From Monocercomonoides exilis PA203 (Eukaryota > Protista > Preaxostyla): DNA of 64,000 nt. The DNA lies in contig LSRY02000029.1 of NCBI GenBank assembly GCA_001643675.2, positions 1 to 64,000 of the forward strand. Direction: 5' to 3'. Numbering within the stretch: position 1 is the stretch's first letter; every line of letters starts with the position of its first letter. Below, piece after piece: positions 1-64,000 of the stretch. The notes beneath the pieces were generated by a model that saw nothing but the letters and a program-made list of their open reading frames with translations, had not been told where the DNA came from and did not search any database. The position numbers and the translations under genes are program-made.

Positions 1-103
1 GGAGGAGGAGGAGGAAGAGGAAGGAGGAGTAGTAGTAGAAGAAGAAGAAGAAGAAGAAGAGGAAGAGGAAGAAGAGGAAGAGGAAGAAGAGAGAAGAAAG
101 AAG
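1..103. repeat. GAA/GGA purine microsatellite (poly-Ser/Pro on the minus strand)
   Basis: Imperfect (GAA/GAG/GGA)n run visible directly. Confidence 0.8.
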
Positions 104-2450
104 ATTGGTGGAAGTGAAAGGAGGTTTTGCAATGAAAGTGATTGAAGTGCATTTGAACATGTTTCATCTGCTGCTTCTTTCTCCTCATCCGAAGATGATG
201 AAGCGAAAGAGCAAGATATTTGGACATAGCAACATTCAGTTGTTTCACAATCAACTGGCAATGATGACGATTAAAAGGAAGATGATATCAAAGATGATGC
301 TAATTCTTGATACTCCGTTCTTTCAGCAGTTGCTCCTTCAAATTGTTCAGATTTGGACGAATAAATTTGGTCATCCAATGGTCCTTCTAAAGATTCTGAG
401 GTTTTCGTGTTTGCATATCCTTCTCAGCGTCTTCTTCATTCTCTTTCACTCTCACTCTCTTCTTCTTCGTTTTCTTTTCTGACTTTTTCAAGTTCTTTGT
501 TAATTTCTTTTCTTAATTCCTTTTATAACATCCTTTCATCTGGTTTGATTGCAATTCACCTCAATCTCCCTCATTTCCTCGACCTCCTTCATCTTCCAAA
601 TCATCATTTCACCTCTTCATTTTCTCCTCTTTCTATCCCTTTCGATCTGAGCACTCAACAAAACGAATCAGAATTCTTGTGATTATTAAAATAAGGTTCA
701 TCTTTCCCTTTTGCCTCTGGCTCAACAGAACTCTTCATCTGATGTCCAGCCCTTCTTCTGTGTGGATGAAGACATGTAGAATAGGAAGAAAGCAAACCAA
801 GTGGAAAAGCAGAGAAAAGAGAAGAAGAAGAAGAATGGGTAGGTTGCTGTTTATTCTGTGCCTTTGAATGAATACGGAGTTGCAGTTGAGAAAAGCAGAA
901 GAGGGAAAATGAGTTTCTGGAAGCTGAGTAAAATCGAAGTTGGAAATTTGCACAAAGTTGCCTTTTTTGTCACTTTATGAATTAATCAAACGAAAATGCC
1001 TCCGTTGCAGTCATTTGTTTCCGTCTTTCATTCGCCTCGCTTTATCTTCTTTTAAGCTGTTTTTCTTTCTGTTCTCAAAAAGAAATGAGATATTTTCCTT
1101 TATATTTTCTGCAGTTGCACCTATTTTCAGCTTGCAATCACGGTGCAGGCGGAGGAGCGAACGAATAATAAACAGCACTAGCAGATACCAATAAAATTCG
1201 CGGTTGATAATAACTTCTGGTATTTTTATAGGAAATTGTATTGCCGTTTAAAAAATACCGTTGTTGATGTAATAGATGCTTCTGCTTTTGCTTCTGCTGT
1301 TTCGATCGTGTTGGGAGTGATTTTTCCTGATCGTTCGTTTTGTGTTCTCGTAATCATCGGAATCATCACACATGGAGTTTCTTTCTTCTTCCATTTAATC
1401 ATATTTCATTTCCTTATCTTCTTCATTCATTTCTCCTACTCTTTCTATTTCTCTCCCTTTTCTCAGAGAAAATTCTTGATCCTTCATCTTCATCTGCAAA
1501 TTCAGTTGTTCTTCATTTGATCGATTGAACGGCAAATGGGGAGATCTGAACGTAAAACAACACATTGCTTCAAATTCAGTCGAAATTTTCAATACAAATT
1601 GGATAATGCATCAGAGATGATGATATAATGGAATGGGATGTGGAAGAAGAAGACGAAGATTAAGAAGAAGAAGAAGAAGAAGATATTGAAGTTTCAAATG
1701 CCATCTGATATTCAATGTCTGCCTCCTGCTTCAAATGTCCAACAAATTGATTTGCAAATCAAATTGTTATTCCATCAGAACATGACAATAATTCTCCAAA
1801 AATGCTCAATGTGAAGAAAGTGCCAAATCCATTTCTGTGAAAGTGACTTGTCTCTCTTTTCGGTTGTATCGACTTTCTTGTCTTCTCTGTGTAACTATTT
1901 TTCAATCTTTGCCATCTTCTCTTTGTTTCATTCATCTGTGTTGAGTAAAAGGTAATTAACATTTTCCAAAAAAGAATCTCCAAAAGCAATATCTTTTCGA
2001 GCAATGTTCAAAAAAATGAATTTTTATCAGACAAGCTCAGTTTTCGCTCATTCCGTATCCGAAAAAATAGAAAGACGAAGACGATGCAGAAGAAGATTGC
2101 CAAATACGGCTGTCAGCAATAAAATATAATGAAGAAGATGAGCAGATATTGTGAATAAATTCCTCTCTCTGTTGGAGTGGCTCGTGAGAAGTTGAGCCAA
2201 ATGAGAAGAAGTCAGCAGCATTTCCAGCAGAATATTCAGCAAAACGAGAATCACCAAAATTAACAGTGCTATCAGAAAAAACATTTTGTGTGTTGAATGA
2301 AACAATCATTGGCCATTGAAATGTTTCATTTGTGTGGAAGCTCTCTTGTTGTTCAACAAATCCATATCAATAATTTTGTTGAATAATCTGAGGCTGAAAA
2401 TGAATGATGAATTCATAAAATTTTCCGCTTGAACACGCCTTTATGTATAT
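104..2450 (-). pseudogene. Decayed coding-like region of unknown product, divergent from the USP gene
   Basis: Several short protein-like minus-strand segments (e.g. 2037-2309, 1759-2004, 1395-1592) broken by stops and frameshifts. No family recognised. Confidence 0.3.
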
Positions 2451-2561
2451 AATCATTTTTGAAAGTTATTGTTCTCCACACAAACAAAAAATATGGAAAA
2501 AAAGTTCTTTATTTGAAAAATAAAAAATATAACGATCAAATCTGGCTTTTGTTTATCAAAA

Positions 2562-5516
2562 ATGAATCCTTTCAAAAGAAAACATAACGGAATTGGAAAC
2601 AAGAGCGTCAAACGGGATGTGAAAAATCTAGAAAATATTTTCGGAAAAATGTCGGAAGACCACGCCGAACTTGTTCTCACATCATTTTTACAATCTACGG
2701 AAAAGGAAAAAAACTTTTGGAGGCATTGTCCACTTTGAAAACATGTTTGTATTTGTTTAATTATAAAATACAAAAACAATTATTCTAACAACTTTATTTC
2801 ATTTAAATTTGGATTTTTTATTTACTACAGCTTTTCTGACAGAACACTACAACGAAATAGATCCTCACTCAGATTCAGAAAGCACTGAATCATTTGAAGA
2901 TTATCCTTTGACAAAATGTGATAATAAAAATAAATATATTCATAAACAACATTTTCTGCAGTTTCCATTTGTTAAAATTAAATCAACTAAAAATTCACAA
3001 ATACAACAAGAAAAACAGCTAAGCCTGAGTTCACAACAAATTAGTTCTATCAATTCACAGACAATATACAATACATCAATATTTCGCATTCCAAACATCA
3101 ACAATCCAATTTTAACATCATCATTTATGAATATTGTTCAGTCAGATCCTTCTAATATTCATTCAAATACTTCTCCAGCTCCCTCAATGAATATTGTTCA
3201 GTCAGATCCTTCTAATATTCATTCAAATACTTCTCCAGCTCCCTCAATGAATATTGTTCAGTCAGATCCTTCTAATATTCATTCAAATACTTCTCCAGCT
3301 CCCTCAATGAATATTGTTCAGTCAGATCCTTCTAATATTCATTCAAATACTTCTCCAGCTCCCTCAATGAATATTGTTCAGTCAGATCCTTCTAATATTC
3401 ATTCAAATACTTCTCCAGCTCCCTCAATGAATATTGTTCAGTCAGATCCTTCTAATATTCATTCAAATACTTCTCCAGCTCCCTCAATGAATATTGTTCA
3501 GTCAGATCCTTCTAATATTCATTCAAATACTTCTCCAGCTCCCTCAATGAATATTGTTCAGTCAGATCCTTCTAATATTCATTCAAATACTTCTCCAGCT
3601 CCCTCAATGAATATTGTTCAGTCAGATCCTTCTAATATTCATTCAAATACTTCTCCAGCTCCCTCAATGAATATTGTTCAGTCAGATCCTTCTAATATTC
3701 ATTCAAATACTTCTCCAGCTCCCTCAATGAATATTGTTCAGTCAGATCCTTCTAATATTCATTCAAATACTTCTCCAGCTCCCTCAATGAATATTGTTCA
3801 GTCAGATCCTTCTAATATTCATTCAAATACTTCTCCAGCTCCCTCAATGAATATTGTTCAGTCAGATCCTTCTAATATTCATTCAAATACTTCTCCAGCT
3901 CCCTCAATGAATATTGTTCAGTCAGATCCTTCTAATATTCATTCAAATACTTCTCCAGCTCCCTCAATGAATATTGTTCAGTCAGATCCTTCTAATATTC
4001 ATTCAAATACTTCTCCAGCTCCCTCAATGAATATTGTTCAGTCAGATCCTTCTAATATTCATTCAAATACTTCTCCAGCTCCCTCAATGAATATTGTTCA
4101 GTCAGATCCTTCTAATATTCATTCAAATACTTCAGCTCCCTCAATGAATATTGTTCAGTCAGATCCTTCTAATATTCATTCAAATACTTCTCCAGCTCCC
4201 TCAATGAATATTGTTCAGTCAGATCCTTCTAATATTCATTCAAATACTTCTCCAGCTCCCTCAATGAATATTGTTCAGTCAGATCCTTCTAATATTCATT
4301 CAAAAACTTCAGTAATTTTGGATTATAGTTTTGAGGATTATTTTATAAATTCTATTGATACTTATGATTATTTTATGAAATGCATATTTCGTCCTAAATT
4401 GAAAATAGATAACAAATCCAAATTAAACACAGATTGTATTTATGATAATGCGGAGAGTTTGAATAAATTGGAGTTGAGTGATAAAGATAGTGATGATGAT
4501 GAAAATGAATTAATGAGTATATGTGAAGGAAGATCATTGAATAATTTTGGGAAAACATGTGCTTTCAATTCTTTATGTCAATGTCTTGCTTCATTATGCA
4601 TTGATAAATGCACAAAAGATAGCAACATTTCCAAAAATCAAAGTTATTTTTGAATCTTTTGGAAGAAATTCGGAATCCATCAAAAATAGTGAATGCTTGG
4701 GGAAAGAGGAGAATGAAGAATTTTTATGAACTGCTGTTTGGGTGTCTGGATGAACCAAAAATTTTGACTGACGTGTTTACTGCAGTTATGGAATTCCTAT
4801 CAAAAAATAATTGGAATTTGAAGGAGATGTTTTTGATCCGCAGCCATAGAATAAATATGTGCACCAGCTGCCATCATTTATCTTCATCATTAAGAGGAGC
4901 AGGTTATTTTATTTCAATCGCTGGATCAGATATTGTCGGTGGGTTGAATTGTGTGTTTCAAGCCTCAGATGATTTTGCTGAGAATCTACTTTCAAATTGT
5001 GATAACTGCTGGACGAAATCTGCATTTGAAAACTGGATATGGCTTTACGATTTCCCTTTCATTTTGTGTATTTATCACAAGTTCATTGATGGAGATTATG
5101 TGAGTTCTCCTCCAATCAAATTATTCTTCAGAAGTCAAGGAATAGGCCCAAATGATTTTCATGTGTTCAGTCCTCGTGTGTTATCTTCAATTGACAATCA
5201 TTCATCTGATAGTGAGATAGTTGCAAAATACAACTTCGTTGGAACAATTATCCATTCTTCATTGAAGCATAAAGAAGGGCATTTTATTTCAATAGTCAAA
5301 AATGGAAGTTCTACTGACCATTCCAATGACAGCTTTCTGCAGTGCGATGATGACAAAATTTCAATTATTGACTTCACTAAATGGGACCAATACTGGGATT
5401 ATCTTTCAGAAGAAAAATGGAATTTTTCAATGAGTTTTTCAAACTGTTTGAAACAAAATACAGAAATAGTTCATCAAAACCCTTCTTGGATAAATGAATG
5501 TTTCATATTTTTTTAA
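2562..5516 (+). CDS. Ubiquitin-specific protease (peptidase C19/USP-like) with N-terminal 20-aa tandem repeat; frameshifted in homopolymer runs
   Basis: Cys box SLNNFGKTCAFNSLCQCL (~4534-4587), Zn-finger pairs CTSC and CDNC, His box EGHFISIVK...FLQCDDDKI. Putative exon 1 at 2562-2744 and intron 2745-2830 (GT..AG, phase-compatible). One-base frameshifts in A runs at ~2700 and ~4635. Confidence 0.75.
3127..4310 (+). repeat. 60-bp coding tandem repeat, ~20 copies (MNIVQSDPSNIHSNTSPAPS)
   Basis: Identical units every 60 bp from 3127. One 57-bp unit (3-bp deletion near 4133). Last unit partial. Confidence 0.98.
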
Positions 5517-5989
5517 TATTCATTAGTGCACATCATTAATCATTCCACTAAATAATAAATATCAACTGCGATTAAAACCATTTTTAATTAAGAAAATATG
5601 AAATAAAAAATTGATAATTACACTGCATTAATTCAAATGAATTGACATTAAGTTGTCATATAGAATAACGTAAACATAATAACACGAAAGCATTTGTCTA
5701 TCATTAATTAGTTAACAACCAAGTCATATAAACACCAAGTGTGATGTGGGGATAAAAAAAATAAAGTGAGTGAGAAATGGAAAGTGAGAAATTTAGAGTG
5801 AAAAATGATGTATTGATTTGTATTTACTGGTGAATTATTTTGTATGTTGTCTTTTCTGATATACTTGCCTATGAATATTTATTTCAATACGGAACAAATG
5901 AATATTTCATTTTAAACTTTAGTCTTTTCTTTATTCAATTGGTGTTTTGATCATTTATGATAATTATCAATCCCATTAAAATGATCATA

Positions 5990-7920
5990 TCTATCCCTCC
6001 TCTTTCAATATCTCTTTCCACCATCAAATAAATTCTTTGTCAAATGCCCCTATCGTTCATGTTGGAACTGAAAATAAAAGAAAAAACACTCGGAAGATTG
6101 AATTTATTAGATTTGAACAGTCATCTCTTTGAGTGTGCGAATGGAATGATTCTAATTGAGGAAGTGATTTGGATGGTGCACTTTATGTTCATTCACTGCA
6201 TGTTCAAGAAATGTGAATAATGGAGCGTTATTCTGTCAAAATTTGTTGAAAATCTCTCTCGAAAAATCCAATTTTTCATGTTATCAAGCGAGGAATGGAG
6301 GAGCAGTTGAAGTGTATGCTCCACAATCAAATTCCAAATATCACATTTTGGAAAATAAAGTCGAAAGTTATTCAATAACATGCTGGTGTGGAATTGGTTG
6401 GTATTTTGTACAACAAACAATTCCTGCAAATGGTAAATTCCTGTTTTCCAAATGCAAGTTCATCTCAAATACAGGTGGTGATTCTGCTGGTTCTTTCACA
6501 TTCAATTGGCCTCCACAAAATAAACCAAAACAATGCTTGCTCCAAGAGTGCCAGTTCATAAATAACAAAGTCGAAAATCCAACTACCTATGGTGGTGCTG
6601 CGTTGTGTTGCACAAGAACATATGATTGGATGAATGGAATGAAATTCATCACTTTCTGTTTCTTCAATGAAATACAGCTACTAACGGAAGAGGAAATGAT
6701 GTGTTTTTCAATGGTAATTCCATAACTCAATCTCCGTTTGAGAATTGCGGATCAACAACCCCAACAAAAAAGTGCGGAACAACAACACAGCTGATAATGA
6801 GACTGTCAACAGCTCGCTCCCTCTCATAAGCCAGAACAAAAATGTTGCAAACAACGGAACAGATGTTGATGGCTGTGGAAGAACGCAACAGAATCGTTGC
6901 TCCACTATGGAGTATGCAATCTATGGCTTATTCTTTTAAAAGAGGCTTCCCTCACCCTCCTCAGCTCAACATTTGCTCCCACTCAAACACTTATCTTCCT
7001 TGCTTTTGACACATAAATCAAAGGAAATGGCACAGATACCATCACCATCGCATCAAGCGGAATTCTTCAATCATCATCTTTTTTTTCAGCCATTTCTGCA
7101 CTCTACCGACAGACTCAGGGCTCCCTCACAGTCTCTGCCCTCACCGTCACCCACAACTCCACAAATACCATCACCCCCATCCTCTTCCACCTCTCCCAAA
7201 ACTACCCTTCCCTCAACCTCAACACAACCACCATCACTGGAACAACTCCGTCTTCATCATCAATCACCACACCTCTCTTCTTCCTCACTGCTGGCTCCCT
7301 CGATCTCAACCACACAGCAATCACTCATCTCACCCTTAACAGCCAAAGCATCTTCCATCTCACCTCCCTCACCACTCCCCTCACCCTCAACTCCTCCAAC
7401 ATCACCCACATCACCTCCACTATCACCCCCGCCAGCTGTGTCCTCTCCTCTGCTACCTCCCCTGCCCTCTCCCTCTCCCTCGCCAACTGCACCATCACCA
7501 ACATCAACTCAGAACAGTTCAGCCAACAGACTGCCACAGATGGTGGGTACATCTCATTCGCCTCATCTGCCACTACCAACTCGTTTTCAGTGAGCAACAC
7601 CACCTTCTCCGACTGTTGTGTGAGTGAGGATACAAGTTCTGGAGGAAGAGGCGGTGCTCTCATGATCGAGTTCAATGAAGGCTCACAAGTGTCAGAATCC
7701 TCCTTTGCCATCACCAATATCGTGTTTTCAGCCAACAAGGCCTGTGTCGGAAGAGATATGTATTTTGTGTGTGAATCATTTGTCGCTTCTGTGAAAGAGC
7801 CCTTGTTCACTTTCATGACAAGCATCACTCAGAAAGACAATTCGGCTGTTGGACATGACAGAACAGAAGCAATTGGAATTTAGATTTATAAATCTTTATC
7901 AACAGGCATACAGCTGACAA
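5990..7920 (+). pseudogene. Beta-helix (GGA/FxxN-repeat) adhesin-like surface-protein pseudogene
   Basis: Colinear with the 51531-53102 ORF (VHVGTE, GGAL, FxKCKxIxNTGGDS, MKFIxFCFF, DVDxCGxTQQxxCxTxEYA). Many frameshifts. Continues into GRGGALMI...NKACVGRDMYFVC. Confidence 0.75.
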
Positions 7921-7929
7921 TGAATACGT

Positions 7930-10900
7930 GGAAAACATGTTTGGTGTCAAAGCAATGTATTTCTGGCTATCAAAGATGCCCTGCAAGTGCACACGCAATG
8001 CGACGGGGCTTCTGAAGAAGGTGAAGAACGTTGGTAAATAATAATAAACGTGCAGACAAATTGTGAATTTGTGCGCGCAATAGAAAAACCGAAGAAAGTT
8101 GTGGAGATGGCACACAAAATTGAAGAAAACTGCTCGTATGCGCATGTGATGAAATCAACATAACTTGTCGGACATGTATTCTCTTCTTTTATAGAATTAT
8201 CTGTTAAATATGCCTTTTCATCAAAATTGCTTTCACTCATCGTTTCATCTTCTCAGACATGTTGAAGGCATGTGGCCTTGCGAAATCTCTCGAAAATTAT
8301 CCCTGCAACTGTTTGTTCAAAGAAATCTTTTCCCACCTTGCTCCTTCTTCTTCCTGTTATTCTTTCAATCTCAAAATAAATTTTGTAGAGGCAACCTTCA
8401 TGGATTGTGTGCCCGATGATCGACTATTCTTGATTTGACATTGTAGCATTTCATTTGTAAAATAATTTTTAAAGATATTCCTTGATAGAATAAATATTTC
8501 TTTCGTCTATCTGAGTAGGAATGAAAGGTGATGCTTGGCCCTGGATTTAACGGGAGTTGAATGAAATGGAAATAGGAATATTTTTAATTCGTTCATCGAA
8601 GAAGATGTTGAAGAAGAAGAATGCATAGGAGAATGAATGTTGTGTGTGGAAAATGTCTGTCTGAGAAATTAAAGCTTTCAGATCGTATTTCTCAGAATGA
8701 GAATGTTTTCATTGGCTTATTTTGGAATTCATAAAAAGATGACGATAAGCTGAAGGAATTAAATAGCAAGGAAAAGAGGCAGATAAAGAAGGAAGAAGAT
8801 GAAGTTGCAAAAATAGTTGAAGGAGTTGAAAAAGAAATAATAAGAAAAAGATGATGACGAGGAGGAAGAAGAAGATTATGAAAGCTATGAAGGTGGAGCA
8901 ATTGAGAATTGTGAAACGCATTCAATCCTTTTAATAAAGATGTTGAAAATGACTTGAATGATGTCGACCGATAAAAACACATTATTCGATGAGTTGATTT
9001 CAGATGAAATAGACAATCTTCATCACAAAATATGTGAAAGGGAAAGAGATACAAACAGATGAAGAATGAAGTCCACAAATCGTTGATTGCCTTTGAGTGG
9101 TTGAACTGCTTTGTCCCTCAGAAAAAGAAAATTATCTTTGTCCAATGATGTCAACAATTCAAATGAACTTCATGTTTGATGAGGATATTGGCAGAGAATA
9201 ATTCGAAATCGAAGAAGGCGTTGACAATTGATGAAGTTGACTTCAATTGCAAAAATTTCAAATGAAATAAGAAGAAAATGACGAATTTTATGATTATGTG
9301 ATTGATGTGTCGATTCTGGCAATGAGCATCTTTTATTGAAGTGAGACTGTTGAGAATGATAGCGAAGGTGAAGAAAAATAGAAGATGTCAGGTTTTTCAA
9401 GTCACGTTGGGCGATAGAAAAAACTGAATGTGTTCTGAATGTGAATTCTCATGCAGCTTATCAGCCCAGATAAAAGAGTCGCAACTGCAAAACATTCCGA
9501 ACAAAAATGCCAAATAAACTGCTTTTCTCTTTCTTGCAAACTCATGTTAAGCATTGTCAGGCTATGCAGCATGCAAAACAGATGGTAAGAAACGAATGAC
9601 TTCGTTGAATGCAATCCAAACAAGAATCATCTCAAAACTTCTGGATCTTTTGCAAAGGATTTCAGGGCTTCCCTCTCTTTGTGGTATTCCTGTACTTGAT
9701 CAATTTGTATTCATTGAAAGAACACCTTAAAAGAAAAATGAATGAAATAAAAGAAAATCAAACCATTTTTTTTTCTTGAAATATTTTCCTATCTCCAACT
9801 CACTCGAAATGATCAGCCCACCTGGCTTTCTTGCAATATAAAATTTCCTCTTGCCACAAAAAATTCAGACAACTGGACAATAAATGGCTGGAATAGAAAG
9901 TCATTGAAAGCACAGAATCCATTGTGAAACGAGCTGTAATATCAGATTAAAACACATAATTTTTAAATAAACAAGAAATCAACTCTTTTTCAAAGACTTA
10001 TTTAACGCCATTTCTTTGCTGATAGCTTTCCAACGGGTTTCGCGTAAATGGCAATGCGTTTGTCGTTAAGACCAGCTGAGTGTTTCGCTCTGTTCGCTTC
10101 CTCCATTGTCCTATGCTTCAATTCCCTTTCCTTTTCCACAAAGAAAATCTTCTCCCAAATAAAAAATCACGCAAAATAAGTCCTGAGCATAAGATATACC
10201 AAGTACACAACATTTCGCTCGAAATGAACAAGCTGTTCATTTCAACTTTTCTAACATTTTAATCGCTTTTTTTGTATCTTGCTTTATTCATTTTTCATTC
10301 AAAATATCACAGCCGATGTTGCATCATGTATTTTGCAACATATAACTTGATTCAAACTTCATGCAACTTCCCTCATCAATTCACTTTTTGGAAGCAATCG
10401 ATGCAAACAGCCACCCGCTCCTCCATTTGAAGGCTAAATCCCTGTTCTTCTTCAATGCTATAACTCGCATGAGTGCATCTGTGTTTGCGCTCAATAGTAG
10501 CTCAAATATGCTCAGGCTGCTGCAAATAATTTATCAAAAATCTTCACTAATAAAATTATAGGTTGCAGACCCTTATTAAATAACCAAACAATAAATGAAT
10601 GTTTTGTTGCCCTTCGTCTTGCCTGTTTTGAGGTAAAAGAATGAAAATGATGCAGAGGAAAAAGTTTATGAATGTGCATCTTCAGGTATTTTAATCGATA
10701 TTTGTGACTCTTTTGAAGTAGATGTTCCTTCAACATTCAGAAAATGAACCAATATGTTGCTTCATCTTGATTTTTCCGAAGGCAGCAGGACCAGTAACAA
10801 ATGTTTTATGGTGTGCATGGGGCATTACTGAATCACTGCTTATGCGATTTTATCTGTCCTTTTTTTATTATTATGAAATAAATAAATTTTTTATTGACTT

Positions 10901-11850
10901 TTGAAAGGGGCTTGGGCGATTGAACGATTTGAGGGACCTGGAGCAAAAAGAGAAAAGCGAAGAAATGGATGAAATATGGGAAGATGTGAGATTTGAAGAG
11001 ACGGGTGCGATTTGTGGAGTGGGTTGTTGAAAAGATAATCGAGAAAATTGTGGATGGAAAGGGATTGGGGTTGGTGTTGGGATTTTGGCGTTGGAGTATC
11101 GGGAGATGTTTTGAAGGGCCAAAGGTTAAACGGGACGGTGGCTTGTTTTTCTTTGAAAATGAAAAGATTTGAAAGTAAGAATTCTGATGAAGAGAAGAAA
11201 AACGAAAAATAAAAGGATGAAATGCTCCTGTGGGAATGTTTGCAATGGAACGTAATTCTGAATGAAGGCCTTTCAGTGGAATTGCTGTTGATTTGTGTGG
11301 CTTGCCTGCTGAAAGGTGTGTTGGAGAAAGAAGGAAAGGGAGGAGACTCAAAAAGAAGTTGAAATGAGTTTGCTCGGCTTGAGTCATTTTCACACAACGT
11401 TCAAGTGTGTCTTTTTTTTTTTTCAATTTTTTATTTTTTTTTTTGAAATGTATATATATTGAATAGGAAACAGACAACGAGTGATATTTGAAGGAAGAAA
11501 CAGGAAGCTTCAAGCGCAATCAGTTGCAGCACGATTTGAGGGGACTTGTAAATGGATGAGTTTTGGAGAAATTGATGAAGTGTTTGATGAAGCGCAGAGA
11601 TGGAGGAAGTTAGAGTAAATGAGCTGGGTTTTGGAAGAGAAGATTCAAAAGAAGTGAAAGAGGTGGGAACGCATGTGTATTGGAGAAGAGAATATGATGA
11701 GAGGATAAGAGAAGGGAGAGAATGACTGAACCCTGATGGGTGTGATTGAAAGAAGATGAAGAAGAGGAATTTGAAGAAATCAACATTTTCAGTTTCTGAG
11801 GGGAAAGAGGAGGCAACCACTCAAGAGCATTCGATGAACGATAGATATCC
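7930..11850 (-). pseudogene. Large decayed gene with SWIM-like zinc-finger remnants, possibly transposon-derived
   Basis: Minus-strand reads FCSCDSFIWADKLHENSHSEHI (~9430-9492) and CVCTCRASLIARNTLL*HQ (~7941-7997), plus CPMHH...KQH and CIDC upstream. Many stops. Confidence 0.35.
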
Positions 11851-12575
11851 AAATTATTTGATATGGCTCAATCTGTTTGTGAATTTTTTGTGTTTATGTT
11901 TTTCTTATCAATATGAAGTTCATTTACCATATTCAATATTTTATCTCAATGACAGCATCACATGAAGCCTTTTCATTATCTTCTTCAGAAACATCATTCA
12001 ATTGATTGCACATTTCTCTTTTACTTCATTTCTTCTTCTTATTCTTCTTTACCATCTTCTTCTTCATTCAACAAAAATGAAGCAATTCTTCAATTAAACA
12101 GTGCTTTCTCCAAGTATCTTAATTTTTCTGAAAAATGTTTTTTTCATCTTTCAACGTAACTTATGTTTATTCTTTTTCTCTTTCAACAGTGTCTGTTGTA
12201 TTCTAATAAATTGCTTGTATTGTTTCAAAAGCATGATAGATTTTGTTCAATTGTCAGATGAATTGATTATTTAACAAATAACAAAAAGTGATGAAATGTT
12301 CATGTTATCAAAAAATGAAAAAGAAATGAAAATTGGAAAATATGTGAACTTCAAAAAAATTTTTAAAACATAAAAACAAATAATAAACGATATTAGAATG
12401 ATAACGAATAAATGAAATAAAAATTCGATGAAGATGCAGTTTCAGATACATTTCTTAAAGGTGAATTGTTTCTATTTCTTGTCGCGATGGTGGACTTTTA
12501 GCATTTTTATGAGTCTTCTTCAAAAATTTCTCAAGCACGTTATATTTTTCAAAACATTTTAATGTTGAAATAAAT

Positions 12576-13064
12576 AATGTGAATATGGTTTTTCATTTCA
12601 TAAAATGCATTTTTATTTAATCATAAAAAAAAAATTGAATATATACATATATATTTTTAAGACTCAATAAAATACAAAAACCAAAAAAAAGTCACCATTT
12701 CATGAAAATATGTCAAATTGAAAATCTCGATCACAAAAGTGGTCACTAATTTTTCTTCAGATTTTGCAACAAACAGACATAAAAAGATGTGGGGAAGCGG
12801 TTTGTGCGGAAATCTGAGAAAAAATTAGTGACCACTTTTGTGATCGCCAGTCATTTCAAGTTTCAGTTTTATAATAGTTCCGATCGTTCAACGGATCAAA
12901 TCTGATGAGAACCTTAATAAAAGTGTTTTTCAAAATGACTGGCGATCACAAAAGTGGTCACTAATTTTTCTCAGATTCTTTATGTCTGTTTGTTGCAAAA
13001 TCTGAAGAAAAATTAGTGACCACTTTTGTGATCGAGATTTTCAATTTGACATATTTTCATGAAA
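12576..13064. repeat. Left terminal repeat with nested palindrome (12698-13064)
   Basis: Arm 12698-12856, loop 12857-12932, arm 12933-13064 (inner arm has a ~28-bp deletion). Four alternating copies of CGATCACAAAAGTGGTCACTAATTTTT. Confidence 0.95.
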
Positions 13065-13344
13065 ATTTTCGTATAGAAATATTTATTTATTATTTATATT
13101 TTTTTTTCATATATTTGTTTATGATTTATTGTTATTATGTTATTATAATTAGTTTTAATGAGAAACATTTATGCGTTGATTTTTGGAAAAAGACAAAAAA
13201 TAGTGATATCAGTTTCCAATATCAATTCATCATTTTAATAAAATCAAATTGCATAAATACTTATTTTTTGTGTGAAACATGGTGTTTTTCACCGAAAAAG
13301 AAATGTGACTTTTGTTCCATAATAAATTCAGAAAAATATAAACA

Positions 13345-16300
13345 ATGAATATTTCCAAACCTCAATCGACTCTATATTCTCGATGCAAAGTATTATGGAA
13401 TGAAATTAAGCGCATCGGCGGAGATGACGTGGATTCGTTACTTGCCTATTTGTTTTATTCTTACAGGCAATCAACTTCTGTAATTAACGATTTACTGAAG
13501 ACATTAAACGGTTTGATTTTTTATTTATTCATGTTTTATATAGAAAATTTCATGAACTGTCATTGTTGTTATTTTCTTAACTATTAATTCAATATTTTTC
13601 TCATGAACAGAATATCACATAAAGCTGCTGGAAGACCTGTCTGTGGTGTACAACAACGCTCCTTTGCACACTCAGACAGTAATGCTGCAAGCGCTGTCAC
13701 GCAACACATCATTATCCGATTTACAAGACTATGGATATGATGTCACAGAGGGAAAATTTATTTACGCGAAGCAAACGCTGAAGAAAAACCAAGGATTTAT
13801 CATCACTCCTCTAAAACCTCATCTTCCGTCTTGCAAAAGTGGTTTGTTTTTATTTGAATTTTTTTGAATAATTTTCTCTGTTCATTTTAGGCTTAAATGA
13901 ACAGGATTGGGAAAAGGGCAACAACTGGATGTTAGCCCATTCCACTGAAGCCTCAACTACTCTTCAATCAGCAAAGAAAAAGCAGCGAGCTGAGCCAGAT
14001 TACACAAGATTTATAGATGAAGATGCCTGGGAAAATGAAATTGTTACAGAAAATTCTTCTTCAAAGAAAAAGAAATCTTCATTATCAGAAAAATCACATC
14101 AACAAAATAAAAAATCAAGTTCTATTTCGGAAAAAAATTCATCTGCATCAACTTTTTCATCGTCTGAAGCTATTGATGCTCCAATCAACACCCCAATAAG
14201 GAGAGAAAGGAGGTCAACAAAAAATAAAAAGAATAATTCAAATCACAAACGTCACTCTTCTCCATCTCCAATACCAATTCACAAATTCTTCAAAACAAAA
14301 CAATCGTCAACATATTCTTCTTCTTCTCCTCTTCCTCCTTGTTCTCCTTCTTCTTCTTCTCCTCCTCCTCCTCCTTCTTCTTCTTCTTTTTCTTCTTCTT
14401 CCTCTTCTTCCTCTTCTTCAAATTCTTCTTCTTCAAATTCTTCTTCTTCAAATTCTTCTTCTTCAAATTCTTCTTCTTCAAATTCTTCTTCTTCAAATTC
14501 TTCTTCTTCAAATTCTTCTTCTTCAAATTCTTCTTCTTCAAATTCTTCTTCTTCAAATTCTTCTTCTTCAAATTCTTCTTCTTCAAATTCTTCTTCTTCA
14601 AATTCTTCTTCTTCAAATTCTTCTTCAAATTCTTCTTCAAATTCTTCTTCTTCTTCTTCTCCTCCTCCTCCTCCTTCTTCTTCTTCTTATTCTTCATCTT
14701 CCACATTTTTATTTTCATCTTCTTCCTCTTCATCCAAAAAGCAACAAAAAATGACAATCAATTCTTCATTAACTTGCAATTCTTCTTCATATTTAAGAAA
14801 TGAAAATGATTGGGTGAGCAAGCAATTGCTTGAATATGTCACTTCTCCCACTCTTGTTCCTCCACAGGCATTTCAAGATCTTCTATCTTCATTTGCAAAA
14901 GACAGCAACACTTCTCCATCTCCACAAAACACTCATTCAGACGAAAGTTATAATTCAAATTGTAAAAATAATATGAATATCATTTCAAATAATTACACAA
15001 TGGATTTTCTTCCTGAAATTCAATCTCATTCTCCATCAATTTCTTCAAGTGTCAAAACCACTTCAATCGCTTCATCAAAAACAAAGAAAGGATTAAAAAA
15101 TCTTGGAAATACTTGCTATCTTGCCTCTCTCCTTCAATGTATATCTTCAATCACTTCACAAAAACAATCAATAATTAAAACCATTTCATTTCAAAACAAT
15201 TTATCTTCTCGAGTATTGAGTGTTTGTCAACAACTTACCAAAGATGGAATGACAGTGCGTTCATGGGTCCCATCACTGATCAACAAATGGGAAGACTTTT
15301 GTGGATATAGAAGCAGACAGCAACAAAATGTCATCGAGGCGTTTGACAATCTTCACCAACTTCTTCAAAAAAATGAGTTAATAAACAAGGATACCTTCAA
15401 TCCTGTTTTAATCACACATTTCAAATGCCAAAAATGTCAAAAAATCACATCACACTTCAATGAAATTTGTGACAATGTCGTTATCAATTCTTCTTCTCCT
15501 CACAACGGCCTATCTTCTCTTTTTGCGACTGAAGTTTTAAACGAAAAGAATTGTGTTTATTGCGATGAATGCAAGGAAAAATGCTGTGCTGCGAGATGGG
15601 AGGAAATGGCTGCATTTCCAGAGGTGCTAGCCCTCTGTCATGAATGCACTGATTCTGCTAGTTCAGCACCTTCGAGAACATTACTAATGGAAACAGACAG
15701 AGTCAATCAGCGCACGTTTTGTAAAGGATTTTCTTCTAAAGATATTCAACATCTTCAAAAAGATAATCAAGAAACAATCATATATCATTTTTCTGGACAA
15801 ATACTATTCAAACGTCTGGATCAACAAAACGGACATTACATCGCAGTTGTGAAAAGAAAAAGTGGAATCAATAGTTTTTGGAATATTTGCAATGATGTAA
15901 GTGTTTCTGAATTCGATAGTGACAAATGGAGTTCTTCATGGAAAGATCTTTATGTTCAAGGCTACGTTCCTTCACTTTCATTCTACATCAAGGAAAAAAC
16001 AAAACCAACACTGTCAACTCTTCAATTTGGTGGTTCATCATCTTCTTCAGAAACATCAAATAATAACACTTCAAATAACTCATCATCATCGTCAACAACA
16101 ACAACTGCTACGTCATCTGCATTCATCACACCACCTCATCGAACAACTTCCATTCCTCCACTCTCTTCGTCAATTTCAACAAGTTATGGATTGGAAGCAC
16201 TGAAAGAAAGAAGAAAGAAAACGGGCATCTTTTCTCCCAATGAGAAAAGATTAATCTTCAAGCCCAAGACAAAATTATGGAAAGAGTTTTCAGAAGAAAC

Positions 16301-17486
16301 AAATATTAAAGTTTCATTATCTCACTTCTACAAACTCACAACCAACTTCTCCAAAGCAAAAAGGCGCACAGATCTTTGTGGAATGTGTGAGAAGTTGAAC
16401 TATCTCGAAAACAAACTGAAGTCATCTCAAAACAAAAATGGACTGTCTGAAGCAGAGTTTCATACACTCAAACTTCTTCGTCAACACCGACTTGTTGCAG
16501 AAATGCAACGAAAACACTATCAATCAACTGTTGATAATCTTAAAGAGGGAGAAGCAGTCTTCGTCTTCGACTTTAAAGAAAAATGGAAACTCCCTATCAG
16601 AAAAAATCAACTTCAACAGGAATTCTTCAATTATCAACAAGTTTCTCAATTCACAATCATCTCTCTTCAAAAAATAAATAATCAACTTGAAAAACGAACA
16701 TTCAACTTCTTCTCCGACTGCCTCTCAAATGATCACAGATTTGTCATTGAGTGTCTGGAATCTGTGATCAAAAGGCACTTCTTCTCAGACACTCACACTT
16801 TTAAGTTCTTCTGCGATTCGGGTCCACACAACCGAAATCGCTTCCTTCTTCACTTCATCCTCTCCAAACAATCGAAACTTCTCAAAAAGAAAAATACTCA
16901 ACTCAACTTCTTCGCTGAGCACCATGGAAAAAATATCTGTGATAGTGAATTTGGTGCATTAGTGAATGCAATCGACAACAATCTTTCGACAGAACACATC
17001 ACCACCCTTCATGACTTGATCAACTTCTTCGAAAACAATATGAACACTTCGATATCTGCTTCTTCAACTTCTCAATCAAACATTTTCTCAACATCATCAT
17101 CAAACTCTTCACAATCTTCAACATCTGTCAATAACTTTGAGCATGAGAGATTCTTTGAAGAATATGTACCATCTCAACAAATCTCATGGCCATCATTGTC
17201 AGTTCCCCACATGAAGGACTACTTGTATTTTGAGCGCAAAGGCTCATTTGTCTCTGCTTCAGCTGTTGGATATCTTCCTCAACGCTCTCTGGTTGCCCTC
17301 GAATCTTCAACAATGAAAGAAAAAGTTCAACGTTCAAGAAAGTCATTTCACTCTGATATCACATCATCTAACTCTTCTCTTCTTTCTCAATCTTCTCAAG
17401 ATCTTCTTTCAAGGAGATTTGAGCTTCTTCTTGACTCTTCTTCTTTTAATGAATCTCAAAATTGTATTAATGGTGTCCCTTATTAA
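13345..17486 (+). CDS. USP (C19) deubiquitinase fused to Sola-like DDD transposase, ~1330 aa, 3 exons
   Basis: Exons 13345-13510, 13611-13841 and 13891-17486 join in frame via GT..AG introns. USP: GLKNLGNTCYLASLLQC (Cys 15114), QQNVIEAF, CQKC/CDEC, GHYIAVVK (His 15834), WNICND. Transposase: DLCGMCE...H, VFDFKEKW (D 16569), FCDSGPHNRN (D 16815), FFAEHHGKNICDSEFG (D 16941). Confidence 0.9.
14421..14650 (+). repeat. 15-bp coding tandem repeat (NSSSS)n, ~13 copies plus 12-bp variants
   Basis: AATTCTTCTTCTTCA units, flanked on both sides by SPPPPPSSSS-encoding direct repeats. Confidence 0.95.
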
Positions 17487-17490
17487 GAAA

Positions 17491-17628
17491 CTAGTTGTTG
17501 TGTATGCTTAGCTGGCACTCTATCGGAAGGGTGCTGGACATGACTGTTCGTATTAGATATTGCAGCCCGAAGGCTGCAATATCCGGACCTGGATACGACG
17601 AACAGCCTCCCAGGTGCACAACAGTTAG
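17491..17628 (+). ncRNA. Putative structured RNA (multi-stem with pseudoknot) directly 3' of the transposase stop codon
   Basis: GC-rich island. Stems 17491-17504/17615-17628, 17512-17521/17528-17537, 17544-17551/17598-17605, perfect 12-bp 17556-17567/17572-17583. Pseudoknot ACCTGG 17587-17592 with CCAGGT 17610-17615. Confidence 0.6.
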
Positions 17629-18381
17629 AATCCGATTGTTTTCTTGTGCTTTTTGTCCCTATAATGTCCCTATTATTGAATTGGTTATTATCCCTATAAT
17701 AATTGTATTTATCGAGATTCATTAATAAAGAGAGTTGTGAGGGAATTCATTGATCTTTGGGTAAGGTTTTTGGAAGGGAGAGTTGTTGAGAGTGTGAAAT
17801 GTTGTTTTATCATTGTGTCTGTCTTTTTTCTTTGTTGGATTTGATCTTTTTGAGTCAAAGTTAGAGAAATATCAGAAAGGGGAGAGAGGATAAAAAACAG
17901 ATGGAAAATAGACAAGTTAGTTTTTGTACTTTTTATATAAGTATTCTTTTTTGTTTGGAATTGTCTTTGATACCACGAATTTGTTGAAATTGTACTATTT
18001 CTACTTATATTTTTTATTGTTCAAAATTGTTGATATTTAGTTGATATTTGGTGATTGTTTAATGATTATGTGATTGAATTATGTTTCTTTTGAAAGTTGA
18101 TGAATCTGATTAGAAAATTTCTGACTGTTTTCAATTTTTTAATGATCAATATTGTGAAGTACTTTTTGTTTTTTATGTCATTTTGATTGCAAAACGATTG
18201 TTATTTTTTAACGTATATTTTTCACTTTTCATAGTAAATTTTTCCACTTGTTCACTAAACAATTTATTGATAAACATGTTATATATTTATAAAGATATCA
18301 ACAAAAATAAATTTTTCATAATAATCGATAATATTACAAAACAAATTTCAAAAATTTATCATCATACAACAAAAAGCAAAT

Positions 18382-18898
18382 ATTTCATGAAAATATGTCA
18401 AATTGAAAATCTCGATCACAAAAGTGGTCACTAATTTTTCTTCAGATTTTGCAACAAACAGACATAAAAAGATGTGGGGAAGCGGTTTGTGCGGAAATCT
18501 GAGAAAAAATTAGTGACCACTTTTGTGATCGCCAGTCATTTCAAGTTTCAGTTTTATAATAGTTCCGATCGTTCAACGGATCAAATCTGATGAGAACCTT
18601 AATAAAAGTGTTTTTCAAAATGACTGGCGATCACAAAAGTGGTCACTAATTTTTTCTCAGATTTCCGCACAAACCGCTTCCCCACATCTTTTTATGTCTG
18701 TTTGTTGCAAAATCTGAAGAAAAATTAGTGACCACTTTTGTGATCGAGATTTTCAATTTGACATATTTTCATGAAATGGTGACTTTTTTTTGGTTTTTGT
18801 ATTTTATTGAGTCTTAAAAATATATATGTATATATTCAATTTTTTTTTTATGATTAAATAAAAATGCATTTTATGAAATGAATAACCATATTCACATT
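18382..18898. repeat. Right terminal repeat with nested palindrome (18382-18777)
   Basis: Arm 18382-18541, loop 18542-18617, arm 18618-18777 form an essentially perfect palindrome, followed by the outer inverted segment. Confidence 0.95.
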
Positions 18899-19949
18899 TT
18901 ATGACAATTATAAAAGCGACAATAATAGCAATCAGTGCGATAATTTACATCAAAAATGTGTCAGCCCGCGAATGGAATATCAATGAAAATTAAAAAATAT
19001 AAAATCCACATTCAGAAATTTATCTGAAAGCGATTCTTTTTTTCATGAGTATTTTTTTGTGATTCAACTCGTAAACATCAAATGCTTGCTGTTCATTTCG
19101 TATGCGGCACAAGGCACATATTGCAATCTGTTCTATGCATCGAACGCAAACTCTGAAGCGAATATAAACCGAATATTAGTGGATGAAAAGCGAGAGACGA
19201 ACGACACGCTTTTTCGGATGCAAACCCCTCTGTGTAATTCGCTCGCAAGTTCCACTTACCGGACAGTCTGTACACATACAATGGGAGAGAGTGTGGCAGC
19301 TTTATGGGGTCATATTTTGGATGTAACACATTGCTGATTCAGATTAGTGTGGTGTTAGCAGTGGAAAAAGAGGATGCAATGGTTTCATCCAAGGGCTTAA
19401 CATGACAACTTTGGACATGTTCAAATTGACATCGTGTGTGGCAGATGCGCTGGAGAAGGAGAAGATCATCCGGCCGAATGAGATTGTGATTGTGGAGCAG
19501 ATGCAGTGCATGTCACTTGAAGAGGAGGTATTTGAAGAGGCGAAGCTTGATGCGCCCAGAGCAGCAAACTTTGTGGACCAGCAAGTGAATACAGCTATTT
19601 TCGGTTAATTTTAGTTTTTTTCTTTCAAGATTGCCTGGATTTTCGAAGGAGAGGGAGGTCAGGAAAGCAGAAAAGAAGGCAAAATATTTTGAGCTTGATT
19701 AAAGAAAAGAAAAAAATTCCAAACAGATCGACTTTGGCAATGACGAAGATTTGAAGCGATGTGGTGTGAGTTGAATTTTTCTTTTAATAATAACAAAAAA
19801 TTTTTGTGTGTTAATTTTTTAATGTATTTTTGAATTTTTGAAATTTTCTGAACTTTTTTCCATCATTTATTATGAACTTCATCTTTTTCTTGTGAGTTGG
19901 CCGAATCGGTCATTATATGATGTGTTTATTTACAATCTTCATCGAATTT

Positions 19950-22900
19950 TTTGTTTGGGCCCCCTCTGCATAAAAATCACCGATTCATTCAATCTTTCCA
20001 GTCAGATTGGACTCATTCAAACAATTGCTAATAAGCTCTGTACAAGATGTGATGAAGGCGCTATTCCTGACTTGATAATGTTTGTCATATTTTTATCTTT
20101 TTGTTTTCATTGTTTTTATCATATTTCTTGTTTTTATTTTTTTTAACTTTTCAAACCCTCATTTTAATTTTTACAATTTATTGATACGTAAACATATGAA
20201 CAATCTCTTTTTTTGTTATAATTTCATTCAGTTTCTTCTTTTTAGAGTGGGCAATGGGTCTCCTCCACGATCACCTACCACCGTTTGTGTCATCATTGGA
20301 GTCAGAGCTGATGAAAAAGACTGAACCGGGAACCCTCTTCTGCGCATTTGGCTTCCTCTATTGTCACTGTGTTGCAGCTGACTGTTCATTCCACATGAAA
20401 CGAGACTTCCTCTTCTCACAGACCACTAAACATTTCTTCTCTTCGTCGTCAACTTCTTCTTCTTCTTCTTCCTTCTCAAATCAGTCATCCACAAACCGCT
20501 TTGTAGTTTCCATGTTCGAGTAAGTCAAATACACATCGCAAAATGCAGGAATTATCTTCTCTTTTTAATAAAAGTTCTCCTCTTTTAATGTCACTCCTTA
20601 TCTTCTGTGAATGACACTCCATTCAAACACCACAGATCTCCTTCTCCTCCTCTCTTTTTTCTTACTTTGCCTCAATAAATGATTTCAGCTTCCATCAAAT
20701 GCTCTCTTTCCTCAAATATCCTCGACAGATAGAACATCTTTTTTGTGTAACATCACAAGCACAACCAGAGCTGCCACGAGCCATCAATATGTGGATTCTT
20801 GCAGATCTTCAACATCTTCCAACTCATTCCAACGTTCTTCTTCTTTTGCAAGAACCTCCTTCCACCAAAAGGACATCATTAGGCAGATTTCTTTGTTTCA
20901 TTTACAACATTCAACCACTTTCGCATCTGCAGCCAGCTCCCCAATCAAAAAAGTCGTCTCTTTCTTCCTTTTTACTCAATTTGTGCCACAGCTGCTGGGT
21001 ATTTCAAGCACAGGTATTTATTAACAAAAAACAATAGACAGAAAAATGGAGTCTTTTGCATCATTTATTTTATTTAGCTAACAGCAGCGTCGGATGATGA
21101 GTTGAAGAAATTATTGTTCCCAAATGAGAAATTCATTAATGATATGGAGGTTATTTAGAGAAAGAAGGAGGAAGAGAGAAGGAGAGAGAAAAAGTGAAAA
21201 AGAAGGAAGAGAAATTGAAAAGACTGAAGATGAAGATAAAGAGATATCTGCGGAGCTATGCAGATGAAATATCAACACTTTCTTCTTCAGCCTCTTCTTC
21301 TACACCAAATTCTGTTCTGAAGCTGCTCTCACATCAATCCATAGCATCCACCACTTCTCGGCTCCAATCAGAAAACACGAGAGCCTTCGGCGTTTGGTTG
21401 CAGATTATTCCAATGACAGACGATTTGACAGAAGAATGTGTGTTTCCGGTGTGCGAATGTTTATGAGATAGAAACAGACAAATGAAACAGAACAGGCATG
21501 GTCATAGAAATAATCATTATCATTGACATCAATACAGAAATCATCATCATCATCACATTTTTCTTCATCTTCCTCTTCATCCGAACAGTCAGAAGTGAAT
21601 TCATCACAAGAAAGAGCAGAAAAAGCAGAAATTGATGAAATCATTGAACACTTCAAAAGAAAACATGCGCCGCATCTGCTACTTCCTATGTTCGTTCCTC
21701 CACAAGAAGTAACCCTACAGAATCCGTCTTATGTGTCACGAAGACAAAGACAGAGAAAAAGCAATCAAAATTCTATACAAACATTTTTGACTTATTCGAC
21801 TGCTGGCAAAAGTACAGTAACAGGAACATCTCCTTCTTCATTGCCGAATAAATCTTTTCTTTCTCTTCCTCAGTCATCTCCTTCACCCTCTCCTTCATCT
21901 TCATCTTCCTCATCTTCATCTTCATCTTCTTCATCTTCTCCAGCAGTAACTGACCTCTCTATCCATCCAAAACCACCTCATCGCTCTGAAATTGCTATGG
22001 CGCGATGCATAAGAGCAACGCATCCTCTCTTCCTCAGATGCTATTTCAACCGCTGTGCACAAGTGGCTGCTGCTTCTGGTGCTTCGCGTTCTTCTTCCTC
22101 CTCTTCTTCTGTCAACCAATCAGAGCCAATTTCATTCAGAATCCATTCTTCTGCTTATTCCTCCATTCCACCTGCCATTTCAGCCACTTCTTCATTCAAT
22201 TCCCCCACCTCCTCCATCACAAAGACACAAACTTCAACCTCTTCTTCTTCCTCTTCTTCTTTCTCTTCTTATTCTTATTCTTCTTCGTTGCTGCGCTTTT
22301 CTTGAAACAGATTTCCGACAGGCAAAGAGCAGCAGATTAGGAGGATGAAGCAATCGTTCGGAAGTGGAAGGAAAAGGCAACACTTTTTTCTCGCACAAGA
22401 TGTGTTTGAAGCGCTGCAGCTGTTTGCAGAGTTTCGGATGGTGGAGCGGTATTCGGAGAATCTGGAGAAAAGGATGAGAGAAAGAGAAAGAGAGAGAGAG
22501 CGAAGGAAAGAAAGAGAGGAGCAAGGAACGAGAGAAGAGAGGAGAGAATAATTAGAGAACTGATTAAGATGAGGAAGGCATTGAAATCTACAAATGATGA
22601 AAATAACAATGATGATGAAAAAGAAAATAAAGTGAAAGCAGAAGAAAATGAGAATTTATCATTGATTAGAAGAGATTCTTTGAATGAAACCAAGAAAAAT
22701 GAAGAAAGTGAATGCTTTTCCGACAGCTCCATCATCAGTGATGAAGAAGAGCGAAGAGAGAAGAGACACAAACAGAGAGAGAAACAGAGGTTGATGCGAA
22801 GGTATTACTAGGTGCTTGAGCTTCAACGTGTTTCTGTTGTGAATGAAGTGCTTTTGATGGTCAGGCCAAACCTGCTGCTTTCTCCTGCACCGATTAACGA

Positions 22901-24740
22901 GTCGATAAAAAGACCAGGAATTACTGTGAACGCTGTAAAAAATGAGGGGGATGGCGAAAAGTATGAGAAAGAAGAGAAAGAATGGAATAATTCTTTGAAT
23001 GAAAATGGAAACAAGGAAGAATTTGAAGGAGATGAAGATGGAAAAGATGAGGAAAAGAAGTGATTTTGGAGGATTTAATGAACAACCCCAAAGCAGTATT
23101 TTCAAAAGCAAATATAATCAAACAGAAGCAGAAAAGAATGAAAACACGAAAGAATCAATTCAAAACGGTAAAAAAGACGAAACGCGTTCAGATGAGCCAA
23201 AGCCAGAGCCTCTTTCATCGCTAGCTCAGCAAAAACAGCAGCAACAGAACATAACAACAATTTCCCCCACCTTCATCTTCTCCTTCTCCTCAACATATAC
23301 AATCCTCTTCAGAACGAGGCACCTTTGGAACAATACACTTTACGCGAGGGAAGCGAATGGACGGTGGATGAAGAGGATTCGGAGGGAGAGCTTTGATTGC
23401 GTACAGCCAAGAGATGGAGATGGGGAGAGGGGCTGTTGGTACACCTACAACTCCGCTGTCACCTGCTGTTGGAGGAGGAGGAATTGGAGGAGGAGGAGGA
23501 TGGGTGACGTTGAGTGTGATGGGAATGAAGGATTTGAACAAAGAAGTGACAAGGGCGATGCAAGATGAGCTTCAGAATGAGAAAGGGAAAGTGGACGATG
23601 AAGAGGCGAAGATCATGTTCAGTTCATTGGAATCTAATGATCAGAGAGAAAAACTGCTTCGGCTGATGAAACAACAGGAAATACAGAAGAAGAAAAAGGA
23701 GAAAAAAGAAAAGCGGGAGCGCAGGAAAATTGAGAAAGAAGAAAAAGACAAGAATCTGTTTAGCAGCATCCAAGGAATACTGCAACCTTACATTGAGATA
23801 GGCACACCAATTAACCAGAAGGAGAACAAAATGGCAAGCGAGGCGCAACAAGAGTCAAAAGAAACCCAGACGCCGGTTTTGACAAGAGAGCTGAAATTGG
23901 ACTGCATGCTGAATGATTTAGCTAATTCTGACCTGGAAGATTTGAGCGATGAACTGGATTTGCCTTGCCGCTATGCGCGAATCAAAAGCGAGGAAAACGG
24001 TCAATTTGTGTGGAAGATGCGGAAGGTTACTGTGTATGATGTACTTGATGCGAGGCAGATGAGAACGCGGTTGGATCTGATGAGGCTCTGAAGAGCGGGC
24101 TGAGGCAGAACAGTGCAGAACTGCGAAGAGGAAGCAGAAGTGACACACAGGAAGGGAAGTAAAGAAGCAGGGAAAGGATCGCTTCTGCTGTTTCAGAAGG
24201 AGAAATGGACAAGAACATTCAGTCAGAGCAGCATGCCTGGAAGAAGAGATGCACTGTCGAAGCTGTTTTCTTTGCTGTCGTTATCAAAGTTAGCTTATTT
24301 ATTCACGTCGCAGAATTCAATGGCAATGGATCTGATGCAGAAATAACCTGCCCTCAATTCGGTTGCGCCTTTTGATTCAGCTGCTGATCTTGCTGTAAAT
24401 ACAAACATTGCTCTTCATCCTCTTTCTCATTGCGCCTCTTCACTTGTCGATTCATCCTTTTTAATGAACATCCAACTTCAATCTTCTCCTTCTCTCAGAA
24501 CATCTTTATCTCCTTCACTGCAGTCCCAAGCTAAACTTCCATCTTCTACTAGTCTTGCTGATCCTGGCTCTCTTTCTCTACTCTCACGTCCTGCTCTATT
24601 TTCGTCTCCTTCTCTTTCATTCAGCTCCCGTCAAATTCATCATCAGGCCTCATCTTTTATTTTCTTTTCCGAAACGCAAAAGGATTATTTATTCTATCGC
24701 AGAATATCAGCTGAAATTATATGTCAATGGAAGTGATTCA
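19950..24740 (+). pseudogene. Decayed low-complexity host gene of unknown function (copy 1)
   Basis: Chain of broken ORFs (21523-22305, 23393-24091 etc.) with a paralog at 36941-39400 sharing e.g. KLDCMLNDLANSDLEDLSDELD and KSEENGQFVWKMRKV. Confidence 0.6.
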
Positions 24741-26033
24741 ATATCAAACCAAGAATAGCCGATCATTGGGTGCACAATCTTTAAAGATCGAATCTGACAT
24801 TTTTCATTTGGAAGTTGAAAGAATTCTCAGAAAACAGAAAGATCAAGGCAGAAGACAATATTTGGAATTAATGATTATATGGATGATCTTCGAGAGATCG
24901 CATTATAACATGCACCTTCAGTGAGCAATTGAAGATGAAACAGAGAAAGAAAGCAATTTTGAAGAAAAGGCATATTTGAAGGATAATTCTATGAGATGAG
25001 AGCTTCGAAAGCCAACAGGCAAGTTGGAATCAGTGAAACAAAAGAAACAGATATTTTTGAAGAGCTTGTTGATATGCTTGAAGAAATGCATGTTGAAGAG
25101 AAAAAATAGTGATTCCTTAGGAAACAAGTGGAATTTGCATTTGATGAAAAGGAGAAAATAGAAGAGGAAATATCGAAGAAATATTTATATTTGAGCTGAC
25201 GTTAAGTATTTTGGTAAAATTAAGTGATATGTTCTTCAGTTGAAGAAGCGATGAAGTCTCATGTATTTTTCTATGACATGGAAAATGGCGAAAATGAGAA
25301 AATGAAGGAAAGGAAAGAACGTAAGAAAAAGTTTATCATTTCCAGTGATTATGATGTCAACTGCGCTGAAAGTGAGAGGTTGAGTTGGAACAAATGTTGA
25401 GGAAAGGAGGGTGAGGGAGGCGTCTTGGAGGAGGGAATGAAGCCGTTGAGGGCAAACTCGATGGATGCGCATGGGGTCTGTTGGGGTCTGCCACAGGCAT
25501 CAGCATCGACATAACTTCCACCATTTGCAACGACTTTATTCTGGTCGATGAGGGGGAGCAAGCTATTGAACTCAGCTTTTCTAATTATCCACGATTTCGT
25601 TGAACGGTTGATGAAGCAATTGAACCGAATTAAAGGAAAGGACAATTGTTAGCTGTTCAAAGACGAAAAGAAAAAAGAGAAATAACTATTATTAGTAAAT
25701 TGGTTTCAATAATTTTGTTTTCTTATCGTTTTTTCGTTCTTATTTTAAATTTTTTCTTTTCAATGTTTTGTTTTTTCAGTTTAGAAATATCTATTTTCCT
25801 TTTAAAGATTGATTTTTCTTTTTTTTTTGAAACTTAATCAAAAATTTCTTTTTCACTAAAAACATAAAAAAGGTATGTTTTTTTGTTCTTATAAATTTTA
25901 CAAATATATGTGACAGAAATAAAAGCTAAATACTTGCAAAAAAACAAATTAACTCTTTGATCAATAAATACCACTATAGATTTATTTTTACAATTTTTGA
26001 TCTTTTTTTATGATATCAAAAAAAATCACCCAT
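21560..26033 (+). repeat. Segmental duplication, copy 1 (copy 2 at ~36941-40726)
   Basis: Colinear direct similarity through the pseudogene, the adhesin fragment and the AT-rich tail. Both copies end at AAAAAAAATCACCCAT. Confidence 0.85.
25340..25600 (-). pseudogene. Internal fragment of the beta-helix adhesin-like family
   Basis: LLPLIDQNKVVANGGSYVDADACGRPQQTPCASIEFAL matches WLPIIDQNKIVANGGSDVDACGKTQQSSCATVEYAL of the 51531-53102 ORF. Second copy at ~40035-40260. Confidence 0.75.
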
Positions 26034-27768
26034 GTCATAAAAAATTCCGACGTTTGATCAATAAATTATTTCATTAAGGGTGGAATTGATAAGAGAATTC
26101 TCAATTGAAATTACTTGAAAATGAAGTTTAATATATTATTATTATTATTATTTTGTTGTTTTTAATTTGGTTTTAATTGTTTTAATTATGAAATTAGAAA
26201 AAAAACATAAAAAAGCATTTAAAAATTTAGAAAATTCAATGAATAAAACAAAACTTTTGTTTTCTGGCTTAAAAAGCATGATAACAATAATTACGATTAC
26301 GTAATAAATTAATTTCATATACAAATATTTGATAAACGATGTTATTGAAAAAGAACAGAATAAGATAAGTTGAAATCGATAAATTTTAAATGAAAACATT
26401 CAATTTTCAAGTATTTCATCAGCTGAATCGCTAACCTTCCTTTTAAAAAGTCATTTCTCCATCAAATGTATCGAATTCCCTTCCTTCAGAAAAATGTGAG
26501 ATTCATGCACTTTGCTCAATTCCATCTTTCTCATTGAAAAATATCCTTGTTTTTCGTATGAAAATATCATCTCCCATTTCCTTCCCAATCACTTCACCCT
26601 GGGCACTTTCCATATGTATTCGCTCTCCCAACTCGATGGTCACCCTGCACAACGAGATATAAACATTTCATTCATTTTCATTCATTTCCACCTCCTGCCC
26701 TGAAAACAACACAAAAACAGTCAACAGGTTAATATTCATATAAATAAAATAAATAAAGACCAAACTGCTCTTCGACTGTTTTTTGCCAAGCACACTCATT
26801 TCCACAGCCATCATCGTTCAAAATAATTCAATCTCTTCATTTCAGTCTCAGAATGGTTGAATACAGCATTGCATCCTTCTTCACAAAATATATCGTGTAT
26901 CTCACTGGAGGGTCTTTTCAATTCATTCACATTGTGGTGGATGTGCAGAGGTGTTTTTTCTATTTTTGGCATGATCATCTCCTTTAATAATACAGTCTGT
27001 CCGTAATTAATGTTGATCTGTCCAAAAATAATGTTGATCATACCGTAAAGTTAAAAAATAATTGCAGAGCCATTATTAATAGAGAATAAAAACAAAAAAA
27101 GAAGTGTTAACAAACTGGTTCCTTTTTAATTGTTTCTTTTAAATGATTGACATTTGAGATACAATTAATGGAAATACACACGATGCATTCACGTTTGCGT
27201 TTCATTTTGATTGTTCCTTTGTGATCTGAGTTTGATTGTGTTTCTTTTTTTATTTCTTGATCTTTCAATAACCTTCAGTTTCTAAGAGCAGGATATAATT
27301 AATTTGTTATTGTGTTTAGTTTCAAACTTCTTGAATGCGGAAAAAGCTTGAATTTATGATAATATTGAAATCATTTTGTATCATATTTCATTTTATGGTT
27401 CGAAATCAATAATCTATTGTTTTTCTTTGTTAATTTGCAACATGAAAGATGCCCTAAAGATTTTTATTTATCGTTTATGATTTTTATTCAAGAATTGCTT
27501 TATTTTTAAAGAATATTCACATTCACTATTTTTGTTTGAAAATTTTATCATAGGAATATGTCTGACTTTATTTCGATTTATAAATAGAGAAACATATAAC
27601 TTAAAAAAACTTTTTCATCATTTTCATTTTTTATTCAATCATTTTTTTAAACTTCAAAACAAAACAAAGAATATTCATGATTATTATTTTTTCTTTTATT
27701 TCATAAGTGAATATTGAAAATGTTTAAACTTGTTGAAATGAAAAAAGTCAAATATTGTGAGTTAAACA

Positions 27769-28945
27769 TTACAAATCCTTTTTTTCCAAAACCAAAGGCC
27801 ACACATCGTTTTCCACATGCATAATTGTTTTTCTAACAACGCTTGCTGAAATTTTCTGAAAAGTTTGAAGCATTGTAGATATAAAATGAGACTCATCCTC
27901 CCATTTCAACGAGTTTTCTTCGACTTGGGCTTTCCAGATTCCGAAAATGTTTTCGATAGGATTTAGATCAGGGGAGTAAGCAGCATTAAACAGAACCTTG
28001 TGTCCAGACTGTAAAATTATTTCATCAGTATTCACATGATGAATCGACGTATTGTCCACGACAATAACTGAAGATTCAAATGATTTTATGGATAGCAAGA
28101 ATCTTTTCAAATACGCTTCAAATAGTTCGTGGTTTATTGTTCCTCGAACCACTTCTGTGTATCCCATTCCGTTCATTGAAATTGAAGTGATGGAAGTGAT
28201 AGATTGAAACAAAGGAGGAGGAGGAACAAGCACTTTATCCACCTTTTCTGACCATCCGTACTTTCTAATGCAGCATATGTTCCAAAAAGTCTCGTCAATA
28301 AAAAAAAGGAACAGCACCATCTTGCTGATATTGGAAAAGCTTCTCCACAAAGTGGATTCTTTAAAGTTTATTTTCTTCAGAATTGACAGCTGACGGTCGC
28401 ACAGTAATTCTTTTAAAAGAAAACAACGGAAACTTGTGTGTCTCGCTGTTTTTTTCTGTCAAAATTTTATGAACTGAAGATTTTCCAATTGAATGGCCTG
28501 CATTTGTCATTTCGTGTGCAACTTTTCTCAAAGTTAAAAGCGGGTTAAGTTTCATTTTTTCTCTAACTATTTGATTCAAAGTGTCCTTATCGACTATTCT
28601 TTTCCTTCCTCTTTTTTTAAACGGTTGTGTAATGTCCACACCAACTTGCAACTTTGATAAATACCTAGCAGTTGTAATTGTAGTGAGCAAGCATTCTTTG
28701 GCATACCAGGATTCTGTCTTTGTCTGACCATGAACACGAAACAAATCCGTAAGCTTTCTTCTTTTTTCCAACGTAGCTGGAGTGTAGGGTTTTTTGTTGA
28801 TAAACGTTTCAGAATCATTAGCTTTCTGTATTTGTTAGCTTTTTTGTGCTTCTGTTTCTTTTTTCTTCAATTCTGCTCTCATACGAATCACATGGTGAAT
28901 ACTGTCTTCCAGGGGATGAGTGAAGGGCATTATAACTGGCCTGAC
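27769..28945 (-). pseudogene. Tc1/IS630-family DDE transposase (33 residues between second D and E), disrupted
   Basis: FIDET, VVDNTSIHH, AAYSPDLNPIENIFG, HTH region RGRKR...LTLRKVA. In-frame TAA at 28835-37 and 28361-63, a poly-T frameshift near 28300, and an N-terminus split by the hAT (frame resumes beyond 35843). Confidence 0.9.
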
Positions 28946-31900
28946 TAAGCCTGTCTGACCTGACAAATCATTTTATGACTCGTCCGTCACAAAAAAAAAA
29001 AAAAAAAAAAATGATCATAAAGTTTCTGAGAGTTATTGATAACTCGTAAAAGTTTGATAACTAAAAATTATTCTATCCAAATAGGCCCATTTTAATATAT
29101 TCACTGAAAATTCAAGCTGTTTCTTCTTATCTATTGTTGTTCAAAATCATGCAAAAATGTCTGTGTCCTACGAACGCATTTTTTTTTGGGATTGTCACAA
29201 TCTTATTTATAAAAAATTTTGCAGTTTTAAAGATATGGAGGAGAAATAGCTTTTTCTTTCATTTAAGTGGCAGGATTGATCTCTCAGATTAGTGATAAGC
29301 TTCTTGCGCATTTCTTTTATTTTCAAGTTGTTAATGTTTGCTGAATAAGTTTTATTTATTGTTGTGATCCACTCTTTTTGTTTAACATATTTTCAATGAA
29401 GTTTCAACATGCAGCGAACAACATTTTGATTTTCAAAACTGGGTTTCTTTATCATTCCACAAACTTATACAAACAAGCAGTGTAATTTTTGTGAATCATT
29501 TGTTTGTTTTGTATATGATTTCTTTCATTAACGTAATTATTTCATTTTTATTTAATTCCTTTTCTTATTCACAAATTAGTCTTTGAAAAGAAAAATCAAA
29601 TATCAAAAATTTAAAATGTATTTATTGAGAAAAAGAGTTTGAGAAAGTTTTTGATTAATATTTGTACCACATAATTTTTTCATTTATTTCGTTTGATTGG
29701 ACGTAACATTGAATGTCAAAAAATCATGAATTTATAAAGTTACATCATTCATGAAATTGTTGTTCAAAATTATTTGATTGACGCTTTTGAAGAAGCTCTG
29801 GGAGAAACTCTCGATGTTGCAATTAGAGGTGAAAGAGATCATGCAATTCATTCAGATTCTTTGAACACAAGAATTTACAAAGAGAAACAGCAGTGATTGT
29901 GTAACAACAAGATGAGAAGATACGAAGGTTTTGGGAGCTATCAAGAAAACGATCAACAGCAATTGTTAACGTTCAACAACAATCAGCATACAAAGAAGAT
30001 AACAGAAATGCTGAAACATCCGTTGCTGAAATAGGGTTATATTAAAAAGACGTAGATAACAACGGTTAAAATGAAAAAAAAAACACTAATGAATAGAGAG
30101 TGCTTCTTCAATATTGTTTACATATTTTATTCTTGCTGAAGTCTCGGCCTATTTAACCTCTATTGAACTTTCATTATCCAGAGCAAAAGGAAGAATTTCC
30201 GAAAGAATATGTTAAAATAAAGAGTCAAAAAAGTTGTATCGATCAGAAACAGAATTTATTCAGCAGTGTGGGAATAAGGCACTAATGGATATATACTCTT
30301 TGCATCACTTCGTAATAAAAAAGGGAATAACCTTTATTAAGACCGTTATAATCGAGATTTTTATCCGCACATGCAATGATTGCTATTAAAAGATTTTGAT
30401 AGTCTTCGATCCAATATGAAGACTGTGCGGAAGATAACATGTTGCACATTCTGATAACCGACGGAAAGAAACTTGCAAATTCAGCTTTCAGTAAATGGTT
30501 TATGCTTTCATCACCGAATGCCTTGACTTATTCTTTGTCTTCGCCAATATCAACTGTAACTTCATCGGCCTCTTCTCAACTGCCATCATCTCCAACAGAA
30601 CATCGCTCCATTTGCATTTAACGTGCACATTTGAACGAAGAGAAATGCCGAGCTGCCTCGTGAATATCTATGAATCGATAACATGTCCGAAGGCAGTATT
30701 TCCAACGAATGAAAGATGGAAGGAGAGAAGACAAGTCATCAAAAGATACAAAAATTTCGTGAATGATGATGTTGCAAACGAAGTTCTGCAATAGATAATC
30801 ATCAATGAAGAGGAAAGGCTGCTTTGGACCATTCAAAGAAAATAGAAGGCGTTTTTTGACAATGAAATAATTAATCAACAATGACCTAATTAAATACAAT
30901 CAGAGTTGAAGAAGTGCCTCAAGCAACAGCGGTTGCTAAAAAATGAATTATTTGACATCATCAAAGGAAACAAACGATTATTCATTCATCTTAGGCCTCT
31001 GTGTTTGGAAGAATCGTACAAATATAAAAATGACATTTACGCAGAACTTGTTGATCTGAAGCTTGAAAAGAAAACATAAACATTTTTCCAGAGCAATTGC
31101 CTCATTCACAGATTCAATAGAAATTTATTCTGCTTTTAATATTTCTTCTTCTTCTTCTCAATTGGGCTCTCCTTTCCATTTTTTTACTCTCCTATCAAGC
31201 CCTCCATTCACACTTGACTTCTCCTTCCTCTTCAATCCTTTTCCTTTGCATGCCCTCATCTATGCAACCACTCAAAATAAGTTGAACGAACTAAGATCTG
31301 TCTCTTTCATCTTCTTCACAAAGAATGAACAATCCAGAGATTTTCCCCCTTCTTTCTCGCTATTACCGACCAGTTGCTCTCTGATCATGTCTCTTCTTCT
31401 TCTTCTTCTTCTTCCTCATCATTATCACCATATTCTTCTTCTTCCTCATCATTGTAACTATCTTCTTCTTCTTCGTTCTCTTCTCTTCTCCAATGCTTCA
31501 ACATCTCATTCTCTAATCGTCCTTCTCCTTCTGATTCTTTCTTGAACTTTCCTGACTCTCCTGTTTCTCTTCCTCATTTGAATGTTTTGAAGGAAGATAA
31601 ACAAAAAAAAAAAAAGAAGTTATTTCTACTTCTTCTTCTTAATCCTCAAAGCCATCCTTATTTCTGTATCTTCACTCAAAGTGAAAGTTCGCACTTTGTC
31701 AGCTTCAGCACCGCTCTTTCACAAAACAGACGGGTCCTCCTTATATGTTCCTCTCATCTTCTCTTTTTCTTCTTCATGACCATCTCCAGGCACTTCCCAT
31801 ATCTCTTTCCTTTTTTTCATTTCCAAAGCCCTCTCATCATTTCTGTCCTCTCTCACTTGATCCTCTCTGATCATTAAACATTCATCTCCGTCTTCAAAAT

Positions 31901-34900
31901 TTTTCTAACATTTTCTTAATCCTTCTATGACCTCATCAACAGCTATTCTTAAATACTTGTCTGTCGCTTCTCTCTAACTGTCTTATGCACTTGAAATCTT
32001 TTGTAGAATTCCATCAACCAACAAAGCACATCACAATTCAATTTCTGCGGTTTGCTGCAAGCTCTATGCTTTTGCCACATCTGCTTCCTCTTTTACAAAC
32101 CTCAGCCCAGCAAGTCATGCACCTCAACAACAAGTTGATCTTTGCTTTTTCCAGTTGCGTCAGATTCAGTTTGATTCTTTCTATAAACTACCTTATTTCT
32201 TTCGGAAAGACACCTTTTTCATCATTCCCCTTTCTCCTTCCTCTGCCTCTTCTCGCTCCACCAACACCTTCAGTGCAATTGCTTCAAAAAACAGAATCAC
32301 ATCCATTATCCTCAACGTTGCAACCCAAAGCGCCTTTGCCACAATCTCCATTGCTACTCATGTTGTTGCATTTCCCATCTATTCTTTTTTCAATGTCTTT
32401 CTTTGCACAATAGTTTAATTTTCCAGCTTTAGAACAGTATTCGATATAAAATGATATTTTATTATCTGCCTATCATAAACATAAATCAAGAGCAGTTGAT
32501 ATAATCGATTTTTATATTCATCGCATTGCTTTCCTTTCATACAATCACACACCACTGAACTATTTTCATATAAAATCAGATGTTCTAGTATTGCAGAAAT
32601 AACAGTTGTTTTTTTAGGAATTCAATTTTTGATTTTCATTAAATGATATGCAAAACAACTCAATCACCTGAATGAGGTGTAAAAATTACAAACGATGGTT
32701 ACTTGATTTCAAAACGAATGATTTGTAAATGTTATTCACAAGAGAAGCAACGAATTTAGCGAATCAAAGGAAAGCGAATGTCTATGATCACCGACGATTC
32801 GCTTTAATCTTGAAAAAAGTCGTTCACAGGCGGATTCGCTACAAGGAGATGTTGCAATGCAAAAACAAATGTTGGCACAAACTGTTTCCGCTTCACCAAG
32901 CGATGCAATATGACTGTAGTATACCGGTAAACTCTCAAGGACACCAACTGATGTTGCAGTAAGTGTGTGAGCTTTAAATAACGATGCGAATTTTTCTCTA
33001 GTTTCCTCAGTTAACTGCCCCAATGAATTTTTGATAAAAGAATATAATGATTTAAATATTCTGAAATACCAATTTGATGCAATTGACGTCCTAATTGAAT
33101 CGACAGCTTCATTTTCCTTCCTCTTTGTAATTTCGTGAATAACTTGAAGTTTTTTATTTGTGCCTGCAAAAATCACATCATCTTCGTCTTCATGGGAAAC
33201 ATCTTTGCAGAAGTCGCTTATGGCATGATAATCCGATTCGTCACTGAGCGTTTCTTGAGAAGATATAAGAGAAGATCTTGTTTCAACAAGGGTTGAAGCT
33301 TCATCATTTAATATTTCATCATATTCGTCATTTTCTGATTGCTCCTCTGCCTCGGTAAGTCCAAGATAATCTGCTGTATTTTCTTTTTCTGAAAAAATAG
33401 CTTCTTCTCGCATATGTGAAAAAGAAATTTCTTTCTTCTCAAATAGTGAAACAATTAACAAGAGATCTTCAATTTCTTTCTGGATGTGCTTCGATGATGA
33501 TGTTACGGAATCTTGCTCTTCCTCAATTTGTTGCTTGTTCGAACTCGGGTGGACATACTCGGTTGATGATTCGTCTCTCAAAATCGTTGATAATGCCTTT
33601 TGAAATCTTCTCACAGACAAGGGAAAAGCTGTTGTATCTTTATCTTCTGCAAAGGTCCTGCCGACATACGTTTCTTTATTCTGTGGTGATGAGTCAATAG
33701 ACGATGATGATGCTCGGCCTAGAAAACAGTTGCAAGAAAAAAATATTTGAAATATAAAAAATATTGAGAAAAAGAAATAAACAATTGTTAGCATGATTGA
33801 ACTTTTTGTGCAAACTGTCTTTTTTCTTGTCTTCTGAATGAAAAAACATACGACAAAAATCATCACTGATAAGTTTATTCTTTCCTTCTGGTGTTAATGC
33901 ATAAGCGAGTGCAATGAGATCACCTCTTTAGCCTTCCAAAGTGTAGTTGAACAGATATATCCAAACGTTCACAATTGCATTATGCCAATGATCGGAACGA
34001 AATGTGCTTAATTCTAGAAGGTTATTGAAAAAAGACATTGCCTCCAGAATTTTTGGAAAAACATTTCCAAGCTTGCTGTTGTCATCTTCAAAAAACAAAT
34101 GCAACTTTTTAAAGGGAATAACAAAATTTCTGCTTTTATTACATTAATAATACTCTGGCTGTCCATCAGCTTCGATTCCAATATAATTTCTCTGTTTTTC
34201 CTTATGAACAAGCAAATATCTGTCAGGCACAACCATCTCGTAAGTATGAATGTTGGGCATTTTGTAGGTAACATCCGTTGTATTGATGAGCTCCTTGATA
34301 ATTTTGAGAACTCAATAAAAATATCCTTGATTGATTTTAGAAATGGGACTTCTTGAAAAGAATGTGTGATTGTTAAGTTGATTAAATGATTAAAACAATA
34401 GACATGAAAAGGTTTGACATAAAAGTTCAATAAATCGATTTCTCTATCAGAATCGTGTGGTAAATCTTGAAACGCTTTTTTTTGAGCTGCCAAGCCGTCA
34501 CTACAAATGCTTCTGACTTCACCTCCGCATTTTGCAATCTCCGAAATGCACATTTCAGCAAGATTTTTATAATCATCAGAAGAATGACATGCTGGTTGAA
34601 GGCTCCAAAATCCAGGAGTTGATTTTTCTGCATGAATAAGATATGAAATAATGGTGCACTTTTTATTTGCGATTTTCCCTCCATCGATCATCAAAGCTAT
34701 GTATTTGTCCTTTATTAATCTGGATCTTTCTCGAATTGCTGTTGCCTTCTTTTCGCTTATTAGTCTTTTTATTTTCCACTTTGATAAATACGGAAATATT
34801 TCTGTATATTCAGCAGTCGGATTTGTTTGTGCTTTTTGAATCAAACTCTTCACAAATGAGTTGAACTCAGATGACCCCGCTGACAAGAACGATATATTGC

Positions 34901-35835
34901 ATCTGGAAACTAAATCTAAAAATTGATCTGTCAATTGTTTGTTGTCTTTAAAAGACTGGTTGTGCTCTTTAATAGAAATAATGGTTTGTCGAACTTCTTT
35001 TTGTTTTTTATTGATCCAAAAGTCCAACGTTGTTGACAACAATGCACATTTGTGTTGTTTGACTGCAGCTGAAGTTTCTCTGCCTGAACATCCGCATGCA
35101 TATCCCTTCTTTTCGTTGGGACACAAAAACATTCTGTGCCCATCAGCTTTTGTTTTGAAATCTGATTTAACCCGATAGTAGCAAATCCATAAGAGATCAT
35201 TTTGAATTTTAAAATGAATTTGAGACATGATTTCTTCTGGTCTATTTGGATGCTTGAAGCCTGTGGCAATGAGTTTATTTAATGGATAAAAGAAATGATA
35301 AATCTTTATTATTTTTTACAAAAATGGATCATTCAAACATTGAACGTCCTCATTTGTTGAGACTAATTCCAACCGAACAAAGCCACAATTCGCTTTATCC
35401 AACTCGTCCATTTTCTGTTCAAAAGCATTTCTCTCGAGATCATAATTAAAAAAAATAATAATGTGAAGAATTCCATGATTGCTATTATCGCACACGATTG
35501 AAATGTCCTCTAATGATTTTTGGAGTCCAATGGTAGGTTCTTTTATAAGTAACGAACGATCATCAGCCATTGAGACGGAAAAATGAGTTGATTTATGTTT
35601 TTAAATCTATTATATATCCGCAACTGACACTTTGTAACAAGTATGATCAATATTTGACAAAAATTTTTTCAATTCAGTAAATTATTGTATGCATTTCATT
35701 TAACATTCCATTTTGTTTTTTCATTGAAATGGAAATATATTTGAATATAATATGGGAAATGACAGGTCAAAATGACTCGTCCGTCAATTTTGTCACTGAC
35801 CCAAAAAAAAAAACTTGTCAGGTCAGACAGGCTTA
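28946..35835 (-). mobile_element. hAT transposon (6.9 kb) nested in the Tc1-like element
   Basis: Perfect 21-bp TIR TAAGCCTGTCTGACCTGACAA (28946-28966; 35815-35835). Perfect 8-bp TSD GGCCTGAC (28938-28945; 35836-35843). Confidence 0.97.
32736..35570 (-). pseudogene. hAT transposase (multi-exon, frameshifted)
   Basis: LMIDGG, ICSDG, HVYCFNHLINL (CxxH), TRWLCL, and C-terminal dimerisation motif SPCSESACERLFSRLKRIVGDHRHSL. Frameshifts near 34030-34105 and TAA at 33928-30. Confidence 0.92.
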
Positions 35836-36940
35836 GGCCTGACACTATATTCTTCTGCAGTTGGTACATTTTGAGTGGTTAAAAATTTTTTTTGTGTTGT
35901 TCGTGCATCCAATAAATAAATATTGCTCATAAAGATATTTTTTCACTGTTATTATCAGATATTAAGGTTTTATAAATTTAACACAATTGAAGGTTTGATC
36001 AACATTATTTTTGGACAGATCAACATTAATTACGGACAAACTGTATTCTCAACTATCCAAAGCAATGTTCGATGTTTATCTCATCAACGCCCTGCACATG
36101 AGGGATATGGGGCAGAGAAGAGATGAAAGAATATTATTTGTGGGAGAGGGTGGAAGTTGAGTATTTTTTGGAATGTTAATATTTCGAGAGGGGTTTTTGA
36201 ATGAATGAAATTCTGAGGCAAAGGGGAGGGGAAGGGTGGGTGGAGATTTTGAGAAGATTATATAGCAAATATGTAGAGAAGTTGCTGAGGATGGTGGGGA
36301 AGGTATTTATTGTTGATTGGAGAAATAGAATTTGAAGAGAAGGAAAAGACGGAAAAAGCGGGACAGAAGAAGAATATTCTGAAACGTTCAAATGGAAGAG
36401 GGGTATTTTTTTTTTATGAGAAGAAAAGATTTTATGGAAGAGAATGTGAAAGATGAAGAAAATGAGAGGATTGTTTTTTTCAGATAATAGTGAGAGCTGA
36501 ATGGAAGAGGAAAAATGGAAAGGAATGAAAATTGAGAAAAATCATTATAACTTATTTTTGTGGAGAAAGGCAGGGATGCAGCAAAAAGGCAGACAATGAA
36601 CTGAGGATATCATTTTTCATTTTTTAATTTCATTCAGCTTACCAAAATTATGTTCTAACGATTGTTTGCTCTTTGTCAAATCAACTCATCTAATTCAATA
36701 TTCTGTCCAATAAACGACTTCATTCATATTATTCTCGGCATCATAAATATCTTTCGACTGATTTCACATTTCTCAACTGTTTCTTTTTCTTCGCCTTCAT
36801 CTTCGTCTTCGCCTTCTTTTATTTCTTCATCATCCTCCTCCTCCTCTTCTTCTTCTTCTTCACCTTCTTCTTCTTCTTCAACATCGTCATCAAAAACAGC
36901 AGCAGTCAAATTCTACAAGAAAGAAAACGTAAATAACGAT

Positions 36941-39900
36941 TCATCTTCATCTTCCTCTTCATCCGAACTGTCAGAAGTGAATTCTTCACAAGAAAGAGCC
37001 GAAAAAGAAGAAATTAACGAAAACATCGGAGACTTCAAAAGAAAACATGCGCAGCATCTGCAGCTTCCTATGATCCTTCCGCCACAAGAAGCAACTCTTC
37101 AAAATCCATCTTATGTGCCTCGAAGACAAAGACAGAGAAAAAGCAATCAAAATTCAACACAAACATTTTTGACTCATTCAATTGCTGCCATTGGCACAGG
37201 AACAGGAACATCTCCTTCTTCATTGCCAAATGAATCTTTTCTTTCTCTTCCTCAGTCATCTTCTTCTTATTCTCCTTCATCTTCATCTTCCTCATCTTCA
37301 TCTTCATCTTCTCCAGCAATGACAGATCTCTCTCTCTCCACCCTCGATCACACTATCGCTCTGAGATTGAAATGCGCTCCGCATAAGAGCAATGCATCCT
37401 CTCGTCCTCCGACGATTTCTCAACCGCTGCGCACAAGTGGCTGCTGCTTCTGGTGCTTCACGTTCTTCTTCCTCTTCCTCTTCTTTCTCGTTGCTTCGTT
37501 CTTCAAGAAACAGATTTCTGACAGGAGAAGAGCAGCAGATGAAGAGGATGCAGCAAGAGTTCGGAAGAAGAAGGAAAAAACAATATTTTGTTTTCCCACC
37601 AGATGTGTTTGAGGCGCTGCCGCTGTTTGCAGAGTTTCGGATGGTGGAGCAATATGTGAAGAATCTGGAGAAAAGGAAGAAGTTGAAGGCAATACAGATA
37701 AAGGAAAAGAAGAGGATCAAGAAGTGATTTTGGAGGATTCAATGAACAACATCAAAGCAGTTGTTTCAAAAGCAAATATTATCAAACGGAAGTAGAAAAG
37801 AGTGCAAACGCCAAAGAATCCATATAAACTGACAAAAAACTTGAAACGAACAATAATGAGCCAAAACCAGAGCCACTTTCATCAAAAGTCCTGCAAAAAC
37901 AGCAGCATCAGTACACAACACAATCACCTTTTCCACAACCTAAACAGTACTCTTCAGAACGATGAACCTTTAAGAAAGATACACATAATACGAGGAAAGC
38001 GAATGGACGGCGAATGGAGAGGAGTCTGAGGGAGATCGTTGATTGTGAACATCCAAGAGATGGAAATGGTGGGAGGAGCTGTTTGTGCACCAACAACGCA
38101 GCTGTCACCTGCTGTTGGAGGAGGAGGAGGAGTGAAGACATTGGGCGTGATGGGGATGAAGAATTTCAACAAAGAAGTGACATGGGCGATGCCGGATGAG
38201 TTTCAGAATAAGAAAGGGAAAATGGATGATGAAGAGGCGAAGATCACGTTTTATTCGTTGGAATTTGATGACAAGAGAGAAAAACTGCTTCGGCTGATGA
38301 AACAACAGGAAATACAGAAGAAGAGGAATGAGAAAGAAGAGAAAGAGAGGAAAGGAAGAAGAAAGAAGAGCGGGAGTGCAGGAAAATGGAGAAAATGGCG
38401 AAGAAGATAGAGGAAAAAGATAAGAATCTGTTTAGCAGCATCCAAGGAATACTACAACCACACCTTGAGACATGCACGCCGACCAACCAGATGGAGAGCA
38501 AAAAGGCCAGTGAGGCGCAGCAAGAGGAAAAAGAAAGTCAAACGCCATTTTTGACAAGAGAGCGGAAATTGGACTGCATGTTGAATGATTTAGCGAATTC
38601 TGACCTGGAAGATTTGAGCGATGAATTGGATGTGCCCTGCCGCAATGTGCAAATCAAAAGCGAGGAAAATGGGCAATTTGTGTGGAAGATGAGGAAAGTG
38701 CCTGTGTATGCAGCAGCTGATGCGAGGCAGACAAGAACGCGGTTGGATCTGATGAGCGCGCTGAAGAGCGGGCCGAGACAGAGCAGAGAAGAGCTGCAAA
38801 GAGGAAGAGGGATGAAGTGGAGGGGCTGGTGGCCGTACAACGAGGAAGCAGAGATGATACACAGAAAGGGAAATAAAGGAGCAAGGAAAGGATCGCCTCT
38901 GCTGTTTCAGTAGGAGAAAGGGATGAGAACATTCGGTCAGAGCAGCATGCCTGGAATAAAAGATGTGATGTCAAAACTGTTTTCTTCGCTTTCGTTCTCA
39001 AAGTTGGCGTCTTTCTTCACGTAGCAGAATTCAATGGCGATGGATCTGAAATAGAAATATTCTGGCCTCAATTTGGTTGTGCCTTTATATTCAGCTGCTG
39101 ATTTTACAGCAAATACAAACATTGCTCTAAATCCTCTTTCTCATTGATCTTCGTCATTTGTAAAATCGTCATTGTTTATGAACATCCAACAACAATCTTC
39201 TCCTTCTCTCAGAACATCTTTATCTCCTTCCCTTTTATCTCAAGCTGTTCATACATCTTCTACTAATTCAACTATTCCAACCCCACTTCCGCTATCACTT
39301 CTTGCCTTAACTTCTTCTTCTTCTTTTCTTTCATTCAACTCCCCTCGAATTCATCGTCAGGCCTCATCTTTCATTTCTATTCAGAAGCACAGATAATTAT
39401 TTATTCTAACACAGAATGTCAGCTGAAATTACATGTCAACGGAAACGATTCTATTTTTAGCATTGAATATCGGAGCAGAAGGCATTCAACGGAAAAATGA
39501 GATAGAATCTTATTTTTTAATTTGGAAGCTGAAGCATTTGCAGTGAAAACAGAAAGGACATTGTGGCTATTTTTGTTTGAAATGGCTGGGCTCCTAAAAA
39601 AGCCTTTGGAAGATTTCACAGCAGCGAAACCACGATGAATTGTTGGAAATGAAATAAAGGGAAAATCAATTTTGAGGAAAAGGCTTATTTGAAGGAAAAT
39701 TTCAAAGAGGTGGTTGCGCTAATCGGTTACAAGCAAGTTGAAATCGGAAAGCTGAAGAAAATATAAACTGAAGAAAATTGCCTGATATATATGAATATAT
39801 TTCTTTTGAAGATACCACAGCAATGAATCTTTTTTCATGAGCTTAATTTGTAGTTGATGGAGAAGAAAAATTAGATGAGGTAATGACGAAGAAATATTTT

Positions 39901-40726
39901 TGTCTTGTTGATGAATGAGATTTTCGAAAAAATAAGTGATGATATATGCTTCAGTTGAAAAAGCTATGAAAGTTCATGTATTTTTCTTTCATGGAAAATG
40001 GAAGAAATCTGATGAAAACAGATAAAGTCCATCATTTACAGTGATTTTTGTATCAGCTGCACTGAATGTGAGTGTTTGAGTGGAACAAATATTGAAGTGA
40101 AGAGGGTGAGAGATGCGTCTTGGATAAGAGAAATGAAGCTGTGGAGGGAATACTCGATGATGGCACATGGGGTCTGTTGGGGTCTGCCACAGGCATCAAC
40201 GTCAATTCCATTGCTGAAATCAATTTTATTCAAAGCGATGAGGAGTCTTCTGTTAAAATAGGATTTATCCTATGTTCCACAATTTCGTTTAACGCTTGAT
40301 GAATTCGATGAAACGAATAAAATGAATGAAGATTTGTTGGCTGTGCTAAGGCGAAGAAAAATAGAAAATTTACTGCTTTTGATCAAATTAATTCAATAAT
40401 TTTGTTTTCTTTTTTCTTTTATATTCTTCTTTTTTAATGTTTTCTTTGCAACATTTTGTTTTTCCAGTTTTGAATTTTCTGTTAACCTTTTAAAGATAAA
40501 TTTTGCATTTTTTTTTAAAAAACTTGATCAAAATAACACTTTTTCATCAAAAACGTTAAAAAGTTATGTTTTTTTTCATATAAATAAATAAAACAAATAT
40601 GCATCTAAGAAATAAAGTGTAAAAACTTGCAAATTATCAATTTAACTATTCGATCTAAAATTTCCACAACGAAATTTATTTTTTCGGTTTTTGATCTTTT
40701 TTATGATTTCAAAAAAAATCACCCAT
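36941..40726 (+). repeat. Segmental duplication, copy 2 (pseudogene plus adhesin fragment)
   Basis: Colinear with 21560-26033, with internal deletions and independent frameshifts. Confidence 0.85.
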
Positions 40727-40986
40727 TTCCTTTATCAAAAATTTTCTTCTTCATTTCATCAATTTCTTCGAATTAAGGAATGGTTTATCAACTGACTCAT
40801 TCACTTTATTGACTTGTGATTTTGTATTAAAAAATAATGAAGAAATAAATGCTATTAAAAAACTCTCAAAAAGTGCAGCTTCATTTCACGCCAACATCAT
40901 TTTCTATGACTTTTGAATCTTGCATTTTAACAATAATACAGCAACCAGAAAACAACTGAAATTTGATTTTTGCATAAACAGTTTTG

Positions 40987-41227
40987 GCAAAAAATACCTG
41001 ACAAGATCGATATCTCAATCACAGCAAAAAGAAAAATTCTGTTAATTTTCCTCAAAATTCTATTTCTCAGAGATTTCGATATATATTTTTTCTGAGCTCA
41101 AGCGAAGCTGTCCTGAAAGTCTTGTATGTCTCGTGAGTTTGTATTGATGAGATATATTTTGAGGAAAATTAACAGTATTTTTCTTCTGGCTGTGATTGAG
41201 ATATCGATCTTGTCCGGTATTTTTTGC
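40987..41227. repeat. 72-bp inverted repeat pair (MITE-like/foldback)
   Basis: 40987-41058 (GCAAAAAATACCTGACAAGATCGATATCTCAATCACAGC...) versus 41156-41227, few mismatches, ~97-bp spacer. Confidence 0.85.
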
Positions 41228-41481
41228 GATGTACGGAATTATTTGCAGAAACTGTAATAAGCAAATGAATGAATGATATTTTTGTTCATTGGAATAAAAA
41301 GTCAACAATAACAAAATCTTCACTCATTCCACGCTCCACGGTAAAGTTTCATATTGTAAAGAAATGATTCTTACACAGATTGCATTTATTGAAAATGCTA
41401 TAATTGTTTGGATGATCTGAAAACAGTGAGAAGAAAAAAAATTCAACAATTGTATTGATTTGATTTTTAAAATTAATAAAT

Positions 41482-41540
41482 TAAGCCTGGGTGACGTGAT
41501 GAAAAAATTTTGTCACGTCCCTCACCAAATTTCCACTTTG

Positions 41541-41579
<39 letters not shown>

Positions 41580-44500
41580 AGGATGATGGCAATTATTTCA
41601 AAAGCAATAGTAATATAAATAATTTATGAAAGGATTAATATAACATGTTTTTGAAAAATGTCATTTGATCAATATGTACCACAATTATATGATTTTTTAA
41701 ACAAATCATACTTTTGTACCATTCAAAAAAATGCACAAAATCTCAAAGGAATGAGTGAACATTGGTATAATCATGAACATATTGAGATTGTATTGTTTTA
41801 TAACTTATCTTTCAACTTTTTTTCGTTCAACAAAATAAATAATAATTGAGTTGTTTTCCATTTGTTTAATTATCATGAAAGCGTGGAGATTGAACGCTCC
41901 CGAATAATGTTGCAATGCGTAGCTGTTGATATTTTAGTTTTCTTGTTCATAAAAATTCATTTATGCATTTTTTTTTGTTGAAATGCTTTATGAACAGGAA
42001 GATTGCGATGAGAAAGATCACAAACAGAAAATCGAAAAATAAACAAAGAAGAATACAATTCTGTTTTCCTTTTAGATCTTTTCAACAGACTGAAAAAATA
42101 CTTGAAAATCAGAAAATGTCTTTGGAAAATGATATTCTATTGTGGGAGCACGAGGTATATTGAAAAGCAATAGTAAGTTTCTGAAACACTGGCCTTCTCG
42201 ATATTTTTTGATAGAAAAAATTGTAAAAAGATGATTGATGGAAAAGAAAAAAGAAGAAGAATCGAATGAAAAACTTTTTGTAGATTTTTGTGAGTGAAGA
42301 CTTTAGCTTATCAACGTATTTTCTTCGGAATTGCTATCGATTTGTTCATATTATCTCCTAAAAGTTGCTTTGAACAAGAAGGAATATGAAGTCTTGTGAA
42401 AAAAAGTGGAAATAGCATTGATTGCTTCGAGTTGCATTGTTGGATATCACGTATGAGAAATTCTGTTCCGCTTATTACACAATTGTATTATTATTTTCGG
42501 ATTATTCTATTAGAAATTCCCAGAAAAACTGTATTTGAAAAAATTGAGGTTTTCAAATATCTCAAGAACAACGTTTACCAACTTGTCTTGGTTATCAGTC
42601 AACTTGGAAGTTTTTTGATCAACAGATAAAAAAAAAGATTTGGAAAGTGTTGTTAAAAATTAGTTGTGTTGTTTGAGAGAAGAAGCAAGAGAATTTGTTG
42701 AATTTTCAGAACGAGTTGATTGGAAAAGAAAAGAAAAAGAAAAAGAAGGAGAAAAAGAAAAAAAAAGAAGAGCTCATTTTAATAAGATAACTTAATGAAA
42801 TTTAACAATTTCTTTCAAACGTTTATATCCACGAATGAAGAAAATTTTGGGCTTATCAACGACATTGCTCAGATATTCAGAAATGCAAAAGAAAATTGCA
42901 GTGATGCAAACAACAGATCCTTTTTTTTTGAAGCATCCACGTCAAATAGAACTGTGATGATTGAATACTTGTTGAAAGGTGAGACAACGAAAGCGCTATT
43001 GGAGTTAATGAACAGGATCAAAACAAATTTGAAGAAGTTTAAAGAAAAGATATGTTAGGATAAGTTATCAAAAGGATAAAAGACAAAGGATTCAGAAATT
43101 CCATTATAAGCTTTCATTAAGTATTATTTTTTTCTCAACGAAAAGAATAACTCCTCTCAGTCAATAAATATCGCAGTGTATATTGTGAATGTTAATGGAA
43201 ATGAAACGTTCATATTTTATTCTATCTGAATTTTTGTTTTTCTTTTTTCATCACATCACAATTCAACAAACAATTGAATAATTTTGAAAAAGAAAGAATT
43301 TTTCTATTTTAACTTCGAAATGGAGCAAAGTTATAAAGAGGAAAAAAAGAACAACATCAAACTTTGGAAAGAAAACAATCAATTATCAATAACAATACAA
43401 CAAGTGATATTTATTAAATGAATCAAACATTTTAATGAGGAAGAAATACAGCTGTTATGAAAAGGTTTATTCTTATTTTTTATTATCCATAAGTTTGATT
43501 GTATCTTTCTCAGCCTCAGCCTCTGCAGTCTCATCTGTTAAAGCAGCACCATTAACATAGTTATCTTGCTTAAAGAATTCTTAATAATTTGACTTCATAT
43601 CATAAAATCCACGAGAAACTCCATTTGCTTATTCATTAACATTCCTTTTTTACAAAGAATTGTTCATGGGAAAAAAAATAGTATAAATTTATACAAATTT
43701 TCGTGTTATATATCGAAGCTTTTTAATTCGTAATTTCTTTAATGCACACTATGATCTGCGTGTTGCTCATATGTTCAAAAAAACCACTTTGAAAATGTGG
43801 ATGAGATATAAAAAAGGATGAAGAGGAGAAGAGGAAGTTTATGTTGGTAATTTAATTGTGATTTATAAACTCAGATCTTAAGGGAAGTGAAGCACTGGCA
43901 ATGTGAAGATGCTTTTCCGGAAAAGAAAGATGGGAGAGAGGCGGATTTTGTTGCATAATTTTGAAAAGTTGTATTTTTTCTTCTGTAACTTTCGCTTCGA
44001 ATGAATATATAAATTATAAATGATTGAGTTTGCTTGAACATACCAAAAAGTCACTTCAACTGTTTCACGCGTAATAGAACGCATTCAAATTATTCAGCGA
44101 CTATCAATTTCGAAAAACTTTCTTCGAGGAAGAAATGCTCCTCATCAAAAACAAGTTTTTTCTACGTTATTAGATAATTCCGCTTTTGCTTTTATGCTTG
44201 ACTTGCTTTCAAAATGAAACCTCAACAGTTCTTTCTGTAACTGACTCGTCAATATTGAGATGAAAAGGATTCCGTTCAATTCCTCACATATGGGTGATTA
44301 TTTTTGAAATCATATTTTCTTTAAGAAAATTTTCGGTTTCAATTTCTTGCGTAGAATTAATGACAATGAACACAAATAAGAAATTATTTCAATAAATATT
44401 ATTTCTGTCATTCTTTCCCGTCAAAGAATATTTTATGATTCAATAAAATGAATATTACATTTCAACAAAAGTTTTATTTTCGAATTCATAAAACTCTTAT

Positions 44501-45211
44501 AATTATGCACACCACGAAAAAAGTTATGATTAAAAAAATAATCACCCATATGCTTTTGAAAAATGTTTATAACAAATATTCGTCAAATTCACGATTAGAT
44601 TGTATATGTATAAAAACGATATATTTTTTAAGAAAGAAATAAGCAGTTTAATAAGTCAGAAAAACCTGTTCAATTATCTTTCTCTCAAAGTTAATTTTCC
44701 AAAACAAATATGAATTAGGATTCTCTGTTTTTTTTTCATTTTAAGCATTCTTCTTTCCTTTTAAAATAGATTAATGATTGTTTCAAAAAACGAAATGTTA
44801 TGGAAGAAGTTCAAAATGAAAAAGCACAACCAACAATTTTAAAAATATAAGTTACATTTTGTTCTTTTTTCTTTTTCTTATTTTTTTGTATCACTGGCAG
44901 GAAGTGATGCTGTGACGTCAGTGATTTCATTGACGTGTCAAAATTCCGATTTCTGCTTTTAGGTCAGTGAAAAATGCATTATAGCAAATTTGATTTGACA
45001 AATATTTTTTCAAATTTTTTGTCTTTGAACTTAAAGAGAATAAAATAAATTATTTCGATTTAATTTTTTTGAAAATATTTATTCAACATCTTTTTATTTA
45101 TATTTTATTATATTTTTATTTTTTTTTATTTTTTTGTGACGTTGAAAAATCTGTCACGTCCGTCAAAATCCAAATACGTAGCGTCAGAAATCAGTACGTC
45201 ACCCAGGCTTA
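41482..45211. mobile_element. Non-autonomous or decayed hAT-like element (3.7 kb)
   Basis: Perfect 16-bp TIR TAAGCCTGGGTGACGT (41482-41497; 45196-45211), sharing the TAAGCCTG terminus of the upstream hAT. Flanks TAATAAAT/TAATTTAT (6/8 match). Subterminal TGAC/GTCA motifs. Confidence 0.8.
44291..44548. mobile_element. Small MITE-like element (258 bp)
   Basis: 19-bp perfect inverted repeat CATATGGGTGATTATTTTT (44287-44305; 44534-44552), readable as TA + TGGGTG...CACCCA + TA. Confidence 0.6.
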
Positions 45212-45237
45212 TAATTTATATTTTATTCGATCAATTA

Positions 45238-47584
45238 CCGTTGGTGGAAAAAGCGGTCGTTGGTGGGAAAAGCGGTAGTTCAAGTTGTTTGAAAAGAAGA
45301 ATCTTTTGGTAAAAAACATTAAAATTGGAAAGATTTAGAACATTCACACCTGTGAAAGTTCAATGTGATGAATTTTTTATTTATCGACTGGTTGCAAGAC
45401 AGAAAAGTTCTCTGAACCTTCGCAATTTGAACAGCAGTTTGAACAAACTGCAGTTATCAAAAATACTTCATTGCATTGAATAATCAGAAGAAACAACTTG
45501 AAGATAATGTGATTTATTCTGGAATAGCTGTTTGGAAACAAATTTTGATCTTTTTGAATGAAACTTTGTCAAAAAAGTTTTTGATCGAATGTGTAATAAT
45601 GGACGCAACAAAAAAAAAATCACTCCAAACCTTCTTCATTGTTTGGTGGCAACATCAGACTTCCGAAAATATTCATCTCCATCACGAAAGATCTTCGAAA
45701 TAAAAAAGAAATACTCTCCATCATGGAAAGCTGCAGTAGGTTCCAATTTGATTTCAAACGGTGCATGGGAAAGAGGAATAGCAGCAATGAAAACAAATCG
45801 GGAAGTGGGGAAAATTGGTAGACCATCAATAATTACAAGTGAACAACTGGAAAGAGTTGAAAATCAAGTCATCACACTGCTGTCCGAACAAAAAATTATC
45901 AGAGTGAAGGACGTTCAATCGATGGTTTTACGAGTTGATCTTTTTGTTTTTTTGATAAAGTTGTTTTTTTAGATCCAGGAAGTTTTTAATACAAGTTGTG
46001 AAAGCGACGAAGAAAGGAAAAAAGTTAATTCGAAATATGCCTTTGATCTCATAAAAAGAAGCTCAATATTAAAGGCATGCATTTTCAGGCCTATGGAAAT
46101 TGCAAAAATCTGTGCGCAATCACCAGAAACAATTCGTGAATGGTTCCAAAAGTTGACTTCCGTCATTACAGCGAATAACATTGATTCGACAGACATTTAC
46201 AACTTTGATGAATCTTCTGTTCGTATTGGAGAAGGAACAGAAAAGCTTATTGTTTGCCCCAAAAACCAAACGCCGCATTCTCCTCCGACATTACCAAAAA
46301 CCGAAAATGCAACTTTATGTGTTTGCATTTGTGCCGACGGGTCTCATCTTCCACATATATTAATGTACCCACGAAAAAAGACACCACAAGAGTTTTCTTT
46401 TTTATCATCTTTAAATATATTATGCATTGGTTCTTCATCGGGTTGGATAAATTCGGAAACATTTCGATTTATCATAATTCAGAAATGGATTCCGTTGATA
46501 GCGAATAAACTGAAAGTGTCAAAATCTAAGAAAGCTCTGTTATTATTGGACAATCACCGTTCTCATTTTGATTCGGAGGTTATTTCGTTTGCTAATCATA
46601 ACAATATCATCATCGAAACCTTTCCTCCGAATATGACACACCTTTTCCAGCCGTGTGACAATTGCGTGTTTTCTCGATTAAAACTTGTTCTTCAAAATTC
46701 ATTTGTTAGACCTTCAAATTTTACGACTTCTTCTTTCCGAAAAGCTTTGGCAGATGTGTTGCCAGAAGCTTTGTCTGCTGCAACTTCTCCGTCTGTAATA
46801 AAATCTGCATTTTTAAACACTGGAGTTCATCCTGTTGCTGCTGCTCCTGTGTTATCCAAAGTGTGCGGCACAGCTTTGTCTTCAAAAAAATCATCTTCTT
46901 CAAATTTATCCACAACAGATCTGAAGAAAAGCGTATTTGGAGATTTTTCTCCAAAAGAAAAATGACAATTAAAAGAAAAAAGTCCGCAAATACCTGCGAT
47001 TGAGATTAAGAAAATGAAAATAACAAACGAAAAAGCAATTGCAAACGAGGAAAAAGAAGTAGAAGAAAAAGCAGAGCAAAACGAAAGCGAAGGATCGGAG
47101 ATAATGAAGAAAAGAAAAATTTGACATCGAAAAAGAAGAATTGATGATAATTATGTTTACGGAAATGAAATCAGTTGCATATATGAAAAGGAAGGAACAT
47201 TAACTTTTGATCAGAAAACAAAGTTAAGAACAAGAAAAAGGAGAAAAATTGAAGATGAATCCGATTCAGATATTGAAACCACAACAATTTGAATGGATCA
47301 ATTTTTATTTTGAAGTTTATGTGAATGAAGATATTATTTTTTAGAACTGCGTTAGTCTTATTTTTCCAATTCATATATCTTTTTAAATAAAAACAGGCTG
47401 TTGATGATAAAGTTTAATACCTTTTTTTCATTTATTTTTTCATATTTCTGTTCGACAAGCAATAATAATCAAAATTCAAAATGCTTCAGGCCATATCAAA
47501 AGAATAACAGGGAAGAAAAATAACATTATTTTAGTTCCTCCAACTACCGCTTTTCCCACCAACGACCGTTTTTTCCACCGATGG
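45238..47584 (+). mobile_element. pogo-superfamily transposon (2.35 kb)
   Basis: 43-bp TIRs 45238-45280 and 47542-47584 (40/43 identical), with TA on both sides. Confidence 0.95.
45589..46965 (+). CDS. pogo/CENP-B-like DDE_1 transposase, DD35D, one intron (45925-45972)
   Basis: GRPSII, YNFDES, CICADG, SSGWINSETF, LLLLDNHRSH, FPPNMTHLFQPCD. The two exons join in frame. Exact start uncertain. Confidence 0.88.
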
Positions 47585-49029
47585 TATTTGATTATTTTTT
47601 AATTATAACTATATATTTTTATTTTAAAATTTATTTATTTATTTTATATATTTTTTTTTATTTTGAAGTTGCCAACGGAATCAAAAAGTTGCATACCGTG
47701 TCGCGCAGGTCTAATAAGAAAAACACATCTTTCTAATTTTTTTGTTATTATAATATGAACATCTTTGAAATTATAGATACAATGCAGATTAAATTGGGAA
47801 ATTTGAATTAATGGAGGCATTTTAAATTAACCTCTATTAATTAGAATTAATGCCACTCAATTCAAATTAAAGCACAAAACTTAAAAATCACCATCCTAAT
47901 TCAAATTGGAATAGATCATTCAAATTAATTTTCATTAGGGGAATGAAATGAATTACGAGAATTTTTTTTTTGTTTTTATGAAATTCGTTAAATTATTTCG
48001 ATAACAGGTTTTCATCATTTTTGCCAAAAATAGTTGTTTTCATATTCATAAGATTATTCTCTTCAAAATTGTTTTTCAAACTTCTTGACAAATATATTGG
48101 AAAAATACTTTTTCTTGAAATAACAGTAAAAAATCTTGTTGTTCTATCAATTTACATTTTTTTTAACAATTCAATGACTTCTTTTTGAAAAGAATGTCAA
48201 ATATTTATTTCTTTTCATCTGAAGGTATCAATTTAATAAACATTTTGAAACAAAAGCATATAATTAAAAAATGAACTCCTTCATAAGCAAGTTTAAAAGT
48301 GTTCATAGAAAAAGTAAACAGAAATCAAAAATGAATAAAAAATCAAATGATCACTTTTATTCATAACGCAAATTCTTGTCTCAGAAATGAACATGTTTTC
48401 AAAGATCTGAATGCAGTTAAGTGCCTTTTGTCCTTTTTTGATTAAATATTATTTTCAATGTGAGATTCAGCAAGCCTTCAAAAACTCTTCGAAAAAGAAA
48501 CTGTATCGAAAGGGCTGAAAGGAAAAACAAATCAAAAAAAAAAAAAAAAATAGAAGAAATACAATACAGATATATTCGTCCTTTAACCGGTTTGCATAAT
48601 AATTCTTATTCATCAAGGTTTTCAATGAAAATGTTTATTATTTAAAAATAATATAATTCTATGAAATATTGAGTTTAAAACATTCATTGAGTTTTTTCTT
48701 TGGAATGCGTTTTGTTTTAATAAATGAAAAATAATTACATGAATAACATTTGATCGTTTGTTTTCGAAAACTGCAAACTGCTTGTGTTCAATTATTATGA
48801 ATATTATCAATTCAAAAATTTTTAGCTCGATAATAAGAATAACAATTCACAATTTTGTATTAAATCTTTTTATATCCAGTGAATCAAAACATATCCCACA
48901 CTGTTAGGAAGCTTTACGAACCATTTTCCTTTCCATATTTTCCCTTGCGTATATTTCACGAATCAATTACCTTTCCTTTTCTTTTCTATTTGAGAACTCC
49001 TCCACTTTTCTGTAGAAAATGCCATCATC

Positions 49030-50530
49030 TGCTTCCAAAGAATTGTTGTCGATCACAATATTCGTGAGCCAACAGGCAATTTTTGCATCAGCTGAAAAAA
49101 CTTCTCGAGAACCAGTGTATTAATCTGATAAGCGAAGCCATAGTCTTTTCAATCGACCGAAAAACCACTCCACAGGTATTCTGTGCTTAACAACTATTTT
49201 ATTGATTATTTCCACTTCTTTCGCAGACATTACACTCGTTCCAGCTTTTGAAAACTCGGATCCGGATTGAGTTGAGTGTACCATAACAGCAACTGGAACA
49301 ACTTGAAGGTTTTCCGTAGGAAAAGATATTAACGAAAGTTGGGAGGAAGCTGCAGTTGAAGATGGCAATGATGAAACAGATGGAGATGAAAATGAAGGCT
49401 GAGAAGATGAGAAAGAAGAAGGCTGAGAAGAGGAGAGTGAATGAATGGATTCTAATTCTGAACGTTGGAATTCTTTTTCATTCATAGTTTTGTTAGCTTT
49501 ATGAATTCTTTTAATGGGAGTGATAACGTTGTCATCAATGAAATGACCTTGATACCCCTTATCGGCCATGATTGACCAACTGTCATTTTGATTGTGAACT
49601 GAATTTCCAATCTTTTCTTCTTCAGTTTTTTTTAGGTATTCGACACACCTATGCTTGCCACTTCTGAAAAGTGTAACGTTATGAACACCTCCAGGAACTG
49701 AGTCCTAGACAAACAACGCTTTGAATGGAGGCCAGGCTGATACTGCAACTTCTATTTTCATGCTGTAAGAGTTGTGGTGCCCATCAAACAATTGTCTAGC
49801 ATCATCAAAGTCTCCAACCTGAACAGAACATCTGACAGTGGTTGCGTCAACAAGCAAGGCGATAGAGGGAAATTCTTCGGAAATGAACTTTGGAGGTCTG
49901 GGCGGATTTTTGAAAATCTCGTCCAACACTTTAAGTAAATATGGCCTGATCTCTCGAATGCTATTGCTGGCCATTGTTTCCGACAATCCAAGAAAACCTG
50001 CGATTCCTTTAACAGTTGTTTTGCTCGATAACCATTCCAAGAAAACAACCAATTGATCGTGAATGGAAAAAATTTTCTTTTGCCCTCTTTTTGGCAATGT
50101 GCTTATGTGAGATGATAACAAATTTCCCAATTCGATAACAGTTTCTTTTGCAATTCTCAGATGTTCATCCTCCTTTTCTTTAAAAAATCTTTCAAGCAAT
50201 GATCCATAACATTCATCTTCCTCTTCACTTTCATCTGAACAATAGACTTGCTCTTCGATACTTGCAATTTGTGTATCTCTCTTTTTTCTTAAAGATTGAA
50301 AATCAGGTTGGGATCTCTTTTTCGGTCTCTTTCTTGATGATGATGATGTCGAGTGAAAATCCGTGATTGGATAATTTCTTTGAAAATTCAATAACTGCGA
50401 AGATGTTGGAGAAGATTTTAAAAAATGGAGAAGAACACGTTTTTTCGCTGTCTATTGAATTATCCCTTCTTTCAGTTGGATAATCATGATCTTGATGAAT
50501 CGCAGCATTTTTCCGTTTTATTGGAGTCAA
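49030..50530 (-). pseudogene. PIF/Harbinger (ISL2EU/IS5-like, DDE_Tnp_4) transposase, disrupted
   Basis: HTH DQLVVFLEWL...IAGFLGLSETMAS, LLVDAT, HNSYSMK, PGGVHN, MADKGYQG, HRIPVEWFFGRLKR, ACWLTN. In-frame stops at 49705-07 (TAG) and 49120-22 (TAA). TIRs not identified. Confidence 0.88.
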
Positions 50531-51530
50531 ATCATCGATTCTTCTGAAGAATGTGGACTTCTTTCATTTGATTCAATTATTAAACAGTTTTCTTTCGCAT
50601 TAATTTCAGTTTGTCCTGATTGAGATGATTTTTCACTAATCTGAACAAATCTATCAATCGCGATGAAAATAAATTTCCGTATTGACAAAAAAATTAAATC
50701 ACAAACATTCTGTCTTGTATCTCATCACTTGAATGCGATGAACCGAAAAGTACCTTGCCGTAAAGTGGAGAAGTTTCTGTGATCATTCACTCAGAAAAAG
50801 CGTAGCAAATATTGGGAGTATCTCGAAAATTACCATTAAAATAAAAAATATTTCCACAGCAAGTTATATTCTCAAAACAATCATGAGTGTATAATTTGAT
50901 ATTGGAGTCAATATATCAAACATCATTTATTTTCGATAAAATTCCAGGAAAATCATTTGAGCTTTATTTCTAAATCTCATAAACGCGAATCCAAACGAAA
51001 ATGTTAGAAGATTTTTTGAGTGCAGAATGCTTGATGTTCATGTTTTATTCAGAATCGTTTCAAATGATATTGAGCAATTTGTTGTTAAATAAAAAGTTAT
51101 CTCCAATTTCAGGATTCGTTCTCTATAAGCTTTTCACAGTTTATGCTGCATAATGGCTTGTCATTTGCTGAAGTCTTCTTATAAAGCGAAAGTTATTTGT
51201 TGCATGTCCATGATATGATGCGGTTGGCAAAAAAACAAAAATAGATCCAAATTTTCAAATTTGAATGCATGAAATCAGTAAAATAAATTGCAAGCTGAAA
51301 ACTTATTTAGTGTAGCATTTTGATTTATTCAAAGATATCAGAGTCAATAACTGTTCAAGTGATTGCGTTTTCCAAATGCGATGCAACGTTCCAACAAATA
51401 ACTTTTAAATTATTGTGAAAACACGGACAAAATTATTAATAAATATAAGATATCTTAAACAGAATTGCAGCAATTTTCTTTCAGAAAATAAAAAAACATT
51501 GTTATAATGGTTGTGCGCATCGAAATGATA

Positions 51531-53200
51531 TTAGACGCCTGTTAAATGATTTGCATTCTGTTGATTCAGCAGTGATGAGTTGATGCTGGTGATGGTGCAG
51601 TTGGCGAGGGAGAGGGAGAGGGCAGGGGAGGTTGCAGAGGAGAGGACACAGCTGGTGGGGGTGGAAGTAGAGGTGATGTGGGTGATGCTGGAGGAGTTGA
51701 GGGTGAGGGGAGCGGTGAGGGAGGTGAGGTGGAAGATGCTTTGACTGTTGAGGGCGAGACTGGTGATCGCTGTGTGGTTGAGGGCGAGGGAGCCAGCAGT
51801 GAGGAAGAAAAGTGGTGTTTTTATTGTTATGGAGGTTGTTCCGGTGATGGTGGTTGTGTTGAGGTTGAGGGAAGGGGAGTTACCGGAGAGGTGGAAGAGG
51901 ATGGGGGTGATTTGATTTGTGGAGTTGTGGGCAATGGCGAGGGCAGAGACTGTGAGGGAGCCCTGGGTCTGTTGGAAGAGGGCAAAAGTGGCAGATGGAT
52001 CCGGTGGTGGTGAGGGAGATGATGAAGAAGAATTTGGTTGAAGAATGCCACTGGAGGAGATGGTGGTGGCAGTTGTGCCATTTCCTGTGATTTTTGTATT
52101 TGGGGCACGAAATGTGAGAGTCTTTGTTGGAGTGAAAGTGGAGAAGAGAAGAGAGAGTGAAGCATCACTGAAGGGAGCAATGCATCCAAGAGCATACTCC
52201 ACTGTGGCACATGAGCTTTGCTGTGTTTTGCCACAGGCATCAACATCACTTCCACCATTTGCAACGATTTTGTTCTGGTCAATGATTGGAAGCCAACTGT
52301 TGTACATCGCATTATCTGCAGTTCCTGCATTCCACACTCTTTTTGATGCTGTTGTTGAGCCACATTGCTGGAATGGAGATTGAGTAATGCTGCTGCCATT
52401 AAAGAACACATCATTCCCTCTGCCATTAGTTGCTGTGTTGCTATCGAAGAAACAAAACGAGATGAATTTCATTTCATTCATCCAGGAATGAGTGTCATCC
52501 AAATAAATACCAGCCCCACCAAGAGATGAAGTTGAACTTGACAATTTGTTATTAATAAACTGACAATCATTTACTAAGAATTGATTTGGCTTGTTTTCTG
52601 GAGGCGAATGAAATGTTAAAGAACCAGTGGAGTCTCCACCAGTATTTGCGATACACTTGCATTTGGTGAACAAGAATTGACCGTTTGAAGAAAAATCACC
52701 AATATAAAAGAACCATCCAGTTCCACGCCAATCTGTAATTGAGCAATTTCCCACTCTGTTATCAGAAAACGAATAAACGGAAGATGATTGCCGACCATCA
52801 ATGCAAATTGCTCCTCCATTTTGTGCTGAACAACTTGTGAAATTGGATTTTGTAATATTCATATTTTGCAAATAGCAACTGTATAACGCTCCACCATTTG
52901 TTCCATCTGTTGAACAATTGTTGAATGAACAAGATGTGATTGTGAGATTGGCATTCTTACATAAAACGTAAAGTGCTCCACCCCAATTGTCTCCGCTGTT
53001 TGAATCGTTCCATTCGCACCATTCGAAGCGATGGCTGTTCTCGTCAAAAGAATCCAATCTTCCAGGTTTCGCTCTTTGTGTTTCAGTTCCAACATGAACC
53101 ACAGCAGCATTTGATAAAGTGCGTGTTTGGTGAAGAAAAGAAGAGTTGAAGGCAGAGAGAGAAATGGAAGAGGTGTTGATGGAAGAGAGGATTGATCATT
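51531..53200 (-). CDS. Right-handed beta-helix adhesin/PMP-like surface protein, 3'-truncated
   Basis: GGALY/GGAI/FxxC/FxxN repeats in a 523-aa ORF. Ends abruptly where the paralog at ~7500-7900 continues. 5' start uncertain. Confidence 0.7.
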
Positions 53201-56200
53201 TGATAGTGTTCTATATGCGTCGGAAGAGAAATCTGTTGATGGGGATGCGCGAATATAAATAAATGTGATTATGGAAATTAAATATCTGTTTGCGAGTAAT
53301 CCTGAGGATGAAGAGAGTTAAAAATATGGAGTATCAAAAAATAAAAAGGTTTATAGAATTTGAAACATGTTAGAAAACTGTATAATCGGTTTAATAAGAA
53401 GATAAATATCGAAAAAGCAAATTTTGAAATAATATAAAATGTTTTTCATAAAAAACGATATCTTGAAAAATAACCATACATAATTTTTAAAATTCAGTGT
53501 TTTATATATTTCTTGTTAATGATTTTTTACATTGTTTTACAACAAGGTGAAAAATGAAAAACAACATTGTTTGAAAATTGCTGTTGCTTAAAACAAAAAA
53601 AGCAATAATTACCTTTAAAATGCTGAACAAAATGGCACAGAAGTTGTTGTTGATGTTACAGTTATTAAGAAACAGTTTGCAATTGCGAAGAATCAAAAAA
53701 AAAAATTTGATGAAGCTTTTATGATTTGTATATTGTGAAAAATGAATTTTTAATAGTAATAATCAGACATACTCGCATTATATAACTCACATTTTCGATT
53801 ACATAAGTTAGAATAGCACTTTAAACGAATTATTGAATTATTCTATTTTTTTTAGAAGTTGATTATTGAAAGATCAAAATTTTTGCAAAAAGAGAATCAA
53901 AAAAAAACTTCAGTATTTCATATCAATCTTTCATGCTAATAATTTATTGTAATATTTTTTCATGTTTTGAACATTCTAATCATAATAGGATGAAGATTTT
54001 AAAAATAAACAAGTCAATTCAAATAAACAGGGGTTATTTAAATTAACCCCCACAATTTTAAATTATTTTTTCAATTTGAATAATTTGATTCAGATCTGCA
54101 TTGTATCGAATGGAAAAATGATAACATCAAATAGATGAATTGCACAATTTTTGTGTAATTAAAAAATTTTTGCATAATTTTGAAATTCGGATATGTTATT
54201 TTGAAATTATCAAGTAATTTTGAAATTTCTCAGAAAAATTGAAAATAAGGCAGATATTTTATGTTTCACCAACAAATTTTAAGCTAAAAATAAATTGTGG
54301 GAAGATCTGAATTTTTCCCGAAAAAATTTCAGAAATCAGAAATAGCTGTTTATATATCACAACTATTTTTGAAATATCAAATGAATAGTTTTCAGAACAT
54401 TCACCAACAACTTTTGCGAAATATGTCATTTTTCGTATTTTTGTGACAATTATTAAGAAAAAATATATTATTTTGTGTTTTATACGATTATTAAAATGTT
54501 TTTTGCAACAAATGATTACCAACAGTCAAAACATTTCAAATTATCAATTATAAATAGTTTAAATTACTGAGTCGCAAAATTTGACAGAAAACATCAAAAA
54601 TGAATCAAAATTGCTAAAAAGAAATCAAAAATGTTTCAAATATTGATGTTATGCACAACAATGAATATTTTCTGGAGAAAAAAAATGTTTTATGGTAGAA
54701 AAAATGCCATAAAAGTGAAAAAATAATACAGTTTCATTCTGGTTATATATCCTCATTATGTTTAGCTGAAGGGATAGTCAAAATCATCCAAAGATTAAAG
54801 CAAATCTCATTGCTTCTTACTCTTCCTCTTTCTCTTCTTCTTCTCTTCAGCACATTCCTCTTCTCTCATCTGCTCAAACATTCACAGAAACAGCATTTGC
54901 ATGGGCACAGGCGTTTTTTCAATGATGAGAAAATCCGAAGAACATCAGCTTGATAACAAAATTTTCTCAGTATCTTTTCAATGAAGCAGTTGTCAGTTCA
55001 ACTTACATCAATTCTTCCTCAAGAGAAGAAGTCACCACAGACCAGTTCCTCTTTTCTCTCTTCTTTCAATCCATTAAAAATTTCATTTCCGCATCTCAAT
55101 TGTTTGTTGCATGTCCTCTTCTGCCTAATCATCATTTTCCTCTCTTTACTTCGGCTTTTGGTAAGTTTCGCCTTATGAGCCTTCCAAAACCTTCAAAAAT
55201 ATATCTTCTTCTCTTTTCCTTATTATTTCTTCCAGCTCATTCCTCCGCACTCCCCTTCATTTATCATATCCTGATTTCGTTTTATGCATCCTATATCCCC
55301 TCAAACCACATCCCATGTTCATTCATTGTCGTCGAACAATCTTGCAAAAATCCTTCTTTCATGAAAAATAACAATAGATGATAAAAACTATTGATTCAAA
55401 AAGCAAACATATATCTTTTATAATGATCATTCTTAACTGATTTTTTCTTTCTTTCTTTTTCTTTTTAAAATATAAACAAAAGCTCAATCCTCTGTTCTGC
55501 TTCCGCTCAAATTACCTCCACAAATTCCATTCTATTAAAATACAAGCAATGAAAAAGATTCCATCAGAATCCCTTCCCATCTCTTTTCGCTGTGTTTCTT
55601 TCTTCTTCTCTCCATTTCCCCTCAAAACAACAACAACAACACCCCACCAAATATCACAATCCCTTCGCCCAAATCCCTTCTCCTTCACTCCCTGTTACTT
55701 CTTCTCCCGTCATCCTTCTCCTAATCAAAAAATAAATACTTCATTTCTTTGTATGTCTCTGGCGCAAAACACCCTATCATTGTCAGCACCTCATTTCGAT
55801 CCATCCCTGTCACGCCTCTGTCTCCACACCTCCAATGCAAAGCGCCAGCGCTGATGTTCCTTCTTCCCGTCTTCCTCCACCCCCACCTCCATCCCTTGCC
55901 CTGCAAATGAGAGGCGCGGCAAAACTGTCCACCCAACAAAAAATAAAATATGAAAAAAAATATTTCTCACTTTTTTCTTCAAACCCACTTCTCTTTCTAA
56001 TCAAACATACATCCACAAATACTCTCCTTCTTGCTCCGCCTCATATGAACCCTCCTCTCTCCCTGCATTTGAAAATAAAAAAACATCTCCTCCCCACATC
56101 TCTCTATCTCTCATCTTCACCTCCAATATATATTTTCCATTCACTCCACCCATCTTCCACCCTTGTTATCTTCCCTCTTATCCCACCGTCAACACAACAA

Positions 56201-57803
56201 ATTCCTTTTCTCCAATAATTAATACAACTTCCACTTTTTCCAACTCACAAGAATCGAAAAAACAACCTCTCCAAACCTCATCCCAATCCATCTCCCAAAC
56301 ATCCATTTTGCCTCTTAAACCTCACAAAAACACCTCTTTCTCCCCCCAAAAAAACCATCCTTTTATCATTCCATAACCCTCCAAAACCCTGCCTCCTCCA
56401 AAAACTCAACTCCATCGCTCCACGCCATAAATCCATCCTTTTGTTATCGCATTGTCTTCATATGCCCGTTCAGCAACGACACATCGAGTTGTGCCCCTTT
56501 TCTTTTGTGGCTCTTATTCGTTATGGAAAATGATCAAGAAATATCAAATGCTCAGAAACTGTCAACGGGGTCAGATTCCGAAGCTAAAACAAAGACAGGT
56601 TGACTAAGTGAATTAAATACAGTGAAAACGCTGAGTATTATAAAAACAATATCTGCTTGATGGAAGATGAAATTGTTTATTTTGATTGATGAATGGCTAG
56701 GGGGCAACAATATTTTCGATGGAAATGCAGAATTTTTGATGTATGCCTTTTATATTGTGCTATTGATTGTGAAGATGTTTCCATCCGTAACCTCTCCAAA
56801 GTCGTGATACTGACGATTTATATAAAATGGACAATTTATTCTATGCAGGCAGAACAGCGAGGAAGCTAGTCAAACATTACCTAACAAATATATAAGAGCC
56901 TGAATGTATTTTATTACGAATATTGATGTTCTTTATTTTGGACTAAACATGCGCAATGGATAGAAATATAACGTAAATGAATTTTGCGAGAACGATGAGC
57001 TTCTGGATGTGAAAGACTTGTGGATATAAGAGATTTTTTTTTAACTTACGATGATGATGAATGACTCTGTCTAAAAAAAAATATGAAATAAATATTTTGT
57101 AAGAAATAAATGATGAGAAAAAAAATGAAGAAAAACGAGGATAAAAGGCTGAACAGGAAGTTTGAAGACAAACATAAATTTAACTGCTCTTTTATTGAAG
57201 CAAGAACTTGGAAGAATTGAAGAAAAGATACTGTGCTGTTGAAGGACATCATTGAAACTTTTTTTTTAATATGCATTCTATAATCTCTTTTTTTGAAGAA
57301 ATTCTTCAACAAAAATATTTGAAATCGTTATGAATGCAGTTTATCGCGATTTTTTCCTATTGTTTATCAAAAAATACAGCGATAAAACTTTTTATTTAAA
57401 AAATCCATATCAATTACCAAATAAATTTGTTCAAATATTATTTCTTCAAAAAAAAATTTTTATAACAACTGTGCATTTTTATTTAAATTAACTTGAATAA
57501 CTTCATGAGTATGCATAATACACTGCTCATCAGAATTATGTGATCTTGATGATGCTTCTTTATTTTTTTGTAATAAAAGCAAAAGTCAAAAGCTAAAATT
57601 TGTCGATCAGTTAATTACGAAATGATATAAAAGATTTATCGGTTTTTATGTTTAAAAAAAGACTTCATCAATATTAAAAAATGTTTGTTTTATTATTTGA
57701 CAGGAAATTTTTTTTCAAAAAAATGTGATCCGGAAAAAAAGGTTAATTTGCGAATGATAAAAGCATTAATACAAAAAAAGAAATAATACTCAAACAAAAC
57801 AAA

Positions 57804-59254
57804 ATGACAAGTATTACAAAGGGCTCGATTCAAAAGAAAATTCATATACTGAGCGATTAAGGGAAAGGAAGAAACGAAATTGCTCGTTTATTAAATACAG
57901 TCTAAACCGGATATAATCACATCTGTTTTTGCACAACTTTTTGCGACTATATCCGATTGTGATAATATACGATGCTGCTTAACACAGAAAAAAATTGAAA
58001 ATTAATTTTGGAAATAATTAATTTTGGGTCATTTTTTTATTTTTAAAAATTCGTCATCAAAACGCATTTTTCACTTGCGAAATGAATTTTTTTCATTAAT
58101 ACACATTATTTTAACTTTTTTGAGCACATATTTGAAAAAGCGAAAAATAGAAATTTTTGATCAAAAAATCGAGTTTTGAATGAAAAAATAACCCATAATA
58201 ATATAAAATGTGATTATATATATTTAGCCCTGTGATTATATGCGATGGAAAATGAATGAAAAATAGGCCAAAAATGTCGGTGCATGGAAAAATGTGACTA
58301 CACACGAATGTGATTATATTCGACGTGATTATATCCGGTTTAGACTGTATTTCAGTCAATACTGCAAAAAAGTACTTCAAAACAAATTATATTCAAACAA
58401 AACGGCTAATCAGACGCAAACTCGGAAGGCCACTTATTTTTAATCCTGCTCTGTTGAGAAAAGCAAAAAAAGAATCAAAATGCCTGCAAATTCGAAGAGT
58501 CAGAGACCGAACCGATTTTCTTGGTGTGAATTGCAGTAATTTTACTGCTCATCGACTATTGCGCTTGATAAATAGAAAATACACAAAGAGAAAAATATAA
58601 CCTTTCCTATCAAAGGATGCTTGTGAGAAGAAAGATGTATTTGCTGAAAAACATTTAAGGGATGAAAAATTATGCGAACTTACGATCTTCGCTGACGAAA
58701 AAAAATTCAATTTATTTGGACCAGATAATACAAGAATGGAATGGAATGAAAAAGATAATGATGAAATTTTCGACCATCAAAGTCAGAATATCTATGAAAA
58801 AACAAATATATGGGTTGCAGTGGGTTATAATTTCAAATCACCAATCGTTTTTGTCAGCGAAACAATGAATTCTGAGAAATATTGTCGTATTTTGAAATTT
58901 TCATTGATTCCTTATGCACGCAAGCGGTTTATAAATAATGGGAGATTTATCCACGATAATTCACCAATTCATCGATCCTTTAAGGTGCAAAATGTAATCA
59001 GAGATTTTTCAATAATTGGCGTAGAATGGCCCCCATATTCTCCAGATTTGAATATCATCGAAAACGTGTGGAGCATTTTATATAGGATGGTTTTCAAAGA
59101 TGGAAAACCAAAGAAAGATGTGAATGAGCTGAAACAATCAATTTTGGATGCCTGGAATGAAATTGAAATGGATATTATTAATAAACTTGTTCATTCGATG
59201 TTCAAACGACTTAAAACGGTTATATTAAATAAAGTAGGATCAATAAACTATTAA
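57804..59254 (+). pseudogene. Tc1 DD34E transposase interrupted by a MITE and two TAA codons
   Basis: EIARLLN|ISVNTAKK HTH across the insertion, GRP, IFADEKKF, IHDNSPIH, WPPYSPDLNIIENVW (34 spacing). TAA at 57858-60 and 58598-600. Confidence 0.92.
57898..58347. mobile_element. 450-bp Tc1/mariner-type MITE
   Basis: Perfect 23-bp TIR CAGTCTAAACCGGATATAATCAC with TA TSD (57896-97; 58348-49). Internal TGTGATTATAT subterminal copies. Removing it restores the host reading frame. Confidence 0.95.
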
Positions 59255-59715
59255 TATATTTTGATTATGTTATTGGTATTAATTTTTGAAATTCAGCTAT
59301 TATTTTAAAAATTCAGATCACATATTTTTGACAAAAAACTTTTTTCAATTTGCAGGAAAATCGTTCTTTTTTTATTGTTTTAGAAAAGAGAAAAGAAAAT
59401 TATCTCTATTGCAAAGCATTAACGTGCTTGATAATTATAATAATTGAATGTGTTTTTTTTCTATCATAACTGTTGGTTCATTTTTTCAATATTTGCAAGT
59501 GGATCAGTTATTTTTGATGGTCAGTGTATAATTTCACACAAAAAAAATTTTGACTTCCTGAGTAATTGCAAAATTCCCCAAAAATTTCAAAATTTCCATA
59601 GGCAATTTCAAGATAATTGGGCTATTTCAAAATAATCCAATAATTTTGAATTTTTTTTTATTTCTCAATTCATCTAATTAACCCATATTTATATTTTTAA
59701 AACAAAAAAGAATAA

Positions 59716-61194
59716 ATGGGAACTTCAGAATCTTCCTTAAAAGAACTTGAAAGTTCTGATACCAAATTAAAAGCAGATGTCATTTTATCTAAATTAGGAT
59801 TCGATGTGAAAGAGTTAGATGCTGACAAACAAGAAGGAATTTTGGAATATCTTAGGAACACTGCTCAAACTCTTGTAAATTTCATTTCAGATGGAACATC
59901 AACATCTCTTGCTCTTTCAATTGCAAGTCATTTGAATGCTCATGCACATGAAGCAGATAGCATTGCGGAAATGATTTCAAATAAAATAAGTTTTTATTCA
60001 AAGTTTTTATTTTTCAAATTTGAATAATTTCAATTTTAGGTAAAAATGTTGAAATCCATGAAAATGAGTGTGATGCCTCTGAGTCATCTATTAGCATTTC
60101 GAAGGAATGTGCACTTCTCTCAGATGTTAGCAAATCTCAAAGAAGAATTAAGAAGTTCATTTGTCAAGTTTGCTTTTACTAAGTGGTTAATTTTTTTTTT
60201 TTGAATGCATTAAAAAAACTTTTCTTAACGTTGCCAGCAAACAATGGAGCTTCATGAAGAATTATTAAATCTTTCGCGAGCTATTGCATTTCCTGAAGAA
60301 TTTAAGGAAAGATTTATGGATGGAAGCAAAGAATTAGAAAACGATCAAAACGATCAAAGTTGTGATGACATAAGGAAAATTGAAGATTCTAATCGGAAAA
60401 AAGCAAATGAAAAACTAATTAAACATGAAAAAAAGCCCAAAAAAGAGAGAGCAAAACATATTGAAGCTTCATTCTTTCCACCTGGGTGCAGTGTTGTTGC
60501 TGAAGGAAAGGAGGCGAATTGGACAACCACTGAATCAGCAGCGCTGTATGTTGAGCCTGCTGTTTCCAAGGGTGTCGTTCGCGCAACGTTCCGCCTGTCA
60601 AACACCGGGGAACCAGCAATGAATGCAGGTGTTGGGATATGTGCGTCTCCTATTGAAGACGACTTTTCGACGCAACCTGGGTTGAACAGCCGCTCGTGCC
60701 TGTGGTCGTGTAACGGGTCGCTGACGCAGGGCGCAGACCAGTCAGCGACTCCGACTGTGTTCCACGACGAGGAAGAGGTGAGTGTGGAGGTGGATGTGGA
60801 CAAGAGGGTGGTGGTGTTCTTCAAGGGAGAGGAGGCGTGCATGCTGTGCTTGACGTCGATTCCTCACTCTGTGCAATTCGTCGTATGCTACCTTTACTGA
60901 TGTTTTGTTTTTGATTGTTTTATTTTATTTTATTTTATATTTTCTTTTTGATCGAAATATTTTTCTTTTCTGGATCAACCATTCAATTTTTTCTATTTTT
61001 TTAACTGTTTCGTTGTTTTTTTTTAAAAAAATTTTCAACAAAATAAATATTTTCTATACACTTTTATTAATAATGTTCACTTTCAGGTCTATGCGCGCAA
61101 TGAAGGGGCGACTGCCACAATTGTGTCAATGACGAAAATAAAGAGTCTTTCCGTTGATGTGAACAATCTTATACCAATTGAATGGCACGATTAA
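59716..61194 (+). CDS. Host protein (~384 aa, 4 exons) with coiled-coil and C-terminal SPRY/B30.2-like domain
   Basis: Exons 59716-59989, 60040-60167, 60238-60882 and 61087-61194 join in frame via GT..AG. Motifs AGVGIC...PG...S and EEVSVEVDVDKRVVVFFKG are SPRY-like. Confidence 0.75.
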
Positions 61195-62503
61195 GATTGA
61201 AAACAAATACCCTTTTTTTTTTGTTTATTTTAATTGAAATATTCTTCCTTTTTTTTCAGATTTCGAACTGGTTTTTGGATTGTTGTGTGTGTAATTTTCG
61301 AATTGAAAAAAAAAATTCTTTTTTTGTTTGCTTTAACATTTAAAGTTGCCTTTTTATTTTGTTTTTTCAAAAACAATATGAATGAAACAGTTCTTTCATA
61401 TAGAACAATTTGGATTTTTTTTTTAAAAAAAAATGGACTTACCAGACGAATCAAATGAGAAGAAGATTTTTAGAATAGGAAAGGTGAAGAATTCGAAAGT
61501 GCTGTCAAACGAAAAAACGCAAAAAAATAACGTCATTCTTTAAAAAATTGTCAAAAGATTAGCAAATGTTATTTTTAACACTGGAATCATCTGACAATAA
61601 AAGAAAGAAAGAAAAGAAAAGAAAAATCAACAAAAAAAGAATATAAAATCTTGATTAAAACAGAAAAAAATAGAATAATATTTTCCAAATGGAAAGGTTG
61701 ATAATATTGTTTTATTCAAGAAGAGCAAATTATTTAACACAATTTTCAAGAGGAAAAGTGAATAAAACAACGTTTTGCATTTCGACATTAGCTGAATTAA
61801 TGCAAACTTTGAAGCAAGTAAAAATGGCAATTGTCCATTTTCTCATAACAAAACTGTAATCAACAAGTTAAAAATCAAATGCAAAACACAAAAAATTAAA
61901 AAATAAATAAATAAAAATTTTGAATCCAATCTTAAAACAAAGATTTCTTATCAAAGCAATCAATAGTGGGCACAATAAAACTTTCATTAAATAATTAAAA
62001 AGAAAAGAAAAGAAGGAGAAAGCAATAATAAAAAATTAAAACAAAAGTCAAAGAAAAAAGATTTTTTTAAAGAAACAAAATTTGTAAGAATTTCAATTAA
62101 ATAAAGAATTAAATAAAAAAAAAAAGAGGCTTCAGAGACAAGAAAAGAACCTAAAAAAGAAAATACATTGATGATATTTATATTGAGAAAATGTTGATTC
62201 ATTAAAAGCAAGCAAGAAAGAAAGAAAAAAGAAAGTTTATCAATAAAGAACAAATAAATGAAAGGTTAATAAATAAATATGTGTGAATTCAAGTAAAACC
62301 GCAACAAAAACATTTAAAGAAATTAATAAGAAGTTCGAATTACCTTTATTTATTTTTTTAAAGAAGAATCACAAAAAATAAATGAATATTAATTTCGAAA
62401 AAAAAGAAGAATGAAGAAGAAATAAATAATTGGCAATAAAGTGAAGATAAAGATAAAATAAAGATATTTGCACACATTTGAAAAAATAAATAAATAAACC
62501 AAT

Positions 62504-64000
62504 TTATAATAAAACACAACAGCCCAATCCTGATCTATCAGAGAGAGGAGGGTCAGAATGGCTGTAGCTGTAGCTGCTGAAGCTGCCTCTGTTGCTTTTA
62601 TTGCTAATGTTCATGTTGCTGTTAGTGTTGCCGTCATTTTGATGTTGTTCATTAGCCAATGCAGAAACAGAAGAAGAGGTGAATTTGCCTCTGATTAATT
62701 CTGCTTCCTTCATCTTTTTTATCTTTTCCTTTTCGTCTTCTTCCTCTTTACAATCATCATCATCATCTTCTTCTTCTTCTTCTTCTTCTTCTTCTTCTTC
62801 TTCTTCTTCTTCTTCTAATGATGATGTTAAGGATGAAAATGATGATGACGATGCTAATTGCATTGCCAAAGCAATCAACATTTTCTTTTTCTCCTTCTCC
62901 GCTTCTTCCTCCTCTCTTCCTTTCCCCTCTTCCTCAACCTCTTCCTCTTCCACTTCCTCTTTCTCACTAATTCCCCATTGCTCATCCAATTGATTCATCT
63001 TGTTTGTGCTTTTTCTTCCACTCAGTTTTGGAGAAGATAGCTTTTTGAATGCTAACACGCCTGTTGCATAAGCAGAATTTGTTGCATTTGCTGCATTCGA
63101 ATAAGAATTTGGATAGGAATTTGGATAAGAAGAGGAATAAGATGACGAATATGTCAATGAAGCAGAAGAAGCAGAGGTAAAAGGAGAAGAAGAGGAGGAG
63201 GAGGAAGATGATGAAGAAGAAGAAGCAAACGATGTTGCTGATGAAGCAGCAACTGCCCCACTCGTTGCATGTTGCTCTGTCACACAACGCTTCCCAGAGC
63301 CACTCAAATGAGGTGTGGAGAGAGGAGAAGCAGAACTATGCACTCCATTCATTGTATTCATTGTATTTACTCCATTTATTCCTTTCACTCCATGTAACTT
63401 ATTCACTCCACCCCCTCCATGTCCTCCATGTCCTCCACAAACAGGAGACAAACAAACAGAGCTTGAGTGTGACGGGGTCGAATTCCCCATCGAAGGAAAA
63501 ACCATTTTTTCATTGCTGCCAAATGTTTGATTGAGAGGCGAATGATGAGAAGCCAAAGGAGAGGAAAGTTCTGTTGAATGGAATGTGTTGGCTGCAACGT
63601 GCATAACATCACTGGGCTCATTCCCTTCTACATCTTCAGTCTGCGTGTGGGTGATGTCTTCTTCTTCTTCTTCTCCTTCTCCTTCTTCAATTTCCTCTTC
63701 TCCTTCTCTTCCTTCTCCTTTCCCACAAAGGGAATTATGATAGATTTCATTGCTTTTGATGCTTCTTCCACAAATTCTGTTCATTTTGACATTTTTATTC
63801 ATATTTGTGTTTGCAACATTTCTCTCTTTTTTATCTTTCCTCAATATTTTCAGTGAATTTCGTTCTTTTCTGTTTATCTGCTTCAATCCACCTTCTTCTT
63901 CTTCTCTAACAAAAAGACTGCAATTTTGTGGTGTGTTAAACAAAGCTGTGCTTTTCCTTGCTTCAACAATTGCATCGATATCTTCTTCCTCTTCTTCTTC
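62504..64000 (-). CDS. 3' part of a low-complexity (Ser/Glu-rich) host protein ending in a CaaX box (CCVLL)
   Basis: Frame is open from the window edge to the stop at 62504. C-terminus is GLGCCVLL*. Confidence 0.65.
   Translation of the reverse strand, partial: EEEEEEDIDAIVEARKSTALFNTPQNCSLFVREEEEGGLKQINRKERNSLKILRKDKKERNVANTNMNKNVKMNRICGRSIKSNEIYHNSLCGKGEGREGEEEIEEGEGEEEEEDITHTQTEDVEGNEPSDVMHVAANTFHSTELSSPLASHHSPLNQTFGSNEKMVFPSMGNSTPSHSSSVCLSPVCGGHGGHGGGGVNKLHGVKGINGVNTMNTMNGVHSSASPLSTPHLSGSGKRCVTEQHATSGAVAASSATSFASSSSSSSSSSSSSPFTSASSASLTYSSSYSSSYPNSYPNSYSNAANATNSAYATGVLAFKKLSSPKLSGRKSTNKMNQLDEQWGISEKEEVEEEEVEEEGKGREEEEAEKEKKKMLIALAMQLASSSSFSSLTSSLEEEEEEEEEEEEEEEEDDDDDCKEEEDEKEKIKKMKEAELIRGKFTSSSVSALANEQHQNDGNTNSNMNISNKSNRGSFSSYSYSHSDPPLSDRSGLGCCVLL

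Follow-up and report, generated by a model that had tools for sequence, protein, structure and literature searches.

Two large palindromes stand on either side of an intact transposase gene in the genome of Monocercomonoides exilis (contig LSRY02000029.1; the window is the whole stretch of 64,000 nt that was analysed), and their asymmetric centres point in the same direction. About 44 such palindromes occur genome-wide. The locus raises the question of how the orientation of these centres arises, and whether the palindromes are the ends of a mobile element, as the initial annotation had labelled them.

We began with the anatomy of the window copy. An inverted repeat of 310 nt pairs 12576-12885 with 18589-18898 (96% identity). 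Overlapping with it, 12682-12969 is repeated directly at 18367-18654 (98%), and because of this direct repeat both cores have the same orientation at the two ends, in agreement with the initial annotation. Each palindrome consists of two 175-nt arms that match near-perfectly around a 76-nt asymmetric core. Beyond lies an outer segment of about 106 bp; it is indeed inverted between the ends, as had been proposed, but is shorter than the ~120 bp given before. The right palindrome (18367-18792) pairs perfectly up to 18541/18618 and leaves the 76-nt core 18542-18617, which is self-complementary at only 17 of 38 positions. Folded as single-stranded DNA, it reaches -208.9 kcal/mol (z = -35.9). The left palindrome (12682-13069) is built in the same way, except that its inner arm is short by about 27 nt. 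Pairing leaves exactly the two loops that had been described from the sequence. The features are:

12576-12681, + strand: left outer segment (O) of the long inverted repeat
12682-12856, + strand: left palindrome, outer arm; motifs 12728-12754 (+) and 12820-12846 (-) form a sub-hairpin
12857-12932, + strand: left 76-nt asymmetric core (loop), in the same orientation as the right core
12933-13069, + strand: left palindrome, inner arm; deletion of ~27 nt near 12969-12979; motifs 12943-12969 (+) and 13008-13034 (-)
13315-18249, + strand: stretch common to most of the gene family, with the gene for a USP and Sola2-like DDD transposase (predicted)
18367-18541, + strand: right palindrome, inner arm; motifs 18413-18439 (+) and 18505-18531 (-)
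18542-18617, + strand: right 76-nt asymmetric core
18618-18792, + strand: right palindrome, outer arm; motifs 18628-18654 (+) and 18720-18746 (-)
18793-18898, - strand: right outer segment (O')

The arms themselves contain sub-hairpins (47-nt arms, 87% complementary, 25-nt gap) and a 27-bp motif. Both the sub-hairpin in every arm and the eight motif copies of the initial annotation were recovered: exact copies start at 12728, 12820, 12943, 13008, 18413, 18505, 18628 and 18720, four per end and in alternating orientation. Genome-wide, the motif has 175 matches at up to two mismatches, compared to none for a reversed control. When copies are compared, the motif columns are about 10 times less variable than the remaining arm sequence. 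The motifs are putative conserved protein-binding sites, and the most likely candidate for their binder is the transposase. An Rfam scan of the window returned no match.

The initial annotation had predicted a mixture of flipped and unflipped loops among copies. Tabulation of core orientation in the 15 two-ended copies revealed all four combinations (two ++, five -+, six +- and two --), with the two orientations about equally frequent at both ends. Assignment was clear in each case, since every core has 0-8 mismatches to one orientation and 40-43 to the other. Of 30 palindromes, 29 have a core of exactly 76 nt and the remaining one a core of 75 nt, and inverted cores carry 0-3 mismatches in most copies. 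With a core of constant length and a clean inversion, the breakpoints must lie inside the perfect arms. On a tree of 17 copies, at least nine orientation changes are required (five left and four right), which is near the 5.4 and 5.6, respectively, expected from shuffling. Orientation is heritable and not noise, as it agrees at 7/7 cores of near-identical duplicate loci (chance 1/128 if orientation were random). The left core of the window is inverted in near-identical duplicates on contigs C91 and C87. Over most of their length, the window copy and the one on C91 show about 0-1 substitutions per 250 bp; they are set apart by the flip of one core, an arm deletion and a ~1.5-kb patch with a divergence of 4.7%. 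This shows that ectopic conversion acts on these copies.

These orientations were read from the assembly, for which ONT reads were assembled with Canu and polished with Nanopolish and, in ten rounds, with Pilon. As artefacts of assembly or polishing, both the orientation of a core and the indels in an arm might be unreliable. Flipped and unflipped forms have every k-mer up to 151 nt in common, which is why k-mer-based Logan contigs are unable to orient the core, and the repeated Pilon rounds acted on such sequence. The authors of the assembly themselves remark that multi-copy regions are poorly polished. Furthermore, the loci on C24 and at the end of C66 are 100% identical save for small indels within the palindrome, so that consensus quality is lower there. 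However, an artefact would hardly agree at all seven cores of near-identical duplicates or leave clean 76-nt inversions with 0-3 mismatches in most copies. ONT reads (N50 8.9 kb) span the entire structure, and the inversion of a whole cassette on C8 (see below) is impossible as a k-mer artefact. We consider an artefact unlikely, and the flip-flop of the cores looks genuine.

How would the cores flip? The reading that we regard as probable is homologous recombination and gene conversion among the four arms, leading to core flips, cassette inversion and deletion. The 6.3-kb stretch is in this reading a gene cassette bracketed by long inverted repeats, each made of outer segment, 175-nt arm, 76-nt core and an inner copy of the arm, which gives four arm copies in total, two per orientation. 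Exchange between both arms of one palindrome would flip the 76-nt core, while exchange between the outer repeats would turn the entire cassette around within its flanks. Where the exchanging arms are in direct orientation, the cassette would be lost and a solo palindrome left behind, and slippage would cost an arm plus core, or parts of an arm. Conversion tracts that extend from end to end would keep outer segment, outer arm and core identical and restore the symmetric state. Inversion by inter-arm recombination, one of two mechanisms offered by the initial annotation, fits the data: a clean 76-nt spacer is inverted between perfect arms, and the changes recur on the tree.

Comparison of the ends within copies pointed in the same direction. 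Outer segment, outer arm and core show 0-3 mismatches between the ends in 9 of 13 fully scored copies. The left outer segment has no mismatch to the other end in 9 of 13, and such perfect end-to-end identity could partly be a polishing effect. Evolution of the arms is concerted: within a copy, the outer arms have no mismatch, as opposed to ~6% between copies, and subfamily-diagnostic substitutions are found on both arms (110 symmetric derived cells versus 104 single ones). Inner arms differ by 0-18 substitutions between the ends. In some copies they are 5-10% diverged from the outer arms, a distance that would hinder exchange.

Larger rearrangements were found as well. On C8 the 6-kb gene cassette is inverted relative to its flanks, compared with the sister copy on C63. 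Solo palindromes (C53, C80:918k, C17:511k, C33, C41:187k and C30:311k) have the same flanks as full copies, X/Y or W/Z, and are therefore in-situ deletions. This speaks against the earlier suggestion that each end could excise by itself as a foldback unit; among solos with known flanks, we found no hairpin-only unit that had inserted alone at a new site with a duplication. Outside this set lies one small O-O' unit at C42:284162-284612. An origin from two MITE insertions was rejected, as each end is without the inner outer-segment expected of a complete solo. From the observed variants, their spread among copies and the patterns of identity we infer general recombination as the agent.

We next consider the gene between the palindromes. 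It contains a continuous ORF (13929-17486) with a possible upstream ATG at 13345, and Pfam recognised only a USP domain in it. In the catalytic region, D129, D211 and D253 are invariant among 56 relatives, as are D63, C65 and C68. The C-terminal part is predicted by AlphaFold2 to fold as a DDE/DDD transposase (pLDDT 85), with Z = 10-10.7 to integrases and Mos1. Foldseek gave weak matches only, to RNase H-fold transposases; the wide structural search was clearer, and a PDB sequence search with the family profile gave only noise. The blocks RTDxCxxC, DFKE, xDxxxHF and HGKxxxD are the same as in the published Sola2_DFa-2 and Sola2_PPa-1 proteins in a comparison of the motif blocks made by eye. 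With a modelled RNase H-fold core, a DDD triad and a preceding RTDxCxxC block, the cassette protein is, as judged from sequence and predicted structure, a Sola2-like DDD transposase into which a USP protease is inserted. The gene family has at least 97 genomic copies, the majority without palindromes. In most of them homology is limited to 13315-18249 and the repeats are missing, so the label of element ends is unproven. Outer-segment-like copies listed in the genome number 37.

We then turned to the surroundings of the palindromes. On both sides, conservation among copies continues outward from them for 1.5 to 8 kb or more, and the copies lie in only two flank contexts (X/Y and W/Z). In most other copies the inverted repeat reaches ~130 nt further outward than in the window copy. 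The corresponding features are:

4500-12575, no strand assigned: left flank, repeated at 83-100% identity beside other copies of the palindrome structure
12439-12460, + strand: short palindromic motif that marks how far out the longer inverted repeat of other copies reaches; partner at 19009-19030 (-)
18899-23898, no strand assigned: right flank, likewise repeated; from 19437 on also an independent repeat of higher copy number

The palindromes could still mark where an autonomous Sola2-type transposon truly ends, its terminal repeats being very long; two or three of its insertions would later have been copied with their surroundings. The strongly conserved motif arrays, symmetric at both ends, the intact gene between them and the abrupt stop of the inverted repeat would fit, as would two distinct flank contexts that have only ~310 nt and ~675 nt in common beyond the first motif. 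Against this, homology between the contexts extends 25-390 nt past the inverted repeat, and the terminal repeats of published Sola2 elements are only 12-22 bp long (PMC3627910). The 4-bp AT-rich duplication of Sola2 transposons is absent: no matching 4-mers were found at the outer-segment edge, the edge of the longer inverted repeat or the limit of inter-context homology, and the initial annotation had likewise seen no clear target-site duplication. Empty sites were not found either, as 13/13 copies of the Z flank and 15/15 of the left extension are occupied. Beyond the cassette, only low-complexity matches turned up when the left-flank unit was searched for a terminal repeat. The true termini of the mobile or duplicated unit may lie elsewhere. 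We regard this explanation as improbable, and a role of the palindromes as true ends of a mobile element is unproven.

Alternatively, the cassette's own transposase might act site-specifically on the motif-bearing arms and drive core flip, cassette inversion and deletion. Four alternating motifs per end with their tenfold conservation over the neighbouring arm, the balance of both orientations at both ends and the coding of a putative DDD enzyme of RNase H fold are in line with this. However, breakpoints cannot be assigned to the motifs, and ectopic conversion patches elsewhere in the gene suggest general recombination. Moreover, flips are missing between near-identical pairs, and switching is therefore slow. 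We thus hold an enzyme-driven flip to be very unlikely; if true, a eukaryotic DDD transposase would serve as an invertase, and its target would be a cassette in the interior of a larger block that is duplicated or mobile.

A hairpin-resolving, parvovirus- or telomere-like replicon in which hairpin transfer flips the palindromes at the ends, the analogy drawn in the initial annotation, would explain the ~1:1 core orientations and the very stable hairpin, but is hardly conceivable and was rejected on anatomy, because the palindromes are not molecular ends: they are enclosed by the 106-bp outer segment and by chromosomal DNA that is conserved over kilobases, flips occur between copies whose flanks are still identical, the gene combines a USP domain (Pfam) with a predicted DDE/DDD fold, the scanned flank ORFs gave no Pfam match except a sub-threshold one (CFAP61_dimer, 19.7 bits versus a cut-off of 27.9), and neither an HUH nickase (Rep) nor a telomere resolvase was found by Pfam in the gene or these ORFs.

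With recombination among the four arms as the preferred reading, M. exilis offers a natural isomer series at ~35 loci, in which four states, a cassette inversion, solos and one-arm ends occur within one genome. It thereby becomes possible to measure, in a deep-branching eukaryote, how fast palindrome spacers invert, arms convert and palindromes decay. The locus is also a warning that such structures are not orientable by short reads or k-mer assemblies, and that repeats which look 'terminal' in one copy may sit inside a larger repeated block. Finally, an anatomy is added for an uncharacterised and very abundant transposase family, in a genome in which 35% of the sequence is unclassified repeat.

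Several known systems resemble this structure in part. In the flip/flop ITRs of parvoviruses and the hairpin telomeres of poxviruses, a linear replicon physically ends in its palindromes, and a nickase or resolvase takes part in the hairpin transfer that creates the isomers during replication. What they share with M. exilis is an asymmetric palindrome centre in two isomers at ~1:1; physical ends, hairpin transfer and nickase or resolvase are all inapplicable to M. exilis.

Sola2 DNA transposons (Bao, Jurka and Kapitonov 2009) include the dictyostelid DFa and PPa families and are large (10-15 kb) and mosaic, with short terminal repeats (PMC3627910) and 4-bp AT-rich duplications. The M. exilis protein has the same catalytic signature blocks as Sola2_DFa-2 and Sola2_PPa-1. 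In contrast to these elements, the protein carries the inserted USP protease domain, and the gene stands between long inverted repeats that bear palindromes. Neither 4-bp duplications at the three boundaries examined nor 12-22-bp terminal repeats were found, but the true termini may lie elsewhere.

Foldback-like elements with long terminal repeats are known from Drosophila FB and Galileo (PMC2775673, PMC4168063). They share with the present structure internal repeats within long inverted repeats, short hairpin-only derivatives and inversions by ectopic recombination. Unlike the M. exilis copies, which have two flank contexts and no duplications, Galileo and FB insert at many sites with duplications. 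To our knowledge, core flipping has not been described for either, and a literature search found no such report.

Closest are systems in which a spacer inverts between inverted repeats, such as the minute hairpin-loop inversions of chloroplasts, the yeast 2-micron plasmid and the spacers of human Y-chromosome palindromes, the latter also with arm-to-arm gene conversion. As here, an asymmetric spacer lies in perfect inverted arms and occurs as both isomers, changes are homoplasious on the tree while the arms evolve in concert, and deletions reduce the structure to one arm or to a solo. M. exilis is set apart by nesting on three scales (76-nt core, 6-kb cassette and sub-hairpins in each arm), by four arm copies around a transposase gene, and by a homogenisation that is strongest between distant outer repeats rather than between the arms of one palindrome.

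The anatomy and coordinates that the initial annotation had described for the cassette, a ~6-kb segment at 12576-18898 in which two palindromes bracket a Sola2-like USP-transposase gene, were borne out. Positions 12576-12885 and 18589-18898 form an inverted repeat (310 nt, 96%), and 12682-12969 and 18367-18654 a direct repeat (98%). Both palindrome centres therefore share one direction, in agreement with the directly oriented loops reported earlier. Pairing in the right palindrome is perfect as far as 18541/18618, so its core is exactly 76 nt long (18542-18617); this core is self-complementary at just 17/38 positions. The left palindrome is like the right one, but its inner arm is ~27 nt shorter. 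Folded as single-stranded DNA, the 426-nt palindrome reached -208.9 kcal/mol compared with -44 kcal/mol for shuffles (z = -35.9). We also recovered the sub-hairpin inside every arm (47-nt arms, 87%) and the 8 exact copies of the 27-bp motif in the window that had been noticed before. Genome-wide, this motif has 175 matches at up to 2 mismatches, versus 0 for a reversed control. Short palindromes also form the arm boundaries (TTTCATGAAA) and those of the longer repeat (12439-12460 and 19009-19030), and the inverted duplications may thus have originated by fold-back copying.

Core orientation was analyzed in 15 two-ended copies, 2 copies with a one-arm end and 3 solos, i.e., single palindromes without cassette. 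With the gene as reference, the core orientations (left, right) of the two-ended copies were ++ (2 copies), -+ (5), +- (6) and -- (2); hence the predicted flip/flop mixture exists in all four combinations. Each core differs by 0-8 mismatches from one orientation and by 40-43 from the other, and its length is exactly 76 nt in 29/30 palindromes and 75 nt in 1, indicating that the breakpoints fall within the perfect arms. On a tree built from 2.4 kb of internal sequence, orientation must have changed at least 5 times on the left and 4 times on the right, compared with 5.4 and 5.6 for shuffled labels. At 3-10% divergence, orientation is therefore nearly randomised.

The genome (82.3 Mb, 101 contigs) corresponds to a published ONT assembly (PMC8767320), for which Nanopolish and ten Pilon rounds were used in polishing; its nearest matches among database proteins carry the name Monocercomonoides exilis. 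The core isomers have all k-mers up to 151 nt in common, and consequently short reads and de Bruijn contigs are unable to orient the core. In three near-identical pairs and in the window compared with the end of contig C66, 7/7 cores were concordant, which argues that orientation is inherited and not assembly noise. At two otherwise identical loci, small indels are the only differences, and these are confined to the palindrome. To the extent that an assembly can tell, the core flip-flop is real.

The cassette gene is a single open reading frame:
13929-17486, ORF of 1185 aa with serine-rich repeats, a USP/UCH domain and a C-terminal domain

The USP/UCH domain matches PF00443 (4.5e-11). The C-terminal domain has 715 relatives and no Pfam family of its own. 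Its profile (56 relatives) revealed invariant D129, D211 and D253 plus an RTDxCxxC block, and an AlphaFold2 model (pLDDT 85) predicts an RNase H-type core, whose similarity to retroviral integrases and Mos1 scored Z = 10-10.7. The RTDxCxxC and catalytic-D blocks are visible in both published transposases Sola2_DFa-2 and Sola2_PPa-1. Of 469 candidates, at least 97 were scored as copies of the gene family, and many of these copies are intact. Within the ORF, a 15-bp tandem array (14246-14792) encodes an SSSSN repeat whose length varies among near-identical copies. Large insertions within the cassette are found in the copies C91:1339383-1355461 (~9 kb) and C66:40300-50299 (~3 kb).

The window and its duplicate on contig C91 show ~0-1 substitutions per 250 bp across most stretches. 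They differ by a flip of the left core, an arm deletion, tandem-repeat length and a 1.5-kb transposase patch (window 16076-17575), which is ~4.7% diverged from the otherwise near-identical C91 copy. Judged from its sequence, this patch looks like a gene-conversion mosaic, an ectopic tract from another family member. Window positions 1-24000, the start of contig C24, match C66:259364-269241, C87:15741-34901 and C91:4-15124, stretches located at or close to contig ends, with 97-100% identity for no less than 16 kb. Segmental, perhaps subtelomeric, duplication may account for them, or contig ends may have been assembled redundantly.

The label "element ends" for the palindromes found no support. 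In most family members homology to the window is confined to ~13315-13352 through ~18222-18249 and the palindromes are absent, and the DNA beyond 12576 and 18898 is itself repeated beside other copies. The flanks fall into two contexts.

Left and right flank types around the copies
X[..]Y: window, C80, C63, C91, C17 and C8; solos on C53, C80, C17 and C33
W[..]Z: two copies on C69, and C19, C24:271k, C56, C45, C91:1653k and C66; solos on C41 and C30

Homology extends outward for at least 3 kb on the Z side, 8 kb on the X side and 5 kb on the Y side, but beyond the first motif the two contexts have no more than ~310 nt in common on one flank and ~675 nt on the opposite flank. Among 13 Z-flank copies and 15 left-extension copies in the genome there were no empty sites; all were occupied. 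A 4-bp duplication was absent at every candidate boundary examined, consistent with the earlier remark that no clear TSD is present. Published Sola2 elements measure 10-15 kb and carry 12-22-bp terminal repeats (PMC3627910), so it is plausible that the long repeats are internal to a much larger candidate unit.

Several further repeats occupy this neighborhood. A diverged inverted-repeat pair (6806-8566/24615-25569, 70%) surrounds the whole region, and the left copy of this pair falls within a high-copy repeat (6004-8618), which is particularly frequent on contig C25. Another, independent repeat (19437-23898) has a higher copy number, and at least 10 of its copies, all without palindromes, begin abruptly at 19437; the distance to a transposase gene is ~4 kb in two of them (C41, C47) and ~15 kb in three others. 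The left flank block is co-duplicated with the cassette at C80:1108759, C91:1331825, C33 and C32, and at least partly includes a stand-alone USP gene (2562-5516; the flank search started at 4500). The Z-flank copies split ~1700 nt from the palindrome into two sequence classes that diverge at a (GCAGAAGAA)n tract; by sequence, this resembles the outcome of recombination between paralogous genes within a coding repeat. In two metagenome runs from bovine gut, 6-8% of the left end's sampled words were present, which may represent a related protist or low-complexity sequence.

Within one palindrome the arms differ by 1.3-2% (first set, 30 palindromes), compared with 5-6% from copy to copy. The sharper pattern is, however, identity from end to end, not from arm to arm. 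Outer segment, outer arm and core showed 0-3 mismatches between ends in 9/13 fully scored copies, in which the inner arms differed by 0-18 substitutions. All 9 copies with near-identical ends had a symmetric core state; in the 4 copies with directly oriented core, the rest of the repeat is near-identical. Subfamily-diagnostic substitutions are present on both arms, and derived cells per column amount to ~0.2 in motif columns versus ~2.0 in the rest of the arm. Other rearrangements were found as well. Between its flanks on contig C8, the entire cassette runs opposite to that of the sister copy on C63 and to that of the window. Solos carry the core in either orientation and are remnants of deletion between directly oriented arms. 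Two copies have one end reduced to a single arm with the core missing, and small deletions within arms are common.

Recombination and conversion among the four arm copies fit these variants and identity patterns. Conversion in long tracts from one outer repeat to the other would keep both identical, core included. If the outer arm of a palindrome exchanged with its inner arm, one core would flip, yielding an asymmetric state as in the window; exchange between outer repeats would flip the cassette, and exchange between direct arms would delete it. The excess of symmetric core states (11/15 two-ended copies), statistically insecure given shared ancestry, would follow from end-to-end conversion. 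The analogy to parvovirus-like termini drawn in the initial annotation is unsupported. Ordinary inverted-repeat recombination is the best explanation of the flip-flop; the inter-arm route proposed there for loop inversion fits the arm-confined breakpoints, the identity patterns and the other rearrangements. Accounted for by such recombination, the palindrome system is a multi-scale variant of an already known process.

Follow-up and report, generated by a model that had tools for sequence, protein, structure and literature searches.

Why would a DNA transposase carry a ubiquitin-specific protease (USP) in its own reading frame? The question is raised by a locus in the first 64,000 nucleotides of contig LSRY02000029.1 of the oxymonad Monocercomonoides exilis (we refer to this whole stretch as the window), where an open reading frame of 1185 aa on the forward strand (13929–17486) runs without interruption through a UCH/USP domain and, downstream of it, a DDD domain. 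We confirm this USP–Sola2 fusion. The USP domain is built into a Sola2-type transposase gene and is maintained by selection across the M. exilis copies. The segment 12417–19059 is likely one of the many copies that make up a family of cut-and-paste DNA transposons belonging to the Sola2 superfamily.

The gene probably starts with the ATG at 13345 and contains two short introns. Its three exons (13345–17486, about 1330 codons) probably encode a single protein, predicted to consist of a conserved N-terminal region, a Ser-rich tract, the USP with its zinc ribbon, a linker, and a zinc motif followed by a DDD RNase H-like transposase. The parts of the gene model are as follows.

13345–13510, forward strand: putative exon 1, carrying the start codon; the ATG is kept in 20 of 21 copies, and in the annotated paralogue MONOS_11334 the N-terminal residues run across the exon and the donor (GT directly after 13510)
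13511–13610, forward strand: putative intron 1, GT..AG, 100 nt; stop codons of the coding frame lie inside, and the junction gives MONOS_11334 residues
13611–13841, forward strand: putative exon 2, a strongly conserved N-terminal region; open in 20 of 20 copies, 67–96% aa identity
13842–13890, forward strand: putative intron 2, GT..AG, 49 nt; donor and acceptor kept in nearly all copies
13891–17486, forward strand: exon 3, with the Ser-rich tract, USP, linker, Sola2 DDD domain and stop codon; contains the frame 13929–17486
14290–14760, forward strand: Ser/Asn-rich low-complexity tract with short tandem repeats, seen in the translation and as repeat pairs; its length differs between copies, whose ORFs measure 1028–1296 aa

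In the alignment of copies, identity falls to 0.49 upstream of the ATG at 13345, and the third codon position is the most variable one in exon 2. The junction across intron 2 (...SCKS-G-LNEQ...) is found in MONOS_11334 as well. An earlier note on this DNA had described one uninterrupted frame from 13345; this description holds from 13891/13929 onward, whereas 13345 is a conserved ATG that probably opens two short upstream exons. Neither these exons nor the N-terminal 374 aa of the long frame have a match in Pfam. Exon 2 probably encodes the N-terminal domain common to Sola2 transposases, as its weak match to the N-termini of Sola2 relatives suggests (hhalign probability 78.5%, E 1.7e–5; the signal comes from profile comparison only, with no BLASTP match to the N-terminus of Sola2_PPa-1). 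Because of this match, the USP appears to sit inside the transposase, as an insertion and not as a terminal addition. The placement of the USP just before the transposase core, as originally described, is correct insofar as the domain lies upstream of the DDD core, but the USP is apparently embedded between that core and a conserved N-terminal region.

A full USP domain with Cys box, His box and zinc ribbon had been proposed from the letters, and profile searches bear this out. Pfam UCH (PF00443) matches with E 4.5e–11 and 43.3 bits versus a cut-off of 23.9, over profile positions 2–245 of 254, and PDB sequence matches include USP21, USP15, USP14, USP2, and USP36.

15090–15932, forward strand: USP (peptidase C19, Pfam UCH), residues 388–668, from the Pfam profile, PDB matches and copy alignment
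15114–15116, 15834–15836 and 15894–15896, forward strand: catalytic codons C396, H636 and D656, in the Cys box, the His box and then N655-D656
16023–16034, forward strand: QFGG motif, residues 699–702, directly after the USP; invariant in 21 of 21 copies

The catalytic Cys, His, and Asn-Asp align with those of USP21 and, together with the four zinc-ribbon cysteines (C500, C503, C545, and C548), are invariant in all 21 aligned copies; dN/dS of the domain is 0.19 at dS 0.85. Neutral decay of the triad in other copies, an outcome the earlier note had allowed for, is thus absent. The AlphaFold model of the USP, made from a shallow 16-sequence alignment, is unusable (pLDDT 34.7), and hence the fold of this domain is read from sequence alone. 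The best matches outside the M. exilis genome are a plant UBP25-type protein and tick USP8 (24–27% identity, E about 1e–7 in a large database); at such low identity, the search gave no donor gene that could be recognised. A stand-alone USP at 2809–4653, 10 kb upstream, was considered as a close relative or donor and rejected, since the two have just 22 residues in common, all near the Cys box. Low identity to outside proteins and the failure of the model to fold would also suit a catalytically silent USP kept purely as a ubiquitin-binding or scaffolding module, but this is very improbable in view of a triad and four zinc cysteines that stay invariant in 21 copies despite a mean nucleotide difference of 20% in the domain.

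The transposase half is not visible to the simplest searches: Pfam on the C-terminal half alone returned nothing significant, and word-based protein searches retrieved M. exilis paralogues only. The transposase domain has 712 homologues at E ≤ 1e–3, and alignment of the core with 67 homologues, the most similar ones outside M. exilis (68 sequences in total), defines its features.

16239–17063, forward strand: Sola2 transposase core, residues 771–1045, from homologues, alignment, AlphaFold model and BLASTP
16377–16388, forward strand: CxxC (C817/C820), followed by H853; zinc motif of the transposase
16569–16571, 16815–16817 and 16941–16943, forward strand: DDD triad D881, D963 and D1005, invariant in 68 sequences

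In domain numbering, the residues invariant in this set are C87, C90, D151, D233, H269, G270, K271, and D275. The sole Pfam domain among the transposase relatives is DUF7869, found in 9 of the 68 sequences. The AlphaFold model of the domain (pLDDT 83.5) has the order b1-b2-b3-a-b4-a-b5-a; of the three Asp, the first lies on b1, the second directly behind b4 and the third where the helix following b5 begins. Its best structural matches (Z 8.9–10.5) are the PFV, HIV, and SIV integrases, Metnase, Mos1, IstA, and TnsB, with the top Z of 10.5 among retroviral integrases, Mos1, and IstA; Foldseek matches are IstA, Hermes, and Mos1. As modelled, the DDD domain is an RNase H-like integrase/transposase core, in agreement with the C-terminal fold anticipated for this protein. 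In the transposase core dN/dS is 0.04 at dS 0.43, so that among diverged copies purifying selection holds for the protease and transposase domains alike.

The Sola superfamily was reportedly described by Bao et al. in 2009. The likeness of the core to Sola-superfamily motifs, noticed earlier, can now be narrowed to Sola2, since the transposase matches the published Sola2_PPa-1 of Polysphondylium pallidum (phmmer E 5.6e–17; BLASTP 29% identity over 250 aa, E 4e–25), with the CxxC and the three Asp aligned. The sequence P0102 (PPL_04538, Heterostelium album PN500) is identical to 'Sola2_PPa-1' in the supplement of PMC3627910, and the core motifs also fit Sola2-1_HM (supplement of PMC3985635).

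Candidate members of the family number in the hundreds and are found on nearly all M. exilis contigs. From 472 candidates, at least 93 copies distributed over most contigs were scored: 63 are without a stop in the transposase part and 30 are broken, while open frames of at least 1000 aa are present in 53 copies. Since 53 or more long open frames of this genome repeat the architecture and the catalytic motifs are invariant in 21 of 21 aligned copies, a chance fusion is excluded. The family is dispersed and multi-copy, with intact and decayed copies both present, as is typical of Sola2. Flanks are common to many copies for more than 1 kb on both sides, and therefore part of the copy number is segmental duplication. 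The window itself is situated at a contig end, inside blocks that are duplicated on other contigs. On contigs C33 and C80, judging from coordinates only, internally deleted loci apparently lie between the same flanks. No empty site was recovered for the family in the sequence examined. The assembly paper left 35% of the M. exilis genome as 'unclassified repeats' (PMC8767320), and the USP–Sola2 family provides a classification for part of them.

The gene is flanked by inverted repeats both in the window and in other copies.

12417–13069, no strand: left inverted-repeat block, internally palindromic; outer limit approximate, similarity to A-type copies beginning at 12417
17487–18249, forward strand: conserved non-coding 3' region in all subfamilies; alignments of B-type copies reach 18209–18249
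18367–19059, no strand: right inverted-repeat block, outer limit approximate; internal palindrome 18367–18570 versus 18589–18792

Arms 12576–12885 and 12979–13069 pair with 18589–18898 and 18378–18468, respectively, and weaker homology to other copies extends outward beyond 12417. Within the conserved 3' region lies a GC-rich stretch (17491–17628) with no Rfam family, and the palindromic ends give only sub-threshold microRNA-like hairpin matches. The repeats are unusually long and vary among copies: the shortest measure 170 bp and are 80% identical, the longest reach 1754 bp or more with 99.9% identity. Sola elements are expected to produce a 4-bp AT-rich target-site duplication. In eight copies, whose true ends are approximate, no direct repeat was found at any candidate boundary (A-type 12417/19059, B2 left, the inner 'AAACAATG' of B1 copies, and the outer long-arm ends).

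This last result, together with strong purifying selection on most copies, the long common flanks and the position of the window in duplicated blocks at a contig end, could also be explained if the family consisted of domesticated USP–transposase host genes whose number has risen through segmental duplication in subtelomeric and repeat-rich parts of the genome. However, the candidates number in the hundreds and occupy nearly all contigs, a third of the scored copies have stop codons, and subfamilies with differing terminal regions each keep inverted repeats at their ends. Arms that are 99–99.9% identical in some copies suggest recent events, and the apparent internally deleted loci on C33 and C80, again from coordinates only, point the same way. 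We therefore regard domestication as unlikely and retain the reading of a transposon family.

A UCH domain is absent from all 67 of the most similar transposase homologues of other organisms, and to date the fusion is therefore limited to a single family of a single species. No USP–transposon fusion was found in the literature searched (Repbase and Dfam lay outside its scope), and the earlier suggestion that a USP–Sola fusion has not been catalogued stands within the same bounds. To our knowledge, no protease was previously known in the Sola2 superfamily.

What might the transposon gain from its protease? In the proposed mechanism, the DDD domain would cut and rejoin the element ends, and the USP domain would be an active deubiquitinase travelling with the transposase. 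The target judged most likely, with somewhat less than even confidence, is the transposase itself, from which the USP would strip ubiquitin; alternative targets are proteins of chromatin or of repair where transposition takes place. Both options had been raised in the earlier note, the first as a possible protection of the transposase. We know of nobody who has shown what proteases of the ubiquitin and SUMO systems do for transposons, and the role of the USP would equal the unproven one that has been suggested where other transposons carry Ulp1, OTU, or VTD proteases. More tentatively, the transposase may need its own USP, which would work either as a deubiquitinase protecting the transpososome against ubiquitin-based host restriction or in self-cleavage at QFGG that frees an active transposase. 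In both cases, if true, a USP-class protease would for the first time have been shown at work in transposition, and the question why so many mobile elements encode ubiquitin-system enzymes could be approached in a tractable system of just one protein. Since both activities reside in one polypeptide, protease and transposase can be mutated separately.

The QFGG motif deserves attention here, as the USP might be a self-processing protease (not, or not only, a deubiquitinase) that cuts after this motif and frees the transposase half from the N-terminal half. Such a role would fit the invariance of QFGG, its Gly-Gly end, which is like that of the ubiquitin C-terminus, and the length-variable Ser-rich linker that starts immediately behind it. 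However, cellular USPs normally require the ubiquitin fold and not merely a GG tail, no ubiquitin-like fold was detected ahead of QFGG, and the motif could be conserved simply because the USP domain ends there structurally. Although viral papain-like deubiquitinases also process polyproteins at xxGG sites (PMC9741609), self-processing is unlikely, and we favor a deubiquitinase acting on the transposase or on chromatin or repair proteins.

With the fusion, the USPs, the largest class of deubiquitinases, join the proteases that unrelated transposons have picked up repeatedly. As in cellular USPs, the Cys box, His box and Asn-Asp motifs and a zinc ribbon of four cysteines stand in their standard order in the M. 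exilis domain, which covers the UCH profile nearly end to end; from the cellular proteins themselves (human USP21, USP15, USP2, and USP36 included) the domain is very divergent. Known transposon-borne proteases are Ulp1/C48 in MULE, CACTA, and Zisupton/KDZ elements, OTU in Helitrons, and VTD in Helentrons (PMC9741609, PMC5751038). The M. exilis element resembles them in encoding a protease of the ubiquitin or ubiquitin-like system, in its case of predicted papain fold, whose catalytic residues are conserved and whose part in transposition is unproven; it differs in that its protease is a USP (C19), its superfamily is Sola2, and protease and DDD transposase form one polypeptide. As in Sola2, there is a CxxC...H zinc motif, a first Asp of DFKE(N) type, a second of D-x-G-x-H type and a third in HGK-x-x-CD, with the DDD triad in a predicted RNase H-like fold; the 4-bp AT-rich target-site duplication of Sola2 was not found at its approximate boundaries. 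The inverted repeats of the dictyostelid Sola2_PPa-1 and Sola2_DFa-2 are 12–22 bp (PMC3627910), whereas those of M. exilis measure from hundreds to over 1700 bp and contain palindromes. Finally, some dictyostelid Sola2 elements picked up Fanzor1 (PMC3627910), and the M. exilis element likewise has an extra protein-coding module, but in this case it is a protease of the USP class, encoded within the frame of the transposase itself.

The open reading frame (ORF) of 1185 codons at 13929-17486 (+) contains a UCH/USP domain at residues 388-668, which covers nearly the whole Pfam profile (E 4.5e-11; score 43.3 bits, cut-off 23.9 bits). By sequence, its best relatives among solved structures are USP21, USP15, USP14, USP2, and USP36. 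The motifs cited in an earlier note, made from the sequence alone, are all present: a Cys box with C396, a zinc ribbon of four cysteines (C500, C503, C545, C548), a His box with H636, and N655-D656. The predicted structure of the domain is too poor to show a fold (pLDDT 34.7); judged by its sequence, the domain probably has a USP fold and is apparently intact. The nearest USPs outside the M. exilis genome are plant UBP25-type proteins and tick USP8 (24-27% identity), and no evident donor gene was found among the proteins of 650-2070 aa that this search covered. A separate USP-like gene lies 10 kb upstream, at 2809-5516, in two adjoining ORFs (614 and 288 aa), a layout that points to either an intron or a frameshift near 4650. 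We rejected this stand-alone USP as close kin of the transposon domain, with which it has the Cys box alone in common.

Downstream of the USP, the frame carries the CxxC motif (C817, C820) and the three aspartates (D881, D963, D1005) that the earlier note had also cited. Pfam gives no significant match for this C-terminal half alone. An exhaustive phmmer search with the transposase domain against 1.84 billion representatives returned 712 matches at E<=1e-3, over about residues 40-310 of the domain. In an alignment with 67 of the matches, C87, C90, D151, D233, H269, G270, K271, and D275 are invariant (C817, C820, D881, D963, H999, G1000, K1001, and D1005 in ORF numbering). The AlphaFold model obtained from this alignment is confident (pLDDT 83.5, pTM 0.80) and has the order three strands, helix, strand, helix, strand, helix, with the catalytic aspartates in strand 1, just past strand 4, and where the helix following strand 5 begins. 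All-against-PDB comparison matched residues 126-345 of the domain model to the PFV, SIV, and HIV integrases, Metnase and Mos1, IstA, and TnsB (Z 8.9-10.5), which bears out an RNase H-type fold; Foldseek matched IstA, Hermes, and Mos1. Pfam finds DUF7869 in 9 of 68 transposase relatives and UCH in none of the 68, and DUF7869 clusters were likewise matched in the ESM Atlas.

Sola was reportedly defined by the group of Bao and Jurka. One of the phmmer matches, PPL_04538 of Heterostelium album (formerly Polysphondylium pallidum) PN500, is identical in sequence to their transposase 'Sola2_PPa-1' (Bao and Jurka 2013 supplement, PMC3627910). The phmmer E value of this match is 5.6e-17, and direct comparison gives 29% identity over 250 aa (E 4e-25) with CxxC and all three aspartates aligned. 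Sola2-1_HM, as aligned within the RNase H superfamily (PMC3985635), likewise has matching core motifs. The C-terminal half belongs with the Sola2 transposases, so that the Sola assignment of the earlier note is both upheld and narrowed. Another, divergent Sola2-like family is present in M. exilis (MONOS_18616, 42% identity), and a 1578-aa relative occurs in another oxymonad, Blattamonas nauphoetae (BLNAU_20614). Since no UCH domain is detectable in either protein, the gain of the USP appears specific to the USP-bearing M. exilis family.

The gene probably does not begin with the ORF. 
Homology across all subfamilies starts at 13335-13352, i.e. at the ATG at 13345; 20 of the 21 copies keep this ATG, upstream of which identity is down to 0.49. 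Exons 1 (13345-13510), 2 (13611-13841), and 3 (13891 onward) are proposed, totaling 3993 nt, or 1330 codons and a stop; the putative intron borders show conserved GT and AG, third codon positions are the most variable, and the annotated paralogue MONOS_11334 has the residues predicted from the first two exons and the beginning of exon 3. All 20 copies examined keep exon 2 open (67-96% identity), and as a profile it aligns with an N-terminal region that Sola2 relatives conserve (probability 78.5%, E 1.7e-5). Because BLASTP of exon 2 against the N-terminus of Sola2_PPa-1 gave no match, its equivalence to this common N-terminal region is suggestive only. If the equivalence is real, some 700 aa, made up of the Ser-rich tract plus the USP, would be an insertion that separates the N-terminal domain from the catalytic part. 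The Ser/Asn-rich tract (14290-14760) consists of short tandem repeats that differ in number among copies, so that ORFs range from 1028 to 1296 aa, and explains the strong negative GC skew at 14-16 kb. A GC-rich stretch (17491-17628) begins 5 nt past the stop codon; the 3' non-coding region around it is conserved in all subfamilies to about 18249, and Rfam gave no family for the stretch at E<=1.

A six-frame search of the genome (82.3 Mb, 101 contigs) with the C-terminal 455 aa yielded 472 candidates. We scored 93, all 89-100% identical in protein: the C-terminal part is without a stop in 63 and broken in 30, and 53 have open frames of at least 1000 aa. For 21 copies drawn from different subfamilies, the long open frames were aligned.

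Pairwise Nei-Gojobori estimates by region
Stretch preceding USP: dN/dS 0.47, dS 0.78
USP domain: dN/dS 0.19, dS 0.85
Linker: dN/dS 0.31, dS 0.39
Transposase core: dN/dS 0.04, dS 0.43

None of the 21 copies shows a change in the Cys box, either zinc-ribbon pair, the His box, or N-D, though adjacent residues do vary. The USP is thus kept in other copies with no decay of its triad, in line with the intact protease read by the earlier note, and USP and transposase are both under purifying selection in a large, dispersed, and partly decayed family. Pairwise nucleotide distances in the USP part (15081-15998) and the transposase part (16239-17483) are nearly uncorrelated (Spearman 0.16, 20 copies); some pairs differ by 0.8-1.3% in the former, yet by about 5% or more in the latter. 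The copies look like mosaics, probably through ectopic gene conversion or recombination among subfamilies.

Inverted blocks flank the gene, and other copies (L026, L038, L030) have inverted arms of their own.

Inverted blocks and arms
Window, 12576-13069 and 18367-18898: inverted blocks flanking the gene, each internally palindromic
L026, 2558-2758 with 7645-7845: arms of 201 bp, 99% identity
L038, 1355-2224 with 7131-8001: arms of 870 bp, near-identical by alignment score
L030, 1-1754 with 6739-8493: arms of at least 1754 bp, 99.9% identity

The shortest inverted arms are about 170 bp long (80% identity). In a further copy, L023 on contig C8, the inner segment is inverted relative to the same flanks, which fits recombination between the inverted blocks. 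Together, the variation in arm length, the near-identity of arms, and the L023 inversion point to recombination or gene conversion between arms. Similarity to related copies spans 12417 to 19059, with weak homology further out; other subfamilies have 13335-18249 alone in common, and their terminal regions differ. Four-bp target-site duplications are a hallmark of Sola. We found no direct duplication at any candidate element boundary inspected; many copies have flanks in common with one another, and the window starts at a contig end, within blocks duplicated on other contigs. Positions 1-31000 are a mosaic of other repeats: contigs C91, C87, C92, C80, and C53 carry further copies of its 2-6.5-kb blocks (90-99% identity), located at their ends or close by, and a 1.2-kb unit is repeated many times on contig C25 in both orientations.

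The sole close database proteins of the ORF are 'uncharacterized proteins' of Monocercomonoides exilis. Public models of element copies (MONOS_11334, MONOS_12024, MONOS_16375) are fragmentary, and MONOS_11334 omits ORF residues 87-527, Cys box included; the USP-transposase architecture is therefore invisible in the annotation. Unclassified repeats make up 35% of the M. exilis genome (PMC8767320).

The element encodes a single protein that combines a DDD transposase of Sola2 type with a USP that is apparently intact. Directly after the USP domain, QFGG (16023-16034) is invariant in 21/21 copies and is followed by a length-variable Ser-rich linker; its sequence makes it a possible ubiquitin-like Gly-Gly cleavage site. 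A secondary and less likely possibility is self-processing, in which the polypeptide would be cut at this invariant motif. The likelier reading is deubiquitination: the DDD domain would carry out cut-and-paste transposition, and the USP would free the transposase, or proteins present at the site, of ubiquitin and may thereby increase the success of the element. The same role has been proposed, never proven, for the VTD and OTU domains of Helitrons (PMC9741609). Among the papers searched, outside Repbase Reports and Dfam, we found no USP-bearing transposon and no report of a USP-Sola fusion, which was also new to the earlier note. Protease-bearing transposons are known with the C48, OTU, and VTD classes (PMC9741609, PMC5751038), whereas the protease of the M. 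exilis element is a USP.
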